Shown here: positions 1 through 64,000 of the stretch, piece after piece
Layout: every line of letters begins with the position of its first letter
Numbering within the stretch: the stretch's first letter is position 1
Virus record (IMG/VR): IMGVR_UViG_3300023181_000003
Location: 1-64,000 of that record
DNA: 64,000 nucleotides
Origin: a virus
Reading direction: 5' to 3' (one strand)
Notes under the pieces: model-generated
Databases searched by the model: none
What the model was told of the DNA's origin: nothing
What the model saw: only the letters and a program-made list of their open reading frames with translations
Position numbers and translations under genes: made by a program

Positions 1-313
1 AGCAAATCGGTGTATTGAATGGGTCTAGCTTTACTTCCTGTGCCCAAATTTGGGGAAATGGTTGTGTTGGAATATAGTACCTATCATCAGGCCATGTACC
101 TTTCTTTCTCATTTCATCGATATACTCTTGCATTGTCTTCTGTCTCATACCAGAAGTATCTACTTCCGTGTTTACATATATCTCTGGTGTTAATTTCTTA
201 AATACTAGGCTCAAATGCTCCTTAATCATTTTCCATTGCGAGTCTGTTATAGATTGAGCGTTTGTTAGTTCTACGAAACCCTGCAACCAAGTTACAAATT
301 TTTGTGCATCCAT
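1..313 (-). CDS. hypothetical protein, N-terminal part (ORF continues past left edge)
   Basis: Hand-translated. Reverse frame is open from ATG at 313 (AAGGA 6 nt upstream) to base 1: 104 codons MDAQKFVTWLQGFVELTNAQSITDSQWKMIKEH... Absent from ORF track only because no stop lies in the window. Confidence 0.5.
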   Translation of the reverse strand, partial: MDAQKFVTWLQGFVELTNAQSITDSQWKMIKEHLSLVFKKLTPEIYVNTEVDTSGMRQKTMQEYIDEMRKKGTWPDDRYYIPTQPFPQIWAQEVKLDPFNTPIC

Positions 314-324
314 TTGTTATCCTT

Positions 325-462
325 TCAATTATGAATAATACAACCTTTAATCCTACAAGAATCCTTTGCATGTTTATACTTAACATATTGCCAATAATGT
401 TCGTCTTGTCTATAACCATTACATGCATGATAAGGAAATCCATATTCATTAAAGTTGTTCAT
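325..462 (-). CDS. small Cys/His-rich hypothetical protein (45 aa)
   Basis: Hand-translated: ATG at 462 just after AGAGG; MNNFNEYGFPYHACNGYRQDEHYWQYVKYKHAKDSCRIKGCIIHN. Fills the gap between neighbouring leftward genes better than track ORF 222..449. Confidence 0.4.
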   Translation of the reverse strand: MNNFNEYGFPYHACNGYRQDEHYWQYVKYKHAKDSCRIKGCIIHN

Positions 463-471
463 TTACCTCTT

Positions 472-819
472 TCAATTAAAAACATCATTCTTCAAAAAGC
501 AATTAGAAATATAGAGCCACGCTTGTTTGGCCTTTCCTTTCAAGTCTTGCCTATCAGATAGCTCTTTCAAAACTGCTTCCAAGCATTGTAACACATATTT
601 ACGTGTATGTGTCGTTTTCTCATCCCAAAAATTGTGAGGTAGAAACTCTTCTACTTTGAAATCTTCTTTTACATTTTTATTCCATAATGTAACAAGCACT
701 TCAAACAAATGCATTGTCTCCATCTGTTCTACACAATAGAAATATTCTTCCATCTCTTTCCATACAAAAGATTTAGGACAAGCCAATAATGCTTCTGTCT
801 TTGTTTTATATCTAATCAT
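472..819 (-). CDS. hypothetical protein
   Basis: ORF track, 115 aa; co-oriented and tightly packed with neighbours; no motif recognised. Confidence 0.6.
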   Translation of the reverse strand: MIRYKTKTEALLACPKSFVWKEMEEYFYCVEQMETMHLFEVLVTLWNKNVKEDFKVEEFLPHNFWDEKTTHTRKYVLQCLEAVLKELSDRQDLKGKAKQAWLYISNCFLKNDVFN

Positions 820-827
820 GTAACTCC

Positions 828-1073
828 TTATTTATATACGTGATTAATAACTAAACTATTAGCTTTCTCAAGTGGCATTAGCTCGCTTACACAGTCCAAC
901 GGATTACTCTTATGAACTGTAAAGTTCTCTGGTAGTTTATCGGGCACATATCTACAGTTCCAGAATATGTATTGTTCTGAGCCTGCTTCCACCCAATCAT
1001 AATAAATCCCTAAAGCCCTAACAACTTCTGTAGGCTCTTTATCTAGATATTTTACGTATAAATGTTTAATCAT
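828..1073 (-). CDS. hypothetical protein
   Basis: ORF track, 81 aa; start overlaps the stop of the upstream ligase gene by 4 nt (coupled). Confidence 0.6.
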   Translation of the reverse strand: MIKHLYVKYLDKEPTEVVRALGIYYDWVEAGSEQYIFWNCRYVPDKLPENFTVHKSNPLDCVSELMPLEKANSLVINHVYK

Positions 1074-2098
1074 TTAATATAATTAAGGAAATAGTTACGT
1101 GCTTTGGTAGACATTTTACTAGATACATCTTTTGTGGTTAGGCCACTTGCAACCAGAGTGTCTAGTTCTTCTTTAAGCACATCAGACATAACCCACTTGA
1201 TATAATCCCCTGTATGTTTAGCATCAATCTCAAGACCCATCTCTCCTAGCTTATCAATCCCTTGTTTTAAACGATTCTCTGTCACAGTCTTTTCTACAAA
1301 CTCATCAACAGAAGCTACTTTTTCTAGATCAATAGCCACTAGAGTCTTTACTTTTGAAACAGAATGCTTTTCACCTTTAGTTTTGAACATTACACCATCA
1401 ATATTAATCTTTGGTTCTGAACATTCAATAGCTGTCCATACAAGACCTTCACCAATTAGGGAGCCTTCTGGAGCATCTGGAATAAAGAAGCGAGCAACAG
1501 GGCAATCTTTTTCAACATGCTCAGTTAGCTCAATAAACTTGTTTTGTGATAGCTCAGGATTATTAAAATCAACCTCTACAACAAAAGATGGGTAACTTGA
1601 AATAAAACTTACGTTTTCCATAGGGAATCCAGATTTTAGGAAAGCAAAGAGCATCTCTACTGTGCTCAGCCAATCCGTAGAAGCTGCATCTTCAGAGATA
1701 CGTGCTTTAAAAATAGTAAAGTGTTTATCTACTTCGCTTACACCCACACCTTTTTGGATACCCTTACCAAACCACTCGCCATAGATTTGAATATTAGTTT
1801 TATTCTCAGGACGTGCCTCTTGAATAGCATCAAATAGTTTATGAAAGTATTTCTCATTAACTTTAACAAAGGCTGCAAAGCCCATATTATCACTCTCAGG
1901 TGTAATGATACGTTCACGAGATTGGGTATGAATGACCCCATTTTGGGTACGAACTACACCAGCATTAGTGCCATGAATCTTTACAGTTCCTTCAAACTTA
2001 ATTATAGGAAGTGGAACATCATGATATTTTGCACTGTCTTTAATGTGTTTAATAGTTTGTCGGAATTGCCCGATAGACGGGAATGCAATGTGCTTCAT
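1070..2098 (-). CDS. ATP-dependent RNA ligase, Rnl2-like
   Basis: 342 aa; nucleotidyltransferase motif I KIHGTN (as in T4 Rnl2), followed by YGEWFG, EGLVW and KTKGEKH, which resemble motifs III, IV and V. Confidence 0.75.
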   Translation of the reverse strand: MKHIAFPSIGQFRQTIKHIKDSAKYHDVPLPIIKFEGTVKIHGTNAGVVRTQNGVIHTQSRERIITPESDNMGFAAFVKVNEKYFHKLFDAIQEARPENKTNIQIYGEWFGKGIQKGVGVSEVDKHFTIFKARISEDAASTDWLSTVEMLFAFLKSGFPMENVSFISSYPSFVVEVDFNNPELSQNKFIELTEHVEKDCPVARFFIPDAPEGSLIGEGLVWTAIECSEPKINIDGVMFKTKGEKHSVSKVKTLVAIDLEKVASVDEFVEKTVTENRLKQGIDKLGEMGLEIDAKHTGDYIKWVMSDVLKEELDTLVASGLTTKDVSSKMSTKARNYFLNYIK

Positions 2099-2101
2099 TA
2101 T

Positions 2102-2272
2102 TTATTCACTTTCTTTTACGTTAATTACTACCCATTGAGACATAACTGCGAACATGCAAAGTACTCGATTAATTGCTTGTTCTTTGTTGAAAGCTTCAAC
2201 AGATGAAAATTCTGCATCCATTTCTTGTACATGATTATACACAATCACGTCAAACTTGGAATTTTTAATCAT
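2102..2272 (-). CDS. hypothetical protein (56 aa)
   Basis: Hand-translated MIKNSKFDVIVYNHVQEMDAEF...; stop lies 3 nt before the ligase ATG; fills an otherwise empty operon gap. Confidence 0.45.
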   Translation of the reverse strand: MIKNSKFDVIVYNHVQEMDAEFSSVEAFNKEQAINRVLCMFAVMSQWVVINVKESE

Positions 2273-2404
2273 TTAGTTCCTTTCATAAAAAATATCAAAA
2301 TCTTTTGCTTGTTCATCTTTACATTGTAGGTTTGTCACCATCAGTTTAGCATATTCTTGATCTTCATATACGCTATTAAATTCTAGCTCATCAATTATTT
2401 TCAT
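2273..2404 (-). CDS. hypothetical protein (43 aa)
   Basis: Hand-translated MKIIDELEFNSVYEDQEYAKLM...; TAAATG stop/start junction with the next gene. Confidence 0.4.
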   Translation of the reverse strand: MKIIDELEFNSVYEDQEYAKLMVTNLQCKDEQAKDFDIFYERN

Positions 2405-2415
2405 ATTTATTCCTT

Positions 2416-2640
2416 TTAAACTTTTTCTAACCAAATACTATTAATTGGACCTTCTGCACTCTTACCTGTTGGGTAAATTTTTACAGGGAACCCTTGAAAA
2501 TGTACGTAAACTATTTTATCTCTTGGCTCAATACCTGAAACATTAAAAATGTTATCATGATAATGTAAAATAAACTTTACGCCTTTCTTAAAATCTATCC
2601 ACATTTCAATAGGAGTATTATAGTCTAGCTCTTTAAACAT
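2416..2640 (-). CDS. hypothetical protein
   Basis: Track ORF 2416..2655 starts at TTG. The ATG at 2640 is preceded by AAAGGAATAAT, so the start was moved. Confidence 0.6.
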   Translation of the reverse strand: MFKELDYNTPIEMWIDFKKGVKFILHYHDNIFNVSGIEPRDKIVYVHFQGFPVKIYPTGKSAEGPINSIWLEKV

Positions 2641-2651
2641 ATTATTCCTTT

Positions 2652-2897
2652 TCAATATTTCTCAAATAATCCATCTAGATATACAATAGATGCCTCTAGC
2701 TTATCATCATACACCAAATCATAACTCACTGTACCAGATTTATAACCAATAATATCATATGCATCCACTGATAAGCCCATGATATCCCATGTAGTGAGGT
2801 TTGTGATTACACCTAGTTTACCATAGTTTTCTTTATCTAGAAGTTTTACAATAGTTCCAATTTTATGTTTAGTTTTCTTTTTAACAAATTCTTCCAT
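2652..2897 (-). CDS. hypothetical protein
   Basis: ORF track, 81 aa; operon context. Confidence 0.6.
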   Translation of the reverse strand: MEEFVKKKTKHKIGTIVKLLDKENYGKLGVITNLTTWDIMGLSVDAYDIIGYKSGTVSYDLVYDDKLEASIVYLDGLFEKY

Positions 2898-2978
2898 GTG
2901 ATTCTCCCTTAAATCGATTTAAACAGCTTTTAATCCATTATTGTAGCACTAGGCTATGTAGGTATGTCTGATGGTGTT

Positions 2979-3332
2979 TCAGACGCTTGTAGGGGCTCCT
3001 GTGGCCTTCTGGATAACATTGTTGATCTGTGCAATAGCTTCATAATCACTATCACAAACATGTTCAGGATACATAGCCTGATACCAGAGTAAACCATTAA
3101 GTGCTATTTCTAAAGTTTCAAGCAATTCTGGTGCTGCACTGATTAAACGTGCATTGGCTAAAGATTCTTCCAAATCTCGTTTATGAAGTTCTTCGTAAGC
3201 ATAATTGAATTTAAGAAAGTGCACATTAGCAACTTTATATCTACCTCCAAGTTGTGTACCACGAATACGGAAGTATTCTACACCATCTTCTTGTGGTAGT
3301 AGAGTCCAAGGGCCTTTAGTGTACATTTTCAA
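2979..3332 (-). CDS. hypothetical protein
   Basis: ORF track, 117 aa; KGPW...ANARLISAAPELLE pattern seen in many small phage proteins of unknown function (recollection only). Confidence 0.6.
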   Translation of the reverse strand: MKMYTKGPWTLLPQEDGVEYFRIRGTQLGGRYKVANVHFLKFNYAYEELHKRDLEESLANARLISAAPELLETLEIALNGLLWYQAMYPEHVCDSDYEAIAQINNVIQKATGAPTSV

Positions 3333-3552
3333 TCTCCTTTAAATCGCCTAAGTTCATCCATTCTAGCATACCACCAGGGTATTGAACACGATCAATTTCA
3401 GATCGACGTTCTTTAACAGTCTTACCACAATGTTTACATGTAGATGTTTGAATCACTATACGCCAATCTCCTTTTACTTCGCGTGTAGGCTCATAGGAGT
3501 ATTCATTATCGTGTGATGTGAAGAAACATTTTAGTTGTTTTAGGTAGTTCAT
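3316..3552 (-). CDS. hypothetical protein, possible zinc ribbon
   Basis: ORF track, 78 aa; contains CKHCGK; overlaps neighbours on both sides. Confidence 0.55.
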   Translation of the reverse strand: MNYLKQLKCFFTSHDNEYSYEPTREVKGDWRIVIQTSTCKHCGKTVKERRSEIDRVQYPGGMLEWMNLGDLKEIENVH

Positions 3553-3764
3553 TCTACAATTCGTCCATGCATCGCCAAATCATCATTCACCTCAGTTGGC
3601 CCAAGGTACTCACAACCTTCTTCGGGATATTCAGTAACATAAGCATACAGACCATTTGGCATTCCTTTTAGTGGCCCTGTAATAGTAACCTCTGCGTCAT
3701 ACCCACCAAAGAATTTGACAAGCTTCTCAGCTTGTCGTAGGGTAATATTAATATTTTGTGTCAT
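3549..3764 (-). CDS. hypothetical protein
   Basis: ORF track, 71 aa; 4-nt overlap with the downstream gene. Confidence 0.6.
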   Translation of the reverse strand: MTQNINITLRQAEKLVKFFGGYDAEVTITGPLKGMPNGLYAYVTEYPEEGCEYLGPTEVNDDLAMHGRIVE

Positions 3765-3779
3765 TTAGTTTCCTTTAAT

Positions 3780-3980
3780 TTAAAATACAAATTCTGTATA
3801 AATCCAACCGTTTTGTTTTCCTGTATTGTCGTCCCATTCACCAACACATACATCATCTACATCACATACCAAAAGATCATCATGTACATGAACCCATCCT
3901 ACATGATAGGCGATTTCTCTCCAAAGTTCATATTGATCTTTACTGAAGTATGTTACTTTGCTCATTTTGTTTCCTTTCAA
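3780..3980 (-). CDS. hypothetical protein (first gene of leftward block)
   Basis: ORF track, 66 aa; AAAGGAAACAAA precedes the ATG; the antisense track ORF 3756..3995 is less plausible. Confidence 0.6.
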   Translation of the reverse strand: MKGNKMSKVTYFSKDQYELWREIAYHVGWVHVHDDLLVCDVDDVCVGEWDDNTGKQNGWIYTEFVF

Positions 3981-4022
3981 ATTTGTGATGTGTGATTGTA
4001 GATCAAGTGTGAAGTCTTATGT

Positions 4023-4040
4023 GTTGTATTTTCACTACAC
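4023..4040. promoter_or_regulatory. degenerate copy (opposite orientation) of the operator-like motif found at 40861 and 41341
   Basis: Reverse complement reads GTAGTGAAAATACAACAC; its 12 3'-terminal nt (AAAATACAACAC) are identical to 41349-41360 plus flank. Lies upstream of the leftward gene 3780..3980. Confidence 0.3.
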
Positions 4041-4096
4041 TATGTAAAGATTTGTAAAGTAGTGTAAATTATTCAGAAAGTAAGGGTAAATCCTAA

Positions 4097-4124
4097 TTGA
4101 CAAAATAGTGTTTTATGTTACAAT
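4097..4124 (+). promoter_or_regulatory. sigma70-type promoter (TTGACA, 16-nt spacer, TGtTACAAT)
   Basis: TTGACA at 4097-4102, TG at 4116-4117, TACAAT at 4119-4124. Confidence 0.55.
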
Positions 4125-4128
4125 AACA

Positions 4129-4619
4129 ACATAAATGCGGAAACTGCATCTCTAACATGGAATACACACATTGTACCATGAAATTGGAAAGTTTCTCGGA
4201 TTGTGTTGCGGTAAGTATCTTCTTTAAAACAAGGTGTAGACAGTGGGCATGATTTTAAAAGCCGTACACGTCGTGGAGACGGCAAAGGGTTAAGTAAGAG
4301 GTTGGAAGCTAAGATCAATGATGCTTCTTTCTTTTTCAGTGAGCCTGAACACGTAGGGAAGGATTCTAATGGATTCTTTTGAGTCACTGAACTGTATCTG
4401 TATGCTTGATCAATCTGCATACATCTAGCCTAAAGCTAGACAAAGACGGCTCCGGGGGAAATATCCTTGGTTGGTTTTGATTATAGTCTTAGATTCTGTA
4501 TTTCACATTTAAATTATGTGTTTGCAGAGTCTAGGGTAAACTGTATCTTAAAAACCCACCAAGGGAAATTATAGGTAACTAATATAATGAATAAGTATTA
4601 ATAAGATAAGGAGTCAATA
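4129..4619 (+). ncRNA. long ORF-free leader / candidate structured RNA (element A)
   Basis: ~490 nt between the promoter and the ATG at 4620 with no + strand ORF >=60 aa. Contains GNRA-type and long hairpins (e.g. 4488-4525). Its 3' 117 nt share an ordered motif series with 41207-41296. Confidence 0.35.
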
Positions 4620-5093
4620 ATGCCAAGTGTCTTTGAATGGTGGCTAGGTAGGCCAGAAGAAATAGTTATACCAAAACCAGAGAGAAAGAAATATACTGAT
4701 TTAACAGGACAGAGATTCACTAAACTACTTGTCCTAAACAGAATAGAATCAGATAAACACGTATATAAATATTTATGTCAATGTGATTGTAGTAATACTA
4801 AAGTTGTACTAGCACAGAATCTTAAAACTGGTAAAACTAAATCATGCGGATGTTTAAGAGAGTCTAAAGAGTGTTATTCTAAAATTAAACTAACACAAGC
4901 CCTTGTGCTTGAAAGATTTAATACTGCTCATGGAAACTTATATGATTATTCACAAGTTGTTTACAAAGGTATAGCAAATAAAGTGAGTATTGTTTGTTAC
5001 AAACATGGTGTTTTTATGCAAAGACCTGATAATCATTGGAATGGTGGTGGTTGTCCACACTGTTATAATGAAAATATTAAGAATAGATCATAA
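4620..5093 (+). CDS. homing-endonuclease-related DNA-binding protein (no nuclease motif seen)
   Basis: 157 aa. N-terminal module LTGQRFTKL...CQCDC...SCGC matches the repeats of the HNH-AP2 protein (6832). C-terminal module HGNLYDYS...CYKHG...GCPHC matches the repeats of the 49960 protein. GGAG 8 nt before the ATG. Confidence 0.7.
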   Translation: MPSVFEWWLGRPEEIVIPKPERKKYTDLTGQRFTKLLVLNRIESDKHVYKYLCQCDCSNTKVVLAQNLKTGKTKSCGCLRESKECYSKIKLTQALVLERFNTAHGNLYDYSQVVYKGIANKVSIVCYKHGVFMQRPDNHWNGGGCPHCYNENIKNRS

Positions 5094-5120
5094 ATATTTA
5101 TATGTATCCTCTAGTTTAGT

Positions 5121-5149
5121 ATATATTTAGATAATTCTTGTGATACAAT
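5121..5149 (+). promoter_or_regulatory. extended -10 promoter-like element (TGaTACAAT)
   Basis: TG at 5141-5142, TACAAT at 5144-5149; no good -35. Confidence 0.4.
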
Positions 5150-5340
5150 ACTCTTATGTAAGTAAATAGTTACTTCGGAAATAAAGAATGCACTCAAGAT
5201 CGTTACATATATTGTTCCCTTGAGGCTCACATTGTTTTATTACAGTGTGTCGAATTAATGCAGGTAAGGTGTTTATGGATACACATTAGCCTTCCAAGCT
5301 TAAATAGATCGGCTCGGTACCGACTACCTGCTCCAAATAA

Positions 5341-5410
5341 GGATGAGTATACCGTTAAGGAGGCGGAACCGGCTGTAACTCGGTTGGATCGTTACCAAGA
5401 TCATCCACCA
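5341..5410 (+). ncRNA. tRNA-like element, anticodon-loop CU-GUA-AC (Tyr-type), reduced D/T arms, encoded ACCA end
   Basis: Hand fold: acceptor GGATGA(5341-46)/TCATCC(5401-06) then A-CCA; anticodon stem ACCGG/TCGGT with a 7-nt loop (GTA at 5375-77); D stem of only 3 bp; T arm of only 3 bp with a non-canonical loop. Confidence 0.3.
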
Positions 5411-5533
5411 AATAATTAAAGATCACCTACCTTAGTGACCGATAGACCCTCGGCGAGATAAGAAATTCTCAGGTGTCCGCATCAAGCAGCTTAAGCGAAA
5501 TGTAAGCCCTGTAATTGTAAGCAGGATAAATAT

Positions 5534-5611
5534 AGCGGTGTAGTTCAGTCCGGTAGAACAGGGGTCTCATACGCCTCATGTCATGGGTTCAAATCCCATC
5601 ATTCGCAACCA
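5534..5611 (+). tRNA. tRNA-Met-like (anticodon CAT) with non-closing acceptor stem; possibly pseudogene or part of a larger composite
   Basis: Canonical D arm (GTTC/AGTCCGGTA/GAAC), anticodon arm (GGGGT/CTCATAC/GCCTC) and T arm (ATGGG/TTCAAAT/CCCAT), ending ..CATTCGC-A-ACCA. The adjacent 5' strand AGCGGTG does not pair with CATTCGC. Confidence 0.45.
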
Positions 5612-5728
5612 AGCATCTGTGACCCACATGCAGCAATTGAAGCTGGCAATGTCGAACAGAGTTAACACGCACAACAATTACACAGCTTTCCTCCTTTCTA
5701 TGTGATAGTTGCTCTGTGCCCTAATAAT

Positions 5729-5812
5729 ACCGACTTCGCATAGAGGCCGATTGCACCTGTTTTGTAAGCAGGAATATAAACACCGTAAGTTCAAATCTTA
5801 CAGTCGGCACCA
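5729..5812 (+). tRNA. tRNA-like, anticodon TGT (Thr-type), encoded CCA, unusual 12-nt variable loop
   Basis: Hand fold: acceptor ACCGACT/AGTCGGC (A1-C72 mismatch); D arm GCAT/AGAGGCCGA/TTGC; anticodon arm CCTGT/TTTGTAA/GCAGG; T arm GTAAG/TTCAAAT/CTTAC; A-CCA at 5809-5812. Confidence 0.5.
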
Positions 5813-5832
5813 AATAAAGAAAAGAATATATC

Positions 5833-6177
5833 ATGGCAAATCCTAATTTAGTAAAAGGTGCCCCTGCTTTACCTGGGGCTGGTAGACCACCTGGGAGTGG
5901 TAACAAATCTAAAGCTTCTTCATTACGTAAAACTTTAAAGAAACTAAAGTCGTTTGAAGAGAAAGCTATCCAAAACATTGAAGACAGTGTTAATGGAAAA
6001 GAAGTAGATAAAGAGCAACTAGCATCCTCTAAGTGGCTTGTAACAAGTGTTGTAACAGTCCAGAAAGCTTGTTTAGCTGAAGAACAGTTTAAAGAATCCC
6101 TCAATGATGAGGATGAAGAGAAAGAACCTGTGGTTGAAAAACCTAAGTTTTCTCTTAATATTGTAAATAAGATTTAA
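5833..6177 (+). CDS. hypothetical protein; possible small terminase / DNA-binding protein
   Basis: ORF track, 114 aa; N-terminal GAGRPPGSGNK basic motif and acidic C-terminus; lies upstream of terL. The function call is a guess. Confidence 0.6.
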   Translation: MANPNLVKGAPALPGAGRPPGSGNKSKASSLRKTLKKLKSFEEKAIQNIEDSVNGKEVDKEQLASSKWLVTSVVTVQKACLAEEQFKESLNDEDEEKEPVVEKPKFSLNIVNKI

Positions 6178-6262
6178 TATAATGTGGAGAGACTAGCGAT
6201 TATGGCTAGGGAGTTGAGATGCATGGATAGTGTGGCAGGCTCAGCACGAATAAATCAATATT

Positions 6263-6297
6263 AGAGGGGTAGTAAAAACTACACCCTCTTTTATTTT
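6263..6297 (+). terminator. rho-independent terminator
   Basis: AGAGGGGTAGT-AAAA-ACTACACCCTCT (one bulge) followed by TTTTATTTT. Confidence 0.6.
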
Positions 6298-6313
6298 GTA
6301 GAAAAGGATTGTA

Positions 6314-6745
6314 ATGAGTAGTATTAAATATAGAGTGTCTGTTCAAGGCACAGACAGTTTAGGCCACAAGTGGTTAAGTAATGTAGTGGAAGTGGCTAAG
6401 CTAGGTGGTGAGGTCGATATGAATCAATTACGTACATCATTCCCTCATTCAGCTATTATGTTTCTTGAAACAGATCAAGAGATGGTTAGTAGGTCTGGTG
6501 TGACATTCACTGTTCTTGAACAGAGTTATAGCACAGAAGAAGAGTTAGATGCCTTGCCTATTGAAAAATGGCGTAAGCTTATGAAAGCTAATGGTTGTAA
6601 TTCTCGTAATAGACATGATGGAAATACACAGTATTTAGCTAAATTTTCTGTTGTAGAAAAAGTTGTTAAGCCAGTTAAGAATAAAGTAGAAACTGTGTTA
6701 CAATCTGATGTTGTAACAGAAGATGTAGCTGACGCTACAGAGTAA
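6314..6745 (+). CDS. hypothetical protein
   Basis: ORF track, 143 aa; AAAGGA 6 nt before the ATG. Confidence 0.65.
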   Translation: MSSIKYRVSVQGTDSLGHKWLSNVVEVAKLGGEVDMNQLRTSFPHSAIMFLETDQEMVSRSGVTFTVLEQSYSTEEELDALPIEKWRKLMKANGCNSRNRHDGNTQYLAKFSVVEKVVKPVKNKVETVLQSDVVTEDVADATE

Positions 6746-6831
6746 TAAATAACGTAGATGAACGGACGGCCATCCTTCACATTGCTCGCTCAGTGTGATA
6801 GTCTACACCAATTAAATATAGCGAGGTATGA

Positions 6832-7689
6832 ATGCGTAAGTATAAACTAAAAGATTTAGTGGGAACTAAATTAGGTTTTCTAGAAATAATTGCTAGAGAG
6901 CAAGAAGCAGAAAATGATACAGCTTACACAGCAAAATGGAGAGTCCGTTGTGCATGTGGTGAAGAAGTTATTTATGATCATAGAATTCTAACATCTAAGA
7001 AAAAGTCAAATTGTGGATGTGGTATGCGTAGTGAAAAATACCTCCCTGGTAAACAATTTTCTAAACTAACTATAGTTTCAAATGGACCACCCCATCCGAC
7101 AACACAATCTCCGAGGGTTTTCTGTAGATGTGAATGCGGAAATCCTGAACTAACCTTAGTGCAGAAGAATAACTTAATCTCTGGTAACACCACATCTTGT
7201 GGTTGTGTAGGTATTGCAAGTCGAATAACTCATGGTATGTCTAGTACACGAACTTACCAGATTTGGGAAGGTATGGTTCGTAGGTGTTCTGTTGGAAGAG
7301 AAGAAGAGTTTCCTTACCATGCAGGGAAAGGAATTCGAGTTTGTAAAGAGTGGAATCCGAAGTTAGGAGGGTCTTTTGAGAACTTCTATAAGGATATGGG
7401 AGAAGCTCCTGATAATCTTTCTATTGATCGTATTCACAATGATAATAACTATTTCAAAGAAAATTGCCGTTGGGCAACAAATAGTATCCAAGGCTATAAT
7501 AAAGGTTTAGACCCAAATAATAGTTCTGGTAAATCTGGTGTTAGTTTCTACAAACAGAATAATAAATGGTCTGCTGAAATACATGTAGACGGACAACATA
7601 TCCGACTAGGAATGTTTGAATATCTGGAGGATGCTATCAAAGCAAGAGAAAAAGCAGAGCTAGTCTACTATGGTTGGAATAAGCAATGA
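6832..7689 (+). CDS. HNH endonuclease with AP2-type DNA-binding domain (homing-endonuclease architecture)
   Basis: 285 aa. Two N-terminal Cys-rich repeats (..C.CGE...CGCG; ..CRCECG...SCGCV), HNH motif DRIHNDNNYFKENCRWATNSIQGYN, and C-terminal AP2-like GVSFYKQNNKWSAEIHVDGQHIRLGMFEYLEDAIKAREKAE. GAGG precedes the ATG. Confidence 0.8.
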   Translation: MRKYKLKDLVGTKLGFLEIIAREQEAENDTAYTAKWRVRCACGEEVIYDHRILTSKKKSNCGCGMRSEKYLPGKQFSKLTIVSNGPPHPTTQSPRVFCRCECGNPELTLVQKNNLISGNTTSCGCVGIASRITHGMSSTRTYQIWEGMVRRCSVGREEEFPYHAGKGIRVCKEWNPKLGGSFENFYKDMGEAPDNLSIDRIHNDNNYFKENCRWATNSIQGYNKGLDPNNSSGKSGVSFYKQNNKWSAEIHVDGQHIRLGMFEYLEDAIKAREKAELVYYGWNKQ

Positions 7690-7769
7690 GTGAACAGCAC
7701 TTCGGTCCTAGCAGCGAAAAACAGCAATGGTTTCTCTCTAGTGACGCTAATATTATTGTATATGGTGGT
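7686..7769 (+). CDS. terL: terminase large subunit, proposed exon 1 (28 codons)
   Basis: ATG overlaps the HNH stop (ATGA). MSEQHFGPSSEKQQWFLSSDANIIVYGG ends where TerL proteins run into the P-loop. Read through unspliced, the frame stops at 7812-7814. Confidence 0.55.
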
Positions 7770-7989
7770 AAACTTGTGCCTCCATTCAAAACTCTTTTAA
7801 ACGGGGAAACCTAAACAGATATTGCTGTAGGCAATCCCGTGCCAATGTTTAAAGACAGTGCGTAGAGGCCAGCCGCAAGGCGTAAGATTCAAGCGAATCT
7901 GAAACAGAGAGAATGTTTAAATACATTAAGAGATGGTCCGACACTCAGGGAAACTTGAGAGAGGTTTAGCGAACTTCATAACAGATACG
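7770..7989 (+). ncRNA. candidate self-splicing (group I-like) intron in terL; boundaries +/-3 nt
   Basis: 220 nt (220 mod 3 = 1, the frame offset between exon ORFs). Preceded by U and ends in G. GGUGGU/GCCUCC (7778-83) gives a P1-like pairing with terminal U-G. GNRA-capped hairpins at 7803-12, 7872-81 and 7944-59, plus hairpins at 7821-35, 7886-99 and 7912-27. Confidence 0.5.
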
Positions 7990-9393
7990 GCAATGGGTGG
8001 TGGCAAGTCCTATTGTGGCTTGTTACGCCATCTGAGATGGGTAGATGATCCTAATTATCGTGGATTCATTATCCGTAAAAACCAAACAACATTAGCTAAA
8101 TCTGGTGGTTTGTTTGATGAAGCTAAGACTCTTTACAGAGCATTTGAGCCTAGAGTAAAGATTAACAAGAAAGATATGAAGTTTGAGTTCCCTTCGGGGG
8201 CTGAGATTGCCATGTCCCATCTTGAAACAGACGATGACGCTGAGAAGTACCGTGGTTTACAAATCTCTGCGGCCATGATCGACGAGGCCACACAACTGAG
8301 CGAAGAAAATACTTTAGTTGTACTTTCACGTCTTAGGTCTAAAGCTAAGATGATTCCAAATCTTTTCCTAACGTGTAACCCGAATCCAGATTCTTATTTA
8401 CGTAAATGGATTGATTGGTGGATTATCCCTAAAGGTGCCACAAACGCAGGTCGTGCCAATCCAGACAGAGATGGAAAGATTCGTTGGTTCATTCGTCTAA
8501 ATAACGAGATGATATGGGCTGACACCAAGCAAGAATTACTAGAGCAGTATGCTTCTAGAGATTCTGATGGAAATATTCTTCCTGAAGATAGTGAATTCCA
8601 GTATATACGTCCTTTGTCATTGCAGTTTATATCTGCAACCATTTATGACAACCCTATACTTATTAAAACAAATCCAAACTACCTTGCCAACTTACTTGGA
8701 TTAAAACGAGTAAAGCAAGAGCGGGATTTATATGGTAATTGGGATATACGCGAAGACGCAGCAGGGTTCTGGAAAAGTGAATGGTTAGGAGAACCAGTAA
8801 AAGAATCTGATTATGATATTGTTTCATATTGCAGGGCATGGGATATCGCAGGTTCACTACCCTCAGAAGCAATGCCTAATCCAGACTGGACAGCCGGGGT
8901 ACTTATTGGAAAAAGCCGAGAAGGTATTTATCTAATTCTCGATGTAGTAAGATTCAGAGCAAGATTTGGCGAAGTAATGAAGAACATTATTTCTACTGCC
9001 TCTATCGATCCTGAAGGTACAAAAATTATATTACCACAAGAGCCAGGGCAAGCAGGTAAAGCAGCAGGGCAAATGATGATTCGTGAGTTAATTTCCGAAG
9101 GGTTTTATGCTCGTATGCGACCATCTAATAAATCTAAGCTTATACGTTTTCAACCCTTCGTGGCTGCATCAGAAGCAGGTATGGTGAGAATGGTACGAGG
9201 TCCTTGGAATGATGATTATACGTCTGAGTTAGTAGCCTTTGATGCAACACGTAACATTAAGGACGATCAAGTTGATGCCACATCAGACGCTTTTATCACA
9301 CTAGCTCAGAAAATTCAAATACCTAATATTCTATCTGGTATTCAATCAGCAAATTTATCAAGATCAAATCCACTCGTTGGATTAAATAACTAA
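7990..9393 (+). CDS. terL: terminase large subunit, main coding part (track ORF 7933..9393)
   Basis: Walker A AMGGGKS, Walker B-like AAMIDEAT, ~470 aa, immediately followed by the portal gene. The track ATG at 7933 has no usable SD and gives only 19 aa before the P-loop. Confidence 0.85.
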   Translation, partial: AMGGGKSYCGLLRHLRWVDDPNYRGFIIRKNQTTLAKSGGLFDEAKTLYRAFEPRVKINKKDMKFEFPSGAEIAMSHLETDDDAEKYRGLQISAAMIDEATQLSEENTLVVLSRLRSKAKMIPNLFLTCNPNPDSYLRKWIDWWIIPKGATNAGRANPDRDGKIRWFIRLNNEMIWADTKQELLEQYASRDSDGNILPEDSEFQYIRPLSLQFISATIYDNPILIKTNPNYLANLLGLKRVKQERDLYGNWDIREDAAGFWKSEWLGEPVKESDYDIVSYCRAWDIAGSLPSEAMPNPDWTAGVLIGKSREGIYLILDVVRFRARFGEVMKNIISTASIDPEGTKIILPQEPGQAGKAAGQMMIRELISEGFYARMRPSNKSKLIRFQPFVAASEAGMVRMVRGPWNDDYTSELVAFDATRNIKDDQVDATSDAFITLAQKIQIPNILSGIQSANLSRSNPLVGLNN

Positions 9394-9401
9394 GGAGAGA
9401 A

Positions 9402-10916
9402 ATGGAAGATTCACTTAAAAGTGATCAAACAGAAATTTCAAATCTCCAGCCTGGAACAAATCCAATACCATCTATCTCTCTTGGAGAAACAGGTTACAAC
9501 GGTCTAATTGTTCTTGGTGGAGATGTGTTTGAAGAGTGTCAACACGAATTGAGGTATCCTCAAGCAGTTGAAACATTCAAGAAAATGTCTAAAGATGGGG
9601 CTATTGCTCCTGCCTTAGAATTAGTTGAAATGTTAATATCTCGTGCTGATTGGTCTGTAAAAGTTCCAAAAGGATATGAAGAAGAATTAAAAGATAAAGC
9701 TATATTCATTGAACAGTGTGTATCTGATATGGATCACACATTCCAAGACTTTATCAAACAAGCTTCAAGCTTTAATAAATATGGATTCTCAGTTTGTGAG
9801 AAAGTCTTTCGTTATCGTCGTAAAGCCGATGGTTCAAGATTCGATGATGGATTGATTGGACTAAAGAAATTACCTCTACGCTCTCAAGATAGTATTGATT
9901 CTTGGAAATGGAGTAGTAAAGGCCGTGAGATTGCAGGGTTCTGGCAGAAAGTTAACATCATTAATAGTGAGACTTTCAATGGATGGGATTTTGTTCAATC
10001 AACAGGTACAGAGGATAATGGTTCAACATTAAAGTTTATCCCACGTAAAAAATATTTACACTTTAGAAACTCTCCAGAAAAAGATTCTCCTTATGGTAAA
10101 TCTCCTTTAGTTGGAGCATGGCAAGCGTGGCGCTACAAGCAGGCTTTTCAAGAAGCTGAAGCTATTGGTGTCTCACAAGATGCTAATGGATTTAAAGTCT
10201 TATACCTTCCTCCACAATACCTTGCACCTGACGCTTCAGAAGAAAATAAGGCAGTTTACGCAGAGTATAAAAAGATTATGGCAAACATTCAAGTTGCCAA
10301 ACAATCTGGATTAATTCTACCTTTGATCGTTGATGATCAAGGTAATAAGATGTTTGAGTTTGATATCAAGTCTATCACAGGCCAAAAGTCTTATGATACA
10401 GATGCAATTATTAAACGTTATACATCAGAGATTCTTTCCTCATTATTCGCTGATTTCTTAGCATTAGGTAGTAATGGGGGTGGCTCATTCAGCTTAGCTG
10501 AGTCTAAACTTTCTGTTATTGAAATGGCTATTGAATCAAGATTAAATGAAATCAAAGCTCAATTAAACCACGATCTGATTCCACAACTATTCGCTTTAAA
10601 TGGATGGTCTACCGAAGTTCTTCCTTATTTCACATATGGAAAAATTGGTAGCGTAAGTCTAGATGAAGTTGGTAAGTTTGTACAACGTGTTGCAGCAGTG
10701 GGGATGTTACCAAAAGATGCTCATGTAATTAACTGGTTACTAGCTCAAGCAGATATTCCATATCGTGTTGATGAAAATATGTCTGTAGAAGAATTAAGTA
10801 AAATTCTTACTCCCTTAGAAACTGGCGCTGCTGAGGGTATGGCCTCTGGTCTTCCCTCAGGCACTGGAAATTCTACAGGCAATAACTCTGCAACCAACAG
10901 CGACAACGCAGCATGA
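9402..10916 (+). CDS. portal protein
   Basis: 504 aa, directly downstream of terL and upstream of the prohead protease; call rests on position and size. Confidence 0.75.
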   Translation: MEDSLKSDQTEISNLQPGTNPIPSISLGETGYNGLIVLGGDVFEECQHELRYPQAVETFKKMSKDGAIAPALELVEMLISRADWSVKVPKGYEEELKDKAIFIEQCVSDMDHTFQDFIKQASSFNKYGFSVCEKVFRYRRKADGSRFDDGLIGLKKLPLRSQDSIDSWKWSSKGREIAGFWQKVNIINSETFNGWDFVQSTGTEDNGSTLKFIPRKKYLHFRNSPEKDSPYGKSPLVGAWQAWRYKQAFQEAEAIGVSQDANGFKVLYLPPQYLAPDASEENKAVYAEYKKIMANIQVAKQSGLILPLIVDDQGNKMFEFDIKSITGQKSYDTDAIIKRYTSEILSSLFADFLALGSNGGGSFSLAESKLSVIEMAIESRLNEIKAQLNHDLIPQLFALNGWSTEVLPYFTYGKIGSVSLDEVGKFVQRVAAVGMLPKDAHVINWLLAQADIPYRVDENMSVEELSKILTPLETGAAEGMASGLPSGTGNSTGNNSATNSDNAA

Positions 10917-10944
10917 TAGCTAAATTAAAATATAAGGAGGCTTC

Positions 10945-12336
10945 ATGTCTCATGAGTTAGTTCGATTAAAGAATAAACTATATAACACTCCCCACCTAAT
11001 CAATACAACATCATTTGAAACAATTCTAGAGTATCTTAACACAAGAAGTCTAGGTGGTTTTGTTCCAAAGCCTTTGCTTATTGAAGATGATGATTTTGTT
11101 CCTCCATCACAAGACGATGAAGATAATCAAAATTATGATGCTGATCTAAAGACAGGATTTATCCATATTGAAGGCCCACTTACATATAAGCCTGTAACCA
11201 TTATGGGGTTTGATTGTGGTGGGGCAAATTACCAGACCATTAAATCAGACTTTATTGATATGGTTGATGCTGGTGTAAAAACTATTGTATTAGCAATAGA
11301 CAGTGGTGGAGGTGAGGCATTCCAATGCTTCCCTACAGCACAATATATGCGTGACCTTGCAGATGAAAATAGTGTAAAGATTATTACATATGTAGACGGT
11401 ATGGCCGCTTCTGCTGCTTACGCACTAGGCTCCATTGCTGATGAATTGATTATGGCCCCATCATCTGAGGTAGGATCAATTGGTGTTTTAGTTCGTCTAT
11501 TTAATGATTCTAAAGCATTAGAGATGAACGGATATGAAAGAACATTTGTTAAAGCTGGTGGAGAAAAGATTCCATATGCTGAAGATGGTTCTTTCAGAAA
11601 AGAATTCATAGCTGACATTCAAGAAAAAGTGGATGTTATGTATGGAGAGTTTGTTGATCATGTTGCGCAAATGCGTGGATTGTCAGCAGACGCAGTTAGG
11701 GCCACTGAAGCTAAAACCTTTCTCCCTGAGAAGGCAATGCAACTTGGACTAGCTGAAAGTGTGATGACTTTAGAGGAACTACACGATTACTTAGTCACTT
11801 CAGCCCAATCTCAAGGAGAACAGATGTTCAATAAACGAACACCTAAATTTAAACTAGATAAACAAGAGGAAAATCTTGACATGACCCAAATTGCAGAACT
11901 GCAATCTCAGCTACAAGCACTTACAGGACAACTAGAAGGCGTAAACGCTGAACTTGTTAATTCTGCTTCTGCTCTAGCTCTCGCCCAAACTACTCTAACT
12001 GAAAAAGAACTAGCTCTAACTGAAGCACTCTCACAAGTTGCCTCTCTAGAAGCTGCACAACTAGATGCTAAAGCATCAGCCCGTAAACAATCCTTGGCTG
12101 CTGTCCTAGCGGCTGATAAAGTGGAAGCTACTGCTACTGCTCTATCTGGCCTAGATGACACTGCTTTTGATACTGTCCTAGCAAGCTACAAAGCACAAGC
12201 TGAAGTTAACAAAGCTTCAGAACTAATGCAAGAACTTGGTGGCGAAGGTGCTGTTGTTGATACAACTAAAAAAGTTGAAAGTAAATCAACAACTTCTAAA
12301 GCACTTGAACAAAAACTTGGCAAAGTAAGCCAGTAA
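10945..12336 (+). CDS. prohead serine protease (S49/ClpP-like) fused to scaffold-like coiled coil
   Basis: 463 aa; IDSGGGE and GMAASAAYALGS motifs of S49-type peptidases; Ala/Leu/Gln-rich C-terminal third (QSQLQALTGQLEG...). Confidence 0.75.
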   Translation: MSHELVRLKNKLYNTPHLINTTSFETILEYLNTRSLGGFVPKPLLIEDDDFVPPSQDDEDNQNYDADLKTGFIHIEGPLTYKPVTIMGFDCGGANYQTIKSDFIDMVDAGVKTIVLAIDSGGGEAFQCFPTAQYMRDLADENSVKIITYVDGMAASAAYALGSIADELIMAPSSEVGSIGVLVRLFNDSKALEMNGYERTFVKAGGEKIPYAEDGSFRKEFIADIQEKVDVMYGEFVDHVAQMRGLSADAVRATEAKTFLPEKAMQLGLAESVMTLEELHDYLVTSAQSQGEQMFNKRTPKFKLDKQEENLDMTQIAELQSQLQALTGQLEGVNAELVNSASALALAQTTLTEKELALTEALSQVASLEAAQLDAKASARKQSLAAVLAADKVEATATALSGLDDTAFDTVLASYKAQAEVNKASELMQELGGEGAVVDTTKKVESKSTTSKALEQKLGKVSQ

Positions 12337-12372
12337 TTTTCTAAAAACAACAACTCAAATTAAAGGTAAATT

Positions 12373-12813
12373 ATGCCATTCGTTTCACGTCCTTATGATG
12401 ATCGTTTCTCAGACCTAGTATTCCACGAACATGATCCATGTGTTGGTTATGCTCGTGAGTCTGTTAACGTAACACCTCCTGCTGCTTCAGCACCTGTACT
12501 AATTGGTACAGTTGTTTTCCGTGCTAAGAGTCTAGACCCTGCTGCTCCTTATGCTGTTCTAACTGCTGCTGCTTCAATTGTAGCTACCAATGAATTTGCT
12601 GTCATCTACGGTGATCAGTATTCATTCAACCCTTCATTCGTTCCTAACGCCATCGTTGCTAATGAATTCAACGCTGTTGGTTTTGTGCGTGGTCCTCTAC
12701 AAATTAAAGAGTACTTCGTTAAACAACGTCATGCTGCTCTAACTGCTCCACAGTTTGAAACTCTACGCCAAGCACTAAAGGCTCAAGGCATCATCATGGA
12801 AAAAACACTATAA
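12373..12813 (+). CDS. head decoration protein (lambda gpD-position)
   Basis: 146 aa between the protease/scaffold and the major capsid gene, matching the lambda C-Nu3-D-E order; position only. Confidence 0.5.
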   Translation: MPFVSRPYDDRFSDLVFHEHDPCVGYARESVNVTPPAASAPVLIGTVVFRAKSLDPAAPYAVLTAAASIVATNEFAVIYGDQYSFNPSFVPNAIVANEFNAVGFVRGPLQIKEYFVKQRHAALTAPQFETLRQALKAQGIIMEKTL

Positions 12814-12863
12814 AGATTAGTCTTAATAGAATATTCCATATAACAATAAATTGAAAGATAAAT

Positions 12864-13952
12864 ATGCCATTAGTTATTAACCGTGATTCAGCCTCTGGCG
12901 ATAAAGTAGTTGACCGTACAACCGAACTTGTAGACATTCCTAACAACGTAGGTGTTATGCCTGCTCTAAACCTCTTCCAAGATGTTTATAGCTCACAGAA
13001 ACGCATTGAAGTTGTTCGTACTACAAAAGGCAATCACATTGCTGTTGACCGTAATTGGGATGAACGTAACAGCACTATTGCTGGTCGTGAACGCGATAGC
13101 CTCTTACTAAAAATTCCTCACTTCCCGCTAGATGACGCTATCACACCAAATGATATCGATGGTACTGTGCAAGTGGATAGCATTGCTGAAGCCCTTGAGC
13201 TAGAGACAGTTGCTAACGTTCGTGCTGACAAGATGATTGACCTACGCCTAGCGCATGGTCTAACTCTAGAGAATGCCCGTATGCAGCTTATCACCACTGG
13301 TACTGTATATGCTCCTACTGGAACTCTACGTACAAGCTACGGCCCAACAGTTAACTTCTATACAGAGTTTGGCGTTACACGTACAGAACTACCATTTGAT
13401 TTTACTGGTGCTACAGACCCTCGTGGACCTCTAGAGGCTGCTCGTCGTGCTTCTGTTGCCGGTATCCGTAATGGTCAAGCTGGTGCTCTACGTGGCTTCG
13501 TAGCTCTATGCTCAAGCACATTCTTTGACGCTCTATATACAAATGCGTATGTAACTGATGCTGTTAAGTATTTCCAACAACCGATCAGCGTACCTCTCCT
13601 AACTGCTCGTCCTGATGCAAACTTTGGTGATGCACGTTTCCGTGAAGTTACTCTATGGGGTATTACCTTCATCGACGTTGGTATGGGTGGCTATGATGCC
13701 CCAGGTACTGGAACTTTTGTTCCTTATATCCCTGAAGGTGATGCATATCTAATGCCTCTAGGTGTTCGTGATATGTTCAAAACTTATTATGCTCCTGCTA
13801 ATAAGTTTGCAACTATCAACCGTCAAGCACAAGGTAGCTACTGGTTTGAATATGCCAATGAAAAAGATGACATCATCGAAATCATGACAGAACAAAACTT
13901 CTTAAACGCTTGCCTATACCCACAAGCAATTGTGCGTCTATACCTAGACTAA
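12864..13952 (+). CDS. major capsid protein (gpE-like position)
   Basis: 362 aa; follows the decoration gene and is followed by a strong hairpin terminator. Confidence 0.8.
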   Translation: MPLVINRDSASGDKVVDRTTELVDIPNNVGVMPALNLFQDVYSSQKRIEVVRTTKGNHIAVDRNWDERNSTIAGRERDSLLLKIPHFPLDDAITPNDIDGTVQVDSIAEALELETVANVRADKMIDLRLAHGLTLENARMQLITTGTVYAPTGTLRTSYGPTVNFYTEFGVTRTELPFDFTGATDPRGPLEAARRASVAGIRNGQAGALRGFVALCSSTFFDALYTNAYVTDAVKYFQQPISVPLLTARPDANFGDARFREVTLWGITFIDVGMGGYDAPGTGTFVPYIPEGDAYLMPLGVRDMFKTYYAPANKFATINRQAQGSYWFEYANEKDDIIEIMTEQNFLNACLYPQAIVRLYLD

Positions 13953-13961
13953 AATAAATAG

Positions 13962-13999
13962 TGGGGAAACGAGGTGTAACAATCTCCTTCCCCATTTTT
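13962..13999 (+). terminator. rho-independent terminator after capsid gene
   Basis: TGGGGAA...TTCCCCA stem (inner GAG/CTC) followed by TTTTT. Confidence 0.55.
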
Positions 14000-14025
14000 G
14001 TTTATAACATAATTTAAGGATTAAT

Positions 14026-14259
14026 ATGGCATTATCATATAATATTGGGCACTTTGGCACAGTTGAAGAACTTAATGAACTTCTAGCTGCTGGCACTCTA
14101 GTATCTGCTGCTACACTTACAGTCAATGGTACTGTAAAGAAAGCTGCCTTTGTTGCTGCTGCACCGGTACCTTTCGCTGATCTTACAGCCGCTGCTAACG
14201 CTTATAACGCTCTACGCACTTCATTAATTAATGCTGGTCATCTAGCAGCCACAGCTTAA
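14026..14259 (+). CDS. hypothetical Ala-rich structural protein
   Basis: ORF track, 77 aa; in the head module. Confidence 0.55.
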   Translation: MALSYNIGHFGTVEELNELLAAGTLVSAATLTVNGTVKKAAFVAAAPVPFADLTAAANAYNALRTSLINAGHLAATA

Positions 14260-14273
14260 TAGGTGGCGGTTAA

Positions 14274-15335
14274 ATGAAATTTCCTTTTTCTATTGGAAAT
14301 TATGGATTAACCAAGATAATTAACGATCTATTTAAAGACAATTCTCAGTTTTGGGTTACTATAACTGAAATGATTGACTCTAAATTGTCCCCTGTAAAAC
14401 AGTCAATAACAAATATTCAAAATCAAACATCTACAGACATTCTAAATACTAAAATACAAACTACTGTATCTGAATGGTTGACACAAAACCCTGTCAATGT
14501 TGGAGAGAAGGGTGATCAAGGTATTCAGGGCATTAAAGGGGATAAGGGAGATTTTGGATCAATTGGCAGTAAAGGAGAGCCCGGCATTCCCGGTCCTCAG
14601 GGTGCCCAAGGAGAGATTGGATTAGTTGGTCCTCAAGGAGATGTTGGACCTCCTGGCCCGCAAGGTATTACAGGACTCACAGGTGAGCAGGGATTACAGG
14701 GAATACAAGGTGAAATAGGTATCCAGGGTGAACAGGGAGTAGAAGGACCAATAGGGCCTACAGGAATTCAAGGATTGCAAGGCTTTAAAGGTGATACAGG
14801 TCCCCAAGGAATTACTGGAGCTACAGGACAACAAGGTATTCCTGGCGAGATAGGAATACAGGGTTTGAAGGGAGATATGGGGGCTTCAGGTCCACAAGGA
14901 CTGCAAGGATTCCCAGGTATTCAAGGACCAATAGGTATAACTGGTGCAGAAGGGCCTAGGGGTTTACAAGGTATTCAAGGCTTAATTGGTGTCACTGGAC
15001 CACAAGGAATCAAGGGAGATACTGGACTAACTGGCTCAATAGGGCCTGCTGGTAGAACTTTTGTTGGTACTGTGATTGTTAATGAAAGTATATTAGTTGT
15101 CTTAGGTGCAGGAAATAGAAAAGTTTCTAGAACACTTACAGGGATACTAGCAAACGATGATTTAATTATTGTGCCCATCCCTACAGCTACGAATCCAGAT
15201 GGACTACCAACAGGTTTTGCTATTCAAGGTGCAACTGCTCCATCAGCAGGAAACATAGTTGTTACTGTAAATACTCCAGCTTTGGCTATAGGAGCAACTT
15301 ATACAATCACATGTCGCGTATACGCATTAAGGTAA
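14274..15335 (+). CDS. collagen-like repeat protein (head/tail fibre candidate)
   Basis: 353 aa; uninterrupted Gly-X-Y run of about 60 triplets (aa 77-260, nt 14502-15053), flanked by a 76-aa N-terminal and a ~90-aa C-terminal non-repeat domain. Confidence 0.85.
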
Positions 15336-15338
15336 ATT

Positions 15339-15776
15339 ATGGATGATGCAGCAAAAATCAGTTTAATAAGGTTGCTTATTGGTGATATCCCTTCATCTCC
15401 TTTTTATCCTCTTTTTACAGATGAGCAATATGAAGAGTTTCTAGTATTAGGCGCTGGTGACGTATTACGTTCAGCCCGTTGGGCAGCTATTTCAGCCTCA
15501 ATGATTGTTGGAACTTACAACACCCGTGAGCGCACAGGTGATATTGAAGTATGGAATTCTTATGGAACTAATTACCTTGCAGCTTTAAAACTGTTCCTTG
15601 GTAACAATTCTGTAAATATTCCAGATGGATTAATGCCTTGGGCTGCTGGAATGAGTCGTGCTGAGATGTGCGAATATGCTCGTAATCCTGATAGGATTCC
15701 TAATAATCTTCTAGAAATTTATGTCTGTGATGGTGATAACCTTTGCAGCCCATGTGCAACTACAAATTGTTGTTAA
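15339..15776 (+). CDS. head-tail connector/adaptor candidate
   Basis: ORF track, 145 aa; lies between head and tail modules; Cys-rich C-terminus CDGDNLCSPCATTNCC. Confidence 0.55.
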   Translation: MDDAAKISLIRLLIGDIPSSPFYPLFTDEQYEEFLVLGAGDVLRSARWAAISASMIVGTYNTRERTGDIEVWNSYGTNYLAALKLFLGNNSVNIPDGLMPWAAGMSRAEMCEYARNPDRIPNNLLEIYVCDGDNLCSPCATTNCC

Positions 15777-15788
15777 TAAGGTGACCCA

Positions 15789-16277
15789 ATGGCTTCTATT
15801 CCACTATTTCTATTAACTCAGCACAAAACTGTAAACTGTTCTAGAAGACTCCCAGGTGGATACATGGATGGTCATTGGGTTGATGGTGGTGAGGACTTAT
15901 TTCAAATTGAAGCTAATGTACAACCATTCAACTACAAAGATGAATTACAGCTTAAGGAGTCCGAACGTTCTAGGCAATGGCTGAAAATTTACACAGCCTC
16001 ACAGCTTAGAGGCTTGGAACAAGGTGACTCAGGATACAGAGGTGACACTGTTATTTGGGAAGGTTATAAGTACCAAGTAATGAGAGTGCATAATTATTCT
16101 ATGTCTGTGTTGGACCACTATAAAGCTTTATGTGCCCGGATTGAGACAACACTAGAAGATAGTTACCCTTCTGATATTTTACCCGGTGGTACGCCAGCTA
16201 GGGAATTTATTGAAGGTGAGCCTATATTAGAAGAGGTTATTAACGTAACAATGCCCTCTAGAGGATATCCTGTTTAA
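15789..16277 (+). CDS. head closure / head-tail joining candidate
   Basis: ORF track, 162 aa; position only. Confidence 0.55.
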   Translation: MASIPLFLLTQHKTVNCSRRLPGGYMDGHWVDGGEDLFQIEANVQPFNYKDELQLKESERSRQWLKIYTASQLRGLEQGDSGYRGDTVIWEGYKYQVMRVHNYSMSVLDHYKALCARIETTLEDSYPSDILPGGTPAREFIEGEPILEEVINVTMPSRGYPV

Positions 16278-16786
16278 TGGCTACAACTATTAAAGTGTCT
16301 GTTAAATCAAATACGAAAGTATGGGAACAGATCAAGAAGAGGATGTTACGTAACACAGGCTCTGTAGATGTGGGCTGGTTCCAAGAAGCACGTTACGACA
16401 ATGGTACACCTGTTGCTTGGATTGCTCTACTCAATGAGTATGGGTACATCACAAGCGGACGCTACAAAGGGTATCACCCGCCAAGACCATTCTTTAGAAC
16501 GTTTTGGGAAGCTTATTCTACTACAGAAATAGCTACAAAACTCCACATTATTCCTATGGTTCAACAAGTTGCTTTAGGGAGAATGACATGGAACTCTTTA
16601 TATAAAAAGATGGGTGATGAACTTGTCAAGTTAGTTAAAGAAAGAATAGTTACTTATAAAACTCCTGCCAACAGTCCTTTGACAATATCTCTTAAAGGGT
16701 TTAATGATCCATTGATTGAGACAAAGACAATGCTTAATACAATTCGTTATAGGATATCTCGTTCTAAAAGAACAACAGGAATTTAA
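16277..16786 (+). CDS. HK97 gp10-like tail-completion/neck candidate
   Basis: 169 aa; ..AWIALLNEYG.. resembles the NEFG region of the HK97 gp10 family (recollection); position agrees. Confidence 0.55.
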   Translation: MATTIKVSVKSNTKVWEQIKKRMLRNTGSVDVGWFQEARYDNGTPVAWIALLNEYGYITSGRYKGYHPPRPFFRTFWEAYSTTEIATKLHIIPMVQQVALGRMTWNSLYKKMGDELVKLVKERIVTYKTPANSPLTISLKGFNDPLIETKTMLNTIRYRISRSKRTTGI

Positions 16787-17317
16787 ATGAGTATCTATAA
16801 AGATTTACAAGATAATATTTACAATGCTTCAAGAGCCTTTCTAAATAAGATGGGCTTCACAACTAATCAACTTATTTGGCAATATGGTAATGGACCAGAG
16901 CCTAAGAAAGATTATTGTGCAATGTACATTATTGATATTCGCCAGATTGGTAAGGCTAATGAATCAACTTTAACTAGCGAAGTGGTTGAGGGCGTAGAAG
17001 AGAATCAACAGATTCATTATACAACAACACATGAACTTATTGTTCAATATACATTTGTTGGTGAATCATCTCCTATCATGGCTGCACAATGGCAGCACGA
17101 ATTTAAAAACAATAGAGTTGTAATTGATCAATTCTATGAAAATAATCTAGCTGTAGTTGGAATGACTTCAGTAAAACCCATCTCTATTAAACGAGACACT
17201 GTATGGGTGGATAACACAACAATTGACGTGAGGTATCGTTATTCATGCACGAGTAGCCAAGAAGTTAATTGGGTTGAGTACATCGTCCTTAATGATGTTC
17301 AATATGGACCATTGTAA
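16787..17317 (+). CDS. tail terminator/completion candidate
   Basis: ORF track, 176 aa; immediately upstream of the sheath gene. Confidence 0.55.
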   Translation: MSIYKDLQDNIYNASRAFLNKMGFTTNQLIWQYGNGPEPKKDYCAMYIIDIRQIGKANESTLTSEVVEGVEENQQIHYTTTHELIVQYTFVGESSPIMAAQWQHEFKNNRVVIDQFYENNLAVVGMTSVKPISIKRDTVWVDNTTIDVRYRYSCTSSQEVNWVEYIVLNDVQYGPL

Positions 17318-17361
17318 AATGTGTCTAATTTCCTATTTCAAATTAAAATAAAGGACTATTA

Positions 17362-18396
17362 ATGTCTAAGGTAAATAGAATTGTCGATGTACAAATCTCA
17401 CGTGAAACCACACAGATTAACACGGCAAGTTTCAGTATTCCACTCATTCTTGTAACAGCTGCTGTAGATGCTGATGTTACTGACCGTGTTCTAACATTCA
17501 CTGACCTAGATTCAGTAGGTGAAGAGTTTGGTACTTCTTCAAGTGCTTATATCATCGCTGGTAAACTGTTCGGTCAAACACTTAAACCAACAGAAATTAA
17601 AGTTGGTATTCGTCTATCAACAGAAACACTAGTTGCTGCTTTAGCTACAATTCGTGGTGTTGATGACACATGGTATGCACTAGTTTCAGAATCACATACT
17701 GCTGCTGACGTACTAGCTCTTGCTGCTTATATCCAAGCAAACTACAAGATTTATGGTACATCAACTAATGATGTAGTAACTCCAACTTCAGGGACTACAG
17801 ACATTGGTAGTCAACTAGAGGCTCTAAGTTATGATCGTACATTCGTAGTTTATTCAGCCACAGCGAATGCTGATTATCCTGAAGCTGCTTGGATTGGTAG
17901 TCAACTAGCAGAAGTGCCAGGATCAAACACATGGGCATTTAAACAGGCTGCTGGTGTTACTCAAGGTAATCTAACAAGTGGACAAATCACTTTCCTAGAA
18001 GGTAAGAATGTAAACTACTTCACTGATATCGGTGGTGTAAACATCTTCATGACTGGCGCTATGGCTAACGGTACATGGATTGATGAAATGGTTTTCGTTG
18101 ATTGGCTACGTGCTCGAATTCAAGAAGGAATCTTTTTCCGTCTTATCAATAAAAAGAAAATTCCTTTCACCAAGAAAGGCTTCGCTATCATTGAGAATGA
18201 GATTCGTAGTGTACTAACCCTTGGTGTTACCAATGGGGGTATTGCTGATGACACTCCATTCACTGTTGTTGTTCCTAATCCACTAGATATTCCGGAAACT
18301 CAACGTGCTCAACGTATTGCAGGTAATTTCACATTCACTGCTCGTCTAGCTGGCGCTGTTCACAAGGTAATTGTACGTGGTACTGTTACAGTTTAA
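17362..18396 (+). CDS. tail sheath protein (short type)
   Basis: 344 aa; first large gene of the tail module, directly upstream of the tube paralogs, chaperones and tape measure. Confidence 0.65.
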   Translation: MSKVNRIVDVQISRETTQINTASFSIPLILVTAAVDADVTDRVLTFTDLDSVGEEFGTSSSAYIIAGKLFGQTLKPTEIKVGIRLSTETLVAALATIRGVDDTWYALVSESHTAADVLALAAYIQANYKIYGTSTNDVVTPTSGTTDIGSQLEALSYDRTFVVYSATANADYPEAAWIGSQLAEVPGSNTWAFKQAAGVTQGNLTSGQITFLEGKNVNYFTDIGGVNIFMTGAMANGTWIDEMVFVDWLRARIQEGIFFRLINKKKIPFTKKGFAIIENEIRSVLTLGVTNGGIADDTPFTVVVPNPLDIPETQRAQRIAGNFTFTARLAGAVHKVIVRGTVTV

Positions 18397-18414
18397 TATT
18401 AAGAAAGAATAATA

Positions 18415-18948
18415 ATGGCAACAGGCGCTCTATTAGGTAGCTACTCTCCTGAAGATGTAATCGTAACGATTACGACAGAAGCAGGAGTTACGCACCAAGT
18501 TTCAGGAATGATGGAAGGTACTTTCATTACAATTAACCGTAATGTTCCTTTCGCAACTCTATATACAGGTTCAGATAATACTTCTGCCCGTGTAGTTCGT
18601 AAAAACAAATCAGCTAACATTACACTAAGTCTACACCAAACAGGTGAGAGTAATGATGTATTCACAGCCTTAATGGATATCGATGCTCAAGACCCTGCCT
18701 CTGGCAATGGTATCTTTGCAATCTTTATCAAAGACTTGAACGGACGTTCTTTATATCACGCCAATCAAGCGTTTATTGGAACACAACCAGATTCTACATT
18801 CGGTGCTGAGATTCTACAACGCGATTGGGTAATCCACGCGATTGGTCTAGAACAGTTCATCGGTGGTAATGCAAAAATTACTCCTGATACAGTGGTTGAT
18901 CTTCAAGCTCTAGGTATTGAAGTCGAATCACGCTGGACTACTACTTAA
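18415..18948 (+). CDS. tail tube protein (paralog 1)
   Basis: 177 aa; SPEDVIVTI...GTFITINRNVP...ANITLSLHQTGESNDVFTALMDID aligns with the next two ORFs. Confidence 0.65.
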   Translation: MATGALLGSYSPEDVIVTITTEAGVTHQVSGMMEGTFITINRNVPFATLYTGSDNTSARVVRKNKSANITLSLHQTGESNDVFTALMDIDAQDPASGNGIFAIFIKDLNGRSLYHANQAFIGTQPDSTFGAEILQRDWVIHAIGLEQFIGGNAKITPDTVVDLQALGIEVESRWTTT

Positions 18949-18967
18949 TTCTTAAAGGGGAATAGAT

Positions 18968-19480
18968 ATGGCAACTCTGCACACTTTTTCCCCTGAAGAG
19001 GTTTTAGTGCTACTAGCTGGAGTTATTCCAGTGGACGGTTATGTAAATGGTACTTTCATTTCTATTAAAAAGAATGTTCAACCTTTTGTAAGTAGAACAT
19101 CTTCAGATGGTGTTGTTAGTCGTTTGTATAACAATAATCAAAATTATACAGTTGATCTTACATTAGCTAGTTATTCTACTAGTAATGATATTTTAACTAA
19201 ACTTTGGTTGGCAGATGAAATTACTCAGCGGGCTAAATTTCCTATTCTGATTAAAGACTTATCAGGTTCTACATTATTTGCAGCTACAACTTGCTGGATT
19301 GATGGTATCCCTGATGTGACTTTATCAAATGAAATTACATCCCGTACATGGTCAATCTTCTGCACACAAGCTACGTATAACATTGGTGGAAATGATGATG
19401 CCTCTTCATTGATTGAAGATTTAGCTAATGCAGCTATTGGCTCTATCCCAGGATTACAAAGGACTATTAGTAATGGATAA
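18968..19480 (+). CDS. tail tube-like protein (paralog 2)
   Basis: 170 aa; SPEEVLVLL...GTFISIKKNV...YTVDLTLASYSTSNDILTKLWLAD. Confidence 0.6.
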   Translation: MATLHTFSPEEVLVLLAGVIPVDGYVNGTFISIKKNVQPFVSRTSSDGVVSRLYNNNQNYTVDLTLASYSTSNDILTKLWLADEITQRAKFPILIKDLSGSTLFAATTCWIDGIPDVTLSNEITSRTWSIFCTQATYNIGGNDDASSLIEDLANAAIGSIPGLQRTISNG

Positions 19481-19940
19481 CCCTACATTTAGTCCTAGTG
19501 ATGTTATCTTAAGTTTTGGTGGATATAACCTAGACAATTGGGAAAGCATATCTCTTAAAAGAGAAGTAAGCCTTTCTCGCCCTATTCGTGGTATCCGTGG
19601 TAAAAATACACGGGTACTACATCGCAATACAGCCGCAACAATAACTCTTGTTTGTGCTCAAACTTCCCTAGTTCACGATATCTTATCACAGGTGCTTGCT
19701 GCTGATTTGATTTCTGCTGGAGGTGCGAGATTAGAGATTTCCATTCTTGATAGAAATGGTGGATTATCTTTCTCAAGCTCTGAAGCTTATGTTGTTGGTT
19801 ATCCTGAGCAAAAATATAGTAACACAATTGAAGAATATACATGGACTATTTATTGTCAATCATCTGCACAAACAGGTATGACAAGTAAACGACCATCCAC
19901 TTCATTGTTTGATTCTGCTCTAAATTATTTAATAAATTAA
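19473..19940 (+). CDS. tail tube-like protein (paralog 3)
   Basis: Start moved to the ATG at 19473 (ATGGATAA overlaps the upstream stop). MDNPTFSPSDVILSF...ATITLVCAQTSLVHDILSQVLAAD. Confidence 0.6.
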   Translation: MDNPTFSPSDVILSFGGYNLDNWESISLKREVSLSRPIRGIRGKNTRVLHRNTAATITLVCAQTSLVHDILSQVLAADLISAGGARLEISILDRNGGLSFSSSEAYVVGYPEQKYSNTIEEYTWTIYCQSSAQTGMTSKRPSTSLFDSALNYLIN

Positions 19941-19958
19941 AATTTCCGAGGATTTATA

Positions 19959-20282
19959 ATGGCTACAAAAGTTTACCTACCTGAACAAGAGACTTTCGAG
20001 ATTGAAGGAAAGAAGTTCACTGTAACAGCTTATCCTACAATGTTTGGACTAAGCATTCAAGAACGTATCATGGATGGTCTTACTCCAGAATTGATGAAAG
20101 ATATTATCGTTAAAAGCACCTCTGTTGACAGTGTGGCTATTGATGATAAGAAATTTGATCAAGTGTTTTCTAGAAAATATAAGATGCTCATGGAAGTTGT
20201 TCAGAAGATTCTAGAATTTAACTTTGGTAAAGAAGAGGCCGAAGACTCCCCAAACGAACAAAGCGATACGTCAGAAAGCTAA
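19959..20282 (+). CDS. tail assembly chaperone (G-like)
   Basis: 107 aa, acidic C-terminus, immediately upstream of the tape measure; carries slippery C CCA AAC at 20250-20256. Confidence 0.65.
   Translation: MATKVYLPEQETFEIEGKKFTVTAYPTMFGLSIQERIMDGLTPELMKDIIVKSTSVDSVAIDDKKFDQVFSRKYKMLMEVVQKILEFNFGKEEAEDSPNEQSDTSES
20250..20256 (+). promoter_or_regulatory. -1 programmed ribosomal frameshift slippery heptamer C CCA AAC
   Basis: X XXY YYZ in the zero frame (tcC CCA AAC). The -1 frame is open from here and runs into ORF 20315..20557. Confidence 0.5.
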
Positions 20283-20314
20283 GCCCTGAGACGGAATCGC
20301 AATACTCTCCTGAA

Positions 20315-20557
20315 ATGAAAAAACTAATTGAGAACTTTTCAGGAGATTATAGGGTGTTAAGGGTTTGCTTTGCAACAAGTGATCCTTTGAAGACATTAGA
20401 TGATTTACATCACACTTACTCGTATAAAAGGTTTATTCAGTTTCTTGAGTATGCTGATGCCAAAGCAACTATAGATGAGGATGCAGCCTCCAAGACTCGC
20501 AGAAAAGCTGAACAAGCACAGGCTGAAGCACAGAAGAAACAAAATAAAGGTGTGTAA
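20315..20557 (+). CDS. frameshift extension of tail assembly chaperone (T-like part; fusion 19959..20256/20256..20557)
   Basis: In the -1 frame relative to 19959..20282; no stop between the heptamer and this ORF; no convincing own SD. Confidence 0.55.
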   Translation: MKKLIENFSGDYRVLRVCFATSDPLKTLDDLHHTYSYKRFIQFLEYADAKATIDEDAASKTRRKAEQAQAEAQKKQNKGV

Positions 20558-20577
20558 CACCAAAGGAGTCAATATAG

Positions 20578-22572
20578 ATGACAATGGTTAGTTCATACTT
20601 CGCCAAAGTCGGTGTAGATGTTAATAAGGCTGACTTTGCAAGGGTTGATAAATATTTTGATTCTTTACAACGTAGATTATTAAAGTTTCAAACAGCTACA
20701 GGCAAGTTAACAATAGACATAAAGCCTAGCGTAAATGTTGTAGCAGCAGCTTTAACTATTCAGCGTCAAATAACTCTAGCCACACGGAATGTTGTTGTCC
20801 CTCTTAGAAGGTTTCAAATTGATTCTAGAGCATTAGCTGCACAAATTAGTAATAGTTTGGCAACCAGAGGTGGTACTTCTAGAATTAGATTAAATGCCAC
20901 ATTGTCTCAGCAATCTTTACAGATGATGAGGCAACAAGTGCAGAATGCTCTGAATGGAATGATCATAAGCCCTCGTGTAAGACCCGTTGTAGCCCCTGTA
21001 AGGGGTCAAGGAGCGGCTCCAGCAGCGAGGCAAGGGGTAGGTAGCAGGGCTAGTGGAAACTCTCGCTCAGGCTCTGCATTATATGATGCTCAACATGGTA
21101 CATTAGCAAGACTCTCTAGATTTGGTCTAGGGGCTCTACCTTTTGTAGCTGGTGCTTATGGACTGTCAGCTTTAAATACTGCTACGCAGCAAGTTACATT
21201 GTCTGATATGGCTTCAAGAGGTATTTTCTCTGAAGCTACAATGCCCGATGGTAGAACTAGAAATGTTTACAATAATTCAAATAATTGGATTCGTAATCAT
21301 GCTGATAGGACAGGTATTAACCTGCAAGATGCTTTGCCATCTTATCAGGGGTTCATGGCAGCTTCTATGCCAACTATGGGGTATGAGCCTTCTCAACAAG
21401 TGTTTCAAGCATTCTCTCAATTTGGTACTGTACGTGGTGCTAGTAAAGAGTCAATGCAAAGAGCATTAGTTTCAATTCAACAAATGGCTGGTAAAGGCCA
21501 GATCATGAGTGAAGAGTTGAAGGGTCAATTAGCTGAAGCTCAAGGCTTCGGAGAATTACCGCAAATTTTTGCTGCTGCTTATCAAAAGCAAACAGGTGGT
21601 AAATTAGTTGGTGCTGAAGCTTATGCGGCTTTACTAAAAGCTATGGAAGGTGGTAAGGTTAAATCTTCTACCATTCTACCAATGGTAGCACAAACTTTGA
21701 TGGAGAAATCAAGCCCTTATATTGAAGCCGCATCAAGGACTTCTTCAGCAGAACAAAATAGAGCAGATAATGCCAGATTTGCATTCACTGAAAAGTTTGC
21801 TAAGGGTGGTGGAGACTCTGGATGGGCAACCATTTGGAGGACTGTTGCCTCAATGACAGAACGTGCTTCTGCTAATGCTGACGATTTTGGTAGATATTTT
21901 GAAATAGCTTCATTATATGCTAGTAACACTCTGCTAACCCTAGAGCAAATGGGAAGTTGGATAACTGGAAATGCTGTTGGAGATAACATATTCCTAACAA
22001 TGTTTGGTCCTGAAACTAATAAGAACATTCAAGATATTATTAAAGGTGTTACAGACTTCACAATGGCATTAACAAATATGTCAATGGGTGATGCTACATT
22101 AGCTTCTACAAAAGCACAACTAGAAGATATCACAAATATTATTAAAGTTGCTGTTCTTACAGCTACACAATTGGCTCAATTACTCTCTGGTGAGTGGAAA
22201 CTTGCAATAGCTACAGGTATTGAACGTAACAAAGCCGCTGGTGCTGTCTTAGGCTTCAAGTCTTCGCCTGAAATGGTTGGACCTCCTGATGTTAGTGGAA
22301 TGTCTGCAAATAATCCATTGCCTTTGGCTGATTATAGAAATACAACTGGAGCAGCACCTACACCGTATGCAAATACCCCTGCTTCTGCTGTAGCAAACAC
22401 AACAAACACTAATAATCAAAACATTAGCGTAGTTATTCAAAACCCTACAATCAATGCTCGTCCTGATCAAACAGTGTCACAAGCAATGGCTGAACTTGTT
22501 GGACCTTCTATTCAAGTTTATACATCTGATTTAAGAGGTGCAATGGCTCGTGCTCCTAATGGCCCACAATAA
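20578..22572 (+). CDS. tape measure protein
   Basis: 664 aa, Ala/Gly/Ser/Gln-rich; directly after the chaperone pair. Confidence 0.8.
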   Translation: MTMVSSYFAKVGVDVNKADFARVDKYFDSLQRRLLKFQTATGKLTIDIKPSVNVVAAALTIQRQITLATRNVVVPLRRFQIDSRALAAQISNSLATRGGTSRIRLNATLSQQSLQMMRQQVQNALNGMIISPRVRPVVAPVRGQGAAPAARQGVGSRASGNSRSGSALYDAQHGTLARLSRFGLGALPFVAGAYGLSALNTATQQVTLSDMASRGIFSEATMPDGRTRNVYNNSNNWIRNHADRTGINLQDALPSYQGFMAASMPTMGYEPSQQVFQAFSQFGTVRGASKESMQRALVSIQQMAGKGQIMSEELKGQLAEAQGFGELPQIFAAAYQKQTGGKLVGAEAYAALLKAMEGGKVKSSTILPMVAQTLMEKSSPYIEAASRTSSAEQNRADNARFAFTEKFAKGGGDSGWATIWRTVASMTERASANADDFGRYFEIASLYASNTLLTLEQMGSWITGNAVGDNIFLTMFGPETNKNIQDIIKGVTDFTMALTNMSMGDATLASTKAQLEDITNIIKVAVLTATQLAQLLSGEWKLAIATGIERNKAAGAVLGFKSSPEMVGPPDVSGMSANNPLPLADYRNTTGAAPTPYANTPASAVANTTNTNNQNISVVIQNPTINARPDQTVSQAMAELVGPSIQVYTSDLRGAMARAPNGPQ

Positions 22573-22581
22573 AAGGATGAA

Positions 22582-23415
22582 ATGTCATTAGCTATTAAAT
22601 TCGGAAATACTTCTGACACATCATCCCTTTCAGGGTTTATTTATTTTGATGCTGTTACAGATTATTCAAAGACCCTCACTGGTAAAACTACAAGCCATCC
22701 TATTGATGCTGGAGCATTAATTACAGATCATTTTGTTTCTGACAATAGGAAATTCTCTATCAAGGGTGTTATCTCTGGTGCTGATATATCTGGAGTAAGT
22801 TTATCAGTGAATATTGATGGACAAACACCTCTGAATGGTAACTCTCAGCCTAGTGCTGTTACAGTGTCAGATCAAGGCTCAGACCTACTAAGTTTTCTTC
22901 CTGCGTCTATCACTCAATTCTTAGGTGTAACAACACCAACAGTTATTGCTGATGAATCTGCTAGAACAGATTATAAAGCACAAGTTTGGAATATTCTAGA
23001 TTCTCTTATGACTGCATTGGTTTATGACCAAACAGCTAAAAGACTTAAGAATCAAATGAGTGTTATCACTCTTTATGAATTAACTGGTGATAAGCTTGAG
23101 AAACAATATGAAAACTTAGTAATCACTAACTTTCAAGTTGATGAAGATGCTGACACTGGTGATGGAATGTTTTTCACAATGGCTCTTGAATCTGTTAATT
23201 TTGTAACCCTAGAAAAAGTAGAACTACCTAAAGATGTTTCTGCTGCTCTAAAGAAATCTACAGCAACTACAGCTAAGAAGTCAAAAGTAAGTGGCGATAA
23301 AGAATTAGTAGGGCCACCAACACCTGATGCACCTAAGATTCTTAAGACACCAACACAACAAATCTCTGATAACAACGCTAGGCTAGAACAATTAAAGAAG
23401 GTTACATCTAAATGA
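22582..23415 (+). CDS. tail/baseplate protein (distal tail candidate)
   Basis: ORF track, 277 aa; position after the tape measure. Confidence 0.55.
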   Translation: MSLAIKFGNTSDTSSLSGFIYFDAVTDYSKTLTGKTTSHPIDAGALITDHFVSDNRKFSIKGVISGADISGVSLSVNIDGQTPLNGNSQPSAVTVSDQGSDLLSFLPASITQFLGVTTPTVIADESARTDYKAQVWNILDSLMTALVYDQTAKRLKNQMSVITLYELTGDKLEKQYENLVITNFQVDEDADTGDGMFFTMALESVNFVTLEKVELPKDVSAALKKSTATTAKKSKVSGDKELVGPPTPDAPKILKTPTQQISDNNARLEQLKKVTSK

Positions 23416-23750
23416 CATTTCAATATGTACCTCTTCCTCTTTATGAGGACAGTGATTATGAATATGAAGTGCCATTGGAAGGCAACTACTACACTTTAAG
23501 GCTCTATTATAATGAACGTGCTGAGGCATGGTTTTCTGAATTAAGAGATGGTGAAGGTGCTATGTTAGTTGCTGGTGAAAGAGTTGTCCCTTATTACCCG
23601 ATGTTCTTATCTTATTCTTTAGAAAATCTCTCTGGAATGTTTTGGCTAGAATATATTGGCTATGACATGAATGAGACATTATCCAATCCATTTGAATTAT
23701 CAAAATACAATAAACTCTATTACATCTATGATGATGGAGAACCAGAATAG
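23412..23750 (+). CDS. tail/baseplate protein
   Basis: ORF track, 112 aa; 4-nt overlap with the upstream gene. Confidence 0.55.
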   Translation: MTFQYVPLPLYEDSDYEYEVPLEGNYYTLRLYYNERAEAWFSELRDGEGAMLVAGERVVPYYPMFLSYSLENLSGMFWLEYIGYDMNETLSNPFELSKYNKLYYIYDDGEPE

Positions 23751-23758
23751 GAAATTAG

Positions 23759-24685
23759 ATGGCTGTTATTTATCAGAGAAATAGACAATATTCTTTAGTG
23801 GTAGGGACAGCTTCTAATGCTTTTGAAGTTACCAATCTTCAAATTACTTTCAGAGCCAATAAAACTAGCAGTAACAAAGATAAGAAAAATAAAGCTCATA
23901 TTGAGATTTATAATTTATCAAAAGACCATCAAGCTCTACTAGAGCAACCATATGTAGCTGTTGTTCTAAGTGTAGGGTATGAAGATACAGGCTTAAAGAG
24001 ATTGTTTGCAGGTCAAGCATTCTCTGTTGGTACAAAGAAACAAGGTCCAGATACAATCACAGAAATTGATATTGAAGCCTATTTTACAGAGCTAAACTTT
24101 AAAACTGTTTCTAAACTAGTGCCAGCAGGTAAAACTGTTAGACAAGTTATTCAAGAACTAATTAAAGAAATTCCTGAAGTATCTAAGAGTATTTTCAACG
24201 GAGAAAACATCAAGAAAACTGTCGTAGATGGTTATCCAATGTCAGGCAATCCTAGACGAATTCTAGATGATATAAGCAGAGCTTATAAGATTGATTGGCA
24301 AATTGATGACGGAGTTTTATTCATTAGCGATGAAGGGGATGCTTACACTAATGATAAGAATACAGCTTTTCTAATTCACGAAAGATCAGGCTTGATTGAA
24401 CGTCCATATTATGAGACTAAGAACATCAAAGACCCATCAGGTAGGAAAGTAGAAACTGTAGGTAAAGATGGTAAGTCACATAAAAAGATCAAGAAAGTTC
24501 CTAAGAAAAGTATTCGATTAAAGATTCTTATGAACCCTGCTATTTATGCAGGAAGTATTATTAGGATTGAATATGGAGATTTTACAGGCTTCTATAAAGT
24601 TGACGAGGTTCAACATGAAGGTGACTTCAGAGGCGACACTTGGTATTCAGAAATTAAATGTAGTGAGAGAGTTTTAGACAAATGA
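23759..24685 (+). CDS. baseplate hub candidate
   Basis: ORF track, 308 aa; position. Confidence 0.55.
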   Translation: MAVIYQRNRQYSLVVGTASNAFEVTNLQITFRANKTSSNKDKKNKAHIEIYNLSKDHQALLEQPYVAVVLSVGYEDTGLKRLFAGQAFSVGTKKQGPDTITEIDIEAYFTELNFKTVSKLVPAGKTVRQVIQELIKEIPEVSKSIFNGENIKKTVVDGYPMSGNPRRILDDISRAYKIDWQIDDGVLFISDEGDAYTNDKNTAFLIHERSGLIERPYYETKNIKDPSGRKVETVGKDGKSHKKIKKVPKKSIRLKILMNPAIYAGSIIRIEYGDFTGFYKVDEVQHEGDFRGDTWYSEIKCSERVLDK

Positions 24686-25479
24686 GAGAACCAAGTTTAG
24701 AAGAAGTCTTAGAGTCTAATTTCTCCTATATGATGGCTGGTGTTCACACAGCTATTCCGGGGATAGTTGTTGCGATTAGGGATAATCTTACAACATCGTT
24801 TGTAGATGTTCAACCCACAGTTAATATGATTTCAGAAGAGGACGACAATATTCCTCGGCCTGTAATCTTAAATATTCCTCTTATATTTCCCGTCTCTAAA
24901 ACAGGGGGCATCACTTTTGATGTTTCTGTAGGGGATACAGTGCTACTAGTCTACTCTATGCGAGGACTAGACACTTGGAAGCGGGGCGTTGGAACACCTG
25001 TTGCTCCTACAGACTTTCGTAAGATGGACCAAAGAGATGCTATTGCTATTCCTGGCCTACAAACAATTAGTACATCGGTTAACAATCCCTCTAAGAGAAC
25101 AAATGTTCATGATACAAAAGACACAACTATCGTAGCGGGTATTGGTACAGGTTCAGAAGTAGAGGTTAGACTAAAACCTAGTGGGCAGGTTATTATAAAC
25201 GCCCCCTCATCCGCGACTATCAACACGGAGTATGCAGAGATAAATTCCCCTCTTACGAGAATAAATGGTAACGTTGATATAAATGGTACTTTACTTGTTC
25301 GACAACTAATTACCTACTTAAACGGTATTGCTGGTACTCAAGGTGTTAATACAAATACATTGACGGGTGGATTCAATATTAACGGCGGAACTATAACACA
25401 CAATGGTGTGAATATTGGCTCCGATCATACACATGGTAATGTTCAGTCAGGTAGTGATTCATCAGGACCACCACAATGA
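24682..25479 (+). CDS. baseplate central spike (gpV/gp138-like)
   Basis: 265 aa; N-terminal ..VHTAIPGIVVAIRD...VDVQP.. resembles the spike OB-fold N-terminus; C-terminal Gly/Asn/Thr-rich beta-helix-like region ending HTHGNVQSG. Confidence 0.6.
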   Translation: MREPSLEEVLESNFSYMMAGVHTAIPGIVVAIRDNLTTSFVDVQPTVNMISEEDDNIPRPVILNIPLIFPVSKTGGITFDVSVGDTVLLVYSMRGLDTWKRGVGTPVAPTDFRKMDQRDAIAIPGLQTISTSVNNPSKRTNVHDTKDTTIVAGIGTGSEVEVRLKPSGQVIINAPSSATINTEYAEINSPLTRINGNVDINGTLLVRQLITYLNGIAGTQGVNTNTLTGGFNINGGTITHNGVNIGSDHTHGNVQSGSDSSGPPQ

Positions 25480-25498
25480 TTATAGATAGGCTAATTTA

Positions 25499-25858
25499 AT
25501 GGACTTACTACTTAATATAAATGGTGATCGTGATCTAGCATTTGTTAATGGAGAATGCCCAACTACAACAGATTTAGTATCTGTAGTTGCTCAGCGTTTA
25601 TTTATCATGTTAAGAACTATGGCTCCAGAGTGGTTCTTAAACACACAACATGGTGTTCCATATCTCACTAAGATTCTAGGCCAGAAGATTACTAAATCAG
25701 GAGTAGACACAATTCTGCAATCTAAGATTCTTGCTGAGCAAGGAGTTTCACGTATCTCTGAATGGAATTCTTCATTAGATTCTAGATCAAGAGCATATTC
25801 TGTCAGTTTCAAAGTTATTGCAACTGATGGCAATGAAACTACGACAATTACAATTTAA
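25499..25858 (+). CDS. baseplate wedge protein (gpW/gp25-like)
   Basis: 119 aa, directly upstream of the baseplate J-like gene. Confidence 0.55.
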   Translation: MDLLLNINGDRDLAFVNGECPTTTDLVSVVAQRLFIMLRTMAPEWFLNTQHGVPYLTKILGQKITKSGVDTILQSKILAEQGVSRISEWNSSLDSRSRAYSVSFKVIATDGNETTTITI

Positions 25859-25866
25859 AGGTTATC

Positions 25867-27306
25867 ATGGCAGGATTAACACCTACAGGTTTTGAAATCA
25901 GGAGACTTCCTGAGATTATTTTAGATCAAAAAGCAAGAGCAAAGGAAGTATTTCAAGATTTAGTGCCTGTTGGTGATGAGGTAGACACATCAGATAGTTC
26001 TACAATTGGGCGTATCATTGGATTAACAAGTCCTCAATATTCTGATCTTTGGGAACTTATTCAATTAGTTTATTCAGCTTTTGATCCTAACAGTGCTACA
26101 GGTATTGCTCTTGATAATCTCGTGGCCTTAAACGGTACTACACGCAATCCAGCTTCTGCCACAACAGCAGATATTGTTGTTTGGGGTAATCAAGGTACAA
26201 CAATCACTTCAGGTGCTCAAGTATCTTCTACAAGTTCAGATACCTACACATTGAACTCAGATTTAATAATTGTTACTTCAAATTCTATTGGAATGAGGTT
26301 ATCTCTACCTGCTGTAGTAGATGGGGCAACTTACACTGTAACTATTATTAGGTCAAATCAGACAATTGGGCTTACATACACAGCAGGACCAACTGATACG
26401 GTGGCGACAGTATTAGCTGAGCTACAGTCCCAAGCGGCTGTTTTCTCTTACTTTAATTCCACATCTACATCTACAGAATTAGAAATTACTTCTATTAATA
26501 TATATGTACCATTTAGTTTTACAACAAATCTTTCTATTTCAAAGATTAAAGTAAGAGGACAAGTAACTAATACTGAGCTAGGAAATAGAGAATTATCAGC
26601 CAACACGTTGAACATTATATCTACACCAGTCTTAGGGTGGGATAGCGTAAACAATCCTGCCAACGGTGTTACTGGTAGTAATGAAGAAACTGATGATGAG
26701 TTAAGAGAGCGTTTTAGGCAAAATAAATTTACAACTGCTCAGAATATTTCTGATGCCTTGTATTCAGACTTAATTGATATTGATGCTGTAAACAAAGTTA
26801 GCATTTATGACAACAACACAGACACAATTGATGTTGTTCATGATGTTCCACCACACTCTTTTAAAGTATTAATTCTAGGTGGCGATAACTTAGAAATTGC
26901 TAATACCATATGGAAGAATCAACCTTTGGGTATTGCAAGTGCGGGAGATGAAGAAATTGAGATTCAGGATTCTCAAGGTGTAGACCAGATTATTCGTTTT
27001 CAACGTCCCTCTCCTGTTCCTGTGTATATTACTATGGATATATCTGCAATTACAGATGATTCTCTTCCATCAGACTATGCAACAACAATTAAAGCGTCCT
27101 TGATTGAATACTTTGAAACACTAGGTTTAAATTCAGAGCTAATCTATAGTAGATTATACACACCAATTAACCAAACATCTGGTTTCATGATTAATGAACT
27201 TTTTGTTGGTACTTCCCCAACACCTACAGGGACAGCTAATATCCAATTTGCTTACGACGAATATCCAACAATCGATTCTGCGAACATAATTATTACTGTA
27301 TCTTAA
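25867..27306 (+). CDS. baseplate J-like wedge protein
   Basis: 479 aa; N-terminal MAGLTPTGFEIRRLPEIILDQ typical of the Baseplate_J family (recollection); synteny agrees. Confidence 0.65.
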   Translation: MAGLTPTGFEIRRLPEIILDQKARAKEVFQDLVPVGDEVDTSDSSTIGRIIGLTSPQYSDLWELIQLVYSAFDPNSATGIALDNLVALNGTTRNPASATTADIVVWGNQGTTITSGAQVSSTSSDTYTLNSDLIIVTSNSIGMRLSLPAVVDGATYTVTIIRSNQTIGLTYTAGPTDTVATVLAELQSQAAVFSYFNSTSTSTELEITSINIYVPFSFTTNLSISKIKVRGQVTNTELGNRELSANTLNIISTPVLGWDSVNNPANGVTGSNEETDDELRERFRQNKFTTAQNISDALYSDLIDIDAVNKVSIYDNNTDTIDVVHDVPPHSFKVLILGGDNLEIANTIWKNQPLGIASAGDEEIEIQDSQGVDQIIRFQRPSPVPVYITMDISAITDDSLPSDYATTIKASLIEYFETLGLNSELIYSRLYTPINQTSGFMINELFVGTSPTPTGTANIQFAYDEYPTIDSANIIITVS

Positions 27307-27324
27307 ATAATCTGAAAGTATTAA

Positions 27325-28074
27325 ATGGCAGGAACAGATGTAAAAGATTATTTAGCAGAGGCAAGAAGTAGGGTAACAGAGGCATTTAAAGAGAAACCTG
27401 TATTTGATAAATACTTACAATTAGCTTCTTCTGCCTCTGCGGAAATACAGGCTGTTGCCTTAGATTTATACAATAAGAGATGGATTGATACTGCTGAGGG
27501 TGCTCAATTAGATATTATTGGTAATATTGTTGGTCAACCTAGAGAATTAGTTGGTGCTGATTTATATACATTCTTCGGATACGAAGGTAATCCAGCTTCT
27601 AACTCATTCGGTACAGTGAGTGATCCTACTATCGGGGGATTCTACCTTACAGCAGGTACTTCAACATCAGGAAATATTATTCTAGATGATTATCTTTATA
27701 GAAGATTTATTAAAGCTAAGATCATTAAGAATAAAACAAGAGCTACACCAGAAGATGTAATTAAATTTTTAACATTCGTTTTTGATGTTGAAAATGTATG
27801 GATTGTATCTCAAGGTGGTGGCAAAGCATTTATAAGAATTTTAAGTGCTAACTTTACACAGACAGACATAAATTTACTTTATTATTTTACAAATAATGAT
27901 TGGGGGAAATCTTATTTTGTACCAAAAAGCTTAGGGGTTGAATATACGTGGGAAGTATTACAAGTGAATGAACTATTTCCGGGAGGTCCAAGCCTCTCAG
28001 ATTTCTTACAAGGAGAAGAACAATTGAATATTCTTCTAAATCAGACAATGCCCGAACATGGCTATTCAATTTAA
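27325..28074 (+). CDS. baseplate/tail-fibre-associated protein
   Basis: ORF track, 249 aa; lies between the baseplate J-like gene and the fibre genes. Confidence 0.55.
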   Translation: MAGTDVKDYLAEARSRVTEAFKEKPVFDKYLQLASSASAEIQAVALDLYNKRWIDTAEGAQLDIIGNIVGQPRELVGADLYTFFGYEGNPASNSFGTVSDPTIGGFYLTAGTSTSGNIILDDYLYRRFIKAKIIKNKTRATPEDVIKFLTFVFDVENVWIVSQGGGKAFIRILSANFTQTDINLLYYFTNNDWGKSYFVPKSLGVEYTWEVLQVNELFPGGPSLSDFLQGEEQLNILLNQTMPEHGYSI

Positions 28075-28088
28075 TATAGAAAGAAAAA

Positions 28089-29747
28089 ATGGCAACATCA
28101 TTAAGTTTTAGTCAACAAGTAGAGCGATTTGAAGGGAATGAATCAAGAGCAAATACCTTTGTAAATGGAGACTCTACATCTACTTGGACAACAACTGGCG
28201 GAGAAATTCTCCCATCAATATCAAAAATTATTCAAGAAAATTCCCTTGGAAGTAGAATTTACTCTACTGCTTCTGGCACATCTTCTGCTTTAGTTTTAAC
28301 AACAAATACTGGAATTGCATCTTATACAAATAATGCTACATTTGCATTTACAGGTACTGTTTCAAATAGCGCTAGTAGTACTATTAAAGTAGATGATGGT
28401 CCTGCTGCTCCAGTCTATCGTTTAAGTGGTGGTGTTGTAGGTTCAGGAGATATCGTTCCAGGGCGTAGATATGAAATCAGATACTCTACAGCCCTTGCCG
28501 GGTTTGAGTTATTTCCATTATCAAGAATCTCTCTGCAAGCTACTACTCTAGCAGACGGAAAACAAGATTTATCTGGAACATTTCAAGCCTTAAATGATGG
28601 AGATAAAACTCGTGTCTACATCATGCCAAAAGGCTCAGGCCAAAGCGGCGCCCCTGCAGCTATCAAAATCTTTGCTGATGATTTTAATGCACAACCTGTA
28701 GAATACAGGGACATGGGAATTTTCTTTCTACCCAAGTCTTCTGTAGGAAGTTTATCAGCAACAACAGCGCCTGCGCATATTTTACTCTCAAGTAAAACTG
28801 GAACATTTACACATGGAGAGGCTCTTACCGGTTCTTTAGGTGGTGCTGGTACTTTAAGATACAGAAATAAAAACTATCTATTTGTAAAACCAATCACAAC
28901 TCCATTCCAAGTAGGGGAGACTGTCACTGGAGCAACTTCTGGAGTTACTGGTGTTATTGAAAGTATTGATACATCAGGTTCAACATGGAGCCCATATGGT
29001 GCTGTTATTCTAAACCAAAAAACTGGTTCTGGTAGTGCTTATCGTGGCCTTAATCCAGATATGATTTTTGGATATGATGATGTTGTTTACACTGCACAAG
29101 TAGCAGGCCGTATTATTTATGGTGAGACTACAGAAGGCTCAGCTTTCCAGCCCTACTGGATATTTGGACCATCAGCAGATTGGAAGGGTGGCGTAGGCGT
29201 ATCTGCAAACTGTATTGCTCAGTTTGAGAGGGATATTCTCTTCTCTTCTAATGGTACAGGTATTAGATTTAGAAATTCTGCGGATACAGCTAATGACACA
29301 TACACACGCTTAGACACAGATAGTGTTTATAAAATAACTGTTGGCGGCGGATCACCATTCCAATTTAATAGTGCTGGCACTCTAACAGTCCCTAGTACTA
29401 CTATTACAAAAGCATTTAGAGCCACTGTTGGTGTTCTACCTTATGTGAACTCATCTACACCTCTAGCAGTCAACCCAACTGCTTTAGGTAAAACAATGAC
29501 TTGCACTCTTACAGGAGATGCTCTATTAGGAACTTCAGCTAACGTTGTTGCACAAGATGAATTTGAAATTATCTTCCTTAATGCAGCAGGAGGGCCTTAC
29601 ACAGTAACATTCTCTGCTGGATGGAGGTCAGATGTAGCAAGTTTCACCGTCTCCGCTGGTAAGAGTGTTGTCCTATCTGTTAAATGTACTACAGCCGGTA
29701 GTTATTATGTAATTAGCCGATCACCTGAACTAACTTTAAGAACTTAA
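28089..29747 (+). CDS. tail fibre protein
   Basis: 552 aa, Ser/Thr/Gly-rich; position. Confidence 0.6.
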   Translation: MATSLSFSQQVERFEGNESRANTFVNGDSTSTWTTTGGEILPSISKIIQENSLGSRIYSTASGTSSALVLTTNTGIASYTNNATFAFTGTVSNSASSTIKVDDGPAAPVYRLSGGVVGSGDIVPGRRYEIRYSTALAGFELFPLSRISLQATTLADGKQDLSGTFQALNDGDKTRVYIMPKGSGQSGAPAAIKIFADDFNAQPVEYRDMGIFFLPKSSVGSLSATTAPAHILLSSKTGTFTHGEALTGSLGGAGTLRYRNKNYLFVKPITTPFQVGETVTGATSGVTGVIESIDTSGSTWSPYGAVILNQKTGSGSAYRGLNPDMIFGYDDVVYTAQVAGRIIYGETTEGSAFQPYWIFGPSADWKGGVGVSANCIAQFERDILFSSNGTGIRFRNSADTANDTYTRLDTDSVYKITVGGGSPFQFNSAGTLTVPSTTITKAFRATVGVLPYVNSSTPLAVNPTALGKTMTCTLTGDALLGTSANVVAQDEFEIIFLNAAGGPYTVTFSAGWRSDVASFTVSAGKSVVLSVKCTTAGSYYVISRSPELTLRT

Positions 29748-29754
29748 TAATATA

Positions 29755-30576
29755 ATGGCAATCCAACAAAAACCAAACTTTCAAATCGCTTGGGCAGAAA
29801 CTGGTAACAAAGTAGCTGTAAGCGAAGCTAAACTACGTCAAGGTTGGGTTGCTGAAATCCCTCCTGCTGAAGTAGAAAACTTTTACCAGAATAAGCAAGA
29901 TACGGCTATCCAGCATATCTTTCAGAGTGGTATCCCTGTTTGGGATAGTTTAACAAACTACACAGCTAATAAGTCTATTGTTCAAGGTAGTAATGGATTT
30001 ATCTATGTTGCAAACTCAGATAACACAGGACAAAACCCCTTAGTAACTACAGCCTGGAGGCTTTTAATTGATAATGCAAGTCAGCTTGTTAATCAATCAA
30101 GGGCTATCAATACAGGCTATGGTCTACAGGGCGGGGGTAATCTTACTTCAGATAGAAGTTTAAGTTTAGCAGCTTCAGGGGTTGCCCCTGGTACTTATGG
30201 TAGTTCAGGTAGTGTTTCTCGTGTCACAATTGATTCCGCTGGACGTGTAACAACAGCCGCAAATCAAGCAATTGATTTTAATTCTCCCTTCAGTGATAAA
30301 CTATTAGCTTCCCAAGGTTATCAAAAACTACCTGGAGGTTTAATATTACAATGGGGTGTATTAGTAGGTCCAATCAAAATTGTAACATTAGGAACATTTA
30401 CAATTCCTTTCCCTACTGCTTGTTTAAACATTGTTGCTTCAAAGGGCTCTGATATAAGCCCAACAGCAGAATATACAATTGGTATTCAACCAGAAAACAC
30501 TACTGGATACAGGTTTCTTATTAGTGGCCCTAATAATGGTTCTCAAACTTTCTATTGGCAAGCGATAGGTTATTAA
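29755..30576 (+). CDS. tail fibre / receptor-binding protein
   Basis: 273 aa; N-terminal ..FQIAWAETGNKV...RQGWVAEIPPAEVENF.. resembles conserved fibre N-termini; last structural gene before lysis. Confidence 0.6.
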   Translation: MAIQQKPNFQIAWAETGNKVAVSEAKLRQGWVAEIPPAEVENFYQNKQDTAIQHIFQSGIPVWDSLTNYTANKSIVQGSNGFIYVANSDNTGQNPLVTTAWRLLIDNASQLVNQSRAINTGYGLQGGGNLTSDRSLSLAASGVAPGTYGSSGSVSRVTIDSAGRVTTAANQAIDFNSPFSDKLLASQGYQKLPGGLILQWGVLVGPIKIVTLGTFTIPFPTACLNIVASKGSDISPTAEYTIGIQPENTTGYRFLISGPNNGSQTFYWQAIGY

Positions 30577-30579
30577 TAT

Positions 30580-31113
30580 ATGAATAAATCATCAATCTAT
30601 AAAAGCCTAATAGCAGCAGGGCTTACAAGTGCTCTAGCCCTCTCTGGAGCCTATTTAGTTGCTCCTAGTGAGGGAGAGGTGCTTGGTACTTATAAAGACC
30701 CTGTAGGCATTGTTACAAGCTGTTATGGACATGTTGATAACAAGTTAAAGCTAGGACAAAAGTTCACTCGTGATGAGTGTATCAAAGTCTTAGCTAATGA
30801 CTTACAACAGAAAGAACTTGATCTTAAGAGACTTGTTAAAGTTCCATATAAATCAGATTATCAACATGCTGCACTATTGAGTTTTACATACAATGTCGGA
30901 CCAAATAAACTAGCCTCTAGCACACTACTCAAAAAGTTAAATGCTAAAGATTATGATGGTGCTTGCTATGAACTCACTCGTTGGGTTTATGCTAATAAAA
31001 ATGGTGAAATGGTTAAGCTTAATGGGCTTGTCACTAGACGTACACAGGAATTCCAGTGGTGCATGAATCAAGTACCTGTAGATGTTAGATATGCTGAAGG
31101 AATGTTAAAATGA
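30580..31113 (+). CDS. SAR endolysin (T4-lysozyme/GH24 type)
   Basis: 177 aa. Weakly hydrophobic N-terminal segment IAAGLTSALALSGAYLVA, then the catalytic E-x8-D-x5-T (EGEVLGTYKDPVGIVT). Confidence 0.85.
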   Translation: MNKSSIYKSLIAAGLTSALALSGAYLVAPSEGEVLGTYKDPVGIVTSCYGHVDNKLKLGQKFTRDECIKVLANDLQQKELDLKRLVKVPYKSDYQHAALLSFTYNVGPNKLASSTLLKKLNAKDYDGACYELTRWVYANKNGEMVKLNGLVTRRTQEFQWCMNQVPVDVRYAEGMLK

Positions 31114-31466
31114 TCTGGAGTAATATAAAAAATTACGTCTACGGTAGTGCAGCAATCCTTTTACTCTCTCTGTCTATAGGATTCTATATCTCTAGTAATC
31201 ATTATAAAAATGAAGCACAGCTATTGACAGCACAAGTGTCTACACTCACTGATAACCTTAATAGAGCAAATTCAACCATTACACAAATGAATGAAAATGC
31301 TGAGCAAACAAATAAAGTTTCTGTAAAACGGCAAGAAGATCGTAAACAGAGCAATATATCTTCTACCAAGAAGCAGGAACAATTAAATGAAGCAATTAAG
31401 ACTAATCCTGATTGGAGTGATGTGCCTGTGCCTGATGGCGTGCTCAAGTCTCTTCAAACAGAATAA
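31110..31466 (+). CDS. i-spanin
   Basis: 118 aa; N-terminal TM (YGSAAILLLSLSIGFYI), coiled-coil periplasmic part; overlaps the endolysin stop and the o-spanin start. Confidence 0.7.
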   Translation: MIWSNIKNYVYGSAAILLLSLSIGFYISSNHYKNEAQLLTAQVSTLTDNLNRANSTITQMNENAEQTNKVSVKRQEDRKQSNISSTKKQEQLNEAIKTNPDWSDVPVPDGVLKSLQTE

Positions 31467-31671
31467 TATAGAATATAAATATATAAAAGCATATCCTCCC
31501 ATTGAATGGCTAGAAGACTGTACAATAGCACAGCCATTTGAAGGGATGTTAAATAAAGACATAGCTGATTTAGCCAAACAAAGAGGTGACAGTTTGAAGC
31601 TATGTAATATTGATAAAAAATCGCTACGTGATTGGCGAGAGAGCGAAAGTAAGAATGTCCCTACCAACTGA
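31387..31671 (+). CDS. o-spanin (lipoprotein)
   Basis: 94 aa; signal peptide with lipobox LMAC; start lies inside the i-spanin gene (overlapped architecture). Confidence 0.7.
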   Translation: MKQLRLILIGVMCLCLMACSSLFKQNNIEYKYIKAYPPIEWLEDCTIAQPFEGMLNKDIADLAKQRGDSLKLCNIDKKSLRDWRESESKNVPTN

Positions 31672-32068
31672 AGATGCAATTCAAATGGCAACAGATTCCG
31701 CATTAGCAAGTATAGGCTCTAAAATTACATATGGTGGGGCACTCACTGCCTTTGGTAGTTTTCTATTATCCAGTGCGGGTGCAGCACTAATAGGTATTCT
31801 AGGCGTTATCATAGGATTAGTTATCCAGTGGTATTTCAAGCGCAGAGAGGACGCTAGGCTAGAAGAGTTTAAGAAAAGGGAAGATGCTCGTTTAGAGGAA
31901 GAACATATATGGAAAAGAGAAATCCATATTGCACGTCTTGCTCAGATTACATCAGGCAATCTTAAAGCTAGTCCTTCAGAGATTATAGATGATATAAAAT
32001 CTGTCCCTCGTCCATCTCCTATTCCAATTGAAGAGACAATAGTTTCTACATTAGAAAAAATAAAATAA
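31655..32068 (+). CDS. membrane protein, holin candidate
   Basis: Track ORF starts at TTG 31610; ATG at 31655 used. Hydrophobic stretch GALTAFGSFLLSSAGAALIGILGVIIGLVIQWYF, then a tandem KRREDARLEEF/KKREDARLEEE repeat. Confidence 0.45.
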   Translation: MSLPTEDAIQMATDSALASIGSKITYGGALTAFGSFLLSSAGAALIGILGVIIGLVIQWYFKRREDARLEEFKKREDARLEEEHIWKREIHIARLAQITSGNLKASPSEIIDDIKSVPRPSPIPIEETIVSTLEKIK

Positions 32069-32112
32069 AGAGAGAAATTAATTTCTCCAAATAATTACAT
32101 CTCGGAAATACT

Positions 32113-32160
32113 AAAGCCCCTACTCTTAGCACGGAATAGGGGCTTTTCTTTTATTTATTT
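32113..32160. terminator. bidirectional terminator between convergent blocks
   Basis: AAAGCCCCTA...TAGGGGCTTT stem followed by TCTTTTATTTATTTTT on the + strand. Confidence 0.6.
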
Positions 32161-32315
32161 TTAATCTCTGATGAATCTGTAATTTTGTAATACAGATTAT
32201 CATCTTCTGAATAATATTTACAGAAATAATCTGCATCCACTTTAGAATCAAACTCTCTATAAAATACTTCCGTTACTTTCCCTAATGTAAACAATGTAAT
32301 TTCATATGTGATCAT
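32151..32315 (-). CDS. hypothetical protein (54 aa)
   Basis: Hand-translated MITYEITLFTLGKVTEVFYREF...; ATG overlaps the GNAT stop (ATGA). Confidence 0.4.
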   Translation of the reverse strand: MITYEITLFTLGKVTEVFYREFDSKVDADYFCKYYSEDDNLYYKITDSSEIKNK

Positions 32316-32692
32316 GGTACAGCCTTCACTTCCTGTTTATCCCAAAACTCTAAAGTACCTTTAGTGCCCTCAGAGCCCCAAAAGTTAACATCTGCATGTT
32401 TAGCTTTCATAGCTGAAACAAGTTTACCACCAATTCCATAATTTCTATATGATCGTCTGACAAAGATTTGTAAGTGATTGTCACACTTCACACACACTCC
32501 TACAGGATAATCAGCTAGAGTAGCAAGCATAATATCCTGATTACTCCCTAAACCATTTTTAATGATTGATTTTAAATCCTCTTGAAGATTCCAGCCCCTA
32601 ACAAACAGTACGTTGCTAAGAGCAATTTGTGCTAGTTGTTGGGGGTTTTCTTCGTTTAAGATTGTATTCTTTAGAATGTTATATGTTCTCAA
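32312..32692 (-). CDS. GNAT-family N-acetyltransferase
   Basis: 126 aa; QIFVRRSYRNYGIGGKLVSAM matches GNAT motif A (R/Q-x-x-G-x-G/A); TTG start in the track. Confidence 0.6.
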   Translation of the reverse strand: MRTYNILKNTILNEENPQQLAQIALSNVLFVRGWNLQEDLKSIIKNGLGSNQDIMLATLADYPVGVCVKCDNHLQIFVRRSYRNYGIGGKLVSAMKAKHADVNFWGSEGTKGTLEFWDKQEVKAVP

Positions 32693-32814
32693 TCTGGTAA
32701 CTCCCTGTAATCTCTTGAATTACAAATCTCACATACATACACTTCTTCACACCAGTCTCCATTGTCATTATCATGAAGATACTTCCATTTATGTGCACAC
32801 TTATAATCACTCAT
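32689..32814 (-). CDS. small zinc-ribbon-like protein (41 aa)
   Basis: Hand-translated MSDYKCAHKWKYLHDNDNGDWCEEVYVCEICNSRDYRELPD; stop overlaps the GNAT TTG start. Confidence 0.4.
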   Translation of the reverse strand: MSDYKCAHKWKYLHDNDNGDWCEEVYVCEICNSRDYRELPD

Positions 32815-32815
32815 A

Positions 32816-33139
32816 CTATTTACTTTCTCTTAAGGCTTCCATAGCCTCTTGCTTTGTTTTATAAATACCACCTAGCACAAAATCTTTCTTGATTTCACAC
32901 CATTTAGTTTTATATTGATTAAGACTAGAATATTTAGATTCTACAATCCATACACCATCACTCAATTCAAGAATACTCCATTCAGATGGTGCTTCAGCGT
33001 TAGGAGTCTTATTATTCTTTAAATATTCAATCTTGATTTGATTGAAACATTCATTACGTACATCTACAGCATGCTTTTGTTTTACTAAGCATCCTACAGA
33101 TACACAGACAATCAATAGGAAAGATAATATCCACTTCAT
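32816..33139 (-). CDS. secreted/lipoprotein-like hypothetical protein
   Basis: 107 aa; N-terminal MKWILSFLLIVCVSVGC signal-like segment. Confidence 0.6.
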   Translation of the reverse strand: MKWILSFLLIVCVSVGCLVKQKHAVDVRNECFNQIKIEYLKNNKTPNAEAPSEWSILELSDGVWIVESKYSSLNQYKTKWCEIKKDFVLGGIYKTKQEAMEALRESK

Positions 33140-33315
33140 TTCATTCCTTTAAAGTAATCAGCACATTGTTGATCTGTGAGGCTTTCCATATGATGTCTAA
33201 CATCAGTGAGATTTGCTCCATGAATAGTGAATACTTTCTTCAGTGAATCTTTTGACAGGATAATGTTGATTACATTACCTTCTTTAGTGATTGTATATGA
33301 ATATGGAAGATTCAT
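33136..33315 (-). CDS. hypothetical protein (59 aa)
   Basis: Hand-translated MNLPYSYTITKEGNVINIILSKD...; ATGA overlap with the downstream gene. Confidence 0.45.
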   Translation of the reverse strand: MNLPYSYTITKEGNVINIILSKDSLKKVFTIHGANLTDVRHHMESLTDQQCADYFKGMK

Positions 33316-33504
33316 TTAGCACCTATCATGAATACAGGCTTCATAACCTGCGTTCCATCCATCCACATGGCCTTCATCATATAATCCCTGTGCAAAATTA
33401 TTTACAGTAGGGATAATTGAATGATAAATCTCTTCAGCTTGTTTATAGCTGACGCTCGAATTATCAAGACGAATAACTCTAATGATTTCTTCAATGTCTA
33501 GCAT
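33316..33504 (-). CDS. hypothetical protein
   Basis: Track ORF 33316..33594 trimmed to the ATG at 33504 (AAGGAATTAAC upstream), avoiding overlap with the upstream ORF. Confidence 0.55.
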   Translation of the reverse strand: MLDIEEIIRVIRLDNSSVSYKQAEEIYHSIIPTVNNFAQGLYDEGHVDGWNAGYEACIHDRC

Positions 33505-33505
33505 G

Positions 33506-33679
33506 TTAATTCCTTTCTTTCTTCCAATTAAGTATAATTGCAGGAAATTCATAACAAATACTGTTAATTGGTTTCCCACTTGTAATACCTTCAATGATCT
33601 TCCAAGACATGTATGTTACAAGGTCATCGTGTGTCCATTCATTTAATGGTGCTGAAATTCCTTTGATACTATTATTCAT
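33506..33679 (-). CDS. hypothetical protein
   Basis: Track ORF starts at TTG 33691; ATG at 33679 follows the upstream stop (TAAAAATG). Confidence 0.5.
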   Translation of the reverse strand: MNNSIKGISAPLNEWTHDDLVTYMSWKIIEGITSGKPINSICYEFPAIILNWKKERN

Positions 33680-33681
33680 TT

Positions 33682-34293
33682 TTAAGTCCAAAGTCCTGAA
33701 TAATATTTACCAAATAGGCGGAAGCCATTTTCCCTACGTTTTCGACGTTCCCTATACTCTTCAATAGTCTCACTATCGTACTTCCATTCATACTTATCTT
33801 CCCAATCAGGGGCGTGTGCCCAAATCATTTCATCAATAATGTACTCCCAACGAGCAAAAAGAAAATCATCAGTATCCCATTCATTCTCTTTCGGTGGTGC
33901 GCTAGTTGAACGAATATCCTCAGGAACATCTTCATCATCTAAATTAATAGGCGCACCATGATTTACTTCTTTTAGTTTAAGAAGTAGTGGATGAATAATT
34001 ATTGATAGTGTGTTGTCAGCACTCCAAGTATCATAATAATCAATCTTGACTTTTACTTTACGTTTTTGAATGGTGTAAAATTTTGCACATAGTTTACTAA
34101 GTAGAGATTCATTACCATCTTTATTTTCAGCTAACCATTTACCAAATTCGTGCACAGAGTCATCTTCATATTTATCTTTCCAAAATAGAATTTTCTCTGC
34201 GATCTGATATGGCCCGATCTGGTTTGCATATGGTCCAATGTAAACTTTCATAATATTCCTTTCGTTTAGATAATGAAGTGTAGCATACAACAA
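33682..34293 (-). CDS. hypothetical protein
   Basis: ORF track, 203 aa; downstream of the DNA polymerase gene. Confidence 0.65.
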   Translation of the reverse strand: MLYATLHYLNERNIMKVYIGPYANQIGPYQIAEKILFWKDKYEDDSVHEFGKWLAENKDGNESLLSKLCAKFYTIQKRKVKVKIDYYDTWSADNTLSIIIHPLLLKLKEVNHGAPINLDDEDVPEDIRSTSAPPKENEWDTDDFLFARWEYIIDEMIWAHAPDWEDKYEWKYDSETIEEYRERRKRRENGFRLFGKYYSGLWT

Positions 34294-34320
34294 CTGGTGT
34301 GGTTGTTGTATTTTTGTTAA

Positions 34321-36420
34321 TTAGTGAGTCTCACACCAATTTTTACCAATCTTACTCTCACCTTTTAATTCAACTTTAAATTTTAAATATTGGCCTGATT
34401 TCTCAATTGCTTTAGTGACCATGTTTCCAATTTCTTGTGCAACTTCTTCATCACATTCAAACTCTGCCTCGTCGTGTTGATAGCATACTCGCCTAACGAT
34501 ATAACCTTTATAACTGTAATAGGGTTTACGATCTTTCCACTTTAGTCCACCTAACCACATATCCATAAAGCACAGAGCATAATCCATAGCAATGCCGCCT
34601 GCACTTTGAAAAATTGTATTAAGTAGTGCTGATTTCTTTCTTGTAATAAGAATTCTACCATCAATAGCAGGAAGATGTTTCTTTTTGCCTTTTGTTTCCC
34701 AATACTTTTCTAACTTATCTTTTAGTAACTTAGTTCCCTGATTAGCAGCCCAAAATTTCTCAGATATTTCTTGACCTCTTGATTCTGGTAATCCTGCTGT
34801 TGACGCAATTTTAGGTGGACCGGCACCATACATTGCTGCGTAGTACACGTTCTTACTTCTATCCCTGAAAGGCTTAAATTTTGGATCATCTTTATTAAAA
34901 TCTTCTGATGTGATATCAAAATCTAACAATTGATCTTCATAGACACTTTTAGCTGTCTTTGAGTGAACATCACCACTAAGCAATTCTCTAGCAGTTTCAC
35001 CATCATCATAGGGGAATGTGTAGTGCCCTTGTACACGACCCTCCAAAGCCGCAGCATCAGCCGCAGCAATAAGCATACCCTCTTCAGCAATCCATAAACT
35101 TCTAAACTCATAACCTAAAAGAACTTTAGGGCTTGCCTTCGGACAATTTACGATAGTCCGATGTTTTTGTCTGTGTGTTGAGGCAATGCCTGTTCTACCT
35201 GCGCCAATACGTCCATCCATTTGTAGCCGTGGATTATTTATCCAAGTATTCAAAACAGATTGTCTGTTTCGTAAACTAAGCCATTTAACAACCTGTTTGA
35301 TAATGTCACCTTGCATAGCTTCGAGATTCACACAAAGTTTCTGAGTCTCTTGAATTTTAGGAGAGGTAGGAATTAATTTACCACGTTGATCACGCATAGG
35401 CTTACCATTTTTATCTTTCTGGTAATTCCATAAAGTTGGTTTCCAGCCTAATGATAAGAACCAATCTTTCATCTGATCTTGATTACCCATTTCCATAGGT
35501 AACTTAATATCTAGAATTTGTCCTGGCTCAACCTCATAAGTCTTTCCATAAAATTCCCATTGGCCGAAAGATTCCTTACCATCATGCTTTTCAACAAACT
35601 TTTCCCATGATGATGAAAATGATCCATCCTTCTTATAAGGCTTTGCAGGCATTGTGTAGAATTTCTCTTCACTTTTCTTTAAAGCCCTAGGAGGTAATTT
35701 AGGTTCTACCTCTGCACGAATCTCTTCCATCATCACAACAATCTTTTCAGCTAAATCATGAGCAAACTTCTGATCAAACTTCCAACCTGTTAGCTCTTGA
35801 CAAGACATTAGAAAGAAAGATTTCTGTCCACACTTATATGCATCAGTAATTTCAAATTCTGAACCATACACTTCTAACCATTCATTTTTAAGACTCTTAT
35901 ATGCTTTGATGTTAACTTCTACGTCTCGTTCACAATAAACATCCATCTCTGGATGCCACTGTTTAAATTCCTGTGCTTCAGGATCACTAGCTTGAATAAG
36001 ACCTAATTCAATTGCTTTAGACCTCCAATCAATTTTCTCTAAACCTTCTTGTTCACCAAAATACTCAATACTGTGTCCTGGCCTGTCAGGGTTTAAAAAC
36101 ATTGACAAATAGAAACTATCCACATATTGCACATCTTGGTTATTAAATTTATCAGGACCGACTGTAATTTCAATTCCTAAAATAAACATAAACATTAAGA
36201 AGTCATAGCCAAGACCAAAGTGAGCAATAAGCCTTGGTTTTTCATATTGGGAAATGAATTCTACGAGTTTCTGTTTTGCCTGTTCATCTTTAAAAGGATT
36301 TACTTTTAACTTTTCTCCTGATTGAATATGTGTTGCACAGATTGTCCAAATTAATGTGCTATCAAAAAGAAGTCCATCGCTCTCGATATCTAGAACAACC
36401 TCATCAATTTCTTCTTTCAT
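34321..36420 (-). CDS. DNA polymerase, family A, with 3'-5' exonuclease domain
   Basis: 699 aa; ExoI LDIESDG; pol motifs DAAALEGR (A), RDRSKNVYYAAMYGAG (B) and YQHDEAEF (C). Confidence 0.9.
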   Translation of the reverse strand: MKEEIDEVVLDIESDGLLFDSTLIWTICATHIQSGEKLKVNPFKDEQAKQKLVEFISQYEKPRLIAHFGLGYDFLMFMFILGIEITVGPDKFNNQDVQYVDSFYLSMFLNPDRPGHSIEYFGEQEGLEKIDWRSKAIELGLIQASDPEAQEFKQWHPEMDVYCERDVEVNIKAYKSLKNEWLEVYGSEFEITDAYKCGQKSFFLMSCQELTGWKFDQKFAHDLAEKIVVMMEEIRAEVEPKLPPRALKKSEEKFYTMPAKPYKKDGSFSSSWEKFVEKHDGKESFGQWEFYGKTYEVEPGQILDIKLPMEMGNQDQMKDWFLSLGWKPTLWNYQKDKNGKPMRDQRGKLIPTSPKIQETQKLCVNLEAMQGDIIKQVVKWLSLRNRQSVLNTWINNPRLQMDGRIGAGRTGIASTHRQKHRTIVNCPKASPKVLLGYEFRSLWIAEEGMLIAAADAAALEGRVQGHYTFPYDDGETARELLSGDVHSKTAKSVYEDQLLDFDITSEDFNKDDPKFKPFRDRSKNVYYAAMYGAGPPKIASTAGLPESRGQEISEKFWAANQGTKLLKDKLEKYWETKGKKKHLPAIDGRILITRKKSALLNTIFQSAGGIAMDYALCFMDMWLGGLKWKDRKPYYSYKGYIVRRVCYQHDEAEFECDEEVAQEIGNMVTKAIEKSGQYLKFKVELKGESKIGKNWCETH

Positions 36421-36438
36421 CCATTCCCCTTACATTAT

Positions 36439-38247
36439 TTAAAAACTTACATTACTTCTAGAATGATAATCATCTAAATCTACTACTTTACGGGTTTGAG
36501 TGTCATATACCCACGCTCCAGCTTCACCAGTATCTCCATTACGACATTTCGGAAGTCTAACATATGTTGTGTTTCTTTCTACAAAATCTTCTGCCATTTT
36601 ATCACGGTCAATAAGAATATTGTAAGCAGCAGATTGAACAAAAGTTCCAGAACCTAAAGCATCATATTCATTTATTTCACGAATTTTCCCATCCTTATCA
36701 GGATTAGGTTTTCTCGTATGCAAGACGTTCACAATTGTAATCCCACTCTTAACCATTCCTTTTTGGAACTTTAAATGACTCTCTTGTGCTTCAATAGGCA
36801 TACCTCGAAGGATATCGGTTAGAACATCAATTACAATCAGTTTACATCCATGAGACTTAACTAATTTTTCCATTTGTTTCTCTAACTCTTTAATATCACC
36901 ATCCCTTTCATCTAGAATTGCCCATCGAGGTTCTCCATTTTCATCAACAAGAAGATCATCATACAATTCCATCACTTCTGGTTTTTCTAGATAATCAATG
37001 ATTTCTTCACCATCACCCATTCTAACAAGATTTTTCTCTAAATGAATAGATAACATATCTAATGTATACTGACCGGCTGTAGCCTCTAAAGAAACAACCC
37101 CTGGTTTTACTGGTGAATTAAAAATCCAATGATACATCATATTGTTCACATGACTAGATTTACCAACAGAAGTATTACCAATTATATTAACAATACGTCC
37201 TTGCTGTGGTCCGCCACCCATCATAGAGGATAATTTCTTCATATATGGTGGAAGAGGAATTCTCGGCCTACGTAATTCTTCTTTAACGTCTTCCATTAAA
37301 CCTGCTGAAGAACGAATACCTGTGTTTATTACAGGTTTAGCATTATAGAAGTCTCTTAGGAATTGTTTTTCTTTACCGTCATTAAGCATTTTGTTTGGGT
37401 CTTTACCAGACCATGTAACAACCTTAACTTTTTCCTGGGGTAGAACTTTTATAATTTCTTCTACAGCTTTTTTACCCGCCTCATCATTATCCATTCCAAT
37501 AATAATATTTTCAAACTCATCACAGAATTCATACTGTGTAGCAATCTGTTTAGCTGCATTACCTTCACCACATGTCGGGGACACTACAGCAATAGAATCA
37601 TATCCTTCTTGACCTTTACTGATTTGATAATCGCGGAGCATTTGATATGCTGCAACTTTATCTTCTTCACCACCTACAATTAGAATATATTTTCCACCAG
37701 CTTGAAATCTCACTTGTCCACTAAGTTCACATGATAGACCAGTAATTCCACGTTTACCATATCGAAAATCTTTAGGGTGATTTCGACATTTATATCCTAC
37801 AACTTCACCATCTTTTGTTTCTGGATAATAACGTGCTAAGACATTTCCTCTACTATCAACCTTAGCCATGTGTCCATAAAATTTACTGTACTCATCTTTA
37901 ATACCACGATAATTGTTTGTATTATATGTTAGTGTCTTACGAAAGTCTTTAATATCTTCTTTACTCATTGGAGGGATTTTGGAAACCTTTGTGTATTTTG
38001 GTTTCTCTTTTACAATTCCGTCTTCAATTCCAAGTAAATCGGCTAGACTAGTATTAGCTACTTCATTTTTACTAAAATACTGGCAGCAACTAAAGCAGTA
38101 GCCATCATATTCTACATTACCCTCATCATCTTCATGTTCATAAACTTTCAATGCATCTGAGCTAAAACATTCCTGTTTTCCATTAACTTCATTTGCAATA
38201 CATTCAAAATTATTATTTAGTAACTGTCCGCTTTCTTTTGCACTCAT
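36439..38247 (-). CDS. bifunctional primase-helicase (T7 gp4-like)
   Basis: 602 aa; Cys-rich N-terminal zinc-binding region, TOPRIM acidic motifs (GGEEDK, GMDNDEAGKKA), Walker A GNTSVGKSS, Walker B-like LIVIDVL. Confidence 0.9.
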   Translation of the reverse strand: MSAKESGQLLNNNFECIANEVNGKQECFSSDALKVYEHEDDEGNVEYDGYCFSCCQYFSKNEVANTSLADLLGIEDGIVKEKPKYTKVSKIPPMSKEDIKDFRKTLTYNTNNYRGIKDEYSKFYGHMAKVDSRGNVLARYYPETKDGEVVGYKCRNHPKDFRYGKRGITGLSCELSGQVRFQAGGKYILIVGGEEDKVAAYQMLRDYQISKGQEGYDSIAVVSPTCGEGNAAKQIATQYEFCDEFENIIIGMDNDEAGKKAVEEIIKVLPQEKVKVVTWSGKDPNKMLNDGKEKQFLRDFYNAKPVINTGIRSSAGLMEDVKEELRRPRIPLPPYMKKLSSMMGGGPQQGRIVNIIGNTSVGKSSHVNNMMYHWIFNSPVKPGVVSLEATAGQYTLDMLSIHLEKNLVRMGDGEEIIDYLEKPEVMELYDDLLVDENGEPRWAILDERDGDIKELEKQMEKLVKSHGCKLIVIDVLTDILRGMPIEAQESHLKFQKGMVKSGITIVNVLHTRKPNPDKDGKIREINEYDALGSGTFVQSAAYNILIDRDKMAEDFVERNTTYVRLPKCRNGDTGEAGAWVYDTQTRKVVDLDDYHSRSNVSF

Positions 38248-38265
38248 TTATTTCCCTTTTTATTG

Positions 38266-38484
38266 TCATAACCCATTATTGATCTTCCTCCGATTTACAA
38301 AATAATCGTGTAACTCTTGCTTTACTCTAGCAACTTTCTTTGAATAAATAAGATCATCTTGTTTCTTTATTGTAAGATAATCCCATTCAACTCTGTTAGG
38401 AGTTTTTGTAAGCCTTTCTATATTCCAAGATTCTTTTGCCTTTCTTATATCATCTTCTGTCACTTTCAGCGAGGGTATTTCCAT
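38266..38484 (-). CDS. hypothetical protein
   Basis: ORF track, 72 aa; operon context. Confidence 0.6.
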   Translation of the reverse strand: MEIPSLKVTEDDIRKAKESWNIERLTKTPNRVEWDYLTIKKQDDLIYSKKVARVKQELHDYFVNRRKINNGL

Positions 38485-38703
38485 TTAAATTCCTTCTAAT
38501 CCATCTTCAAAATCATCAGCAGAGCCTACAAGAATACCTTCTTGATAAGCTTCCTGCACTAGTCTATTTTGTTTACTAAGAACATTGAAAACATCTTGCC
38601 ATTCATCACAACCTCTAGGATCATAGTTCCTTTCTTTTCTTCTGTCTTCATATCCTGCTGTATAAAGTTTATCAATTAAATAATAAATATCTTCTGTGTT
38701 CAT
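38485..38703 (-). CDS. hypothetical protein
   Basis: ORF track, 72 aa; abuts neighbours. Confidence 0.6.
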   Translation of the reverse strand: MNTEDIYYLIDKLYTAGYEDRRKERNYDPRGCDEWQDVFNVLSKQNRLVQEAYQEGILVGSADDFEDGLEGI

Positions 38704-38927
38704 AGACTACTCACAATCTCAAACCTCTGAAACTCACTCGTTTCACCAATGTGATAATAAACAGCAAGCATAGCATCAGCTAAACGATATGTTCCTTTAA
38801 ACTTCTTATCATCTAGGCCAATCTTCCGCATGGAATATCCAACATGTTTGTTGATCTTCTTACGAATCTTTGGTTCCTGTAGATTATACACCTTTTCTAG
38901 ATTGTTACATTGCCAAACTAGGTACAT
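38700..38927 (-). CDS. hypothetical protein
   Basis: ORF track, 75 aa; 4-nt overlap with the downstream gene. Confidence 0.6.
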   Translation of the reverse strand: MYLVWQCNNLEKVYNLQEPKIRKKINKHVGYSMRKIGLDDKKFKGTYRLADAMLAVYYHIGETSEFQRFEIVSSL

Positions 38928-38928
38928 T

Positions 38929-39099
38929 TTAATTCTCCTTAATAAGTAGACTAATTAGATATTCTTTTTGAAGTTCAACCTCTTCTTCCAAGAGTTTAAC
39001 AGGGCTACCATAATACCAACCACATTCATACTCGCCCAATAGTTGAATTATAGTCTGTTCAAATTTATCTACAACAGAATAGGCATCGTCATAATTCAT
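38929..39099 (-). CDS. hypothetical protein (56 aa)
   Basis: Hand-translated MNYDDAYSVVDKFEQTIIQLLGEYE...; GGAGG upstream of the ATG. Confidence 0.45.
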   Translation of the reverse strand: MNYDDAYSVVDKFEQTIIQLLGEYECGWYYGSPVKLLEEEVELQKEYLISLLIKEN

Positions 39100-39100
39100 A

Positions 39101-39337
39101 TCAAACCTCCTTCATACTTTGATTAATAAGTTTTAGCATAAATTCATTCTCATGTTTTAGTCTTAGGTTTTCTGCATTAGATTTACTTAATTCAACATCC
39201 AGCTTTGTGCAAATATCTACTAAGTCTGCATATTTATTAATCCATTCCTTGTCATTTTCTGTCCACCTAATAGAAGGCTTTCCAGCAGCCTCCCATGCTG
39301 AAATAACATTACAGCCTGTTGAAGTTTGCCAGCCCAT
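39101..39337 (-). CDS. hypothetical protein
   Basis: ORF track, 78 aa. Confidence 0.6.
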   Translation of the reverse strand: MGWQTSTGCNVISAWEAAGKPSIRWTENDKEWINKYADLVDICTKLDVELSKSNAENLRLKHENEFMLKLINQSMKEV

Positions 39338-39338
39338 A

Positions 39339-39905
39339 TCAATCCTTCTTCATGTATTTATAAACTTTAACCATTTCAAATTCTGGCTCTTTAATGGAAT
39401 ATAGATTAGGCCAATCTTTGGCATTGCTCCAATGATAGCCATGTCCACATTCTCCCATTGTAACGTATTCTGCGCCACCAGCACCTTGCCACCATGCCTT
39501 ATCCTCAAGAGCTACTTCACCATCACTAATTTTAATAGTTTCAGGCTTAACACGTAGATGAAATTGTGTATTAGCTCCAATCATTCTTAGCACCCAATTT
39601 GTATCTTTTACATCACCCCAAGGCTCACCCGCATCTACACGAAATTGGATAGCCCCATCATCAGCAATAGCTTTTAGGATTTCACTTTTGTTGTAGTTTA
39701 TTTCTAAAGATTCTTTTGGAAAAACTTGTTCAATTAAATCTTCATCATCTTCTTCACCATTATAGTAATGACCAGAGGATGTATAACAAAGTACATCTGA
39801 TTCGTAAGGATATTTAGTATAATCCACACAGTGCTTAATAATTTTTACAATTTCACCCTTACGATTTTTATAAATACCACCAACTTCTAGCTTAATTTCA
39901 TTCAT
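39339..39905 (-). CDS. hypothetical protein
   Basis: Track ORF 39339..39953 trimmed to the ATG at 39905 (AAGGAGAATGTT upstream), which removes overlap with the upstream ORF. Confidence 0.6.
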   Translation of the reverse strand: MNEIKLEVGGIYKNRKGEIVKIIKHCVDYTKYPYESDVLCYTSSGHYYNGEEDDEDLIEQVFPKESLEINYNKSEILKAIADDGAIQFRVDAGEPWGDVKDTNWVLRMIGANTQFHLRVKPETIKISDGEVALEDKAWWQGAGGAEYVTMGECGHGYHWSNAKDWPNLYSIKEPEFEMVKVYKYMKKD

Positions 39906-39921
39906 AACATTCTCCTTTTGT

Positions 39922-40110
39922 TTAATTCTTCTCCACACAACGTGAACGATCATCTGTAGCTACGCCAAGTTTATTTCTAGCTTTCTCACAAGCCACCACT
40001 GTAGCATATTCTCCGATTGGACGCCAATCATGTTTTACTCTCTCATTATAACAAGCACCTTGCCCGTTGCAAGTCATAACAATCACTGTCCATAGATATA
40101 AAATAGTCAT
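39922..40110 (-). CDS. small Cys-rich exported protein candidate
   Basis: Trimmed to the ATG at 40110 (GGAGGAAACAGA upstream; ATGA overlap with the upstream gene). MTILYLWTVIVMTCNGQGACYN.. has a hydrophobic N-terminus. Confidence 0.5.
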   Translation of the reverse strand: MTILYLWTVIVMTCNGQGACYNERVKHDWRPIGEYATVVACEKARNKLGVATDDRSRCVEKN

Positions 40111-40514
40111 TCTGTTTCCTCCAGTTTTGGTCCTGTCAACCAATTATAAAGCCTCTCAGCATCTTGGAAAACTTCCCAAGCCTCTTCTTTCGTGTCCATA
40201 AATGTAAAGTCCTCATCATATAGATGGTTGTAATCACTTCCCACTTTAACACACGTCACCTTTCCATCATACATTGGTTTTGACAAGTGAGAGGGATAGG
40301 AATGGAAAGGCATGATTGTAGCAGCTTCTTGCCACATATCATTAGAAGTGAAAGCTTCAAAGTGTGGATGTGTAGGGTAAATATATGCATATACATTCCA
40401 CCTGTTTGAACCATCATGGTCAAATTCATATTTCCCTACAGTGTAGTGATAAACTTCTACAAGAAAGTTATTTCCACGGCTGTGCCACACATTTTTCTTT
40501 TGCCAATTAATCAT
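40107..40514 (-). CDS. hypothetical protein
   Basis: ORF track, 135 aa; AAGGAAACAA precedes the ATG. Confidence 0.6.
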   Translation of the reverse strand: MINWQKKNVWHSRGNNFLVEVYHYTVGKYEFDHDGSNRWNVYAYIYPTHPHFEAFTSNDMWQEAATIMPFHSYPSHLSKPMYDGKVTCVKVGSDYNHLYDEDFTFMDTKEEAWEVFQDAERLYNWLTGPKLEETE

Positions 40515-40621
40515 TTGTTTCCTTAATCAAATTTAAGCCCCTAGGAGGCTGTTAAAACACTTCAAGCACCTACCCTACTACTTTAGTAAATTAAGGGGCT
40601 TTTAGAGGCTTCTGGTGGGTT

Positions 40622-40789
40622 TTAGAACGTGTCGCTCTTTACACTCTCAAGTAAATCTTGAAAATTGGAATATACAATATCCGCCCTCTTATGGTCGCTA
40701 AAGGATTCACTATCCGCTAACCTCCAGTATTCTTGTCCTAGGTTAAACGCAGATTTAAGCATCTTTTCTAGTGTAATCACATCTGTCAT
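40622..40789 (-). CDS. hypothetical protein (55 aa), first gene of leftward replication block
   Basis: Hand-translated MTDVITLEKMLKSAFNLGQEYWRLAD...; AAAGGAAGAGT precedes the ATG. Confidence 0.45.
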   Translation of the reverse strand: MTDVITLEKMLKSAFNLGQEYWRLADSESFSDHKRADIVYSNFQDLLESVKSDTF

Positions 40790-40860
40790 ACTCTTCCTTT
40801 CATTATAAAAACAACATTATTCTGGCACACATATAGAAATATAGCAAGAATAATTACACT

Positions 40861-40880
40861 ACTAGTTGTAAAAATACAAC
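40861..40880. repeat. operator-like 20-mer ACTAGTTGTAAAAATACAAC (copy 1) containing palindrome GTTGTA-N4-TACAAC
   Basis: Exact 20/20 repeat of 41341-41360; lies between divergent promoters. Confidence 0.55.
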
Positions 40881-40906
40881 AAAATGCAAATATATTTTAA
40901 CAAAGC

Positions 40907-40935
40907 ATGAATTTAGTGAAATCTTGTGTTATAAT
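40907..40935 (+). promoter_or_regulatory. extended -10 promoter (TGtTATAAT)
   Basis: TG at 40927-28, TATAAT at 40930-35; weak -35. Confidence 0.5.
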
Positions 40936-40941
40936 GTCATT

Positions 40942-41340
40942 TCACACTGATTATGTTTGTGATGCTTGCTTCGTGTGAGCATTGTAGCATACGTTAGTGT
41001 GATCGTCTAGGGTGTTTTTGGGTAAACCGTCTTTTCCTTAGATTAAAGAACAAGTAAAGACTAGATCATGTTCAAGCTGTGGACTCGTGAAGGAATAACA
41101 GTGATTAGACTCCATGCTAGGAGGAAATTCCAAAGGTGTTGCGATTGCATTGTAACAACACCCGTGCATCTATAGAAAGATGTTCCATGTTTACATGGCT
41201 GTTAATGGCTCCGGGGTTGATTCTCTTAGTCTTGCAGATGTTTGAGTTTTTCAGATTAAGTTCTGAGGGACTCGTTCGTCTGTAATTTCACCAAGGTTGA
41301 TATAGTAATACATATTGTCAAGTAGTTAATTAATATAGAT
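40942..41340 (+). ncRNA. ORF-free transcript region / candidate structured RNA (element C)
   Basis: ~400 nt between two promoter/operator copies, with no ORF >=60 aa on either strand. 41207-41296 shares an ordered motif series (GGCTCCGGGG, TTGATT, TAGTCTT, hairpin, CACCAAGG) with 4448-4564. Confidence 0.35.
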
Positions 41341-41360
41341 ACTAGTTGTAAAAATACAAC
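41341..41360. repeat. operator-like 20-mer ACTAGTTGTAAAAATACAAC (copy 2)
   Basis: Exact repeat of 40861-40880. Confidence 0.55.
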
Positions 41361-41366
41361 ACAAAC

Positions 41367-41395
41367 TATCTTAAATGTTACAACTGGTGTATAAT
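41367..41395 (+). promoter_or_regulatory. promoter-like element (TATAAT 41390-41395)
   Basis: TATAAT about 29 nt downstream of operator copy 2; poor -35. Confidence 0.4.
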
Positions 41396-41423
41396 GTGAG
41401 AACATAAACATGAAAGGAAATAT

Positions 41424-41558
41424 ATGAGTGATACATGGATTAATTGGAGATTTGGATTCTGGTATTTTCAGTTAGGTAAGAAATTTAAATTTCTACATAT
41501 TTACAAACAAATGCATATTCCCGTTGCTGGTGATAAATGGTTTCAGAGTTATAAATGA
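41424..41558 (+). CDS. hypothetical protein (44 aa), first rightward gene
   Basis: Hand-translated MSDTWINWRFGFWYFQLGKKFKFLHIYKQMHIPVAGDKWFQSYK; AAAGGAAATAT precedes the ATG. Confidence 0.45.
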   Translation: MSDTWINWRFGFWYFQLGKKFKFLHIYKQMHIPVAGDKWFQSYK

Positions 41559-41635
41559 CACTATTAATATGTTGGATTCTGATTTACATAGTTTATCAGT
41601 TGGATAAGATAATTGATTTATTGAAAGGAAAATAA
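41555..41635 (+). CDS. possible 26-aa hydrophobic peptide
   Basis: ATGA-coupled to the previous ORF; MTLLICWILIYIVYQLDKIIDLLKGK; very short, weak support. Confidence 0.25.
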   Translation: MTLLICWILIYIVYQLDKIIDLLKGK

Positions 41636-41636
41636 T

Positions 41637-42143
41637 ATGAAAGAAAAACTTAAGGTCCGTGTAGGACAGTTTTGGAAACGTCGTGATGGAAGGATTGTCA
41701 GGATTGACGCTATATCTAAGTTACCAAACGATGACTATTTTTTACTCATTAACGATTATACAACTAGAGATAGTTTTGGGCTTGATTTAACAGAGGTCAC
41801 TCACGATCTTATTGAACCAATAATCTCTATTTATGCAGCCGGTCCAATGTCGGGCTATCCAGATAACAACTATCCAGCTTTTAATGAAGAATCTGCCATC
41901 TTACGAAATCAAGGTTTCCATGTAGAAAATCCAGCACAAAACCCTGATCCTCATGATAAATGCTGGAATGGTTATATGCGTACTGCAATCAGGCAATTGA
42001 TTGAATGTGATCGTATTCATTTACTAGAAAATTGGAGTAAATCTCGCGGGGCTCTTGTGGAGTATAAACTAGCTAAAGGTCTAGGATTAGAAATCACATT
42101 CCAAAATGGACAAGCTGCATCAGAGGAAATCAATGTCAAATAA
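41637..42143 (+). CDS. DUF4406 / nucleoside 2-deoxyribosyltransferase-like protein
   Basis: 168 aa; [21 protein letters not shown]...[20 protein letters not shown] matches the DUF4406 pattern (recollection); extra ~60-aa N-terminal domain. Confidence 0.65.
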
Positions 42144-42735
42144 TAAAACACTATTCCTACTCGTAGGTCCATCAGCATCAGGCAAGTCTCATCTTTTGAA
42201 CTACCTCACTCAGAAGGGCTTACAACGTATTGTTTCTACCACTACACGTCCTATGCGTCCAGGTGAAGTAGATGGTGTAGATTATCATTTTATCTCTGAT
42301 TTATATTCAAAAGCAATTAACGCTGAAAAAGGGTTTGTAGAAAAAGTGGAATATGCTGGCGTAACATATGGCGTTACACATGAAGAATTTGAGGATAAAT
42401 TAAAGAAAGGTAAGGGTGTGGCTTTCCTTATCGTAGAACCTACAGGATTAGAGAGGTATTTTAAATATTGTAAAGATCATAATGTAACACCTCTCACTAT
42501 TTATATCCATACACCAGATGTAATTAGATTTCAAAGGCTTAAAGATTTAGCTGAAAATGATTGGGGCGATAGTTTATACACAGAATCAGGTGTAGACCGT
42601 ATCATTCGCTCAGCAGTGCATGAGAAATATTGGAAGTCTTTACATGCTTGGGATTATATTCTAGATGGAACAGACACAGAAGAAGAAAACTATGTTACAA
42701 TTATGAACATCACTAAAGGAGAAATAAATGACTAA
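42133..42735 (+). CDS. guanylate-kinase-like nucleotide kinase
   Basis: Start moved to the ATG at 42133 (GAGGAAATCA upstream). P-loop GPSASGKS and [19 protein letters not shown] guanylate-kinase signature. Confidence 0.75.
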
Positions 42736-42877
42736 AACAGATTTTGATAAAAATATTGGTAAGATTCTTGAAAGTTATAAAAGCCTAATCGAATATTGTA
42801 GAATGGAAGAGTTGCTTTCGGATGACTATTACTTCGTAACACATATTCAGACCTTAAAGATTGAAAATGAAACTTAA
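42728..42877 (+). CDS. hypothetical protein (49 aa)
   Basis: Hand-translated [25 protein letters not shown]...; overlaps the upstream stop. Confidence 0.4.
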
Positions 42878-43064
42878 TTGTTGGTTAGGCTTTCCTTTTG
42901 AAGATAATCCATCCACTGTAGAAATTCAAGTAGATACAAATAAATTTGGATATACAGATAAGGAGTGGAGTATGTTAAGTGATTGGGGAAAGCGTGATAT
43001 TGTCAATGATGAAATCTTTAAGAATTTAAACAAAGGCTTTTATGAGCTAGAAGGAGAGCAATGA
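42867..43064 (+). CDS. hypothetical protein
   Basis: Track ORF starts at TTG 42861; ATG at 42867. Confidence 0.55.
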   Translation: MKLNCWLGFPFEDNPSTVEIQVDTNKFGYTDKEWSMLSDWGKRDIVNDEIFKNLNKGFYELEGEQ

Positions 43065-43942
43065 GTAATGAAGATTGGAAAAATGAAGCTGTCACACTAT
43101 CGAAAGATGGGTTATCACAGAGAGCTATTAGTAAATTATTAGATGTTCCAAAGAGTACATTAGGAGACTATTTAAAAGTATTCTATTCAAAACCAAGTGT
43201 AGAGAACAAACCAACACAAATGTTCTCTGTCCGTAAGTCACGAGATATTTCAAATGATCGTGTGTTAGTTATTAGTGATTTACATATTCCTTACCATCAT
43301 CCTGATAGTTTTGAATTCCTAGAATCATTAAGAGTAAAGTATAAACCAACACGGGTTGTTTGTATGGGTGATGAGTTAGACCAACATGCTTTGAGCTACC
43401 ATGAACATGATCCAGACCTACCTAGTGCTGGAGATGAATTAGCTAGATCGCTTCCATTTATTAAACAACTACATGAAATCTTTCCTAAGATGGATGTGTT
43501 AGAATCTAATCATGGGAGTTTGATTTGGAGAAAGACAAAGACAGCAGGAATTCCTAAGCATTATATCAAGTCTTATAATGATGTGCTTAGTGTCGGTGAA
43601 GATTGGAAATGGTCATTTGATCTAACAATTACACTTCCTGATGAGTCTAAATGTTATTTCCATCACGGTAAGTCTAGTGATGTTTTGAAGTTAAGTCAAC
43701 AAATGGGAATGCATGCTATACAAGGCCATTATCACGAAAAGTTTAAGATTGATTATTGGGGTAATCCCACTGGTCTTTATTGGGCTATGCAAACAGGTTG
43801 TTTAATTTCTGATGAATCATATGCATTTAATTATAACAATGTCAATATCAAACGTCCTGTTATTGGTACAGGTGTTATCATTGATTCTCACCCTATTTTA
43901 GAACCCCTTATTATGGATGAGAATGGTAGATGGATACGATGA
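43061..43942 (+). CDS. calcineurin-like metallophosphoesterase with N-terminal HTH-like segment
   Basis: 293 aa; motifs SDLHIPYH, GDELD, SNHG, HHGK and GHYH in canonical order; N-terminus LSQRAISKLLDVPKSTLGDYLK. Confidence 0.8.
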   Translation: MSNEDWKNEAVTLSKDGLSQRAISKLLDVPKSTLGDYLKVFYSKPSVENKPTQMFSVRKSRDISNDRVLVISDLHIPYHHPDSFEFLESLRVKYKPTRVVCMGDELDQHALSYHEHDPDLPSAGDELARSLPFIKQLHEIFPKMDVLESNHGSLIWRKTKTAGIPKHYIKSYNDVLSVGEDWKWSFDLTITLPDESKCYFHHGKSSDVLKLSQQMGMHAIQGHYHEKFKIDYWGNPTGLYWAMQTGCLISDESYAFNYNNVNIKRPVIGTGVIIDSHPILEPLIMDENGRWIR

Positions 43943-44163
43943 AAGTTGAACAAGACAGTGAAAACTGTGATACAATATCACTTCACGATAAGCAGCTTAC
44001 AGACGTTCTAGTAGAATTGCTTGTAAGGCTCACTACGCCTCTTAACACTGATACTGAGGCCAGGGTAGTGACGTTTGAATTAGATGGCTTAAACGAGGTT
44101 CTAGATGCCTTGGTTAGCCTTTGTGAACAACGAATGGAGGTAGAAAATGAAAATGCTGAGTAG
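43939..44163 (+). CDS. acidic hypothetical protein
   Basis: ATGA overlap with the upstream stop; 74 aa. Confidence 0.55.
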   Translation: MKVEQDSENCDTISLHDKQLTDVLVELLVRLTTPLNTDTEARVVTFELDGLNEVLDALVSLCEQRMEVENENAE

Positions 44164-44551
44164 AATTAAAGTTGGCGATTATCTAGGGGCATTAGAGTAT
44201 AGAGATGATCTATATTGTCTAGACCGGATAAATCTTATCAAAGTTAAACAAATAGTCAAAACAGATACAGAAGTAGTGTATGTAGTTAGCGATAATACTG
44301 AAGGAAATTATACATCTTCTGGAGTATCCAATAGGGATTACGGTTCTAAGTTTGTAAAAGTTTCAGAAAACAGAGTAAAAGTTGGTGATAACGTTCGTGT
44401 TTATTTCAGAAGCGACACTTTAAACAATGCATCAAAGTTTCAATCTATTGTAGTTAAGGTTGAAGAGGTAAGTGTTTTTAACTTCAAAGTTGGTGAAGAT
44501 TGTGTTTTAAATTTCAATGATGAAGGTACTTCATGGGAGAAAGTAGAATGA
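44147..44551 (+). CDS. hypothetical protein (repeated KVGD motifs)
   Basis: ORF track, 134 aa. Confidence 0.6.
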   Translation: MKMLSRIKVGDYLGALEYRDDLYCLDRINLIKVKQIVKTDTEVVYVVSDNTEGNYTSSGVSNRDYGSKFVKVSENRVKVGDNVRVYFRSDTLNNASKFQSIVVKVEEVSVFNFKVGEDCVLNFNDEGTSWEKVE

Positions 44552-44709
44552 GACGTTATGCAATTAACATTGAAGTCGAGATTGAAGCTGAGGATGAAAC
44601 AGAGGCATTTGCTAAGATGCATAAACTAGATAATCAGCTTCTTGCTAATTTTGATATTGTAGATATGTGTATTGATCATCCTTTTGAAATTGCTAAAGAT
44701 GATGACTGA
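44548..44709 (+). CDS. acidic hypothetical protein (53 aa)
   Basis: Hand-translated MRRYAINIEVEIEAEDETEAFAKMHKLDNQ...; ATGA overlap. Confidence 0.4.
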   Translation: MRRYAINIEVEIEAEDETEAFAKMHKLDNQLLANFDIVDMCIDHPFEIAKDDD

Positions 44710-44878
44710 AACACCCTCAATGTCCATGATTGCATACAACATGCAAATTCATGGCTTTCACAATTGTAATATTCTAATGAATAAAGATAAAAATACATTC
44801 CAGCTTACAGATAATGAGGGAAATGTGTTACAATTGCAAGAGCGTAAGGATAAACCAATTATTTGTAGGAAGGATTGA
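44699..44878 (+). CDS. hypothetical protein
   Basis: Track ORF 44672..44878 trimmed to ATGATG at 44699. Confidence 0.5.
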   Translation: MMTETPSMSMIAYNMQIHGFHNCNILMNKDKNTFQLTDNEGNVLQLQERKDKPIICRKD

Positions 44879-44879
44879 T

Positions 44880-45140
44880 ATGTTGAAGAATAGTGTAGGA
44901 GATGTAACAAATTTTGTTAATATAGATCAAGGTACTTTTCAACCTATTATCAAAGATAAAGTTGTAGACGCGGTAAGAAAAGATTTACTTGATAGGTCAA
45001 ATGTTGGTATTATTAAATATAATACAACTTTGGATCAAAACAAAGGTGATCTACGTTACTGGTTAAATCACGCATATGAAGAATGTCTAGATCAGGCTAA
45101 TTATCTTAAACGTGCAATTATGGAGATTGATAATGACTGA
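44880..45140 (+). CDS. hypothetical protein
   Basis: Track ORF 44814..45140 trimmed to the ATG at 44880, right after the upstream stop. Confidence 0.55.
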   Translation: MLKNSVGDVTNFVNIDQGTFQPIIKDKVVDAVRKDLLDRSNVGIIKYNTTLDQNKGDLRYWLNHAYEECLDQANYLKRAIMEIDND

Positions 45141-45288
45141 AATTAAAACAATTGAAATTAGTATTGACGAATATGAGCGTCTAATGAATAGAGAAGAAAA
45201 GCTTTGTGCATTAGAAAATGGTGGAGTAGATAATTGGGAGTGGTATGATCAGGCAATGGAAGATTATTTTGGAGAAGATAATGAGTGA
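45133..45288 (+). CDS. hypothetical protein (51 aa)
   Basis: Hand-translated MTEIKTIEISIDEYERLMNREEKLCALENGGVDNWEWYDQAMEDYFGEDNE. Confidence 0.4.
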   Translation: MTEIKTIEISIDEYERLMNREEKLCALENGGVDNWEWYDQAMEDYFGEDNE

Positions 45289-45592
45289 AACAGTAGTACA
45301 AAAAGTATCAGTTAGAAAAGCAAATGCTAAAGAGATTACAAATGCATTGAATTTTTCAATTGGCCGTGATGATTACGACATTGAAGAGTATTTAAGTGAT
45401 AATTTTCTGATTGAAATTCATGGAAAGATTTTCAAATATTCACTATCAACTTTAGATTCATATGGATTCACTGAAGTCACAGAAGATTCAAATAAGAACC
45501 TGAGATTTATTACACAGTATTATAATGGTGGGTGTCATATCACTGAAATTATTGAAAATGAACTAAAAAAGGCTAATATTTATGACAAATAA
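45281..45592 (+). CDS. hypothetical protein
   Basis: Track ORF trimmed to the ATG at 45281 (ATGAGTGA overlap). Confidence 0.55.
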   Translation: MSETVVQKVSVRKANAKEITNALNFSIGRDDYDIEEYLSDNFLIEIHGKIFKYSLSTLDSYGFTEVTEDSNKNLRFITQYYNGGCHITEIIENELKKANIYDK

Positions 45593-45830
45593 AGTTTTAG
45601 TATTTTCAACTACATTCTGTGCTAATTGCCCAGGAACTAAGAAGAAACTCCATGATGCAGGGATTGAATTTGAGACTGTAGATGCTCTCAAGAATCCTCA
45701 AGGCGTAAAGGAATTCAATATTAAAGCAGTACCTACTGTGCTAGTTGTTGATGAGAATTGGGAGAATGTTGTTTATCAACAAACGGGTAGTGTTCAGGAT
45801 ATTGAGAAGATTAAGGAATTGCTTAAATGA
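45582..45830 (+). CDS. glutaredoxin/NrdH-like redoxin
   Basis: 82 aa; VLVFSTTFCANCPGTKKKL places CxxC at the end of beta-1, typical of the thioredoxin fold; next to RNR/ThyX genes. Confidence 0.7.
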   Translation: MTNKVLVFSTTFCANCPGTKKKLHDAGIEFETVDALKNPQGVKEFNIKAVPTVLVVDENWENVVYQQTGSVQDIEKIKELLK

Positions 45831-46816
45831 ACTATAAATCAGAAGTATTTGGTAAGGGGGGTATTATTGCTCGTGTAGTAGCTAAGAGTAAGTCTAGTGT
45901 TACTGGAAAAGTTATTACAACTTTCGAGATTGATTTTCCTCGGATGATATTGAGTGAACTAAATACGCACAGGATGTTAAGTAAAAATTCAGCATCCAGC
46001 CGAGCTATTCCAATTAAGAAGACTATTGAGCAAGTAAGGACCACTCCTGCAATGCCTGTTCATTGGGGTAAGAATCAAGCAGGTATGAAAGCTAAAGAAG
46101 AACTTTCAACAGAAGATTCTTTTTGGGCAAAAAGTGAATGGGAAGATGCTGCTCTTTCTGCTTCAAATTCATCAGAACGTATGGAAAGTTTAGGGCTACA
46201 TAAGCAAGTTGGTAATCGTATTCTAGAACCATTTGTTTTTATGAAAACTGTAATCACAGGTACAGAATGGAATAATTTCTTTTACTTACGTGATCATGAA
46301 GATGCAGACCCTACGATTGCTGAATTAGCTAAGTGTATGCGTGAAGCAAATGAACAATCTGATATAGTTGAGCTACGCCCTGGAGACTGGCATACGCCAT
46401 ATTATTTAGATGGGTTCTGGAAAGATAGTGGTTATGCTGGGCGAGATATGATGGCTGTTGATAACAAGCGTGATGGTGGATCAACATTAGCCAATGCTCT
46501 AGCGATTTCATCATCATGTTGTGCTCAAGTGTCTTTTAGACTATTAGACCCTTCATTAGAAAAAGCTGATAAGATTTATGAACGTTTAGTTGAGAGTAAA
46601 CCTGTACATGCTAGTCCTTTTGAGCATAGTGCTACTCCAATGGAAGATTTATATTTTGAAAATAAAGGTGTAGATTCTGTTAATGTCCCATTTGATCCAG
46701 ACTCTTGGCAAGAAGGAATTACACATGTGGATAAGAATGGTAAACTTTGGTCAGGTAATTTTGAAGGATGGATTCAACATAGGCAATTAATTCCTAACAA
46801 TGTAGTGTTAGGATAA
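45827..46816 (+). CDS. thyX: flavin-dependent thymidylate synthase ThyX-like
   Basis: 329 aa; THRMLSKNSASSRA matches the ThyX signature RHRxxSxxxxSxR except for the first residue. Confidence 0.7.
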   Translation: MNYKSEVFGKGGIIARVVAKSKSSVTGKVITTFEIDFPRMILSELNTHRMLSKNSASSRAIPIKKTIEQVRTTPAMPVHWGKNQAGMKAKEELSTEDSFWAKSEWEDAALSASNSSERMESLGLHKQVGNRILEPFVFMKTVITGTEWNNFFYLRDHEDADPTIAELAKCMREANEQSDIVELRPGDWHTPYYLDGFWKDSGYAGRDMMAVDNKRDGGSTLANALAISSSCCAQVSFRLLDPSLEKADKIYERLVESKPVHASPFEHSATPMEDLYFENKGVDSVNVPFDPDSWQEGITHVDKNGKLWSGNFEGWIQHRQLIPNNVVLG

Positions 46817-46826
46817 GGGAGAATAA

Positions 46827-47210
46827 ATGATTAAAGTATTGAGTATTTTTGATCTTATGGAAGTAGATGAGATTAAGAAATGTATTGTAAGTGGTGATAA
46901 AGAAAAGTTTAATGATTGTTTATATAGATTAGGTATTGATACATCTAAAGAAGTGACAGAGAAGAATTGTTATCATCGTGCATTATTGTTTGGTAATGAA
47001 GTTAAGTTAGGAATTCTTTATAGTGGCACAGAGAGGACTGATAGGGAATATTTACGTAATGGAAGTTCTTTAGAGAATAGGATTGAACAATTGGTAGGAG
47101 ATGATGAAGATATGGCTGATGAGATGAAGGCCATGTCATCCTACCCTCAGTTTTCTAATATGATCATTAGGCACAATGTTGGTGAATTGTTTGTGTTTGA
47201 TGAAGAATAA
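46827..47210 (+). CDS. hypothetical protein
   Basis: ORF track, 127 aa. Confidence 0.6.
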   Translation: MIKVLSIFDLMEVDEIKKCIVSGDKEKFNDCLYRLGIDTSKEVTEKNCYHRALLFGNEVKLGILYSGTERTDREYLRNGSSLENRIEQLVGDDEDMADEMKAMSSYPQFSNMIIRHNVGELFVFDEE

Positions 47211-47224
47211 ATAAAGGAGGTTTA

Positions 47225-48229
47225 GTGAGTAAAATTAAAACAAGAATTCAAACACCTACAGATAGTTATGTACGTTATTATCCTAAAATTGTAGAATTAG
47301 CTAATAAACAATTAGAAGATCAACTCTGGTTTAGCTCTGAAATGAAAGTTGAACTAGATAAGATGCAACTTAAATATGAACTGTCTCCTGAGCAACAACA
47401 CACGGTAAAGTTTCTACTAAATCTATTTGTTAAATATGAGTTAGAAGTTGGGAGTATGTGGGCTAAGATTGGTAAAATATTCCCAAGACCAGAGGTAAAA
47501 TTAGCTGCGTCAGTTGTTGAGATGGTCGAGCGTGCTGTACATGCTGAGTTTTATAATCAAATTAACATTCAACTAGGGTTAGACACAGATGATCATTATC
47601 TTGAGTTTATGAATGACCCTGTGCTTAAAGAGCGTGCAGAGTGGTTGGGTAAATTATTGAGTGATAAAGATGACGAGATTCTTTCTGTAATTATTTTTTC
47701 AATGACAGAGACAGCATTATTGTTTTCTCCTTTTTCAATGCTGAAAAGTTTCCAATCAAATGGTAATAATAAGATTCCTGTGACAGCACGAGGGACAAAT
47801 CAAAGCGCTGTTGATGAAGACTTGCACGGAATGATTAGTGCAGAAATTATTAACACTTACTATTCAGAATTAGGTACTACGCTTAAAGATGATAAAGTTA
47901 GATATAAAAAAGTTCGTGAAGCAGTACAGCAAGTTTATCTTCATGAGGAACGTATTGTAGATTTGGCTATTATTGGTGAGTCTTTAAATGGTGCTACGAA
48001 ACAAGAGTATAAAAACTTTGTAAAGCATCGGCTTAATATTTACCTAGAACGTCTAAACCTGCCTCATGAGTTTGAGGTTGGAGAGTGTTCAATCATTGAT
48101 TGGTTTGAAAAGAATACATACTCATATAAAGTAATTGATTTCTTTTCTACAGGTCAAGGTCAAGAATATGAGTTAGGTTGGAATAAACGCGGTTTTGGAA
48201 GTTCATGGAGAAAAAATAAGAATGATTGA
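47225..48229 (+). CDS. nrdB: ribonucleotide reductase small subunit
   Basis: 334 aa, GTG start after AAAGGAGG; ExxH-type di-iron motifs (MVERAVHAEF, VDEDLHGM); adjacent to nrdA. Confidence 0.75.
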   Translation: MSKIKTRIQTPTDSYVRYYPKIVELANKQLEDQLWFSSEMKVELDKMQLKYELSPEQQHTVKFLLNLFVKYELEVGSMWAKIGKIFPRPEVKLAASVVEMVERAVHAEFYNQINIQLGLDTDDHYLEFMNDPVLKERAEWLGKLLSDKDDEILSVIIFSMTETALLFSPFSMLKSFQSNGNNKIPVTARGTNQSAVDEDLHGMISAEIINTYYSELGTTLKDDKVRYKKVREAVQQVYLHEERIVDLAIIGESLNGATKQEYKNFVKHRLNIYLERLNLPHEFEVGECSIIDWFEKNTYSYKVIDFFSTGQGQEYELGWNKRGFGSSWRKNKND

Positions 48230-49952
48230 TTATTCAAAGCAAAATAAGAAGGCTATTAAAGACGGTGAAGCACCTGAATGGTTTACATCTGGTGGTTATC
48301 AGTTATTCATGGAGAAATATTCTTGGCAAAAGGAGAGTGTTAAATCACGTTTGAAAAGCGTAGCTAAGATGCTTGCTAGTCACGCCCCGGCTATCTATCC
48401 TGATTGGTGGGAGAACGATTCCTATACATCAGGTAAAACTTATGAAGAAGTATTCTTTAACACTACTTGGGATCAATTCATTAGTTATTCAACACCTCTT
48501 CTAGCTAATGGTGGTTTGCGGAAACGTGGGACAACAGTCTCTTGTGCTGGTGGTGTGTTAGAGAATAATCTTTATGATCGCTATAACTCTATGACTGAAG
48601 CTGCAATTCTTACAAAACACTCGCACGGAACAAGTTACTCGATTGATGCGTGGCCTAGTGAGGGTGCTCCATTAGCCCGGGGAGGTAAGAGTGGCGGTAT
48701 TATGCCTGTTATTCGAGATTTGATTAACACGATGGACGAAGTTGTACAAGGCTCTAGACGTGGTTCATTAGCTTACTCCCTTCGGCCACAACATGGAGAT
48801 TTTGAAGAAGTTCTAAAGAACCTTTATAAGAATCCAGAATCAAACAATGTAGGTTGGCTGATTGATGATGAATTTATTCGTGAATTGAATGAAGGTAATG
48901 AAGAGTTTATTGATAAGTTAGAGAAAACATTAGAAGTAAAATTACCGCGAGGTAGGGGGTATTACACTTTTATTGATAAAATGAATAGGCATTTAGCCGA
49001 AGCATTTAAACGTAAAGGTCTTAAAGTTCATGCTTCTAACCTTTGTCAAGAAACTTGCCTGCCTTCGAGTGAAGAATACACATTTAGTTGTGTTATTCTG
49101 AATTACAATCTTGAAGTATATGATAAGTGGCCTGTCCATCTTATCCATATTGGACAGATCATGAGTGATTGTAATATCAGTGAATATATTGAGACGATTA
49201 AAGGGCTTTCGCGTCAAGATCAAAAAGCAATGGAAAAGATTCTCAGGTTTACTGAACATTTCCGTAGTTTAGGTAGTGGTGTTCTAGGCTGGCATACTCT
49301 AATGCAGTTACGAAGTATTGTTGTGGGAAGCCTTGAGAGTATTATTCTAGATGATGAGATTTTCTCTCGCCTAGATAGAGATTCAAGAGAAACAACACAA
49401 TGGCTTGCAAATGTAATGGGAGAACCAGAAGGCTGTAAAGGTTTAGGTATTAGAAATGCAACACGTTTAATGATGCCTCCCACCAAGAGTACAGCCGAAC
49501 TAGCAGCGGGTGCAAGTGAAGGTATTGGTCTTGATATGTCAATGGTGTTTACAAAACAATCCGCTGGTGGTGAGTTTCACAGGATTAATAAAGTTCTTCT
49601 GAACATTATGAAAGAACGTGGAGTTTATAACAAAAAGACAATTAAACGTATTGCTGTAAACAGAACAATTGCAAAAGAAGATTGGTTATCTGAGCACGAG
49701 AAGAAAGTGTTTCGTTGTGCTTTTGAGATTCCAATGGAAGACTATTTACGTCTATGTTCATTGCGTCAGCAGTACATTGACCAACAACAGTCAATCAATT
49801 TATATTTTTCTTCTGCGGATACAGAAGAATATATTAGTGACATTCATAAGTTTGCTTTTAATGATCCTGGGATTCTAAGTCTATACTATATTTATAGTAT
49901 GAGGGGTAGTGGATTGGTTGAAAGGTCAACAGATTGTGAGGCGTGTCAGTGA
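48222..49952 (+). CDS. nrdA: ribonucleotide reductase large subunit (no ATP-cone)
   Basis: Start moved to the ATG at 48222. Active-site SNLCQE motif; C-terminal CEAC redox pair. Confidence 0.85.
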   Translation: MIDYSKQNKKAIKDGEAPEWFTSGGYQLFMEKYSWQKESVKSRLKSVAKMLASHAPAIYPDWWENDSYTSGKTYEEVFFNTTWDQFISYSTPLLANGGLRKRGTTVSCAGGVLENNLYDRYNSMTEAAILTKHSHGTSYSIDAWPSEGAPLARGGKSGGIMPVIRDLINTMDEVVQGSRRGSLAYSLRPQHGDFEEVLKNLYKNPESNNVGWLIDDEFIRELNEGNEEFIDKLEKTLEVKLPRGRGYYTFIDKMNRHLAEAFKRKGLKVHASNLCQETCLPSSEEYTFSCVILNYNLEVYDKWPVHLIHIGQIMSDCNISEYIETIKGLSRQDQKAMEKILRFTEHFRSLGSGVLGWHTLMQLRSIVVGSLESIILDDEIFSRLDRDSRETTQWLANVMGEPEGCKGLGIRNATRLMMPPTKSTAELAAGASEGIGLDMSMVFTKQSAGGEFHRINKVLLNIMKERGVYNKKTIKRIAVNRTIAKEDWLSEHEKKVFRCAFEIPMEDYLRLCSLRQQYIDQQQSINLYFSSADTEEYISDIHKFAFNDPGILSLYYIYSMRGSGLVERSTDCEACQ

Positions 49953-49959
49953 GGTACGT

Positions 49960-50862
49960 ATGCCGAGTGGAATAAAAGATACTCAAGATTTTATACAAAC
50001 ATCAAAACAAGTTCACGGGGATAGATATGATTATTCAAAAACTGAATATAATGGTATTAAGAATAAAGTAGTTATTACATGTGCTATTCACGGCGATTTC
50101 CGCCAGCCTGCACATTATCATTTAAAAGGAAAGAATTGTTTTCAATGTGCTGCTGATGACAGGGGTAAGAATAAAAGAAAGGGATTTGAGGCTTTTAAAC
50201 AAGAAGCAATAAAAATACATAATGGGATATATTCTTATAAAGAACAGGAGTACAAGGATAATAAAACCAGTATTATAGTTACTTGTTCTAAACATGGGGA
50301 TTGGACTACAACAGCTAATAATCATATTTCTAAAAAATCTGGTTGTCCTATTTGCCATTTTGAAAATGGTGCTTACAATTATAAACATAGATGTTATAAC
50401 CCAGAGTTTGCAAGTAAAGATGGTTGTTTATATTTGTTAAAACTTACAAAAGATGGTGAGTCTTTTGGCAAGGTTGGTGTTTCTATTAATTATAATCTAA
50501 GATTTAGAAATTTTATAAACAAAGGTTTTGAAGTACAAGAAATTGATGCATGGAAACTTACAGCAGGAGAAACATCTATACTGGAAGAAACTATTCTTGA
50601 TTACATATGGAAAGAGGGGTTAAGGTTTATGCCATCTTCTAAGTTTGACGGTTCAACGGAATGTTTCAATCTTGATTACGTAAATGAAATTATAGAAGTT
50701 TTTCATATAAATCATCCTAGGAAACGTTGCGAAGAAGAGACATATTGGTTAGACTCTGGTGAAATTATAGAGTATAATAACGACTATACAGAAGAGGAAG
50801 AAAGCCCCGATGTATATTACACATGGACAAGATCGTCCGATAAATTTAAACTTTCAAGATAA
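49960..50862 (+). CDS. free-standing homing-endonuclease-like protein (GIY-YIG/T5orf172-like C-terminus)
   Basis: Start moved to the ATG at 49960 (GAGG upstream). Two N-terminal repeats HGD.YDYS...C..HG...C..C; C-terminal CLYLLKL...FGKVGVS...RFRNF...GSTECF. Confidence 0.65.
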   Translation: MPSGIKDTQDFIQTSKQVHGDRYDYSKTEYNGIKNKVVITCAIHGDFRQPAHYHLKGKNCFQCAADDRGKNKRKGFEAFKQEAIKIHNGIYSYKEQEYKDNKTSIIVTCSKHGDWTTTANNHISKKSGCPICHFENGAYNYKHRCYNPEFASKDGCLYLLKLTKDGESFGKVGVSINYNLRFRNFINKGFEVQEIDAWKLTAGETSILEETILDYIWKEGLRFMPSSKFDGSTECFNLDYVNEIIEVFHINHPRKRCEEETYWLDSGEIIEYNNDYTEEEESPDVYYTWTRSSDKFKLSR

Positions 50863-50873
50863 AAGGAAATAAA

Positions 50874-51893
50874 ATGGCATTTGGTGTTGTTAAACAAAAC
50901 GTTAGTGATAGTAGTAATAAAAAAGAAATTGATTATGAGGCTTATAACAAATATATGGTTGAGGCAGTAGGCGTACCTGACCGTGAATCTCTTCAGGGTG
51001 TTATCAGCGTGATCGCAGATTTAGGACTTCAAGAACAAGAAGATTCAGAAGTTGTATTTACTGGTGATGAAGACGATGAGATTGAGGCTATTAAGGCTAA
51101 ACCTTTAACCTATTTCAAAGACGGTAAAGACCCTAAGACTGGTAAAACTGTTCGCCTAAAGTGCTGGCCTAACGCCGTTGCACAGGCAGCGGCAATTGCC
51201 GTGGATTTTCCGCAAATCATTGTCGATAAGGGCATCTGGTTTGGAGACTCTTCTTCACCATTGCCATTACGCATTTGGCTCGGTGGGAAGTTCTATACAC
51301 AAGAGCACGGCATGGTTTTACAACGGATGACAAATTTGCGTGTGAACGAGAAACTAAAGGATGGTTGGAGTTTAAACCAGAAAAACCTGTTCTACAAACT
51401 AGCCACAGCATCTAAATTAATTTCTGCTGGTCAACCATTCCTGCCTGAGCGTATTGATGAATTGCTTGGAAAACAATTTAACTTTACAACCTCTGTCTCT
51501 CTGAAGCCATCAGCAGATGGTAAGAAGAATTATCTTCAAGAATATTGCGTGTTTGCTGGCGCAATTGCTCGCGGGCAACAACAACTTGAAACTGATGTAA
51601 AACCTGCACTAATTCAATTTGATGTTGAAAATGATCCAGATGATGTACGTATCATTCCGGCGCATGTAGTCGCAACAATGCGTAGAGCAAGTAATTTTAC
51701 TGGTAGTACTTTAGAGAAACAGTTGGTAGAGGTTAAGGGTGCATTTAAAGAACGTGAAAACGTTTCTTCTGATGAGCCTCCAGTAGAGGAAAAGGCACCT
51801 GCTGCTAAACCTACGAAGCCAAAGGTGACAAAACCTGCTAAAGCTGAAGAGTCTAATCCATTTGACGACATGGACGGGGATATTCCTTTCTGA
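50874..51893 (+). CDS. single-stranded DNA-binding protein candidate
   Basis: 339 aa; Pro/Lys/Ala-rich linker then C-terminal FDDMDGDIPF, the acidic SSB-tip motif (compare E. coli SSB ..DDDIPF). Confidence 0.6.
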   Translation: MAFGVVKQNVSDSSNKKEIDYEAYNKYMVEAVGVPDRESLQGVISVIADLGLQEQEDSEVVFTGDEDDEIEAIKAKPLTYFKDGKDPKTGKTVRLKCWPNAVAQAAAIAVDFPQIIVDKGIWFGDSSSPLPLRIWLGGKFYTQEHGMVLQRMTNLRVNEKLKDGWSLNQKNLFYKLATASKLISAGQPFLPERIDELLGKQFNFTTSVSLKPSADGKKNYLQEYCVFAGAIARGQQQLETDVKPALIQFDVENDPDDVRIIPAHVVATMRRASNFTGSTLEKQLVEVKGAFKERENVSSDEPPVEEKAPAAKPTKPKVTKPAKAEESNPFDDMDGDIPF

Positions 51894-51951
51894 TGGTAAA
51901 CCCTACCCTATTAATTTAGGGTAGTCTTAAATGTAAAGTAAAGGAGAATTT

Positions 51952-52359
51952 ATGAGTAAATTTAAAGTAGGTGACAAGGTAGTAGTTGCTAAAGAATTGA
52001 ATAGAGAAAGATATATTAATTCGGTCCTTGGTTGGGATGAAAATATGGACGAGGTTACTGGCAAACAGGGTGTAGTTCACGAACATTATTTTTATGATGG
52101 TAGTCCACTCGTGCAGTTTGAATATGGCATGTATTATTTATTTGAAGATGATATGAAGTTAGTTAAACAAGTAAAGGAAAAGAAAGTTATGAAAAAAGAA
52201 AAAGTTATTGAGCGTTTTTATGTAGTTCAACGTGGTGATGAAGTTGTAGATCATGCAGACACCCGTGCACAAGCGCGTAGAACACAACAAGCGTGTGGTG
52301 GTGCTTCCAATGGCGTTAAAATCTTCCAGCGTGTGACCATTCAGAAAGAAGTGCGTTGA
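51952..52359 (+). CDS. hypothetical protein (MSKFKVGDKV family)
   Basis: ORF track, 135 aa. Confidence 0.6.
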   Translation: MSKFKVGDKVVVAKELNRERYINSVLGWDENMDEVTGKQGVVHEHYFYDGSPLVQFEYGMYYLFEDDMKLVKQVKEKKVMKKEKVIERFYVVQRGDEVVDHADTRAQARRTQQACGGASNGVKIFQRVTIQKEVR

Positions 52360-52640
52360 TGACTGAAATTTCATTCATTAATAATGGTACAGTTACTATT
52401 AACTCTAGTGAACCACTTACTTTTGAAGGTAAGGCAACTGTAAATGAAATTGGTACCTCAAACTATTTTTCTTTCACAAAAGAACAAGCTGCTAGAGCAT
52501 TCACAGAATGGGACAGACGTTTCCGTGAAGCACCAGAAGAATTTGTAAATATTGCTGAACACCTATTGTTTAGTGATCCACAAACTTATGGTGAAGAATG
52601 TGCCCCATATTTCTTGAGTTTACTTGAAGAGTTAGAATAA
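52356..52640 (+). CDS. hypothetical protein
   Basis: ORF track, 94 aa; 4-nt overlap. Confidence 0.6.
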   Translation: MMTEISFINNGTVTINSSEPLTFEGKATVNEIGTSNYFSFTKEQAARAFTEWDRRFREAPEEFVNIAEHLLFSDPQTYGEECAPYFLSLLEELE

Positions 52641-52819
52641 TGAATGATATCGAAGTTAAATTGGGAGATATTCTAACTAACGAGGATATTGAGCAATTAA
52701 GTGAACAAGGCGTTCGTATCGGTCCCGATGATCATTTTTATACTCAAGATTTCAGAATGACTAGATTAAATATCCGTTATAATTCTGAGAAGAAAGTAAC
52801 TAAAATATTTAATGGTTAA
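52640..52819 (+). CDS. small protein with peptidase-inhibitor-I78-like motif (59 aa)
   Basis: Hand-translated. GVRIGPDDHFYTQDFRMTRLNIRYNSEKKVTKIFNG resembles the I78 pattern (vR.i.P....T.D.r.dRLN....); TAATG junction. Confidence 0.4.
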   Translation: MNDIEVKLGDILTNEDIEQLSEQGVRIGPDDHFYTQDFRMTRLNIRYNSEKKVTKIFNG

Positions 52820-52823
52820 TAAC

Positions 52824-52847
52824 ATAGGGCTTAGTGCCCTATTTTTG
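52824..52847 (+). terminator. rho-independent terminator
   Basis: ATAGGGC-TTAGT-GCCCTAT followed by TTTTTG. Confidence 0.6.
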
Positions 52848-52861
52848 TTTAAGGAAACACT

Positions 52862-53041
52862 ATGTTAGAATTAAAATGTGATGGGTCTTGTGTAGAATAT
52901 TCAGACCTTGGTGAACATTCTGGAGAAGTTGTGCGTGTTTACGTTGAAGGATGGGGCTATTTTAACTATTCTGAGACTGCTATAGCAGAGGATAGGCGTA
53001 GAGGTTTAGTTGTTCTTACAGAGGTAGAAGATGGCATTTAA
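52862..53041 (+). CDS. hypothetical protein (59 aa)
   Basis: Hand-translated MLELKCDGSCVEYSDLGEHSGEVVRVYVEGWGYFNY... Confidence 0.45.
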   Translation: MLELKCDGSCVEYSDLGEHSGEVVRVYVEGWGYFNYSETAIAEDRRRGLVVLTEVEDGI

Positions 53042-54131
53042 AACAGAGAATGTAATTACACCAAAAGAGAAATGTCCTTATGAATTGATGGTAATTGATT
53101 CTGACACGCCACTACTGACAGCCGCTAAGATGGTACAGACAGATTATGTTTTAGTTAAACATATTGCTTCAGGCCATGTTCAAAGATTTAAAAATGTTAC
53201 CGAATTCCACGGACACTGGAAGAGTAAATCAGGTGGTGCTCTAAAAGTAATGAATGATAAGCGTATTGCAAAAGGGCAAGAGCCCTTGTCAGTTGATGAC
53301 TTTGAGATTGAAGAATGTGCAGAGCTAAACACAGAAATTACAGATCATTTAAATAAGGCTATCGAATCATTCGATTTCTTTGTTGGACGTATGAAGAGAT
53401 TAAACTTTGCTGATGATTATCTACTAGTAATTGGTGGACAAGGTAATTTCAGAAAGACTCTTGGTAAGACTCTTCCCTATAAAGGAAAAAGAAGTGTTAA
53501 GCCTTTATTATTTGCTGAAGTAAAAGAAGCTATTATTCAAAAATATAAACGTAAGATTCATGTATGTGATGATGAAGAGGCTGATGATGTTTGTTCAATA
53601 TTAGCTTATAAAGATTATCTTAATTTCTTAGAGACAGGGCAAAAGAAGATTGTTCTAGGGTATGTAGACAAAGATTTGAAAATGTGTCTATCAGATCAGT
53701 TCAATTATGGAGACAGTGAGCCTGTAATTGTCACACAAACAATTGAAGAAGCTACAAAACACTTTTGTTCACAATTACTAAGTGGTGATTTAAGCACAGA
53801 TAATATTCTAGGTCTTCCTAATTTCTCTGATGATGTGAGAGAGAAGTATAAGCTAGGAAAGACCCGTGGCATCGGCAGGACTACAGCAGAGAAGTATCTT
53901 TCAGGCTGTGCTACTATCAAAGAGATGTTTGAGCGCGTTGTAGAGGCTTATAGAGGCTACTACGGGGATGATAAGAAACCATTTCTCTCTTGGGATGGAA
54001 ATACATATGAGTGGAATTGGTTAGATTACCTTCAAGATAGTGCTTTGATGCTTTGGTTACGTAGGGAAGAGGGAGAGCTATATAGCATTGAAGAAGTTTT
54101 AAAAGAATTGGAGATTAAATATGAGTCATAG
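53031..54131 (+). CDS. 5'-3' exonuclease / flap endonuclease (RNase H-like)
   Basis: 366 aa; acidic clusters VIDSDT and CDDEEADDV, plus H3TH-like GKTRGIGRTTAEKYL. Confidence 0.75.
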   Translation: MAFKTENVITPKEKCPYELMVIDSDTPLLTAAKMVQTDYVLVKHIASGHVQRFKNVTEFHGHWKSKSGGALKVMNDKRIAKGQEPLSVDDFEIEECAELNTEITDHLNKAIESFDFFVGRMKRLNFADDYLLVIGGQGNFRKTLGKTLPYKGKRSVKPLLFAEVKEAIIQKYKRKIHVCDDEEADDVCSILAYKDYLNFLETGQKKIVLGYVDKDLKMCLSDQFNYGDSEPVIVTQTIEEATKHFCSQLLSGDLSTDNILGLPNFSDDVREKYKLGKTRGIGRTTAEKYLSGCATIKEMFERVVEAYRGYYGDDKKPFLSWDGNTYEWNWLDYLQDSALMLWLRREEGELYSIEEVLKELEIKYES

Positions 54132-54336
54132 GATTGAAGGCTGGTGTATTATTGACAGTCAGACTGGTGAGAGAATCCTGAAAGTTTATGAGACTAGGGG
54201 TGGAGCCAAGACTAGTTTTAATAATAGTTGTTATGCGCGTTTGTGTCTTGGGCATGTTGAAAAATTTGATGAACAAATTCGTTATATCTTAAATCCTTTA
54301 GTATTGATTGAAGGGGAAGATGACAGCACAAAATAA
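54121..54336 (+). CDS. hypothetical protein
   Basis: ORF track, 71 aa. Confidence 0.55.
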   Translation: MSHRIEGWCIIDSQTGERILKVYETRGGAKTSFNNSCYARLCLGHVEKFDEQIRYILNPLVLIEGEDDSTK

Positions 54337-54886
54337 AATAGAAGAGATTCTAAAACAATATCCTCAGATATGGAAAACAGAATCATCTTTCATGTCTTTC
54401 CTTCGAGGGGGTGTAAGATCAGGGCTATGGAATAAACACCCTGTCAAGTTAGAATTCATTAAGAATAATAGAATAAGAATAGAAAACCCTAAATTAGAAA
54501 ATCGTGGTAGATTCCCAACAGTGTGGGGTGGTGTTTGTGCTCTCACGGGAGAACTTTGTGTTATAGGAGATATGGAAGTTGATCACAAAGTTGGAGGGCA
54601 CAGCCTTAGAAGCATTAAAGATTTGCAACAATTTGTAGAAGGTCTTGCGCTTATCACAGCAGAGGATTTACAATTGGTGTCTAAGGTGGCACATAAGATT
54701 AAAAGTATGTCAGAGAAAAATGGAACAGACTTCAACACTGCGATGATAGAAAAGAAAGCCATTCAAATCTGTAAGGATAATCTTGACAAGGCTTTTCTAG
54801 AGGAACATAATCTAGTTCCAGCCACAACAAAGGCTAAGCGTAGACAACAAATTGTAGAATTTTTAACTAAGGAGAATTTAAAATGA
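54320..54886 (+). CDS. HNH-like (His-Me finger) protein
   Basis: Track TTG start moved to the ATG at 54320. CALTGELCVIGDMEVDHKVGGH ... VSKVAHKIKS resembles an HNH core lacking the second Cys pair. Confidence 0.5.
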   Translation: MTAQNKIEEILKQYPQIWKTESSFMSFLRGGVRSGLWNKHPVKLEFIKNNRIRIENPKLENRGRFPTVWGGVCALTGELCVIGDMEVDHKVGGHSLRSIKDLQQFVEGLALITAEDLQLVSKVAHKIKSMSEKNGTDFNTAMIEKKAIQICKDNLDKAFLEEHNLVPATTKAKRRQQIVEFLTKENLK

Positions 54887-55095
54887 AGAGTGAAATTAAT
54901 GTTAGTGTGGTACAATCTTACCCCATGCTTAAAATCCATGATGACGGGGATATTGTCTTGTTTATAACAGATCGAAATGGCACGGTTGTAAAATGGGGAG
55001 GTAGAAGTCAAACTAAAGAGGGTGTATTTATCAAAGATTGGTCAACAGATGGTTGGTCTAAATTCACAGGCTCAGTAACCCTCTCAAACGATTAA
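54883..55095 (+). CDS. hypothetical protein
   Basis: ORF track, 70 aa; ATGA overlap. Confidence 0.55.
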   Translation: MKSEINVSVVQSYPMLKIHDDGDIVLFITDRNGTVVKWGGRSQTKEGVFIKDWSTDGWSKFTGSVTLSND

Positions 55096-55105
55096 AGGAA
55101 ATATT

Positions 55106-55300
55106 ATGTTACAACAAGACACAATCTTTGGAATTCTTGGTATTGTTTTTATTGTATTAAAAATTCTAAGTATTGGTATAGTAGCTCAATGGTCCTGGTG
55201 GCTTGTATTACTACCATTGTACGGCCCTATTTTATTTTCAATTTTATTTTGGGCTATGTTCATTTTCTTTAATATTATTGTTGCAATATTTAAATCATGA
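55106..55300 (+). CDS. small membrane protein (2 TM)
   Basis: 64 aa, almost entirely hydrophobic (IFGILGIVFIVL...WWLVLLPLYGPILFSILFWAMFIFF). Confidence 0.6.
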   Translation: MLQQDTIFGILGIVFIVLKILSIGIVAQWSWWLVLLPLYGPILFSILFWAMFIFFNIIVAIFKS

Positions 55301-55467
55301 TCTACGATATCTACGTCTCAGGTAAATACTTCGGTAATGTCAATGAGAAATCATTGCAACTAGCTGCTGTAAAAGCCCGACAGCTTATTAACATGAGCAA
55401 TCCAAAAACTTCTGCTACAAAATTCTCTCTACTACAGAGAGTAGAGACTATTGAATTTGATCTATAA
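55297..55467 (+). CDS. hypothetical protein (56 aa)
   Basis: Hand-translated MIYDIYVSGKYFGNVNEKSLQLAAVKARQLINM...; ATGA overlap; preferred over antisense track ORF 55311..55514. Confidence 0.45.
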   Translation: MIYDIYVSGKYFGNVNEKSLQLAAVKARQLINMSNPKTSATKFSLLQRVETIEFDL

Positions 55468-55481
55468 TTGAGGAAACATCT

Positions 55482-55673
55482 ATGACAATTCACGCCTATC
55501 GTGCTCATGCACATAATAAAGAGAAAAATCTAGTTGCAGCTAAGATTAATTGTTCAGATGAATATGATTTCTTTGAGAGTGAAGAACATCATATTGCAGC
55601 TATAGATTTTGAAGAAATGACAAAGCTAGACGGAAAAGGTGTGACATTGTTTTTAATTAGTAAAGGAGAATGA
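55482..55673 (+). CDS. hypothetical protein
   Basis: ORF track, 63 aa. Confidence 0.55.
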   Translation: MTIHAYRAHAHNKEKNLVAAKINCSDEYDFFESEEHHIAAIDFEEMTKLDGKGVTLFLISKGE

Positions 55674-56128
55674 ATATGGAATATGAATTTAAAGTTGGCG
55701 ATAAGGTAAAACTACCAGATTGGGATACTGCGTATCCAATTGCTCACATTAGAGAGGATAGTATTAGTCTTGGCGGGTTTTATTATCCTATTAGACTAGG
55801 ATTTATTAAAGAGTCTGTCAAAACACCACATAAGCATGCTGAATTGATTAAGGCATGGGCTGATGGGGAGAAGATTCAAGGTAAAGCTTGGCAAGGAAAA
55901 TGGTTTGATACTTCTAGACCCGATTGGCTAGAAGAAAATGAATATCGTATCAAGCCAGAGCCTAAACCTGATAACATTTGCTTTGGTTTTTGCCCTGGGC
56001 TACATGATCAAGATTCTTACCCTAGAATTACTAATATTGCAATGGCAACAGATGAAACTGATAACATTAAATTCACTTTCGATGGTGAAACTGGAAAACT
56101 AAAATCTGTAGAAATGATTGGAGAATAA
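55670..56128 (+). CDS. hypothetical protein (KVGD family)
   Basis: ORF track, 152 aa. Confidence 0.6.
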   Translation: MNMEYEFKVGDKVKLPDWDTAYPIAHIREDSISLGGFYYPIRLGFIKESVKTPHKHAELIKAWADGEKIQGKAWQGKWFDTSRPDWLEENEYRIKPEPKPDNICFGFCPGLHDQDSYPRITNIAMATDETDNIKFTFDGETGKLKSVEMIGE

Positions 56129-56129
56129 A

Positions 56130-56306
56130 ATGAAAGCAAAAGAAAAGAACTCTGTCCTAGATGCAATTGAATCAGATAGTTTTGAATACGCATTTGTATA
56201 TTACTCTCATTTTAAAGAGATTAAAGATGATGAGTTTCACAAACTACGTGAAGAATACTTAAAAGCTAGAGAACTTCTAGCTGATTACATCGGTTATCAA
56301 ACTTAA
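56130..56306 (+). CDS. hypothetical protein
   Basis: Track TTG start 56118 moved to the ATG at 56130, right after the upstream stop. Confidence 0.55.
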   Translation: MKAKEKNSVLDAIESDSFEYAFVYYSHFKEIKDDEFHKLREEYLKARELLADYIGYQT

Positions 56307-56315
56307 GGATTAAAG

Positions 56316-56516
56316 ATGGATAAACCAAAAGTACATTTTATTCTAGAACATGATTTATTTAATTTTCTAGAAGTGGGAAAGAAAGCCTCTGTTGTAGCTC
56401 TAGACCATCCACGTCTAGGGTGTACACGAGTGTTTACATCTCGGATTATCAGTATTAATTATGAATATAAATCATTCGAGACGTTGAATAGTGTTTATGT
56501 TGCATCGAATGATTGA
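56316..56516 (+). CDS. hypothetical protein
   Basis: ORF track, 66 aa. Confidence 0.55.
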   Translation: MDKPKVHFILEHDLFNFLEVGKKASVVALDHPRLGCTRVFTSRIISINYEYKSFETLNSVYVASND

Positions 56517-56534
56517 TGCATAAAAACAACACTA

Positions 56535-56575
56535 AGCCTTACAATTGTAAAAAGTTGTAAGGCTTTTTCTTTTTG
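56535..56575 (+). terminator. rho-independent terminator
   Basis: AGCCTTACAA...TTGTAAGGCT 10-bp stem followed by TTTTTCTTTTT. Confidence 0.7.
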
Positions 56576-56584
56576 TGAAAGCTG

Positions 56585-56593
56585 TGATATGAT
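56585..56593 (+). promoter_or_regulatory. extended -10 element TGaTATGAT
   Basis: Same TGnTAnnAT pattern as the other promoters; sits between the terminator and gene 56624. Confidence 0.35.
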
Positions 56594-56623
56594 AGCTACA
56601 TCGCAACAAAGGAATGAATCATC

Positions 56624-56953
56624 ATGGACATGCAATTTGAAGATAAAGTTGTTCGCAAGTGGTTGTCTAAACGAGATGATGCACAACGAAGGGGTATTGA
56701 ATTTAACCTTTCTGTTGTTTCAATTAGAAACCTTCTTCTGTCTAAGAAGTGTTACTATCTTGGCACCCCACTGTCACCAGACAAGATCACGATTGATCGT
56801 GTAGATGGTCGTAAGGGTTATGTCAAGGGAAATGTTGTAGCTTGTAGTAATAAAGCAAATCAAGTTAAAGAGATTTTTGAGCGAGAACCACAACTTCTTG
56901 ATACAATCCGTGATAAGATGAATAAACACATGAAAGGAAATACAAATGTCTGA
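56624..56953 (+). CDS. HNH-family endonuclease-like protein
   Basis: 109 aa; ...CYYLGTPLSPDKITIDRVDGRKGYVKGNVVACSNKANQVK matches the small phage HNH pattern (C..tG......s.DRid...GY..gNv......N..K). Confidence 0.6.
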   Translation: MDMQFEDKVVRKWLSKRDDAQRRGIEFNLSVVSIRNLLLSKKCYYLGTPLSPDKITIDRVDGRKGYVKGNVVACSNKANQVKEIFEREPQLLDTIRDKMNKHMKGNTNV

Positions 56954-57293
56954 AACTATTAATATCCTAGACACCAAAGCTGCCAATATTGTTATTTTTA
57001 GTGCTATGGTGGAGCATTGTAAAAATGATGATATCCTTGAAGTTTTTAATATTATTCATGAGGGTGGTAACTCTAAGGCTGAAGTGAAGGTTCTTGTAAA
57101 CAACGTCGAAGTGCCTTTTTCTAAGTGTCTTGTTGAAGCTATGGAAAGTCTAATGGAAAATTATGATAAGCATTTAGAAGAAAAAGCAAAGAAATTGCTA
57201 TCACAAACTAAGCTTTCTGGTCTGATGTATGCATTGGAACAAGCTGAAGATTTGGTCGGAGAAGAATTCAATAAACTTGATATCTCACTTTAA
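56946..57293 (+). CDS. hypothetical protein
   Basis: ORF track, 115 aa. Confidence 0.6.
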   Translation: MSETINILDTKAANIVIFSAMVEHCKNDDILEVFNIIHEGGNSKAEVKVLVNNVEVPFSKCLVEAMESLMENYDKHLEEKAKKLLSQTKLSGLMYALEQAEDLVGEEFNKLDISL

Positions 57294-57304
57294 AGGAAAA
57301 TAAA

Positions 57305-57490
57305 ATGTTTAATATGCTATCAAATCTCGCTAAGGCAACTGTTGCAGTTGTTGTTACTCCTGTTGCTGTAGTGGCAGACCTAGTTACCCTTCCTGCGTCA
57401 GCAGATGATGGTACACACCCTTTTGGCTATACCAAGGGGCTTATTAGCCAAGCTAACAAGGCTTTCGATTCGGCTGTAAAGCCTGATTAA
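57305..57490 (+). CDS. hypothetical protein
   Basis: ORF track, 61 aa; hydrophobic N-terminal half. Confidence 0.55.
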   Translation: MFNMLSNLAKATVAVVVTPVAVVADLVTLPASADDGTHPFGYTKGLISQANKAFDSAVKPD

Positions 57491-57505
57491 TTTAAAGGAT
57501 TAAAA

Positions 57506-57700
57506 ATGTTTACAAAAGAACAAGCACTAGCTGTAATGGGCTTTACAGGTATGACTACAATGAATTTTGGTGATTTTCACTATGATGTTGAGCAACGTCT
57601 TGGACATCCTGTGTTTACACATACATTTGCTAATAAAGAGTTTGCAGAGAAAATTAAAGAACTTTATCGTGCAGACTTTATTAAAGAATGTCTGATTTAA
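57506..57700 (+). CDS. hypothetical protein
   Basis: ORF track, 64 aa. Confidence 0.55.
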   Translation: MFTKEQALAVMGFTGMTTMNFGDFHYDVEQRLGHPVFTHTFANKEFAEKIKELYRADFIKECLI

Positions 57701-57710
57701 AGGAGTCATA

Positions 57711-57911
57711 ATGTATAAATACACAGATAAACAAATCCTAGATTGGTTAGGTAATAATTATTTTCATCGTGAGAAAGACGATTGGGATACTAAGTATCAT
57801 AAAGGTTATACACAATGGGTGTTCTTTGCACCTGAAGGACGACAAGGAGATATTCGTTGGGTAATTGAAGGTGCAATGGAACGACAAGGAGTAGAGCAAA
57901 ATGAAGATTAA
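57711..57911 (+). CDS. hypothetical protein
   Basis: ORF track, 66 aa. Confidence 0.55.
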   Translation: MYKYTDKQILDWLGNNYFHREKDDWDTKYHKGYTQWVFFAPEGRQGDIRWVIEGAMERQGVEQNED

Positions 57912-58107
57912 TTTGGAACGTATTATTACTATGGTTGCTTATGCAATCCTTCCAAACCTCATGACAGGTTTTATTATTTGGGTTACTTTCCCATATATCA
58001 CCAATGAACTGATTGTTTTGTTTTCTCTGATTTTCAGTCCCATCTTTATGATTGCAAGTATGATTGCTGGTTTTGATCTTGGAAAGAAGTACAATGAAAA
58101 CAATTGA
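57901..58107 (+). CDS. small membrane protein (2 TM)
   Basis: 68 aa; two hydrophobic segments. Confidence 0.55.
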   Translation: MKINLERIITMVAYAILPNLMTGFIIWVTFPYITNELIVLFSLIFSPIFMIASMIAGFDLGKKYNENN

Positions 58108-59194
58108 ATACATAAAACAAAATGGCCTTAAGGCTCTTACAGATGATTTAGCTATTGCTGTAAAGCCTTTTATCACTCCAGAAGGTGATACACTTTACCT
58201 ACTTGATTACAATCAAATTGATTCACCTAAGTGTCATCCTGTAGTTATGGAATGCCGTAGCCTTATCATTGATAGTGAATATAATGTTGTTAGCCGATCA
58301 TTCGATAGGTTTTTCAATATTTCCGAGGCCCCTGATGTAACACCAAAAATTGATTGGTCTACAGATGTTGTAGCTTCTAAAGTGGACGGAAGTTTGACAA
58401 AGGTTTTCTGTTATAAAAACACTTGGTATATTTCAACACGTGGAACTGCATTTGCTGATAGTAAGGTTGGTCCTTGGGATATGACTTTCCGAGATTTGGT
58501 ATTGAAGGCTCTAGATGTTTACGATGATGAAGAGTTTCAGAATCGTTGTAATAAATTTCTAGATAAAGAAAACACTTACATCTTTGAAGTAACTTCTATG
58601 GAGAATAGGGTTGTAACTCGGTATGAGGGATATACTCTACACTTGCTTGCTATCCGAAATAATCTAGTTGGTAATTACATTGACGTAAATCAATTGAGTT
58701 CAGAGTTTCGACATAAGAATGTAAAGACTTATTCTTTTGCTACTGAGAAAGAATGTATTGATGCCGCAAATAATTTACCAGATTTAGAGGAAGGCTATGT
58801 TGTATATAAACAAGGCATTCCAATCTGCAAGATTAAAAGTCCCCTATACGTCAGCATCCACTATGTAAAAGGAAATGGTCTTACTCCGAGGATCATAATG
58901 GAAAAGATTCTAGAGAACGAAGTAGAAGAATACCTAGCATACTTCCCTGAAGATGCAAAGCATTTCCTTCCATACCAGAAGGCTTTGATTTCTCTGATGA
59001 TTGATGTACATGAGAGTTTTATTAAAAATATTACTATTGTAAATCAAAAAGATTTTGCTATGGCTGTGAAAGACACTCCTTTTGCTGCTATACTCTTCTT
59101 TGCACGTAAGAGTGGTGTTGGAGTGGCTGAGAGTTTTGAACTTCAGACAGCACCATATAAGCTACGTCTGCTTGAGACGTATGTAAAAGTTTGA
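58094..59194 (+). CDS. ATP-dependent RNA ligase, Rnl1-like (KxDGS type)
   Basis: Start moved to the ATG at 58094. Motif I ASKVDGSL, then YIFEV, EGYVVY and CKIKSP, which resemble motifs III, IV and V. Confidence 0.7.
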   Translation: MKTIEYIKQNGLKALTDDLAIAVKPFITPEGDTLYLLDYNQIDSPKCHPVVMECRSLIIDSEYNVVSRSFDRFFNISEAPDVTPKIDWSTDVVASKVDGSLTKVFCYKNTWYISTRGTAFADSKVGPWDMTFRDLVLKALDVYDDEEFQNRCNKFLDKENTYIFEVTSMENRVVTRYEGYTLHLLAIRNNLVGNYIDVNQLSSEFRHKNVKTYSFATEKECIDAANNLPDLEEGYVVYKQGIPICKIKSPLYVSIHYVKGNGLTPRIIMEKILENEVEEYLAYFPEDAKHFLPYQKALISLMIDVHESFIKNITIVNQKDFAMAVKDTPFAAILFFARKSGVGVAESFELQTAPYKLRLLETYVKV

Positions 59195-59205
59195 AAGGAA
59201 TAAAC

Positions 59206-59976
59206 ATGATTACACAAGAGAATTTTAAGAAGTGGTCTAAAATCGGCCTGATTGGTCTAGCCGCTCTAGTGGTGGCCCCTGTAGTCTTTATGATTATTAA
59301 GGGCATTGTAGGGGCTGCTATTGCCCTTGCTGTGGGAGGTTTAGTTATTGCTTTAGCTCCGGCAGTATCACAGAGCCTTACAACATTAAAGTTTAAAGCT
59401 TTAGGTGTTGTGATTGATCATTCTCCAGTGGAAGCATTACATCAGCGAGCTAAGGAACGTTGGGAAGAGTTAGAAAATCAACAAGAGATGTTAAAACAAC
59501 AAGCTGCATCACTAGAATCTTTCCGATCAAAAGCTTTACGTTTTATCAAGCAATATCCCGATGAAGCCCTAACATGGCAAGAGCGCTTAAAAGGTTATGA
59601 AAATCTGTTTGCAATGCGTGTAGAAATGTGGAAGAAAGCACGAGATTCAACACAAATCTTTATGCAACAAGTGGATAAGGCTGAGGCAATTTATGAGATG
59701 GCTGTAGAAGATCAGAAGATTGGTAAATCATTTGGTAAATCTAAAGATTTTATGTCTGTGTTCAAAGAAAAGACAGCGTTTGAAGCCATTGACAAGGCGA
59801 ACAACCAAGCTATGGCTGACCTCAAGATGGCACTCCTAGATGATGATTTTGTTACAAAAAAGGTTGAAGAAAGTGTTGAACCTATGCGCCAAGTGAGTTA
59901 TACTAACAACACAGTGAATCTAGGCTCTTTGCTTGAGATTCGTGAACTACAACCTGCTGTATTGAAAGGAATGTGA
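59206..59976 (+). CDS. membrane-anchored coiled-coil protein
   Basis: Track TTG start moved to the ATG at 59206 (AAAGGAATAAAC). Two N-terminal TM segments, then a long helical Glu/Lys/Gln-rich region. Confidence 0.6.
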   Translation: MITQENFKKWSKIGLIGLAALVVAPVVFMIIKGIVGAAIALAVGGLVIALAPAVSQSLTTLKFKALGVVIDHSPVEALHQRAKERWEELENQQEMLKQQAASLESFRSKALRFIKQYPDEALTWQERLKGYENLFAMRVEMWKKARDSTQIFMQQVDKAEAIYEMAVEDQKIGKSFGKSKDFMSVFKEKTAFEAIDKANNQAMADLKMALLDDDFVTKKVEESVEPMRQVSYTNNTVNLGSLLEIRELQPAVLKGM

Positions 59977-60122
59977 TGAAATCTGTAATAATTGGTATCA
60001 CTTTACTTATTGTTGTGATTGGGGCTCTTTTCTTTGCTACAATGGAAGACTCTAAGCCAACACAGACTAGAGCAATCTCTACTCCTATAGATAATGGTTA
60101 CTCTAATTTTAAAATGAATTGA
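59976..60122 (+). CDS. small single-TM protein (48 aa)
   Basis: Hand-translated MKSVIIGITLLIVVIGALFFATMEDSKPTQ...; start overlaps the upstream stop. Confidence 0.4.
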   Translation: MKSVIIGITLLIVVIGALFFATMEDSKPTQTRAISTPIDNGYSNFKMN

Positions 60123-60133
60123 AAGGATAAATT

Positions 60134-60496
60134 ATGAAAAAGAATATTGCAATGAAATGGGTTAAAGCTCTTGAGTCTGGTGATTATAAACAGGGTAGGG
60201 AAAGACTTAGGAGTAAGAGCAATAAGTTTTGTTGTCTAGGTGTTTTGTGTAATATTCATGCCCAGGAAAATCCAAAATTTGCTAAGAAAATGAAGGATAA
60301 TCTTTCCTACGGTACTGATGGTTTTGGTACCCCTGAAGGGGGTGTTCTTCCTGTTGAGGTAATGGAATGGGCTGGTATGGAAAATACAGATGGTAAATAT
60401 GCCAGTTTTATTCCATCTCTAATTGAGCTAAATGATGGTGGCGTTAATTTTGAAAAAATTGCACAGACCATTAAAGATAACTGGAAAAGTCTGTAA
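60134..60496 (+). CDS. hypothetical protein
   Basis: ORF track, 120 aa; W.KALESGDY.QG...CCLGVLC motif recurs in phage proteins of unknown function (recollection). Confidence 0.6.
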   Translation: MKKNIAMKWVKALESGDYKQGRERLRSKSNKFCCLGVLCNIHAQENPKFAKKMKDNLSYGTDGFGTPEGGVLPVEVMEWAGMENTDGKYASFIPSLIELNDGGVNFEKIAQTIKDNWKSL

Positions 60497-60518
60497 AACT
60501 CTATAAAGGAAATATATT

Positions 60519-61451
60519 ATGAACAAGTTTAAGAAAATCTCCCTAGCCGTTACCCTTCTTGTTGCAATGACAGTGGCTCAAGCAGAAAATTTTGTTGTCG
60601 CTACAGGCGACGGCAAGAGTGGAAGCACATATGCACGTATGTATAAAGAACTAGCACAACGTTGCAATTACTCTGCCACTGGTCTAACCCTTGCAGAGCA
60701 AGAAACTACAGGCTCTGTAAAGAATGTGGAGCTACTTACTGGCAATCAAGTGAATGCAGCAATTGTACAAAGTGATCTATTGTTTTGGACTAAGATGAAG
60801 GATGAAACCAAGGTGGCGAATGTTCGCACACTATTTGCTCTACACCCTGAAGAACTACATTTTGTAGCTCGCGCTGACACTAAGAAGGAAGGTGGTTTTG
60901 GTGTAGGTAGTTTTAAGGTGGGTGGTACAAGCATTACATATAATTCTGTTCAAGACCTTACAGGGCGCACTGTAGGTGCTGTAGGTGGCTCTGTGATGAG
61001 TGCTAATGTTGTGTCAGCTAAGAGTGGTCTTAACTTTAGTGTTCAAGAATACCCTAATAATGATGCAATGAAGCAAGATTTACTAGAAGGTAAGATTGAT
61101 GCTATTGTGGCAGTTGGTGGCAGTCCTCTAGGTCTGGTGTCTAGCCTTGATCAACGTTATCGACTTCTGCCTGTTACAGAATCTGTACAGAAGGCTCTAG
61201 CAGATATTTATCAACCTGCAAAGCTTTCATATACAAATCTGAATCAAGCTGGTGTGCCTACGCTTGCAACACAAGCGTTGTTTGTCAGTCGTACATATCG
61301 CTCACAAGATGTACAATCTCAGCTAAAGAAGCTACGGGATTGTTTTGTTAAGGTTGTACCAGATATTCAGGATGCTCGCGGGACGCATAGCAAATGGCAG
61401 AGTGTAGACACTGCCGACAAGGGCAAGTGGGCTTATTACGAATTCAAATAA
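60519..61451 (+). CDS. periplasmic solute-binding protein, TAXI (TRAP-associated) family-like
   Basis: 310 aa; signal peptide MNKFKKISLAVTLLVAMTVAQA. TGSVKNVELLTGNQVNAAIVQSDL, LHPEELHFVAR, DLTGRTVGAVGGS and EGKIDAIVAVGGSP match the TAXI pattern. Confidence 0.7.
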   Translation: MNKFKKISLAVTLLVAMTVAQAENFVVATGDGKSGSTYARMYKELAQRCNYSATGLTLAEQETTGSVKNVELLTGNQVNAAIVQSDLLFWTKMKDETKVANVRTLFALHPEELHFVARADTKKEGGFGVGSFKVGGTSITYNSVQDLTGRTVGAVGGSVMSANVVSAKSGLNFSVQEYPNNDAMKQDLLEGKIDAIVAVGGSPLGLVSSLDQRYRLLPVTESVQKALADIYQPAKLSYTNLNQAGVPTLATQALFVSRTYRSQDVQSQLKKLRDCFVKVVPDIQDARGTHSKWQSVDTADKGKWAYYEFK

Positions 61452-61460
61452 GGAAACATT

Positions 61461-61994
61461 ATGTCTAAATTTAAAATTGGTGATGAGGTAATTACAAACT
61501 CTTTCCTGAGTAAGAGTATCTTATTTGCTCCAGATATGTTAGAATTTTGTTGTAAAAAAGGCATCATTAATTATATCTACCCTAATGGTGCGTACAGTGT
61601 TCATGGTTGGTCATGGCCTGAAAATTCTCTAATTCTAGTAAAGGAAGAACAAATGAATAAAATGCCAGAGCTACAAACAGGTAATCGTGTTGTTTATCGT
61701 AATGGTAAAGTATTTGTGTATATTAAAGATTTAGAAGGTCTTTATACTCTTTCAGGTTTTATGGACTTAGAAGATACAGATACTGAAACAGGTAAAATTG
61801 TTGGTGGTTATAATGATGGTTGGGATATACTGCAAGTATATGATGGCTTTACAAACGGCAATATGCTAGACTTCAATGACCTTGGTAATCTCCTGTGGGA
61901 ATACAAAGAGCCTGCTGTTCCAACAGAAGCAGACCTTTTACGTGAACAAATTAAGGAATTGAAGGGTAAACTTCGGGAACTAGGAGAGGAATAA
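61461..61994 (+). CDS. hypothetical protein (MSKFKIGDEV family)
   Basis: ORF track, 177 aa. Confidence 0.6.
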   Translation: MSKFKIGDEVITNSFLSKSILFAPDMLEFCCKKGIINYIYPNGAYSVHGWSWPENSLILVKEEQMNKMPELQTGNRVVYRNGKVFVYIKDLEGLYTLSGFMDLEDTDTETGKIVGGYNDGWDILQVYDGFTNGNMLDFNDLGNLLWEYKEPAVPTEADLLREQIKELKGKLRELGEE

Positions 61995-62173
61995 TGAACC
62001 TTTGTGATTCATATGTTAAAGAGGTTCTTGGACCTCCAATTTTAAAGTACAACAAATGGTGGCTACCTGTATCTTATTTTTGTTGGAGTATTAATCCTGA
62101 AGAAACAGAACTAATGTTCGATACAAAAGAAGAAGCTCTATCTATTAAACCTAATCATCATTTTCTAAGTTAA
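61994..62173 (+). CDS. hypothetical protein (59 aa)
   Basis: Hand-translated MNLCDSYVKEVLGPPILKYNKWWLPVSYFCW...; TAATG junction. Confidence 0.4.
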   Translation: MNLCDSYVKEVLGPPILKYNKWWLPVSYFCWSINPEETELMFDTKEEALSIKPNHHFLS

Positions 62174-62177
62174 TAAT

Positions 62178-62951
62178 ATGTATAAAATTGTAGGCAGTAC
62201 AGCAGCTAAAAGAATCTTCCCTGAATGGCACCGTGTTTCAGATGTAGATGTTTGGAATGATGGTAGTGATATCTTCCAAGGTATTAAAGGTTATGATGTT
62301 TGCCGTATGCCTACAAATATTCTTGAAGCATTTGAAAGTAAAACAGAATATGCTTCATTGAATGATCTTTACACAATAAAGATTTCTCACATGCCTTGGG
62401 ACATATTTTGGTCGAAGCATTTACAACATGCTTTAGTGTTCAAGAAACATGGAGCACAGATTAATCAAAAGTTATATCTATTCCTTCAAGAGCATTGGAA
62501 TAAACAACATGGCAGTAAAGATTTTCTGTCTTTGTATAAAACAAAATCAGAATTTTTTGATGATGCTGTTGTTAAGATGTACGATCATGATTTTCTACAT
62601 GAGTTAATTGCTTATCCAAATGTTCCTATTTATACAACAGTGCTTAAAGATGGTGAGCAAGTGGCGATTGATAAGAATAAATTTGATGCTTTATCATTTG
62701 AGCAACAGATTAAAATGATGAGAGAAGAGATTGCTGTAATTGCATGCGAAAGGTGGTTGCTAAACCCTAAGAATCGTGGTAAAATGCCAATATCTAGAGC
62801 ATGGTCAATGGCGTTACGTAAGACCACTACAGCACTCACTAAGGGAAGTTATAGTAGGCTGATATGCGAAAATCTTGAGCACTTCATTCACCCTAGTATG
62901 AATGAGATTAATTATTTATTGGAAAGGACTATTTATGGCAAAGAAAGTTAA
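62178..62951 (+). CDS. hypothetical protein, possible nucleotidyltransferase fold
   Basis: 257 aa; N-terminal GS..(10)..DVDVW resembles a minimal NTase G-S ... DxD motif; weak. Confidence 0.55.
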   Translation: MYKIVGSTAAKRIFPEWHRVSDVDVWNDGSDIFQGIKGYDVCRMPTNILEAFESKTEYASLNDLYTIKISHMPWDIFWSKHLQHALVFKKHGAQINQKLYLFLQEHWNKQHGSKDFLSLYKTKSEFFDDAVVKMYDHDFLHELIAYPNVPIYTTVLKDGEQVAIDKNKFDALSFEQQIKMMREEIAVIACERWLLNPKNRGKMPISRAWSMALRKTTTALTKGSYSRLICENLEHFIHPSMNEINYLLERTIYGKES

Positions 62952-63300
62952 TTGGGAGAATCTAAAGGAAGAACTAGATTCTATTTTTGGTGAAGATGAA
63001 CCTTCAATTCTTGATGAGTGGGATGATGAGGAAGTGATTAGTCCTGTTGTAAATTTCTTACAAGGACAAGACATTGAGAAACTAAAAGATGTAAATATTG
63101 AACTTCTGTCTAAACTTGATGAACCAGATTATGATTCACATAGTCAAGGCTGTGGAATTGATACAACTGCGGTATTTTCTTTAGAAGATAAAATTTATCG
63201 AGTTACAATTTCACACTATTCATATAAAGGCTATGATCTAGATTCAGTTCAGGTAGAAGAAGTAGCACCAAAGATTAAACAGATTATTTATTATGACTAA
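62935..63300 (+). CDS. acidic hypothetical protein (tandem paralog 1)
   Basis: Trimmed to the ATG at 62935. C-terminus YRVTISHYSYKGYDLD...IIYYD parallels the next ORF. Confidence 0.55.
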   Translation: MAKKVNWENLKEELDSIFGEDEPSILDEWDDEEVISPVVNFLQGQDIEKLKDVNIELLSKLDEPDYDSHSQGCGIDTTAVFSLEDKIYRVTISHYSYKGYDLDSVQVEEVAPKIKQIIYYD

Positions 63301-63622
63301 AATATATACTCAATACGAAGAACTGAAACAAGAAATTATCTCTTGTCTTGAGTGGAAAGCATGTAAATATAATCCAGAACAATACTATGAAAATTTTGTT
63401 CTCTGCGGCAGTAATATTTTAAATCCTGATAGATTAAAATTTATTACACAAGAAAGCCCCGATGATGAATATACAGGGCAGTGTTACACTATCATTGAAT
63501 TAGATGGTATTTTGTATCGTCTGAATTATACGTATCGTTCACATTACGGATACGAAATGGATTACATCCACATCAATTCTGACGTTAAAAAGAAACAAAT
63601 GGTTGTAGATTATTATGACTAA
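63293..63622 (+). CDS. hypothetical protein (tandem paralog 2)
   Basis: 109 aa; YRLNYTYRSHYGYEMD...VVDYYD; same TATTATGACTAA stop/start junction as the next boundary. Confidence 0.55.
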   Translation: MTKIYTQYEELKQEIISCLEWKACKYNPEQYYENFVLCGSNILNPDRLKFITQESPDDEYTGQCYTIIELDGILYRLNYTYRSHYGYEMDYIHINSDVKKKQMVVDYYD

Positions 63623-63632
63623 AGGAAATAAG

Positions 63633-63830
63633 ATGGAAGAAATTATTGGTTGGGAATATCATGAGTCTAATGGTGATGGTAGTGTTTGTGTGAGAAAATT
63701 TAAGACACTAGAATCAGCAGAAGCATATGTAGAAGCTTATGAAAAGTCTGGTTATTTTGAGGGATTTTGTGATGCAGGCCCATATCCTGTTAAGATTAGT
63801 GATTACAAAGATCGTGTATTTAGTGAATAA
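63633..63830 (+). CDS. hypothetical protein
   Basis: Track ORF 63615 trimmed to the ATG at 63633 (AAAGGAAATAAG upstream). Confidence 0.55.
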   Translation: MEEIIGWEYHESNGDGSVCVRKFKTLESAEAYVEAYEKSGYFEGFCDAGPYPVKISDYKDRVFSE

Positions 63831-63847
63831 ATTTGAAAGGAATTATT

Positions 63848-64000
63848 ATGTCAACAGAACTATTTAAAGAGCTAGAAGAACGTTATGCAGAACTTGACGG
63901 AGATTTTACTGATCTTCTTAGGGGATACGGGAATGATGATATTCCTAATTTTGAATTCATTCAAGCTGAGGGCGGTGGTGAGGGAGGGGCTGAGCACTGT
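63848..64000 (+). CDS. hypothetical protein, N-terminal part (runs off right edge)
   Basis: ATG at 63848 after AAAGGAATTATT; open to the window end: MSTELFKELEERYAELDGDFTDLLRGYG... Confidence 0.5.
   Translation, partial: MSTELFKELEERYAELDGDFTDLLRGYGNDDIPNFEFIQAEGGGEGGAEHC

Follow-up and report, generated by a model that had tools for sequence, protein, structure and literature searches.

The window analysed here comprises 64,000 nt of viral DNA (positions 1 to 64,000 of the IMG/VR record IMGVR_UViG_3300023181_000003). On its plus strand, a free-standing gene for an HNH endonuclease (6832..7689, 285 aa; PHROG phrog_374 'HNH endonuclease', E 8.5e-70; weak AP2 domain match) is directly followed by the gene terL encoding the large terminase subunit, with the TGA stop codon of the former overlapping the ATG of the latter (ATGA). 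The terL gene appears to be split. Its first exon (7686..7769, plus strand) consists of 28 codons reading MSEQ..IIVYGG, whereas the second exon (7990..9393, plus strand) runs from AMGGGKS.. through the stop codon and encodes the Pfam domains Terminase_6N and Terminase_6C. Between them, starting 84 nt downstream of the overlap, lies an intervening sequence of 220 nt (7770..7989, plus strand), which separates the second Gly codon of the Walker A motif from the Ala codon and is devoid of plus-strand ORFs of at least 25 aa lying wholly inside it. We regard this sequence, with a probability of about 0.93, as a compact group I intron of the T4 td type (subgroup IA, IA2-like) that carries no ORF and the catalytic activity of which is predicted by analogy.

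The split is reflected in the reading frames. The ORF opening at ATG 7686 extends to 7814 and encodes MSEQHFGPSSEKQQWFLSSDANIIVYGG; 14 unrelated codons then lead to the TAA stop codon at 7812-7814. Gene callers placed the start of terL at ATG 7933 (P0001), which results in an ORF of 486 aa (7933..9393) that starts with MVRHSGKLERGLANFITDTAMGGGKS, the first Gly of Walker A being absent. Both ORFs had been noticed in an initial sequence-only reading, which proposed that a group I-like intron between T7769 and G7990 separates them and that its removal restores GxxxxGKS, and all these points were corroborated. Excision of the 220 nt at 7770-7989 joins T7769 and G7990 in frame, and the product then reads ..IIVYGGAMGGGKS.. 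with a predicted junction of ..TATGGTGGT/GCAATGGGT.. in the spliced RNA and VYGG|AMGGGKS in the peptide. The complete Walker A motif GAMGGGKS exists only in this spliced product, which matches the Pfam families PF03237 (Terminase_6N, E 3e-18) and PF17289 (Terminase_6C, E 1.1e-18), in accordance with the N-terminal ATPase and C-terminal RNaseH-like nuclease of large terminases. The segment 7933..7989 on the plus strand represents a spurious 5' extension of the called gene, i.e. intron bases that are by chance in frame with exon 2. An intein at this site was rejected, because the insertion of 220 nt causes a frameshift and carries the stop at 7812-7814.

Comparison with intron-less relatives confirmed the predicted junction exactly. 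Exon 1 can be aligned gap-free with the N-termini of TerL proteins from intron-less genes, and the spliced TerL aligns with these proteins in one piece from residue 1 onward. Close intron-less homologues read ..NIIVYGGAMGGGKS.., the same as the predicted junction peptide. In the closest relative, L180 (88% TerL identity), the empty site TATGGTGGA|GCAATGGGT is found, and its sequence differs from the window by exactly the 220 nt; the 5' region of this intron-less type of terL contains TATGGTGGAGCAATGGGT. At the nucleotide level, exon 1 is 90% identical to positions 841-890 of L180 and exon 2 is 76% identical to L180 from position 892 on. As was also noted initially, the 5' junction follows a U (T7769) and the intron ends with a G (7989), and the same holds for all 31 distinct introns that were collected from the identical site in terL genes being 34-79% identical to the one analysed here. 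An alternative 5' site after T7766 can be discarded, since U7766 forms a U.U mismatch and not the U.G pair, and the intron-less homologues read YGGA.

The search with Rfam models suggested before identified RF00028 as the sole RNA family matching the region, with 45.8 bits and E 1.9e-10 in a 701-nt search, which is below the curated gathering cut-off of 50 bits. However, introns at the same site in the relatives L008, L010 and L017 reached 71.5, 67.8 and 59 bits, respectively, and thus exceed this cut-off. The match in terL surfaces only in searches restricted to a short stretch. Scans of the whole window, either at the gathering threshold or at E 0.01, returned two tRNAs only, because the intron match was lost in the filters. 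The Rfam alignment put P1 and P2 within exon 1 and treated the real P1 as an insertion; this placement was replaced by the P1 supported by covariation. Folding of the single intron sequence gave a z-score of only -1.74, which is uninformative. The core motif was matched once more at 55441-55477, but this instance sits among small ORFs without any Rfam match and was dismissed.

The secondary structure of the intron is supported by comparative analysis. P1 (7762..7785) arises by pairing of the exon end AUGGUGGU (7762-7769) with GCCUCCAU (7778-7785), the internal guide, and its U7769.G7778 pair is located at the 5' splice site. The GGUGGU/GCCUCC pairing recognised in the sequence-only reading, including the U-G wobble and the single U-U mismatch (U7766/U7781), is indeed present and extends to 8 positions. 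The U.G pair occurs in all 25 aligned and all 31 collected sequences, and the exon variants TAT/TAC/TTT are tracked by CCAU/CCGU/CCAA in the guide. The U.U mismatch is conserved and P2 is absent, two features that speak against the assignment. Upstream of the guide, the segment UUGU (7774..7777) pairs with GCAA of exon 2 (7990-7993) to form P10. Here, covariation is seen at the third codon position (exon GCA/GCU/GCG versus intron UGC(U)/AGC/CGC), at least four consecutive base pairs are found in 20 of the 31 sequences, and six occur in L040.

The core follows with the 5' strand of P3 (7792..7797, partner 7906-7911; five of six pairs changed on both sides, 100% of the cells paired) and the P4-P6 domain (7801..7861), which includes P4 (7801-7806/7835-7840), P5 (7810-7812/7829-7831), P5a (7815-7818/7825-7828), P6 (7841-7842/7860-7861) and P6a (7846-7849/7854-7857), with compensatory changes in each of P4, P5 and P6. 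The 5' strand of P7, GGCCA (7867..7871), pairs in 100% of the cells with UGGUC (7934-7938) and thereby forms a pseudoknot with P3; a C-G pair in P7 is exchanged for U-A (11 versus 14 sequences). The arrangement of G7865, the bulged A7866 and the pair G7867-C7938 is compatible with a G-binding pocket. As in T4 td, P7.1 (7872-7881; GCAA loop) and P7.2 (7885-7900; 6/6 pairs compensatory) are located between P7 and GAAAC-P3', and both are collinear with td. P8 (7912..7927; compensatory changes in all four counted pairs), P9 (7944-7959; GAAA loop, 5/6 pairs compensatory) and a P9.1-like hairpin (7961-7977; again five of six) complete the structure before the terminal (omega) G at 7989, the latter two hairpins being also present in the MFE fold. 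Four of the six hairpins listed initially correspond to these elements, namely 7872-7881 (P7.1), 7886-7899 (P7.2), 7912-7927 (P8) and 7944-7959 (P9), whereas those at 7803-7812 and 7821-7835 had been mis-assigned, their bases being strands of P4/P5/P5a. A 10-nt direct repeat, AATGTTTAAA, does occur at 7844 and 7912 as reported, however, it is treated as incidental because it is not conserved in related introns, in which P8 differs.

Overall, covariation supports P1, P10, P3-P9 and the P3/P7 pseudoknot: 95.3% of the cells in an alignment of 25 sequences can pair, compared to 36-45% with slid partners, 33 of 53 pairs are changed on both sides, and the covariation score amounts to 0.517 versus 0.07-0.09 for slid and 0.197 for shuffled alignments. 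These values refer to introns that are kin to one another and were gathered with a pattern fixing parts of P7 and J8/7.

The ribozyme class had been left unassigned in the sequence-only reading, and the comparison with the T4 td intron (IA2) now points to a td-like IA type. Both introns share, in this order, a P1 with its guide some 8 nt inside the intron, P3, UAA, P4 (ACGGGG..), CAAUCCCGUGC and P6, followed by a P7 of the GACUA type, P7.1, P7.2 with an AAGY loop, GAAAC, P3' and P8, and finally J8/7 (AAGAKAURGUC) and P9 ahead of a terminal hairpin, the loop of which is UARCGA. In both cases the insertion site is a highly conserved codon block of an essential phage gene. Two domain-7 hairpins, P7.1 and P7.2, have been described as a feature of subgroup IA2 (PMC4227781), and the terL intron has both. 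In domain 9, which is extended in IA2 (P9.0, P9.1 and P9.2), P9 and one further hairpin (7961-7977) could be assigned; td has P9.1 and P9.2 after P9 in place of this single hairpin. Moreover, the terL intron lacks P2 and a P6 ORF, while td encodes I-TevI; it is only 220 nt long compared to 1016 nt for td, the host gene of which codes for thymidylate synthase.

By analogy, splicing would start with the pairing of the exon end and the internal guide in the pre-mRNA, placing the U7769.G7778 wobble at the 5' splice site, around which the core (P3-P9, including the P3/P7 pseudoknot and P7.1/P7.2) would fold. Exogenous guanosine would then cut after U7769, P10 would form by docking of the exon 2 GCAA on UUGU, and ligation of the exons after G7989 would follow. 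The spliced mRNA is predicted to encode a TerL of 495 aa with an intact GAMGGGKS P-loop, whereas unspliced RNA would give rise only to a 42-aa peptide or to a TerL without N-terminus and first Walker A glycine.

A decayed remnant that no longer splices, leaving terL as pseudogene or as source of an N-terminally truncated protein from ATG 7933, could be considered in view of the Rfam score under the cut-off and the start chosen by the gene callers. However, this explanation is very improbable. The window's own sequence retains every core helix intact, exon 1 is conserved as protein and holds residues invariant among TerLs of 42-88% identity, terL is essential and the remainder of the gene is intact. 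The product from 7933 would lack the first Walker A glycine, and the additional N-terminal residues of miscalled homologues are mutually unrelated (MVRHSGK.., MRKRRGF.., VEKFSEL..), while others start at M(A)MGGGKS. Even less credible is that TerL assembles from two polypeptides (42 aa from the ORF of exon 1 and 486 aa from the called ORF) or that ribosomes bypass the 220 nt: both ORFs are open and phages do have split genes and translational bypassing (T4 gene 60), but the split would run through the P-loop itself, the exon 1 frame continues into unconserved codons, 220 nt far exceed the known 50-nt bypass, and the RNA has every group I hallmark including a covariation that protein-level models leave unexplained.

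The group I intron also seems to have left its mark on the coding sequence. Both Gly codons in front of the junction are GGT in all 31 intron-bearing alleles, compared to 17/33 and 9/33 in intron-less ones. This difference indicates an RNA-level constraint on exon 1. Furthermore, introns that are 97-98% identical were found in TerLs of only 44-48% identity, hence, the intron moves horizontally. Co-conversion tracts were not detected beside such recently transferred introns, since the exon identity at the junctions is 38-70% versus 97-98% for the introns. Because near-identical introns occur in TerLs of 44-48% identity without co-converted exon sequence, a less likely reading is that the intron spreads, instead of or in addition to mobilisation by an endonuclease, via guide-directed, reverse-splicing-like insertion at the conserved AUGGUGGU|GCN site.

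One question is how the adjoining HNH gene relates to the intron. The reading that we consider somewhat better than even is that the HNH protein is unrelated to it and represents either an independent free-standing homing endonuclease or a terminase accessory as in cos phages, because HNH genes frequently neighbour terminase genes and can assist the terminase (PMC3592412). In line with this, L007 and L011 harbour an adjacent HNH gene without intron, L014, L015, L065 and L131 harbour the intron without HNH gene, and near-identical introns are accompanied by differing HNH families. On the other hand, the slot in front of terL is occupied by HNH genes of at least six unrelated PHROG families among the relatives and is empty in close ones such as L180, in which an upstream 153-aa gene adjoins terL; this pattern resembles selfish insertions rather than a conserved accessory gene. 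HNH genes were found in the slot of 16/31 intron-bearing but only 6/27 intron-less loci (Fisher p = 0.03), although these loci are non-independent and were sampled in two different ways. In addition, an ORF-less intron that clearly crosses lineages needs some mobilising activity, and the HNH-terL layout is the same as that of T4 mobE-nrdB.

Intron homing in trans for T4 mobE/nrdB and 'collaborative homing' for F-CphI/psbA, in both of which a free-standing endonuclease gene is situated beside a gene with a self-immobile intron, have been described (PMC2790892; PMC3984707), and MobE belongs to the HNH family like the protein encoded beside terL. By analogy to these systems, the HNH protein encoded at 6832-7689 might act in trans on the ORF-less intron, mobilising it through cleavage of terL alleles that lack it, which we propose tentatively and rate clearly below the unrelated alternative. 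In contrast to both systems, many unrelated HNH families occur in the terL slot, and no co-conversion tracts are visible. That intron and HNH gene together constitute a two-part mobile unit, whose endonuclease would target in trans the Walker A region of terL genes without intron, appears still less probable. Under this reading, the slot upstream of terL would more broadly be an arena of repeated convergence between one intron family and HNH genes from at least six unrelated families. The link to free-standing HNH endonucleases is suggestive and could offer a tractable system for homing in trans.

Group I introns in terL are known, for example from SIOphi of the Bastillevirinae (PMC11878797), and terminases are among the typical intron targets (PMC3984707). 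The present intron is hence a further case of a known element type, with splicing predicted by analogy with td, and the principles of phage group I introns are not changed by it. As in the published examples, a self-splicing IA-type intron is expected to interrupt terL and gene callers split or truncate the gene; the likeness refers to host gene and IA type. Most of those introns are long, with a mean of about 800 nt, and 32/45 encode a nuclease, while the one reported here is an ORF-less element of 220 nt from an uncultured phage. It belongs to a widespread td-like intron family, the members of which are very small and fixed on one packaging-ATPase site in distantly related phages, and for which recent horizontal transfer is clearly evidenced. 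About 30 of the first 70 TerL clusters inspected begin with M(A)MGGGKS, i.e. with the same miscall, so that they are, like the terL gene here, annotated with a truncated N-terminus and an incomplete Walker A motif, the cause of which goes unflagged in routine Rfam scans. Proper joining of the exons therefore matters for TerL phylogenies, marker-gene surveys and structure prediction.

The same few Walker A codons are also targeted by terminase P-loop inteins. In L025, an in-frame insertion is found directly after GGGK, and P0074 and P0080 are TerLs of 835 aa with a LAGLIDADG domain. Unlike these inteins, the insertion analysed here disrupts the reading frame, includes stop codons and would be excised at the RNA level. 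Regarding cultured phages, megablast of the region 6800-9400 returned zero matches and sensitive blastn of the intron only three short ones (Clostridium and Staphylococcus phages), thus phage and intron are absent from the cultured-phage collection. The TerL protein itself is related to those of phages infecting Gram-negative bacteria.

The 220-nt stretch at 7770-7989 is a group I intron in the terminase large subunit gene terL, as the sequence-only reading had proposed, and its splicing is predicted from sequence. The 5' ORF (7686..7814, +) contains exon 1 (7686-7769) and encodes MSEQHFGPSSEKQQWFLSSDANIIVYGG before running through 14 unrelated codons to a stop. Gene calling would assign the name terL to another ORF (7933..9393, +), which has the N-terminus MVRHSGKLERGLANFITDTAMGGGKS. 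With the 220 nt removed, T7769 and G7990 meet in frame, as claimed, giving ..IIVYGGAMGGGKS.. in a spliced protein of 495 aa, which matches Terminase_6N and Terminase_6C (Pfam). In tblastn it also aligns to cultured phages that have an intron-less terL (among them PAK_P3-like ones and Otagovirus), each time over one unbroken stretch beginning at residue 1 or residue 7 and with identities of 43-45%. The alignment over the junction is gapless (cultured phages DANITVFGGAAGAGKSY, window DANIIVYGG/AMGGGKSY), and full-length close homologues among metagenome proteins (74-88% identity) read ..NIIVYGGAMGGGKSYCGLLRHLRW.., the same as the predicted junction peptide. In the closest relative, the intron-less locus L180, whose TerL shares 88% identity, the site is empty and TATGGTGGA is directly followed by GCAATGGGT. 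By blastn, window 7719-7768 corresponds to L180 841-890 and the sequence from window 7990 on to that from L180 892 on, so that the window differs from L180 by exactly the 220 nt. About 30 of the first 70 homologue clusters examined start with MGGGKS or MAMGGGKS or bear short unrelated extensions, and they are truncated at the same position as the called terL of the window. The gene is followed by a 504-aa ORF (9402-10916, +), probably the portal gene, whose L180 counterpart matches PF06074 (Portal_Mu), and by a 463-aa ORF (10945-12336, +); the packaging module is preceded by two tRNA genes (5535-5607 and 5729-5809, +; Rfam RF00005, 52.3 and 48.4 bits).

When 7500-8200 was searched against all of Rfam, as that reading had suggested for the group I model, RF00028 at 7723-7960 was the single significant match (E 1.9e-10), its 45.8 bits falling below the curated cut-off of 50 bits. 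The Rfam alignment placed P3-P9 correctly and misplaced P1 and P2. Whole-window Rfam scans gave no RF00028 match to the intron because of their speed filters, which explains the mis-annotation of terL. Related IMG/VR and metagenome loci carry an insertion at the identical terL position, and three of these same-site introns score 59-71.5 bits, above the cut-off. A scan of IMG/VR with the core motif of the intron returned 104 stretches, 60 of them adjoining a TerL-like gene. Altogether 31 distinct introns were gathered from terL genes 34-79% identical to that of the window, all inserted after ..GGT GGT and before GCN, and every one has the preceding U and the terminal G. Phage terminase genes are already known to harbour group I introns (PMC3984707), with splicing demonstrated for terL introns of Bastillevirinae (PMC11878797), and the window intron adds another example. 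No paper in the literature searched treats a group I intron together with a terminase and its Walker A motif in a way that bears on this insertion site.

The intron is a minimal version of the T4 td type. Its core is collinear with that of td (the td reference sequence used matched T4 at 100%), and both share UAA-ACGGGG, CAAUCCCGUGC, a P7 of the GACUA type, a pair of hairpins separating P7 from GAAAC-P3', and the J8/7 AAGAKAURGUC; two domain 7 hairpins are a stated feature of IA2 introns (PMC4227781). In contrast to td, the window intron is without P2, the gap between P1 and P3 being only 6 nt, has no ORF and carries a single hairpin after P9.

The helices were assigned as P1 (7762-7769/7778-7785), P10 (7774-7777/7990-7993), P3 (7792-7797/7906-7911), P4 (7801-7806/7835-7840), P5 (7810-7812/7829-7831), P5a (7815-7818/7825-7828), P6 (7841-7842/7860-7861) and P7 (7867-7871/7934-7938), which forms a pseudoknot with P3, together with the hairpins P7.1 (7872-7881), P7.2 (7885-7900), P8 (7912-7927), P9 (7944-7959) and a P9.1-like one (7961-7977). 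RNAalifold recovered P1, P3, P4, P5, P7.2, P8 and a terminal hairpin from 11 sequences. In an alignment of 25 sequences, 95.3% of the cells held standard pairs, compared with 36-45% when partners were slid by 1-3 columns and 77.8% after shuffling; the covariation score was 0.517 (0.07-0.09 slid, 0.197 shuffled), and 33 of 53 pairs had both-sided changes. None of 500 shuffles attained the observed value for four of five measures. The mutual relatedness of the aligned sequences, and a collection pattern that pre-sets part of P7 and of J8/7, make the slid control fairer than the shuffle; its values are still far below those observed. The 10-nt direct repeat AATGTTTAAA noted earlier is present (7844-7853 in P6a, 7912-7921 in P8), but it is not conserved, related introns having a different P8.

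Sequence comparisons at the splice sites fix the junction at 7769/7990. In P1 there is covariation between the Tyr/Phe codon two codons ahead of the junction and the guide, the intron-internal sequence pairing with the exon ends (TAT/CCAU, TAC/CCGU, TTT/CCAA), and in P10 between the first codon of exon 2 and the P10 part of the guide (GCA with UGC or UGU, GCU/AGC, GCG/CGC); a Ser codon (UCAGCA) beside one intron is matched by UGCUGG, yielding a 6-bp P10. The two Gly codons before the junction are both GGT in 31 of 31 intron-bearing alleles, whereas only 17/33 and 9/33 of the intron-less alleles use GGT at these two codons. Covariation and GGT pattern exclude the alternative 5' site after T7766 considered in the sequence-only reading. 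The GGT fixation points to a constraint acting on synonymous sites at the RNA level, or else to very short co-conversion. At L180 position 891, corresponding to window 7769, the codon is GGA.

Near-identical introns reside in divergent terL genes: 97-98% intron identity accompanies only 44-48% TerL identity between L008 and L131, L133 and L137, and likewise between L012, L013 and L021 and L065, all related loci, and over all pairs the two identities correlate weakly (Spearman 0.26). The intron has thus moved among divergent phages in recent times, on each occasion onto the same site. No co-conversion tract was visible, junction exon identity being 38-70% in the 97-98% intron pairs. Overall, the annotation consequence is useful and the mobility moderately interesting.

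Directly upstream lies a gene for an HNH endonuclease of 285 aa (6832..7689, +; phrog_374, E 8.5e-70), whose stop overlaps ATG 7686. It is absent from L180, where the conserved upstream gene adjoins terL directly. At least six PHROG families of HNH or homing-endonuclease genes (374, 2081, 953, 59, 99, 681/559, 655) occupy this position in relatives, and in L133 a homologue of the window gene (64% identical) abuts a terL whose product is only ~45-47% identical to that of the window. An adjacent endonuclease gene occurs in 16 of 31 intron-bearing and 6 of 27 intron-less loci (Fisher p = 0.03, for loci that are non-independent and sets that were sampled differently). In T4 the free-standing HNH gene mobE, just upstream of nrdB, nicks the 5' region of that gene and acts in trans to mobilise its intron (PMC2790892); the window layout matches this arrangement and fits the 'collaborative homing' scheme (PMC3984707). 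By analogy, we infer that the HNH gene may be linked to intron mobility; other explanations for terminase-adjacent HNH genes exist too (PMC3592412). Two more ORFs with HNH-like motifs seen by eye, 56624-56953 and 54308-54886 (+; ..IDRVDGRKGYVKGNVVACS.. and ..DMEVDHKVGGH..), hint at further candidate free-standing endonuclease genes in this phage.

Elsewhere in the window, the motif GTAGAGACTA..GAAAC recurs at 55441-55477 (+), where none is expected by chance; with neither an Rfam match nor a surrounding split gene, it is probably not an intron. About 43 of 103 core-motif loci (IMG/VR L036-L138) showed no flank resembling TerL in the stretch that was searched, hence the intron family probably resides in other genes as well. 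A second terL interruption at residue 454/455 was found in two relatives, L004 (4557-4821) and L019 (4608-5373), with RF00028 scores of 61 and 41 bits; the window terL is uninterrupted there. In the IMG/VR loci L037, L046, L053, L054, L070, L083, L102 and L112, other TerL genes are interrupted near residues 117-127, in the Walker B (..DEA..) region, by introns that share this core motif; the ATPase thereby has a second site of recurrent insertion. Finally, the distant TerL of L025 (1936-3792) has an in-frame insertion directly after GGGK (..GGGKALRLTTPIPTPSGW..), and the proteins P0074 and P0080 are 835-aa TerLs with a LAGLIDADG_3 domain; thus, the P-loop codons hit by the intron appear to be an intein target too.

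Follow-up and report, generated by a model that had tools for sequence, protein, structure and literature searches.

A conserved, structured non-coding leader RNA at the head of a rightward phage gene array

Operators and promoters at the junction

The stretch of DNA analysed, called the window here, covers positions 1 to 64,000 of the virus record IMGVR_UViG_3300023181_000003. Between 40790 and 41636, neither strand contains an open reading frame (ORF) of 60 or more amino acids, and the largest ones encode 51, 49, 44, 43, and 35 amino acids. The features of the region are collected in Table 1. The 20-mer ACTAGTTGTAAAAATACAAC occurs there in two exact copies, at 40861 and 41341; about 0.02 matches are expected by chance, and none of 100 shuffled sequences gave two. 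The identity runs to 22 nt (40860-40881 equals 41340-41361), and the 22-mer holds the palindrome GTTGTA-N4-TACAAC. The initial annotation had described a non-coding segment bracketed by two identical promoter modules. The ORF gap, the exact repeat, and the two -10 elements were all confirmed in the sequence, but the repeat is confined to the 22-mer with its palindromic operator and does not extend to a whole module. The segment is indeed flanked by operator sites, O1 and O2, although the distance from the 22-mer to the -10 element differs, with 69 bp at the first copy versus 49 bp at the second.

In related phages the 22-mer changes as an operator would, the inverted repeat being kept in place while its spacer varies. 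This is seen for both O1 and O2 in L006, and for O2 in L007 and L046, where the equivalents of O2 are TAGTTGTAttacgACAACA (L006), TAGTTGTAttacTACAACA (L007), and TAGTGGTAttacTACAACA (L046). The palindrome has the form GTTGTA-N4-TACAAC at both window sites and in L007, and GTGGTA-N4-TACAAC in L046. L006 has GTTGT-N6-ACAAC twice, one of them a homologous palindrome at the position equivalent to O1. These 22-bp palindromes are confined to the sub-clade made up of the window copy (copy B), L006, L007, and L046. O1 and O2 are putative DNA sites of one dimeric regulator. The centre of O1 is at about -69.5 relative to the predicted P1 start, and with O2 at -49.5 from P2, the two would be presented on the same helical face.

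O1 also adjoins a candidate leftward promoter. Near O2, the minus-strand hexamer within TTGTCAA is probably what remains of a divergent-promoter module that was duplicated. Its counterpart is ATGTCAA in L006 and L007, and it is missing in L046. In phiPMW, the same TTGTCAA-type motif is the -35 of a published leftward promoter (PMC5587285). Around the P2 -10 element, TGTAyAATGTGAGAAC is invariant in three sequences, and the 44-aa peptide of the first rightward gene is kept in L007 and L046. P2 lies between the leader RNA described below and this gene, so in this window the genes can be expressed without the leader.

Table 1. Positions of the features in the window
Feature	Position	Strand	Remarks
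Element A	4097-4570	+	promoter TTGACA 4097-4102, TGtTACAAT 4116-4124; RNA ~4131-4570
O1	40860-40881		first 22-mer copy; palindrome GTTGTA-AAAA-TACAAC 40865-40880
P1, extended -10 TGtTATAAT	40927-40935	+	predicted start near 40942
Leader RNA B	~40942-41301	+	~360 nt; nhmmer relatives, covariation, fold, no conserved ORF, no Rfam match
5' terminal stem TCACACTGAT/GTTAGTGTGA around TGATGCTTGC/GTGAGCATTG and conserved CATTGTAGCA	40942-41002	+	MFE fold
Hairpin He TCTAGGG ... CCTTAGA, apical TTTGGGTAAACCGT	41006-41049	+	TTAAAGA motif directly after
Helix Hf GCTGT ... ACAGT	41076-41102	+	surrounds conserved GTGGA
Hairpin Hd CTCC-ATGCTA-GGAG	41110-41123	+	100% of cells paired; 3/4 pairs compensatory
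Hairpin Ha GGTGTTG/CAACACC, loop CGATTGCATTGTAA	41135-41162	+	6/7 pairs compensatory
Hairpins Hb GCATCT/AGATGT and Hc CCATG-TTTA-CATGG	41166-41198	+	covariation
R1 CTGTTAAT-GGCTCC-GG-X1	41199-41221	+	X1 = GGTTGAT, 41215-41221
Z TTAGTCTTG	41226-41234	+	GU-complementary to CGG+X1 and to CAA+X2
Long hairpin LH CAGATG/CGTCTG, GAGT/ACTC, TCAGA/TCTGA	41235-41282	+	10/16 pairs compensatory
R2 TAATT-TCACC-AA-X2	41283-41301	+	X2 = GGTTGAT, 41295-41301
TTGTCAA (minus strand: TTGACAA)	41315-41321	-	leftward -35-like hexamer, without good -10
O2	41340-41361		second 22-mer copy; centre ~-49.5 from predicted P2 start
P2 -10 TATAAT (relatives TACAAT)	41390-41395	+	then conserved GTGAGAAC
SD GAAAGGAAA and first rightward gene	41412-41558	+	44-aa ORF, 41424-41558

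The leader RNA and its fold

It is near certain that leader RNA B is real, a conserved, structured, non-coding RNA of the plus strand and not a spacer. The minimum free energy of the plus strand is -118 kcal/mol (z -4.4), versus -78.8 kcal/mol (z -2.6) for the minus strand. In alignment A9, 96.5% of the cells are paired compared with 73.5% in shuffles, and 14 of 19 pairs are compensatory; no shuffle out of 500 was as good, and slid controls reached 16-54%. Alignment A7 has 19 compensatory pairs out of 27, and again none of 500 shuffles equalled it. The compensatory changes in relatives are thus significant in both alignments, as the initial annotation had anticipated. The resulting fold consists of at least eight covarying helices and a covarying loop-loop contact. 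The earlier proposal that the upstream promoter transcribes some 400 nt of structured non-coding RNA is supported by this covariation, by the fold, and by the promoters found upstream of family members, with P1 itself being a predicted promoter.

L006 has GTGAT/GTCAC and L007 GTGAT/ATCAC as variants of the 5' terminal stem; they were read from the alignment by eye, and the support for this stem is weaker than for the other helices. The He stem reaches 5 bp or more in 20 members and takes 17 different sequences there; UUAAAG or a close variant follows within 0-2 nt of its end. On alignment A9, Hf is CUGU/ACAG in copy B, L133, and L144, CGAC/GUCG in L006, and GAUG/CAUC in L007. The ATGC in the Hd loop (41114-41117) pairs with the GCAT in the Ha loop (41147-41150), forming a kissing or pseudoknot contact in which 100% of the cells are paired and three of four pairs are compensatory (6 sequences). 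The GGTGTTG/CAACACC stem of Ha had already been pointed out, with an end coordinate one off; its strands are at 41135-41141 and 41156-41162, and they covary. The CCATG-TTTA-CATGG hairpin (Hc, 41185-41198) is present as annotated and also covaries, being replaced in relatives by CTTAC/GTAAG, TCTC/GAGA, and CCAC/GTGG. LH carries a conserved GGG bulge (AGGGA, 41266-41270). Since this comparatively backed hairpin, CAGATG..GAGT..TCAGA/TCTGA..ACTC..CGTCTG at 41235-41282, conflicts with the 8-bp stem CTTAGTCT/AGATTAAG annotated at first, the latter is unsupported. The CCTTGG closing helix of element A had been considered lost here, but a weak, GU-rich equivalent was found between UUAGUCUUG (41226-34) and CAAGGUUGA (41292-300).

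The idea that the region acts solely as DNA, through divergent promoters and operators with no RNA function between them, has become almost negligible. Both palindromes (O1 and O2) and the promoters do exist. However, the compensatory double changes keep Watson-Crick or G.U pairs in many helices, which is unexpected for protein-binding DNA. Moreover, folding is asymmetric between the strands, and most family members lack the operators yet have the RNA.

Relatives of the RNA and a second copy in the window

Single-linkage nhmmer searches tie copy B to about 25 myovirus loci, with E-values from 1e-3 to 1e-135. Copy B is linked to L006, L007, and L133 (E down to 1e-128), L133 is linked to SYP and phiPMW-like loci, and L064 to L065, L083, L092, and L151. 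A lack of conservation in related phages had been named as what would speak against the segment; it is conserved in L006, L007, L046, L133, and L144, and more distantly at about 20 further loci. L006, L007, and L046 are syntenic homologues of copy B. The members are 330-450 nt in size. In those that were read, the RNA is located just 3' of a sigma-70 promoter, and a long array of co-directional genes begins with it. Where upstream sequence was read, the promoters are of the type TTGACA-N16-18-TAnnnT, nearly all of them TGn-extended. The genes downstream are heterogeneous (DUF4406, small ORFs, HNH endonuclease, tRNAs). Two cultured phages, phiPMW (Pseudomonas) and vB_PpS_SYP, carry the RNA at a divergent promoter junction, where it is annotated as a hypothetical CDS (gp181 in phiPMW and gp113 in SYP). 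A published sigma-70 promoter (82304-82333) is directly upstream of the phiPMW copy (PMC5587285).

The family is previously undescribed and has no match in Rfam 15. A gathering scan of the whole window with Rfam 15 found only tRNAs. E-value scans of 40700-41700, 3900-5900, and five relatives gave only chance matches, to snoRNA and miRNA models with E of at least 0.6. A further chance match, HOTAIR_2 (E 0.022), falls on the minus strand of L130 (1652-1723), outside the phiPMW RNA. For group I and group II introns and self-cleaving ribozyme cores, Rfam gave no match with the E limit raised to 10. Neither ARAGORN nor the Rfam tRNA model found a tRNA-like element in 40800-41400, and no pairing exists between GGCUCCG and the 7 nt that precede ACCA. 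A tRNA-like CCA end was dropped, and so were a hammerhead CUGAUGA, a CRISPR-like mini-array, ToxI-like repeats, translational bypass, and a leader peptide (MAP...).

Other searches for relatives returned little. No match came from comparing the region with 50,697 phage records by blastn, nor from an exact 20-mer scan of IMG/VR. An IMG/VR scan with the motif TAATGGCTCC-N60-88-TTCACCAA yielded 38 matches, mostly one recurring common-phage sequence, with the rest being scattered singletons; these are unrelated, and loci L008-L045 are therefore irrelevant. A stricter motif, scanned in a single metagenome, gave two chance matches (L048 and L049), and locus searches based on one protein at a time, the 135-aa ORF or the primase, gave no match. 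L001-L005 and L047 were set aside as unrelated DUF4406 contexts. An nhmmer profile and the covariance model CM R1, built from the four closest relatives, recovered only their training sequences. The TerL-flank regular expression GGCTCC...CACCA found nothing, and nhmmer then found L133 and L144. The 5'-UTR non-coding RNA upstream of the primase in PAK_P3 (bioRxiv 10.1101/2023.10.13.562163) is unrelated.

Within the window itself, the motif block that copy B had been said to share with 4448-4564 is indeed there: a 7-mer comes after GGCTCCGG and recurs after CACCAA further on. It belongs to the 3' module of element A, which comprises R1 (GGCTCCGG+GGGAAAT, 4448-4462), Z (TCCTTGG), a long hairpin, and R2 (CCACCAA+GGGAAAT, to 4569). 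Element A would be a divergent second copy of the family, with its membership being architectural and not statistical: nhmmer with element A finds only itself, and CM R1 gives E=3.6. Both arrays headed by these elements are rightward, that of A covering 4.1-32 kb and that of B running from 41.4 to beyond 64 kb.

The 3' module and the possible roles of the RNA

The 3' module of the RNA contains two repeats, R1 (..AAU-GGCUCC-GG-X1) after Hc, and R2 (..AAU-UUCACC-AA-X2) after LH. Their X segments are the same within one element and different between elements. Exact identity of X1 and X2 over 7-13 nt is found in about 20 or more loci, with some 15 different X sequences; in L144 the repeat is degenerate. 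In many relatives, 0-40 nt separate X2 from the first gene's SD, which is not so in copy B. Pairing of GGCUCC with the anti-SD was considered and dropped, as it is not universal.

Direct repeats flanking a hairpin resemble a target-site duplication with inverted repeats, and two GenBank records annotate a CDS at this place. The element could accordingly be imagined as a mobile insertion (MITE or intron) with X as its target-site duplication, or as small proteins or a mis-called gene (phiPMW gp181, SYP gp113), but these readings are barely credible. No ORF is conserved among members, the longest being 17-81 aa in differing frames and positions, and there is no group I or II intron match. Against a recent insertion, R1 and R2 are similar beyond X with fixed differences (GGCUCC-GG vs UUCACC-AA), and the interior hairpin covaries across deep relatives.

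Segment Z, which was revealed only by a GU-tolerant duplex search, lies between the two repeats. Its pairing is clear and covaries with X in element A, L065, L083, L092, and L151, which have the alternative helices R1:Z and Z:R2. In copy B it is weak (-4.8 kcal/mol, equalled by 28% of shuffled linkers), and no such pairing was found in the phiPMW-like members, L006, L046, L078, SYP, and L133. Constrained folds give two mutually exclusive helices 0.4-9.6 kcal/mol apart. The pairing of both repeats with one Z in several members suggests a strand-exchange switch. Z would be able to exchange partners because G.U pairs (with CGG) or A-U pairs (with CAA) fit the same UUG in Z. As Z pairing was not found in several members, the switch model accounts for the identity of X1 and X2 in only part of the family.

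With about even confidence, we infer that leader RNA B is a plus-strand non-coding leader of some 360 nt, from a new family, that acts in cis as a riboregulator. Host RNA polymerase would start at P1 (~40942) and transcribe the leader RNA first, with the large 5' and central domain serving as a sensing or scaffold domain. Z, which lies directly after X1, would pair first with R1/X1 as a local hairpin. Synthesis of LH and R2/X2 would then allow R2/X2 to capture Z, and the state of the switch may then gate downstream events in cis, either read-through or ribosome access. In copy B, neither a terminator nor an SD-sequestering helix was identified, and there is no intrinsic terminator between the RNA and the downstream genes.

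This arrangement resembles riboswitch and attenuator leaders, in which a 5' leader right after the promoter has a multi-helix conserved domain with a loop-loop contact, and then a 3' module. The sharing of partner Z by R1/X1 and R2/X2 likewise recalls attenuator segments 2 and 4, which share segment 3. In contrast to riboswitches, the RNA here, at 330-450 nt, is above any known class; it has no terminator and no clear SD-sequestering helix, and Z pairing exists in part of the family. Furthermore, the family heads whole phage operons of 20-30 kb, not a metabolic gene.

The position of the RNA is also reminiscent of processive antitermination elements such as HK022 putL/putR or the lambda nutL/nutR and rrn nut-boxA leaders. 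The nascent RNA, alone or with Nus factors, would remain attached to RNA polymerase and render it resistant to terminators and to Rho over an operon of 20-30 kb. In keeping with this, each genome carries two paralogous copies, and each of the two long rightward arrays begins with a promoter followed closely by one of them. Strong intrinsic terminators are present within the rightward array, at 52824-52842 and 56534-56565, and element A is followed by tRNA genes, which are untranslated and sensitive to Rho. Like put and nut, it is a structured nascent RNA that is presumably cis-acting. However, with its eight or more helices the RNA here is 5-6 times larger than put, which has two stem-loops in about 70 nt; nut consists of boxA and a single hairpin. 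Neither the two-stem-loop fold of put nor a boxA with a boxB hairpin was found. The consensus of boxA is CGCUCUUA, and the order of hairpin-UUAAAG ... GUGGA is loosely like that of rrn boxB-boxA-boxC. The helix followed by UUAAAG is the sole resemblance, and the boxA reading is weak because phiPMW lacks UUAAAG and has UAUAGAAG instead. The CUGU beside GUGGA covaries as a helix strand, so there is no fixed boxC. Mimicry of boxA and boxC, being absent from phiPMW, was dropped. Antitermination also leaves the identity of X1 and X2 unexplained, and overall we consider it unlikely.

Somewhat less improbable, but still doubtful, is a stable RNA processed from the leader and acting in trans, either as a self-assembling ornate phage RNA like ROOL or GOLLD, or as a decoy or sponge that captures a host factor or a defence system. 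In that case, the identical X loops would provide two redundant seeds; at 7-13 nt, X has the size of an sRNA seed. Transcription from a strong early promoter would yield such an RNA first, its fold is complex, and the covarying loop-loop contact could be intermolecular. In this phage, P2 frees the genes from the leader. Element A adjoins tRNA genes, as ROOL and GOLLD often do (PMC12286853), and those RNAs are likewise large and highly structured phage non-coding RNAs with loop-loop contacts. Unlike them, the RNA here is smaller and sits in a fixed leader position after the promoter and before the genes, and it has no match to the models RF03087 and RF01998. Downstream of R2, neither a terminator nor a defined 3' end is present. 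X differs between A and B of the same genome, which speaks against one common target, and no perfect complement of X was found in cis or within about 15 kb.

A replication role, in which the P1 transcript would be a structured primer or form an R-loop in the manner of ColE1 RNA II or the T4 and T7 origin transcripts, is very unlikely. The element adjoins the primase-helicase and DNA polymerase module and is located at a cumulative GC-skew minimum. Like RNA II, it is a structured transcript of several hundred nt from a sigma-70 promoter, and its upstream RNA segment X1 copies the downstream X2, which recalls the RNA II-DNA interaction. However, the skew minima track gene orientation at both A and B, and in L133, L144, L148, and L151 the element is distant from replication genes, at the start of structural or tRNA operons. 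It has neither iterons nor an AT-rich unwinding element, and no promoter with a good -10 was found for an antisense partner of the RNA I type.

Returning to the cis-acting leader, its boldest version is a large phage riboregulator of a new class, an "operon-head RNA" that times or gates operons of 20-30 kb through the exchange of R1/X1:Z for Z:R2/X2 coupled to a pseudoknotted sensor, or else an ornate RNA with a catalytic or assembly role. We regard this as speculative and rather improbable. If true, it would mean RNA-based temporal control in lytic phages that have no RNA polymerase or sigma factor of their own and whose operons are on constitutive host sigma-70 promoters. Two identical variable segments in one RNA are an unusual design rule. 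Large, deeply conserved pseudoknotted RNAs are rare, and they have usually proved to be ribozymes, riboswitches, or ribonucleoprotein scaffolds. In an entire clade of lytic myoviruses (about 85-105 kb), the main operons begin with this RNA, and the clade includes a cultured phage-host pair amenable to genetics, phiPMW with Pseudomonas putida. So far the RNA has been overlooked or annotated as protein, and its recognition corrects public gene annotation. It may also offer a testable way into the question of how very long transcription units are controlled by phages that have no polymerase of their own.

Genome setting and structure of the RNA

The source genome is that of a lytic myovirus (about 94 kb, 36% G+C) whose portal protein shares 48% identity with its counterpart in Pseudomonas phage phiPMW. 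Genes at 32-40.8 kb point leftward and include those for DNA polymerase and primase-helicase, while those from 41.4 kb point rightward and include DUF4406, guanylate kinase, ribonucleotide reductase and RNA ligase. The segment thus sits in a divergent junction. As the initial annotation stated, there is no ORF of at least 60 aa on either strand from 40790 to 41636, and no conserved ORF was found in the RNA segment.

Hairpins Hd, Ha and Hb were tested jointly with a loop-loop helix between the Hd (41114-17) and Ha (41147-50) loops. In a 6-sequence alignment, 96.5% of cells were paired versus 73.5% in shuffles and 16-54% in slid controls, with compensatory changes in 14 of 19 pairs; none of 500 shuffles was as good. 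In the 3' half, a 4-sequence alignment gave 19 compensatory pairs out of 27 for Ha, Hc and the three-tier long hairpin LH (0/500 shuffles as good). Hairpin He ends 0-2 nt upstream of UUAAAG or a near variant; this holds for 20 members, whose stems show 17 distinct sequences. Folding yields -118 kcal/mol (z -4.4) on the plus strand versus -78.8 (z -2.6) on the minus strand. The existence of a conserved, plus-strand structured RNA is near certain (window B in the table). Two short stems proposed earlier are part of it; an 8-bp stem, CTTAGTCT/AGATTAAG, was discarded because it clashes with a covarying TCAGA/TCTGA helix. Rfam has no matching family for the window copies or their relatives. A published catalogue lists about 10,000 unnamed viral candidates for structured RNAs (PMC10690425), and the PAK_P3 5'-UTR ncRNA is unrelated to the leader RNA.

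Features of the leader RNA (window B) and of its divergent copy (element A)
Feature	Position	Sequence
Window B, 5' stem	40942-41002	
Window B, He + UUAAAGA	41006-41049	
Window B, Hf	41076-41102	
Window B, Hd	41110-41123	
Window B, Ha	41135-41162	
Window B, Hb	41166-41183	
Window B, Hc	41185-41198	
Window B, repeat R1	41199-41221	CUGUUAAU-GGCUCC-GG-GGUUGAU
Window B, segment Z	41226-41234	
Window B, LH	41235-41282	
Window B, repeat R2	41283-41301	UAAUU-UCACC-AA-GGUUGAU
Element A, promoter		TTGACA/TGtTACAAT
Element A, R1		GGCTCCGG+GGGAAAT
Element A, Z		TCCTTGG
Element A, long hairpin (as in L083, L092)		AGATTCTG...TAGGGTAA
Element A, R2		CCACCAA+GGGAAAT

Relatives of the RNA

DNA searches with the region itself returned no homologue. 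Three syntenic metagenomic contigs (L006, L007, L046), reached through homologues of the neighbouring DUF4406 protein, all keep the complete intervening segment, and a 3'-motif regex over loci fetched via primase alignment found the same 3' module in phiPMW-like genomes. Single-sequence nhmmer searches join 27 places in one homology network (window B-L006-L007-L133-L144; L133-SYP-phiPMW-like; L064-L065-L083-L092-L151; also L078 and L148). With these contigs and the wider network, the segment is conserved in related phages.

The phiPMW copy (~82,340-82,660) lies downstream of a published sigma-70 promoter at 82304-82333; the genome paper gives the flanking promoters and no RNA (PMC5587285). Its annotation is hypothetical protein gp181 (PMW_181, L130:1679-2068), and in vB_PpS_SYP the RNA overlaps hypothetical CDS gp113 (L131:621-866). 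Since neither reading frame is conserved in relatives, both calls are probably mis-annotations.

Direct repeats, possible alternative pairing and element A

A segment of ~25 nt after Hc recurs in direct orientation after LH in nearly every member. The two cores differ in a fixed manner (CUCC-GG versus CACC-AA, or CUAC-GG versus CAAC-AA), and the 7-13 nt that follow, X1 and X2, are identical within an element. Between elements X takes about 15 variants, even within this genome (GGTTGAT in B, GGGAAAT in A); vB_PpS_SYP and L133 have other cores, yet X1 = X2 is kept. L092 (3747-3905, minus strand) carries a third X copy (GGGGAATATT) just upstream of GGCTCC.

X has no perfect complement nearby. A GU-tolerant search showed two possible partners, CGG+X1 and CAA+X2, for Z, which directly follows X1: window A, L065, L083, L092 and L151 have potential pairings that covary with X and reach 9 bp, and window B has a weak one. 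Constrained folds come out as two mutually exclusive structures, Z with R1/X1 or with R2/X2. Alternative pairing would require X1 to equal X2, and would make the GG of R1 equivalent to the AA of R2, since both pair with UU. This account would cover only part of the family and is unproven for the phiPMW-like members.

Element A (4097-4570), a second, divergent copy of the architecture, contains the motif block noted at 4448-4564: R1, Z, the long hairpin and R2 are all present. Its Ha-like loop is perfectly palindromic (TTGATCAA). It heads a tRNA and structural operon, and between it and the tRNA genes lies an HNH-type homing-endonuclease-like ORF (4620-5093; PHROG 374/681/559), probably a mobile insertion. 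A third extended -10 promoter, TGaTACAAT (5141-5149), precedes the tRNA cluster, where calls differ: Gly(tcc) at 5260-5335 by ARAGORN only, 5535-5607 by Rfam only, and 5729-5812 by both.

Promoters, gene context and proposed function

The exact 20-mer is present at both 40861 and 41341 (chance expectation about 0.02 matches), and identity extends to 22 nt (O1, 40860-40881; O2, 41340-41361) containing the palindrome GTTGTA-N4-TACAAC. Both -10 elements are also found, TGtTATAAT at 40927-35 (promoter P1) and TATAAT at 41390-95 (P2). Of the proposed duplicated operator/promoter module, the operator is indeed duplicated and the whole promoter module is not. The repeat lies 69 bp from its -10 at O1 and 49 bp at O2; the operator centres, at ~-69.5 and ~-49.5, are on the same face of the helix. 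The palindrome is kept at both sites in L006, and in L007 and L046 at O2; its spacer varies. P2 is kept in all three as TGTAyAATGTGAGAAC, and P1 is kept too, in L006 as TTGACA-17-TACATT with a TG extension. The window B sub-clade has an extra module inserted between leader and gene, made of a leftward -35 that is probably a relic, together with O2 and P2.

On the minus strand, TGtAATTAT (40850-40858) is a candidate extended -10 for a leftward 55-aa ORF; because it abuts O1, O1 may govern both divergent promoters. Its L006 counterpart is TTGACA-17-TTGAAT with a TG extension, the O1 centre lying near -49.5. As pure speculation, the nearest DNA-binding candidate for the palindrome is an N-terminal HTH domain (HTH_23 / HTH_SB-like) fused to a metallophosphoesterase (43061-43942; PHROG 221). 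The 44-aa ORF at 41424-41558 (MSDTWINWRFGFWYFQLGK...) is a real small gene that immediately follows P2; its protein sequence is conserved in L007 and L046, and it is absent in L006. The 107-nt gap that separates the leftward 55-aa and 135-aa ORFs holds a long inverted repeat (40535-40601, AAGCCCCT ... AGGGGCTT), which on the minus-strand transcript could form a hairpin for processing or termination.

The rightward array contains two strong intrinsic-terminator-like hairpins (52824-52842 and 56534-56565), past both of which same-strand genes continue, and a T4 Rnl1-type RNA ligase gene (58064-59194) with a bearing on tRNA repair and on any cut-and-rejoin model of the leader. Among 5.8 billion proteins, no relative of the primase-helicase (36439-38247) exceeds 65% identity (62% at full length), versus 75-88% for relatives of TerL (7933-9393), so the replication module looks mosaic relative to the structural one.

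Fully read members head long co-directional arrays and lie just 3' of a sigma-70 promoter whose -10 is nearly always TGn-extended. Some adjoin replication or nucleotide-metabolism genes; L133, L144, L148, L151 and window A lie upstream of a tRNA and structural module. No terminator was found after the RNA, and in many relatives X2 is within 0-40 nt of the first-gene SD. The RNA could be a put- or nut-like antitermination element, a trans-acting or ornate RNA, or a primer RNA. The reading favoured on its position and the repeat/Z evidence is a leader riboregulator that acts in cis through a strand-exchange switch, a function to which we give about an even chance. With phiPMW as a family member, experiments become feasible.
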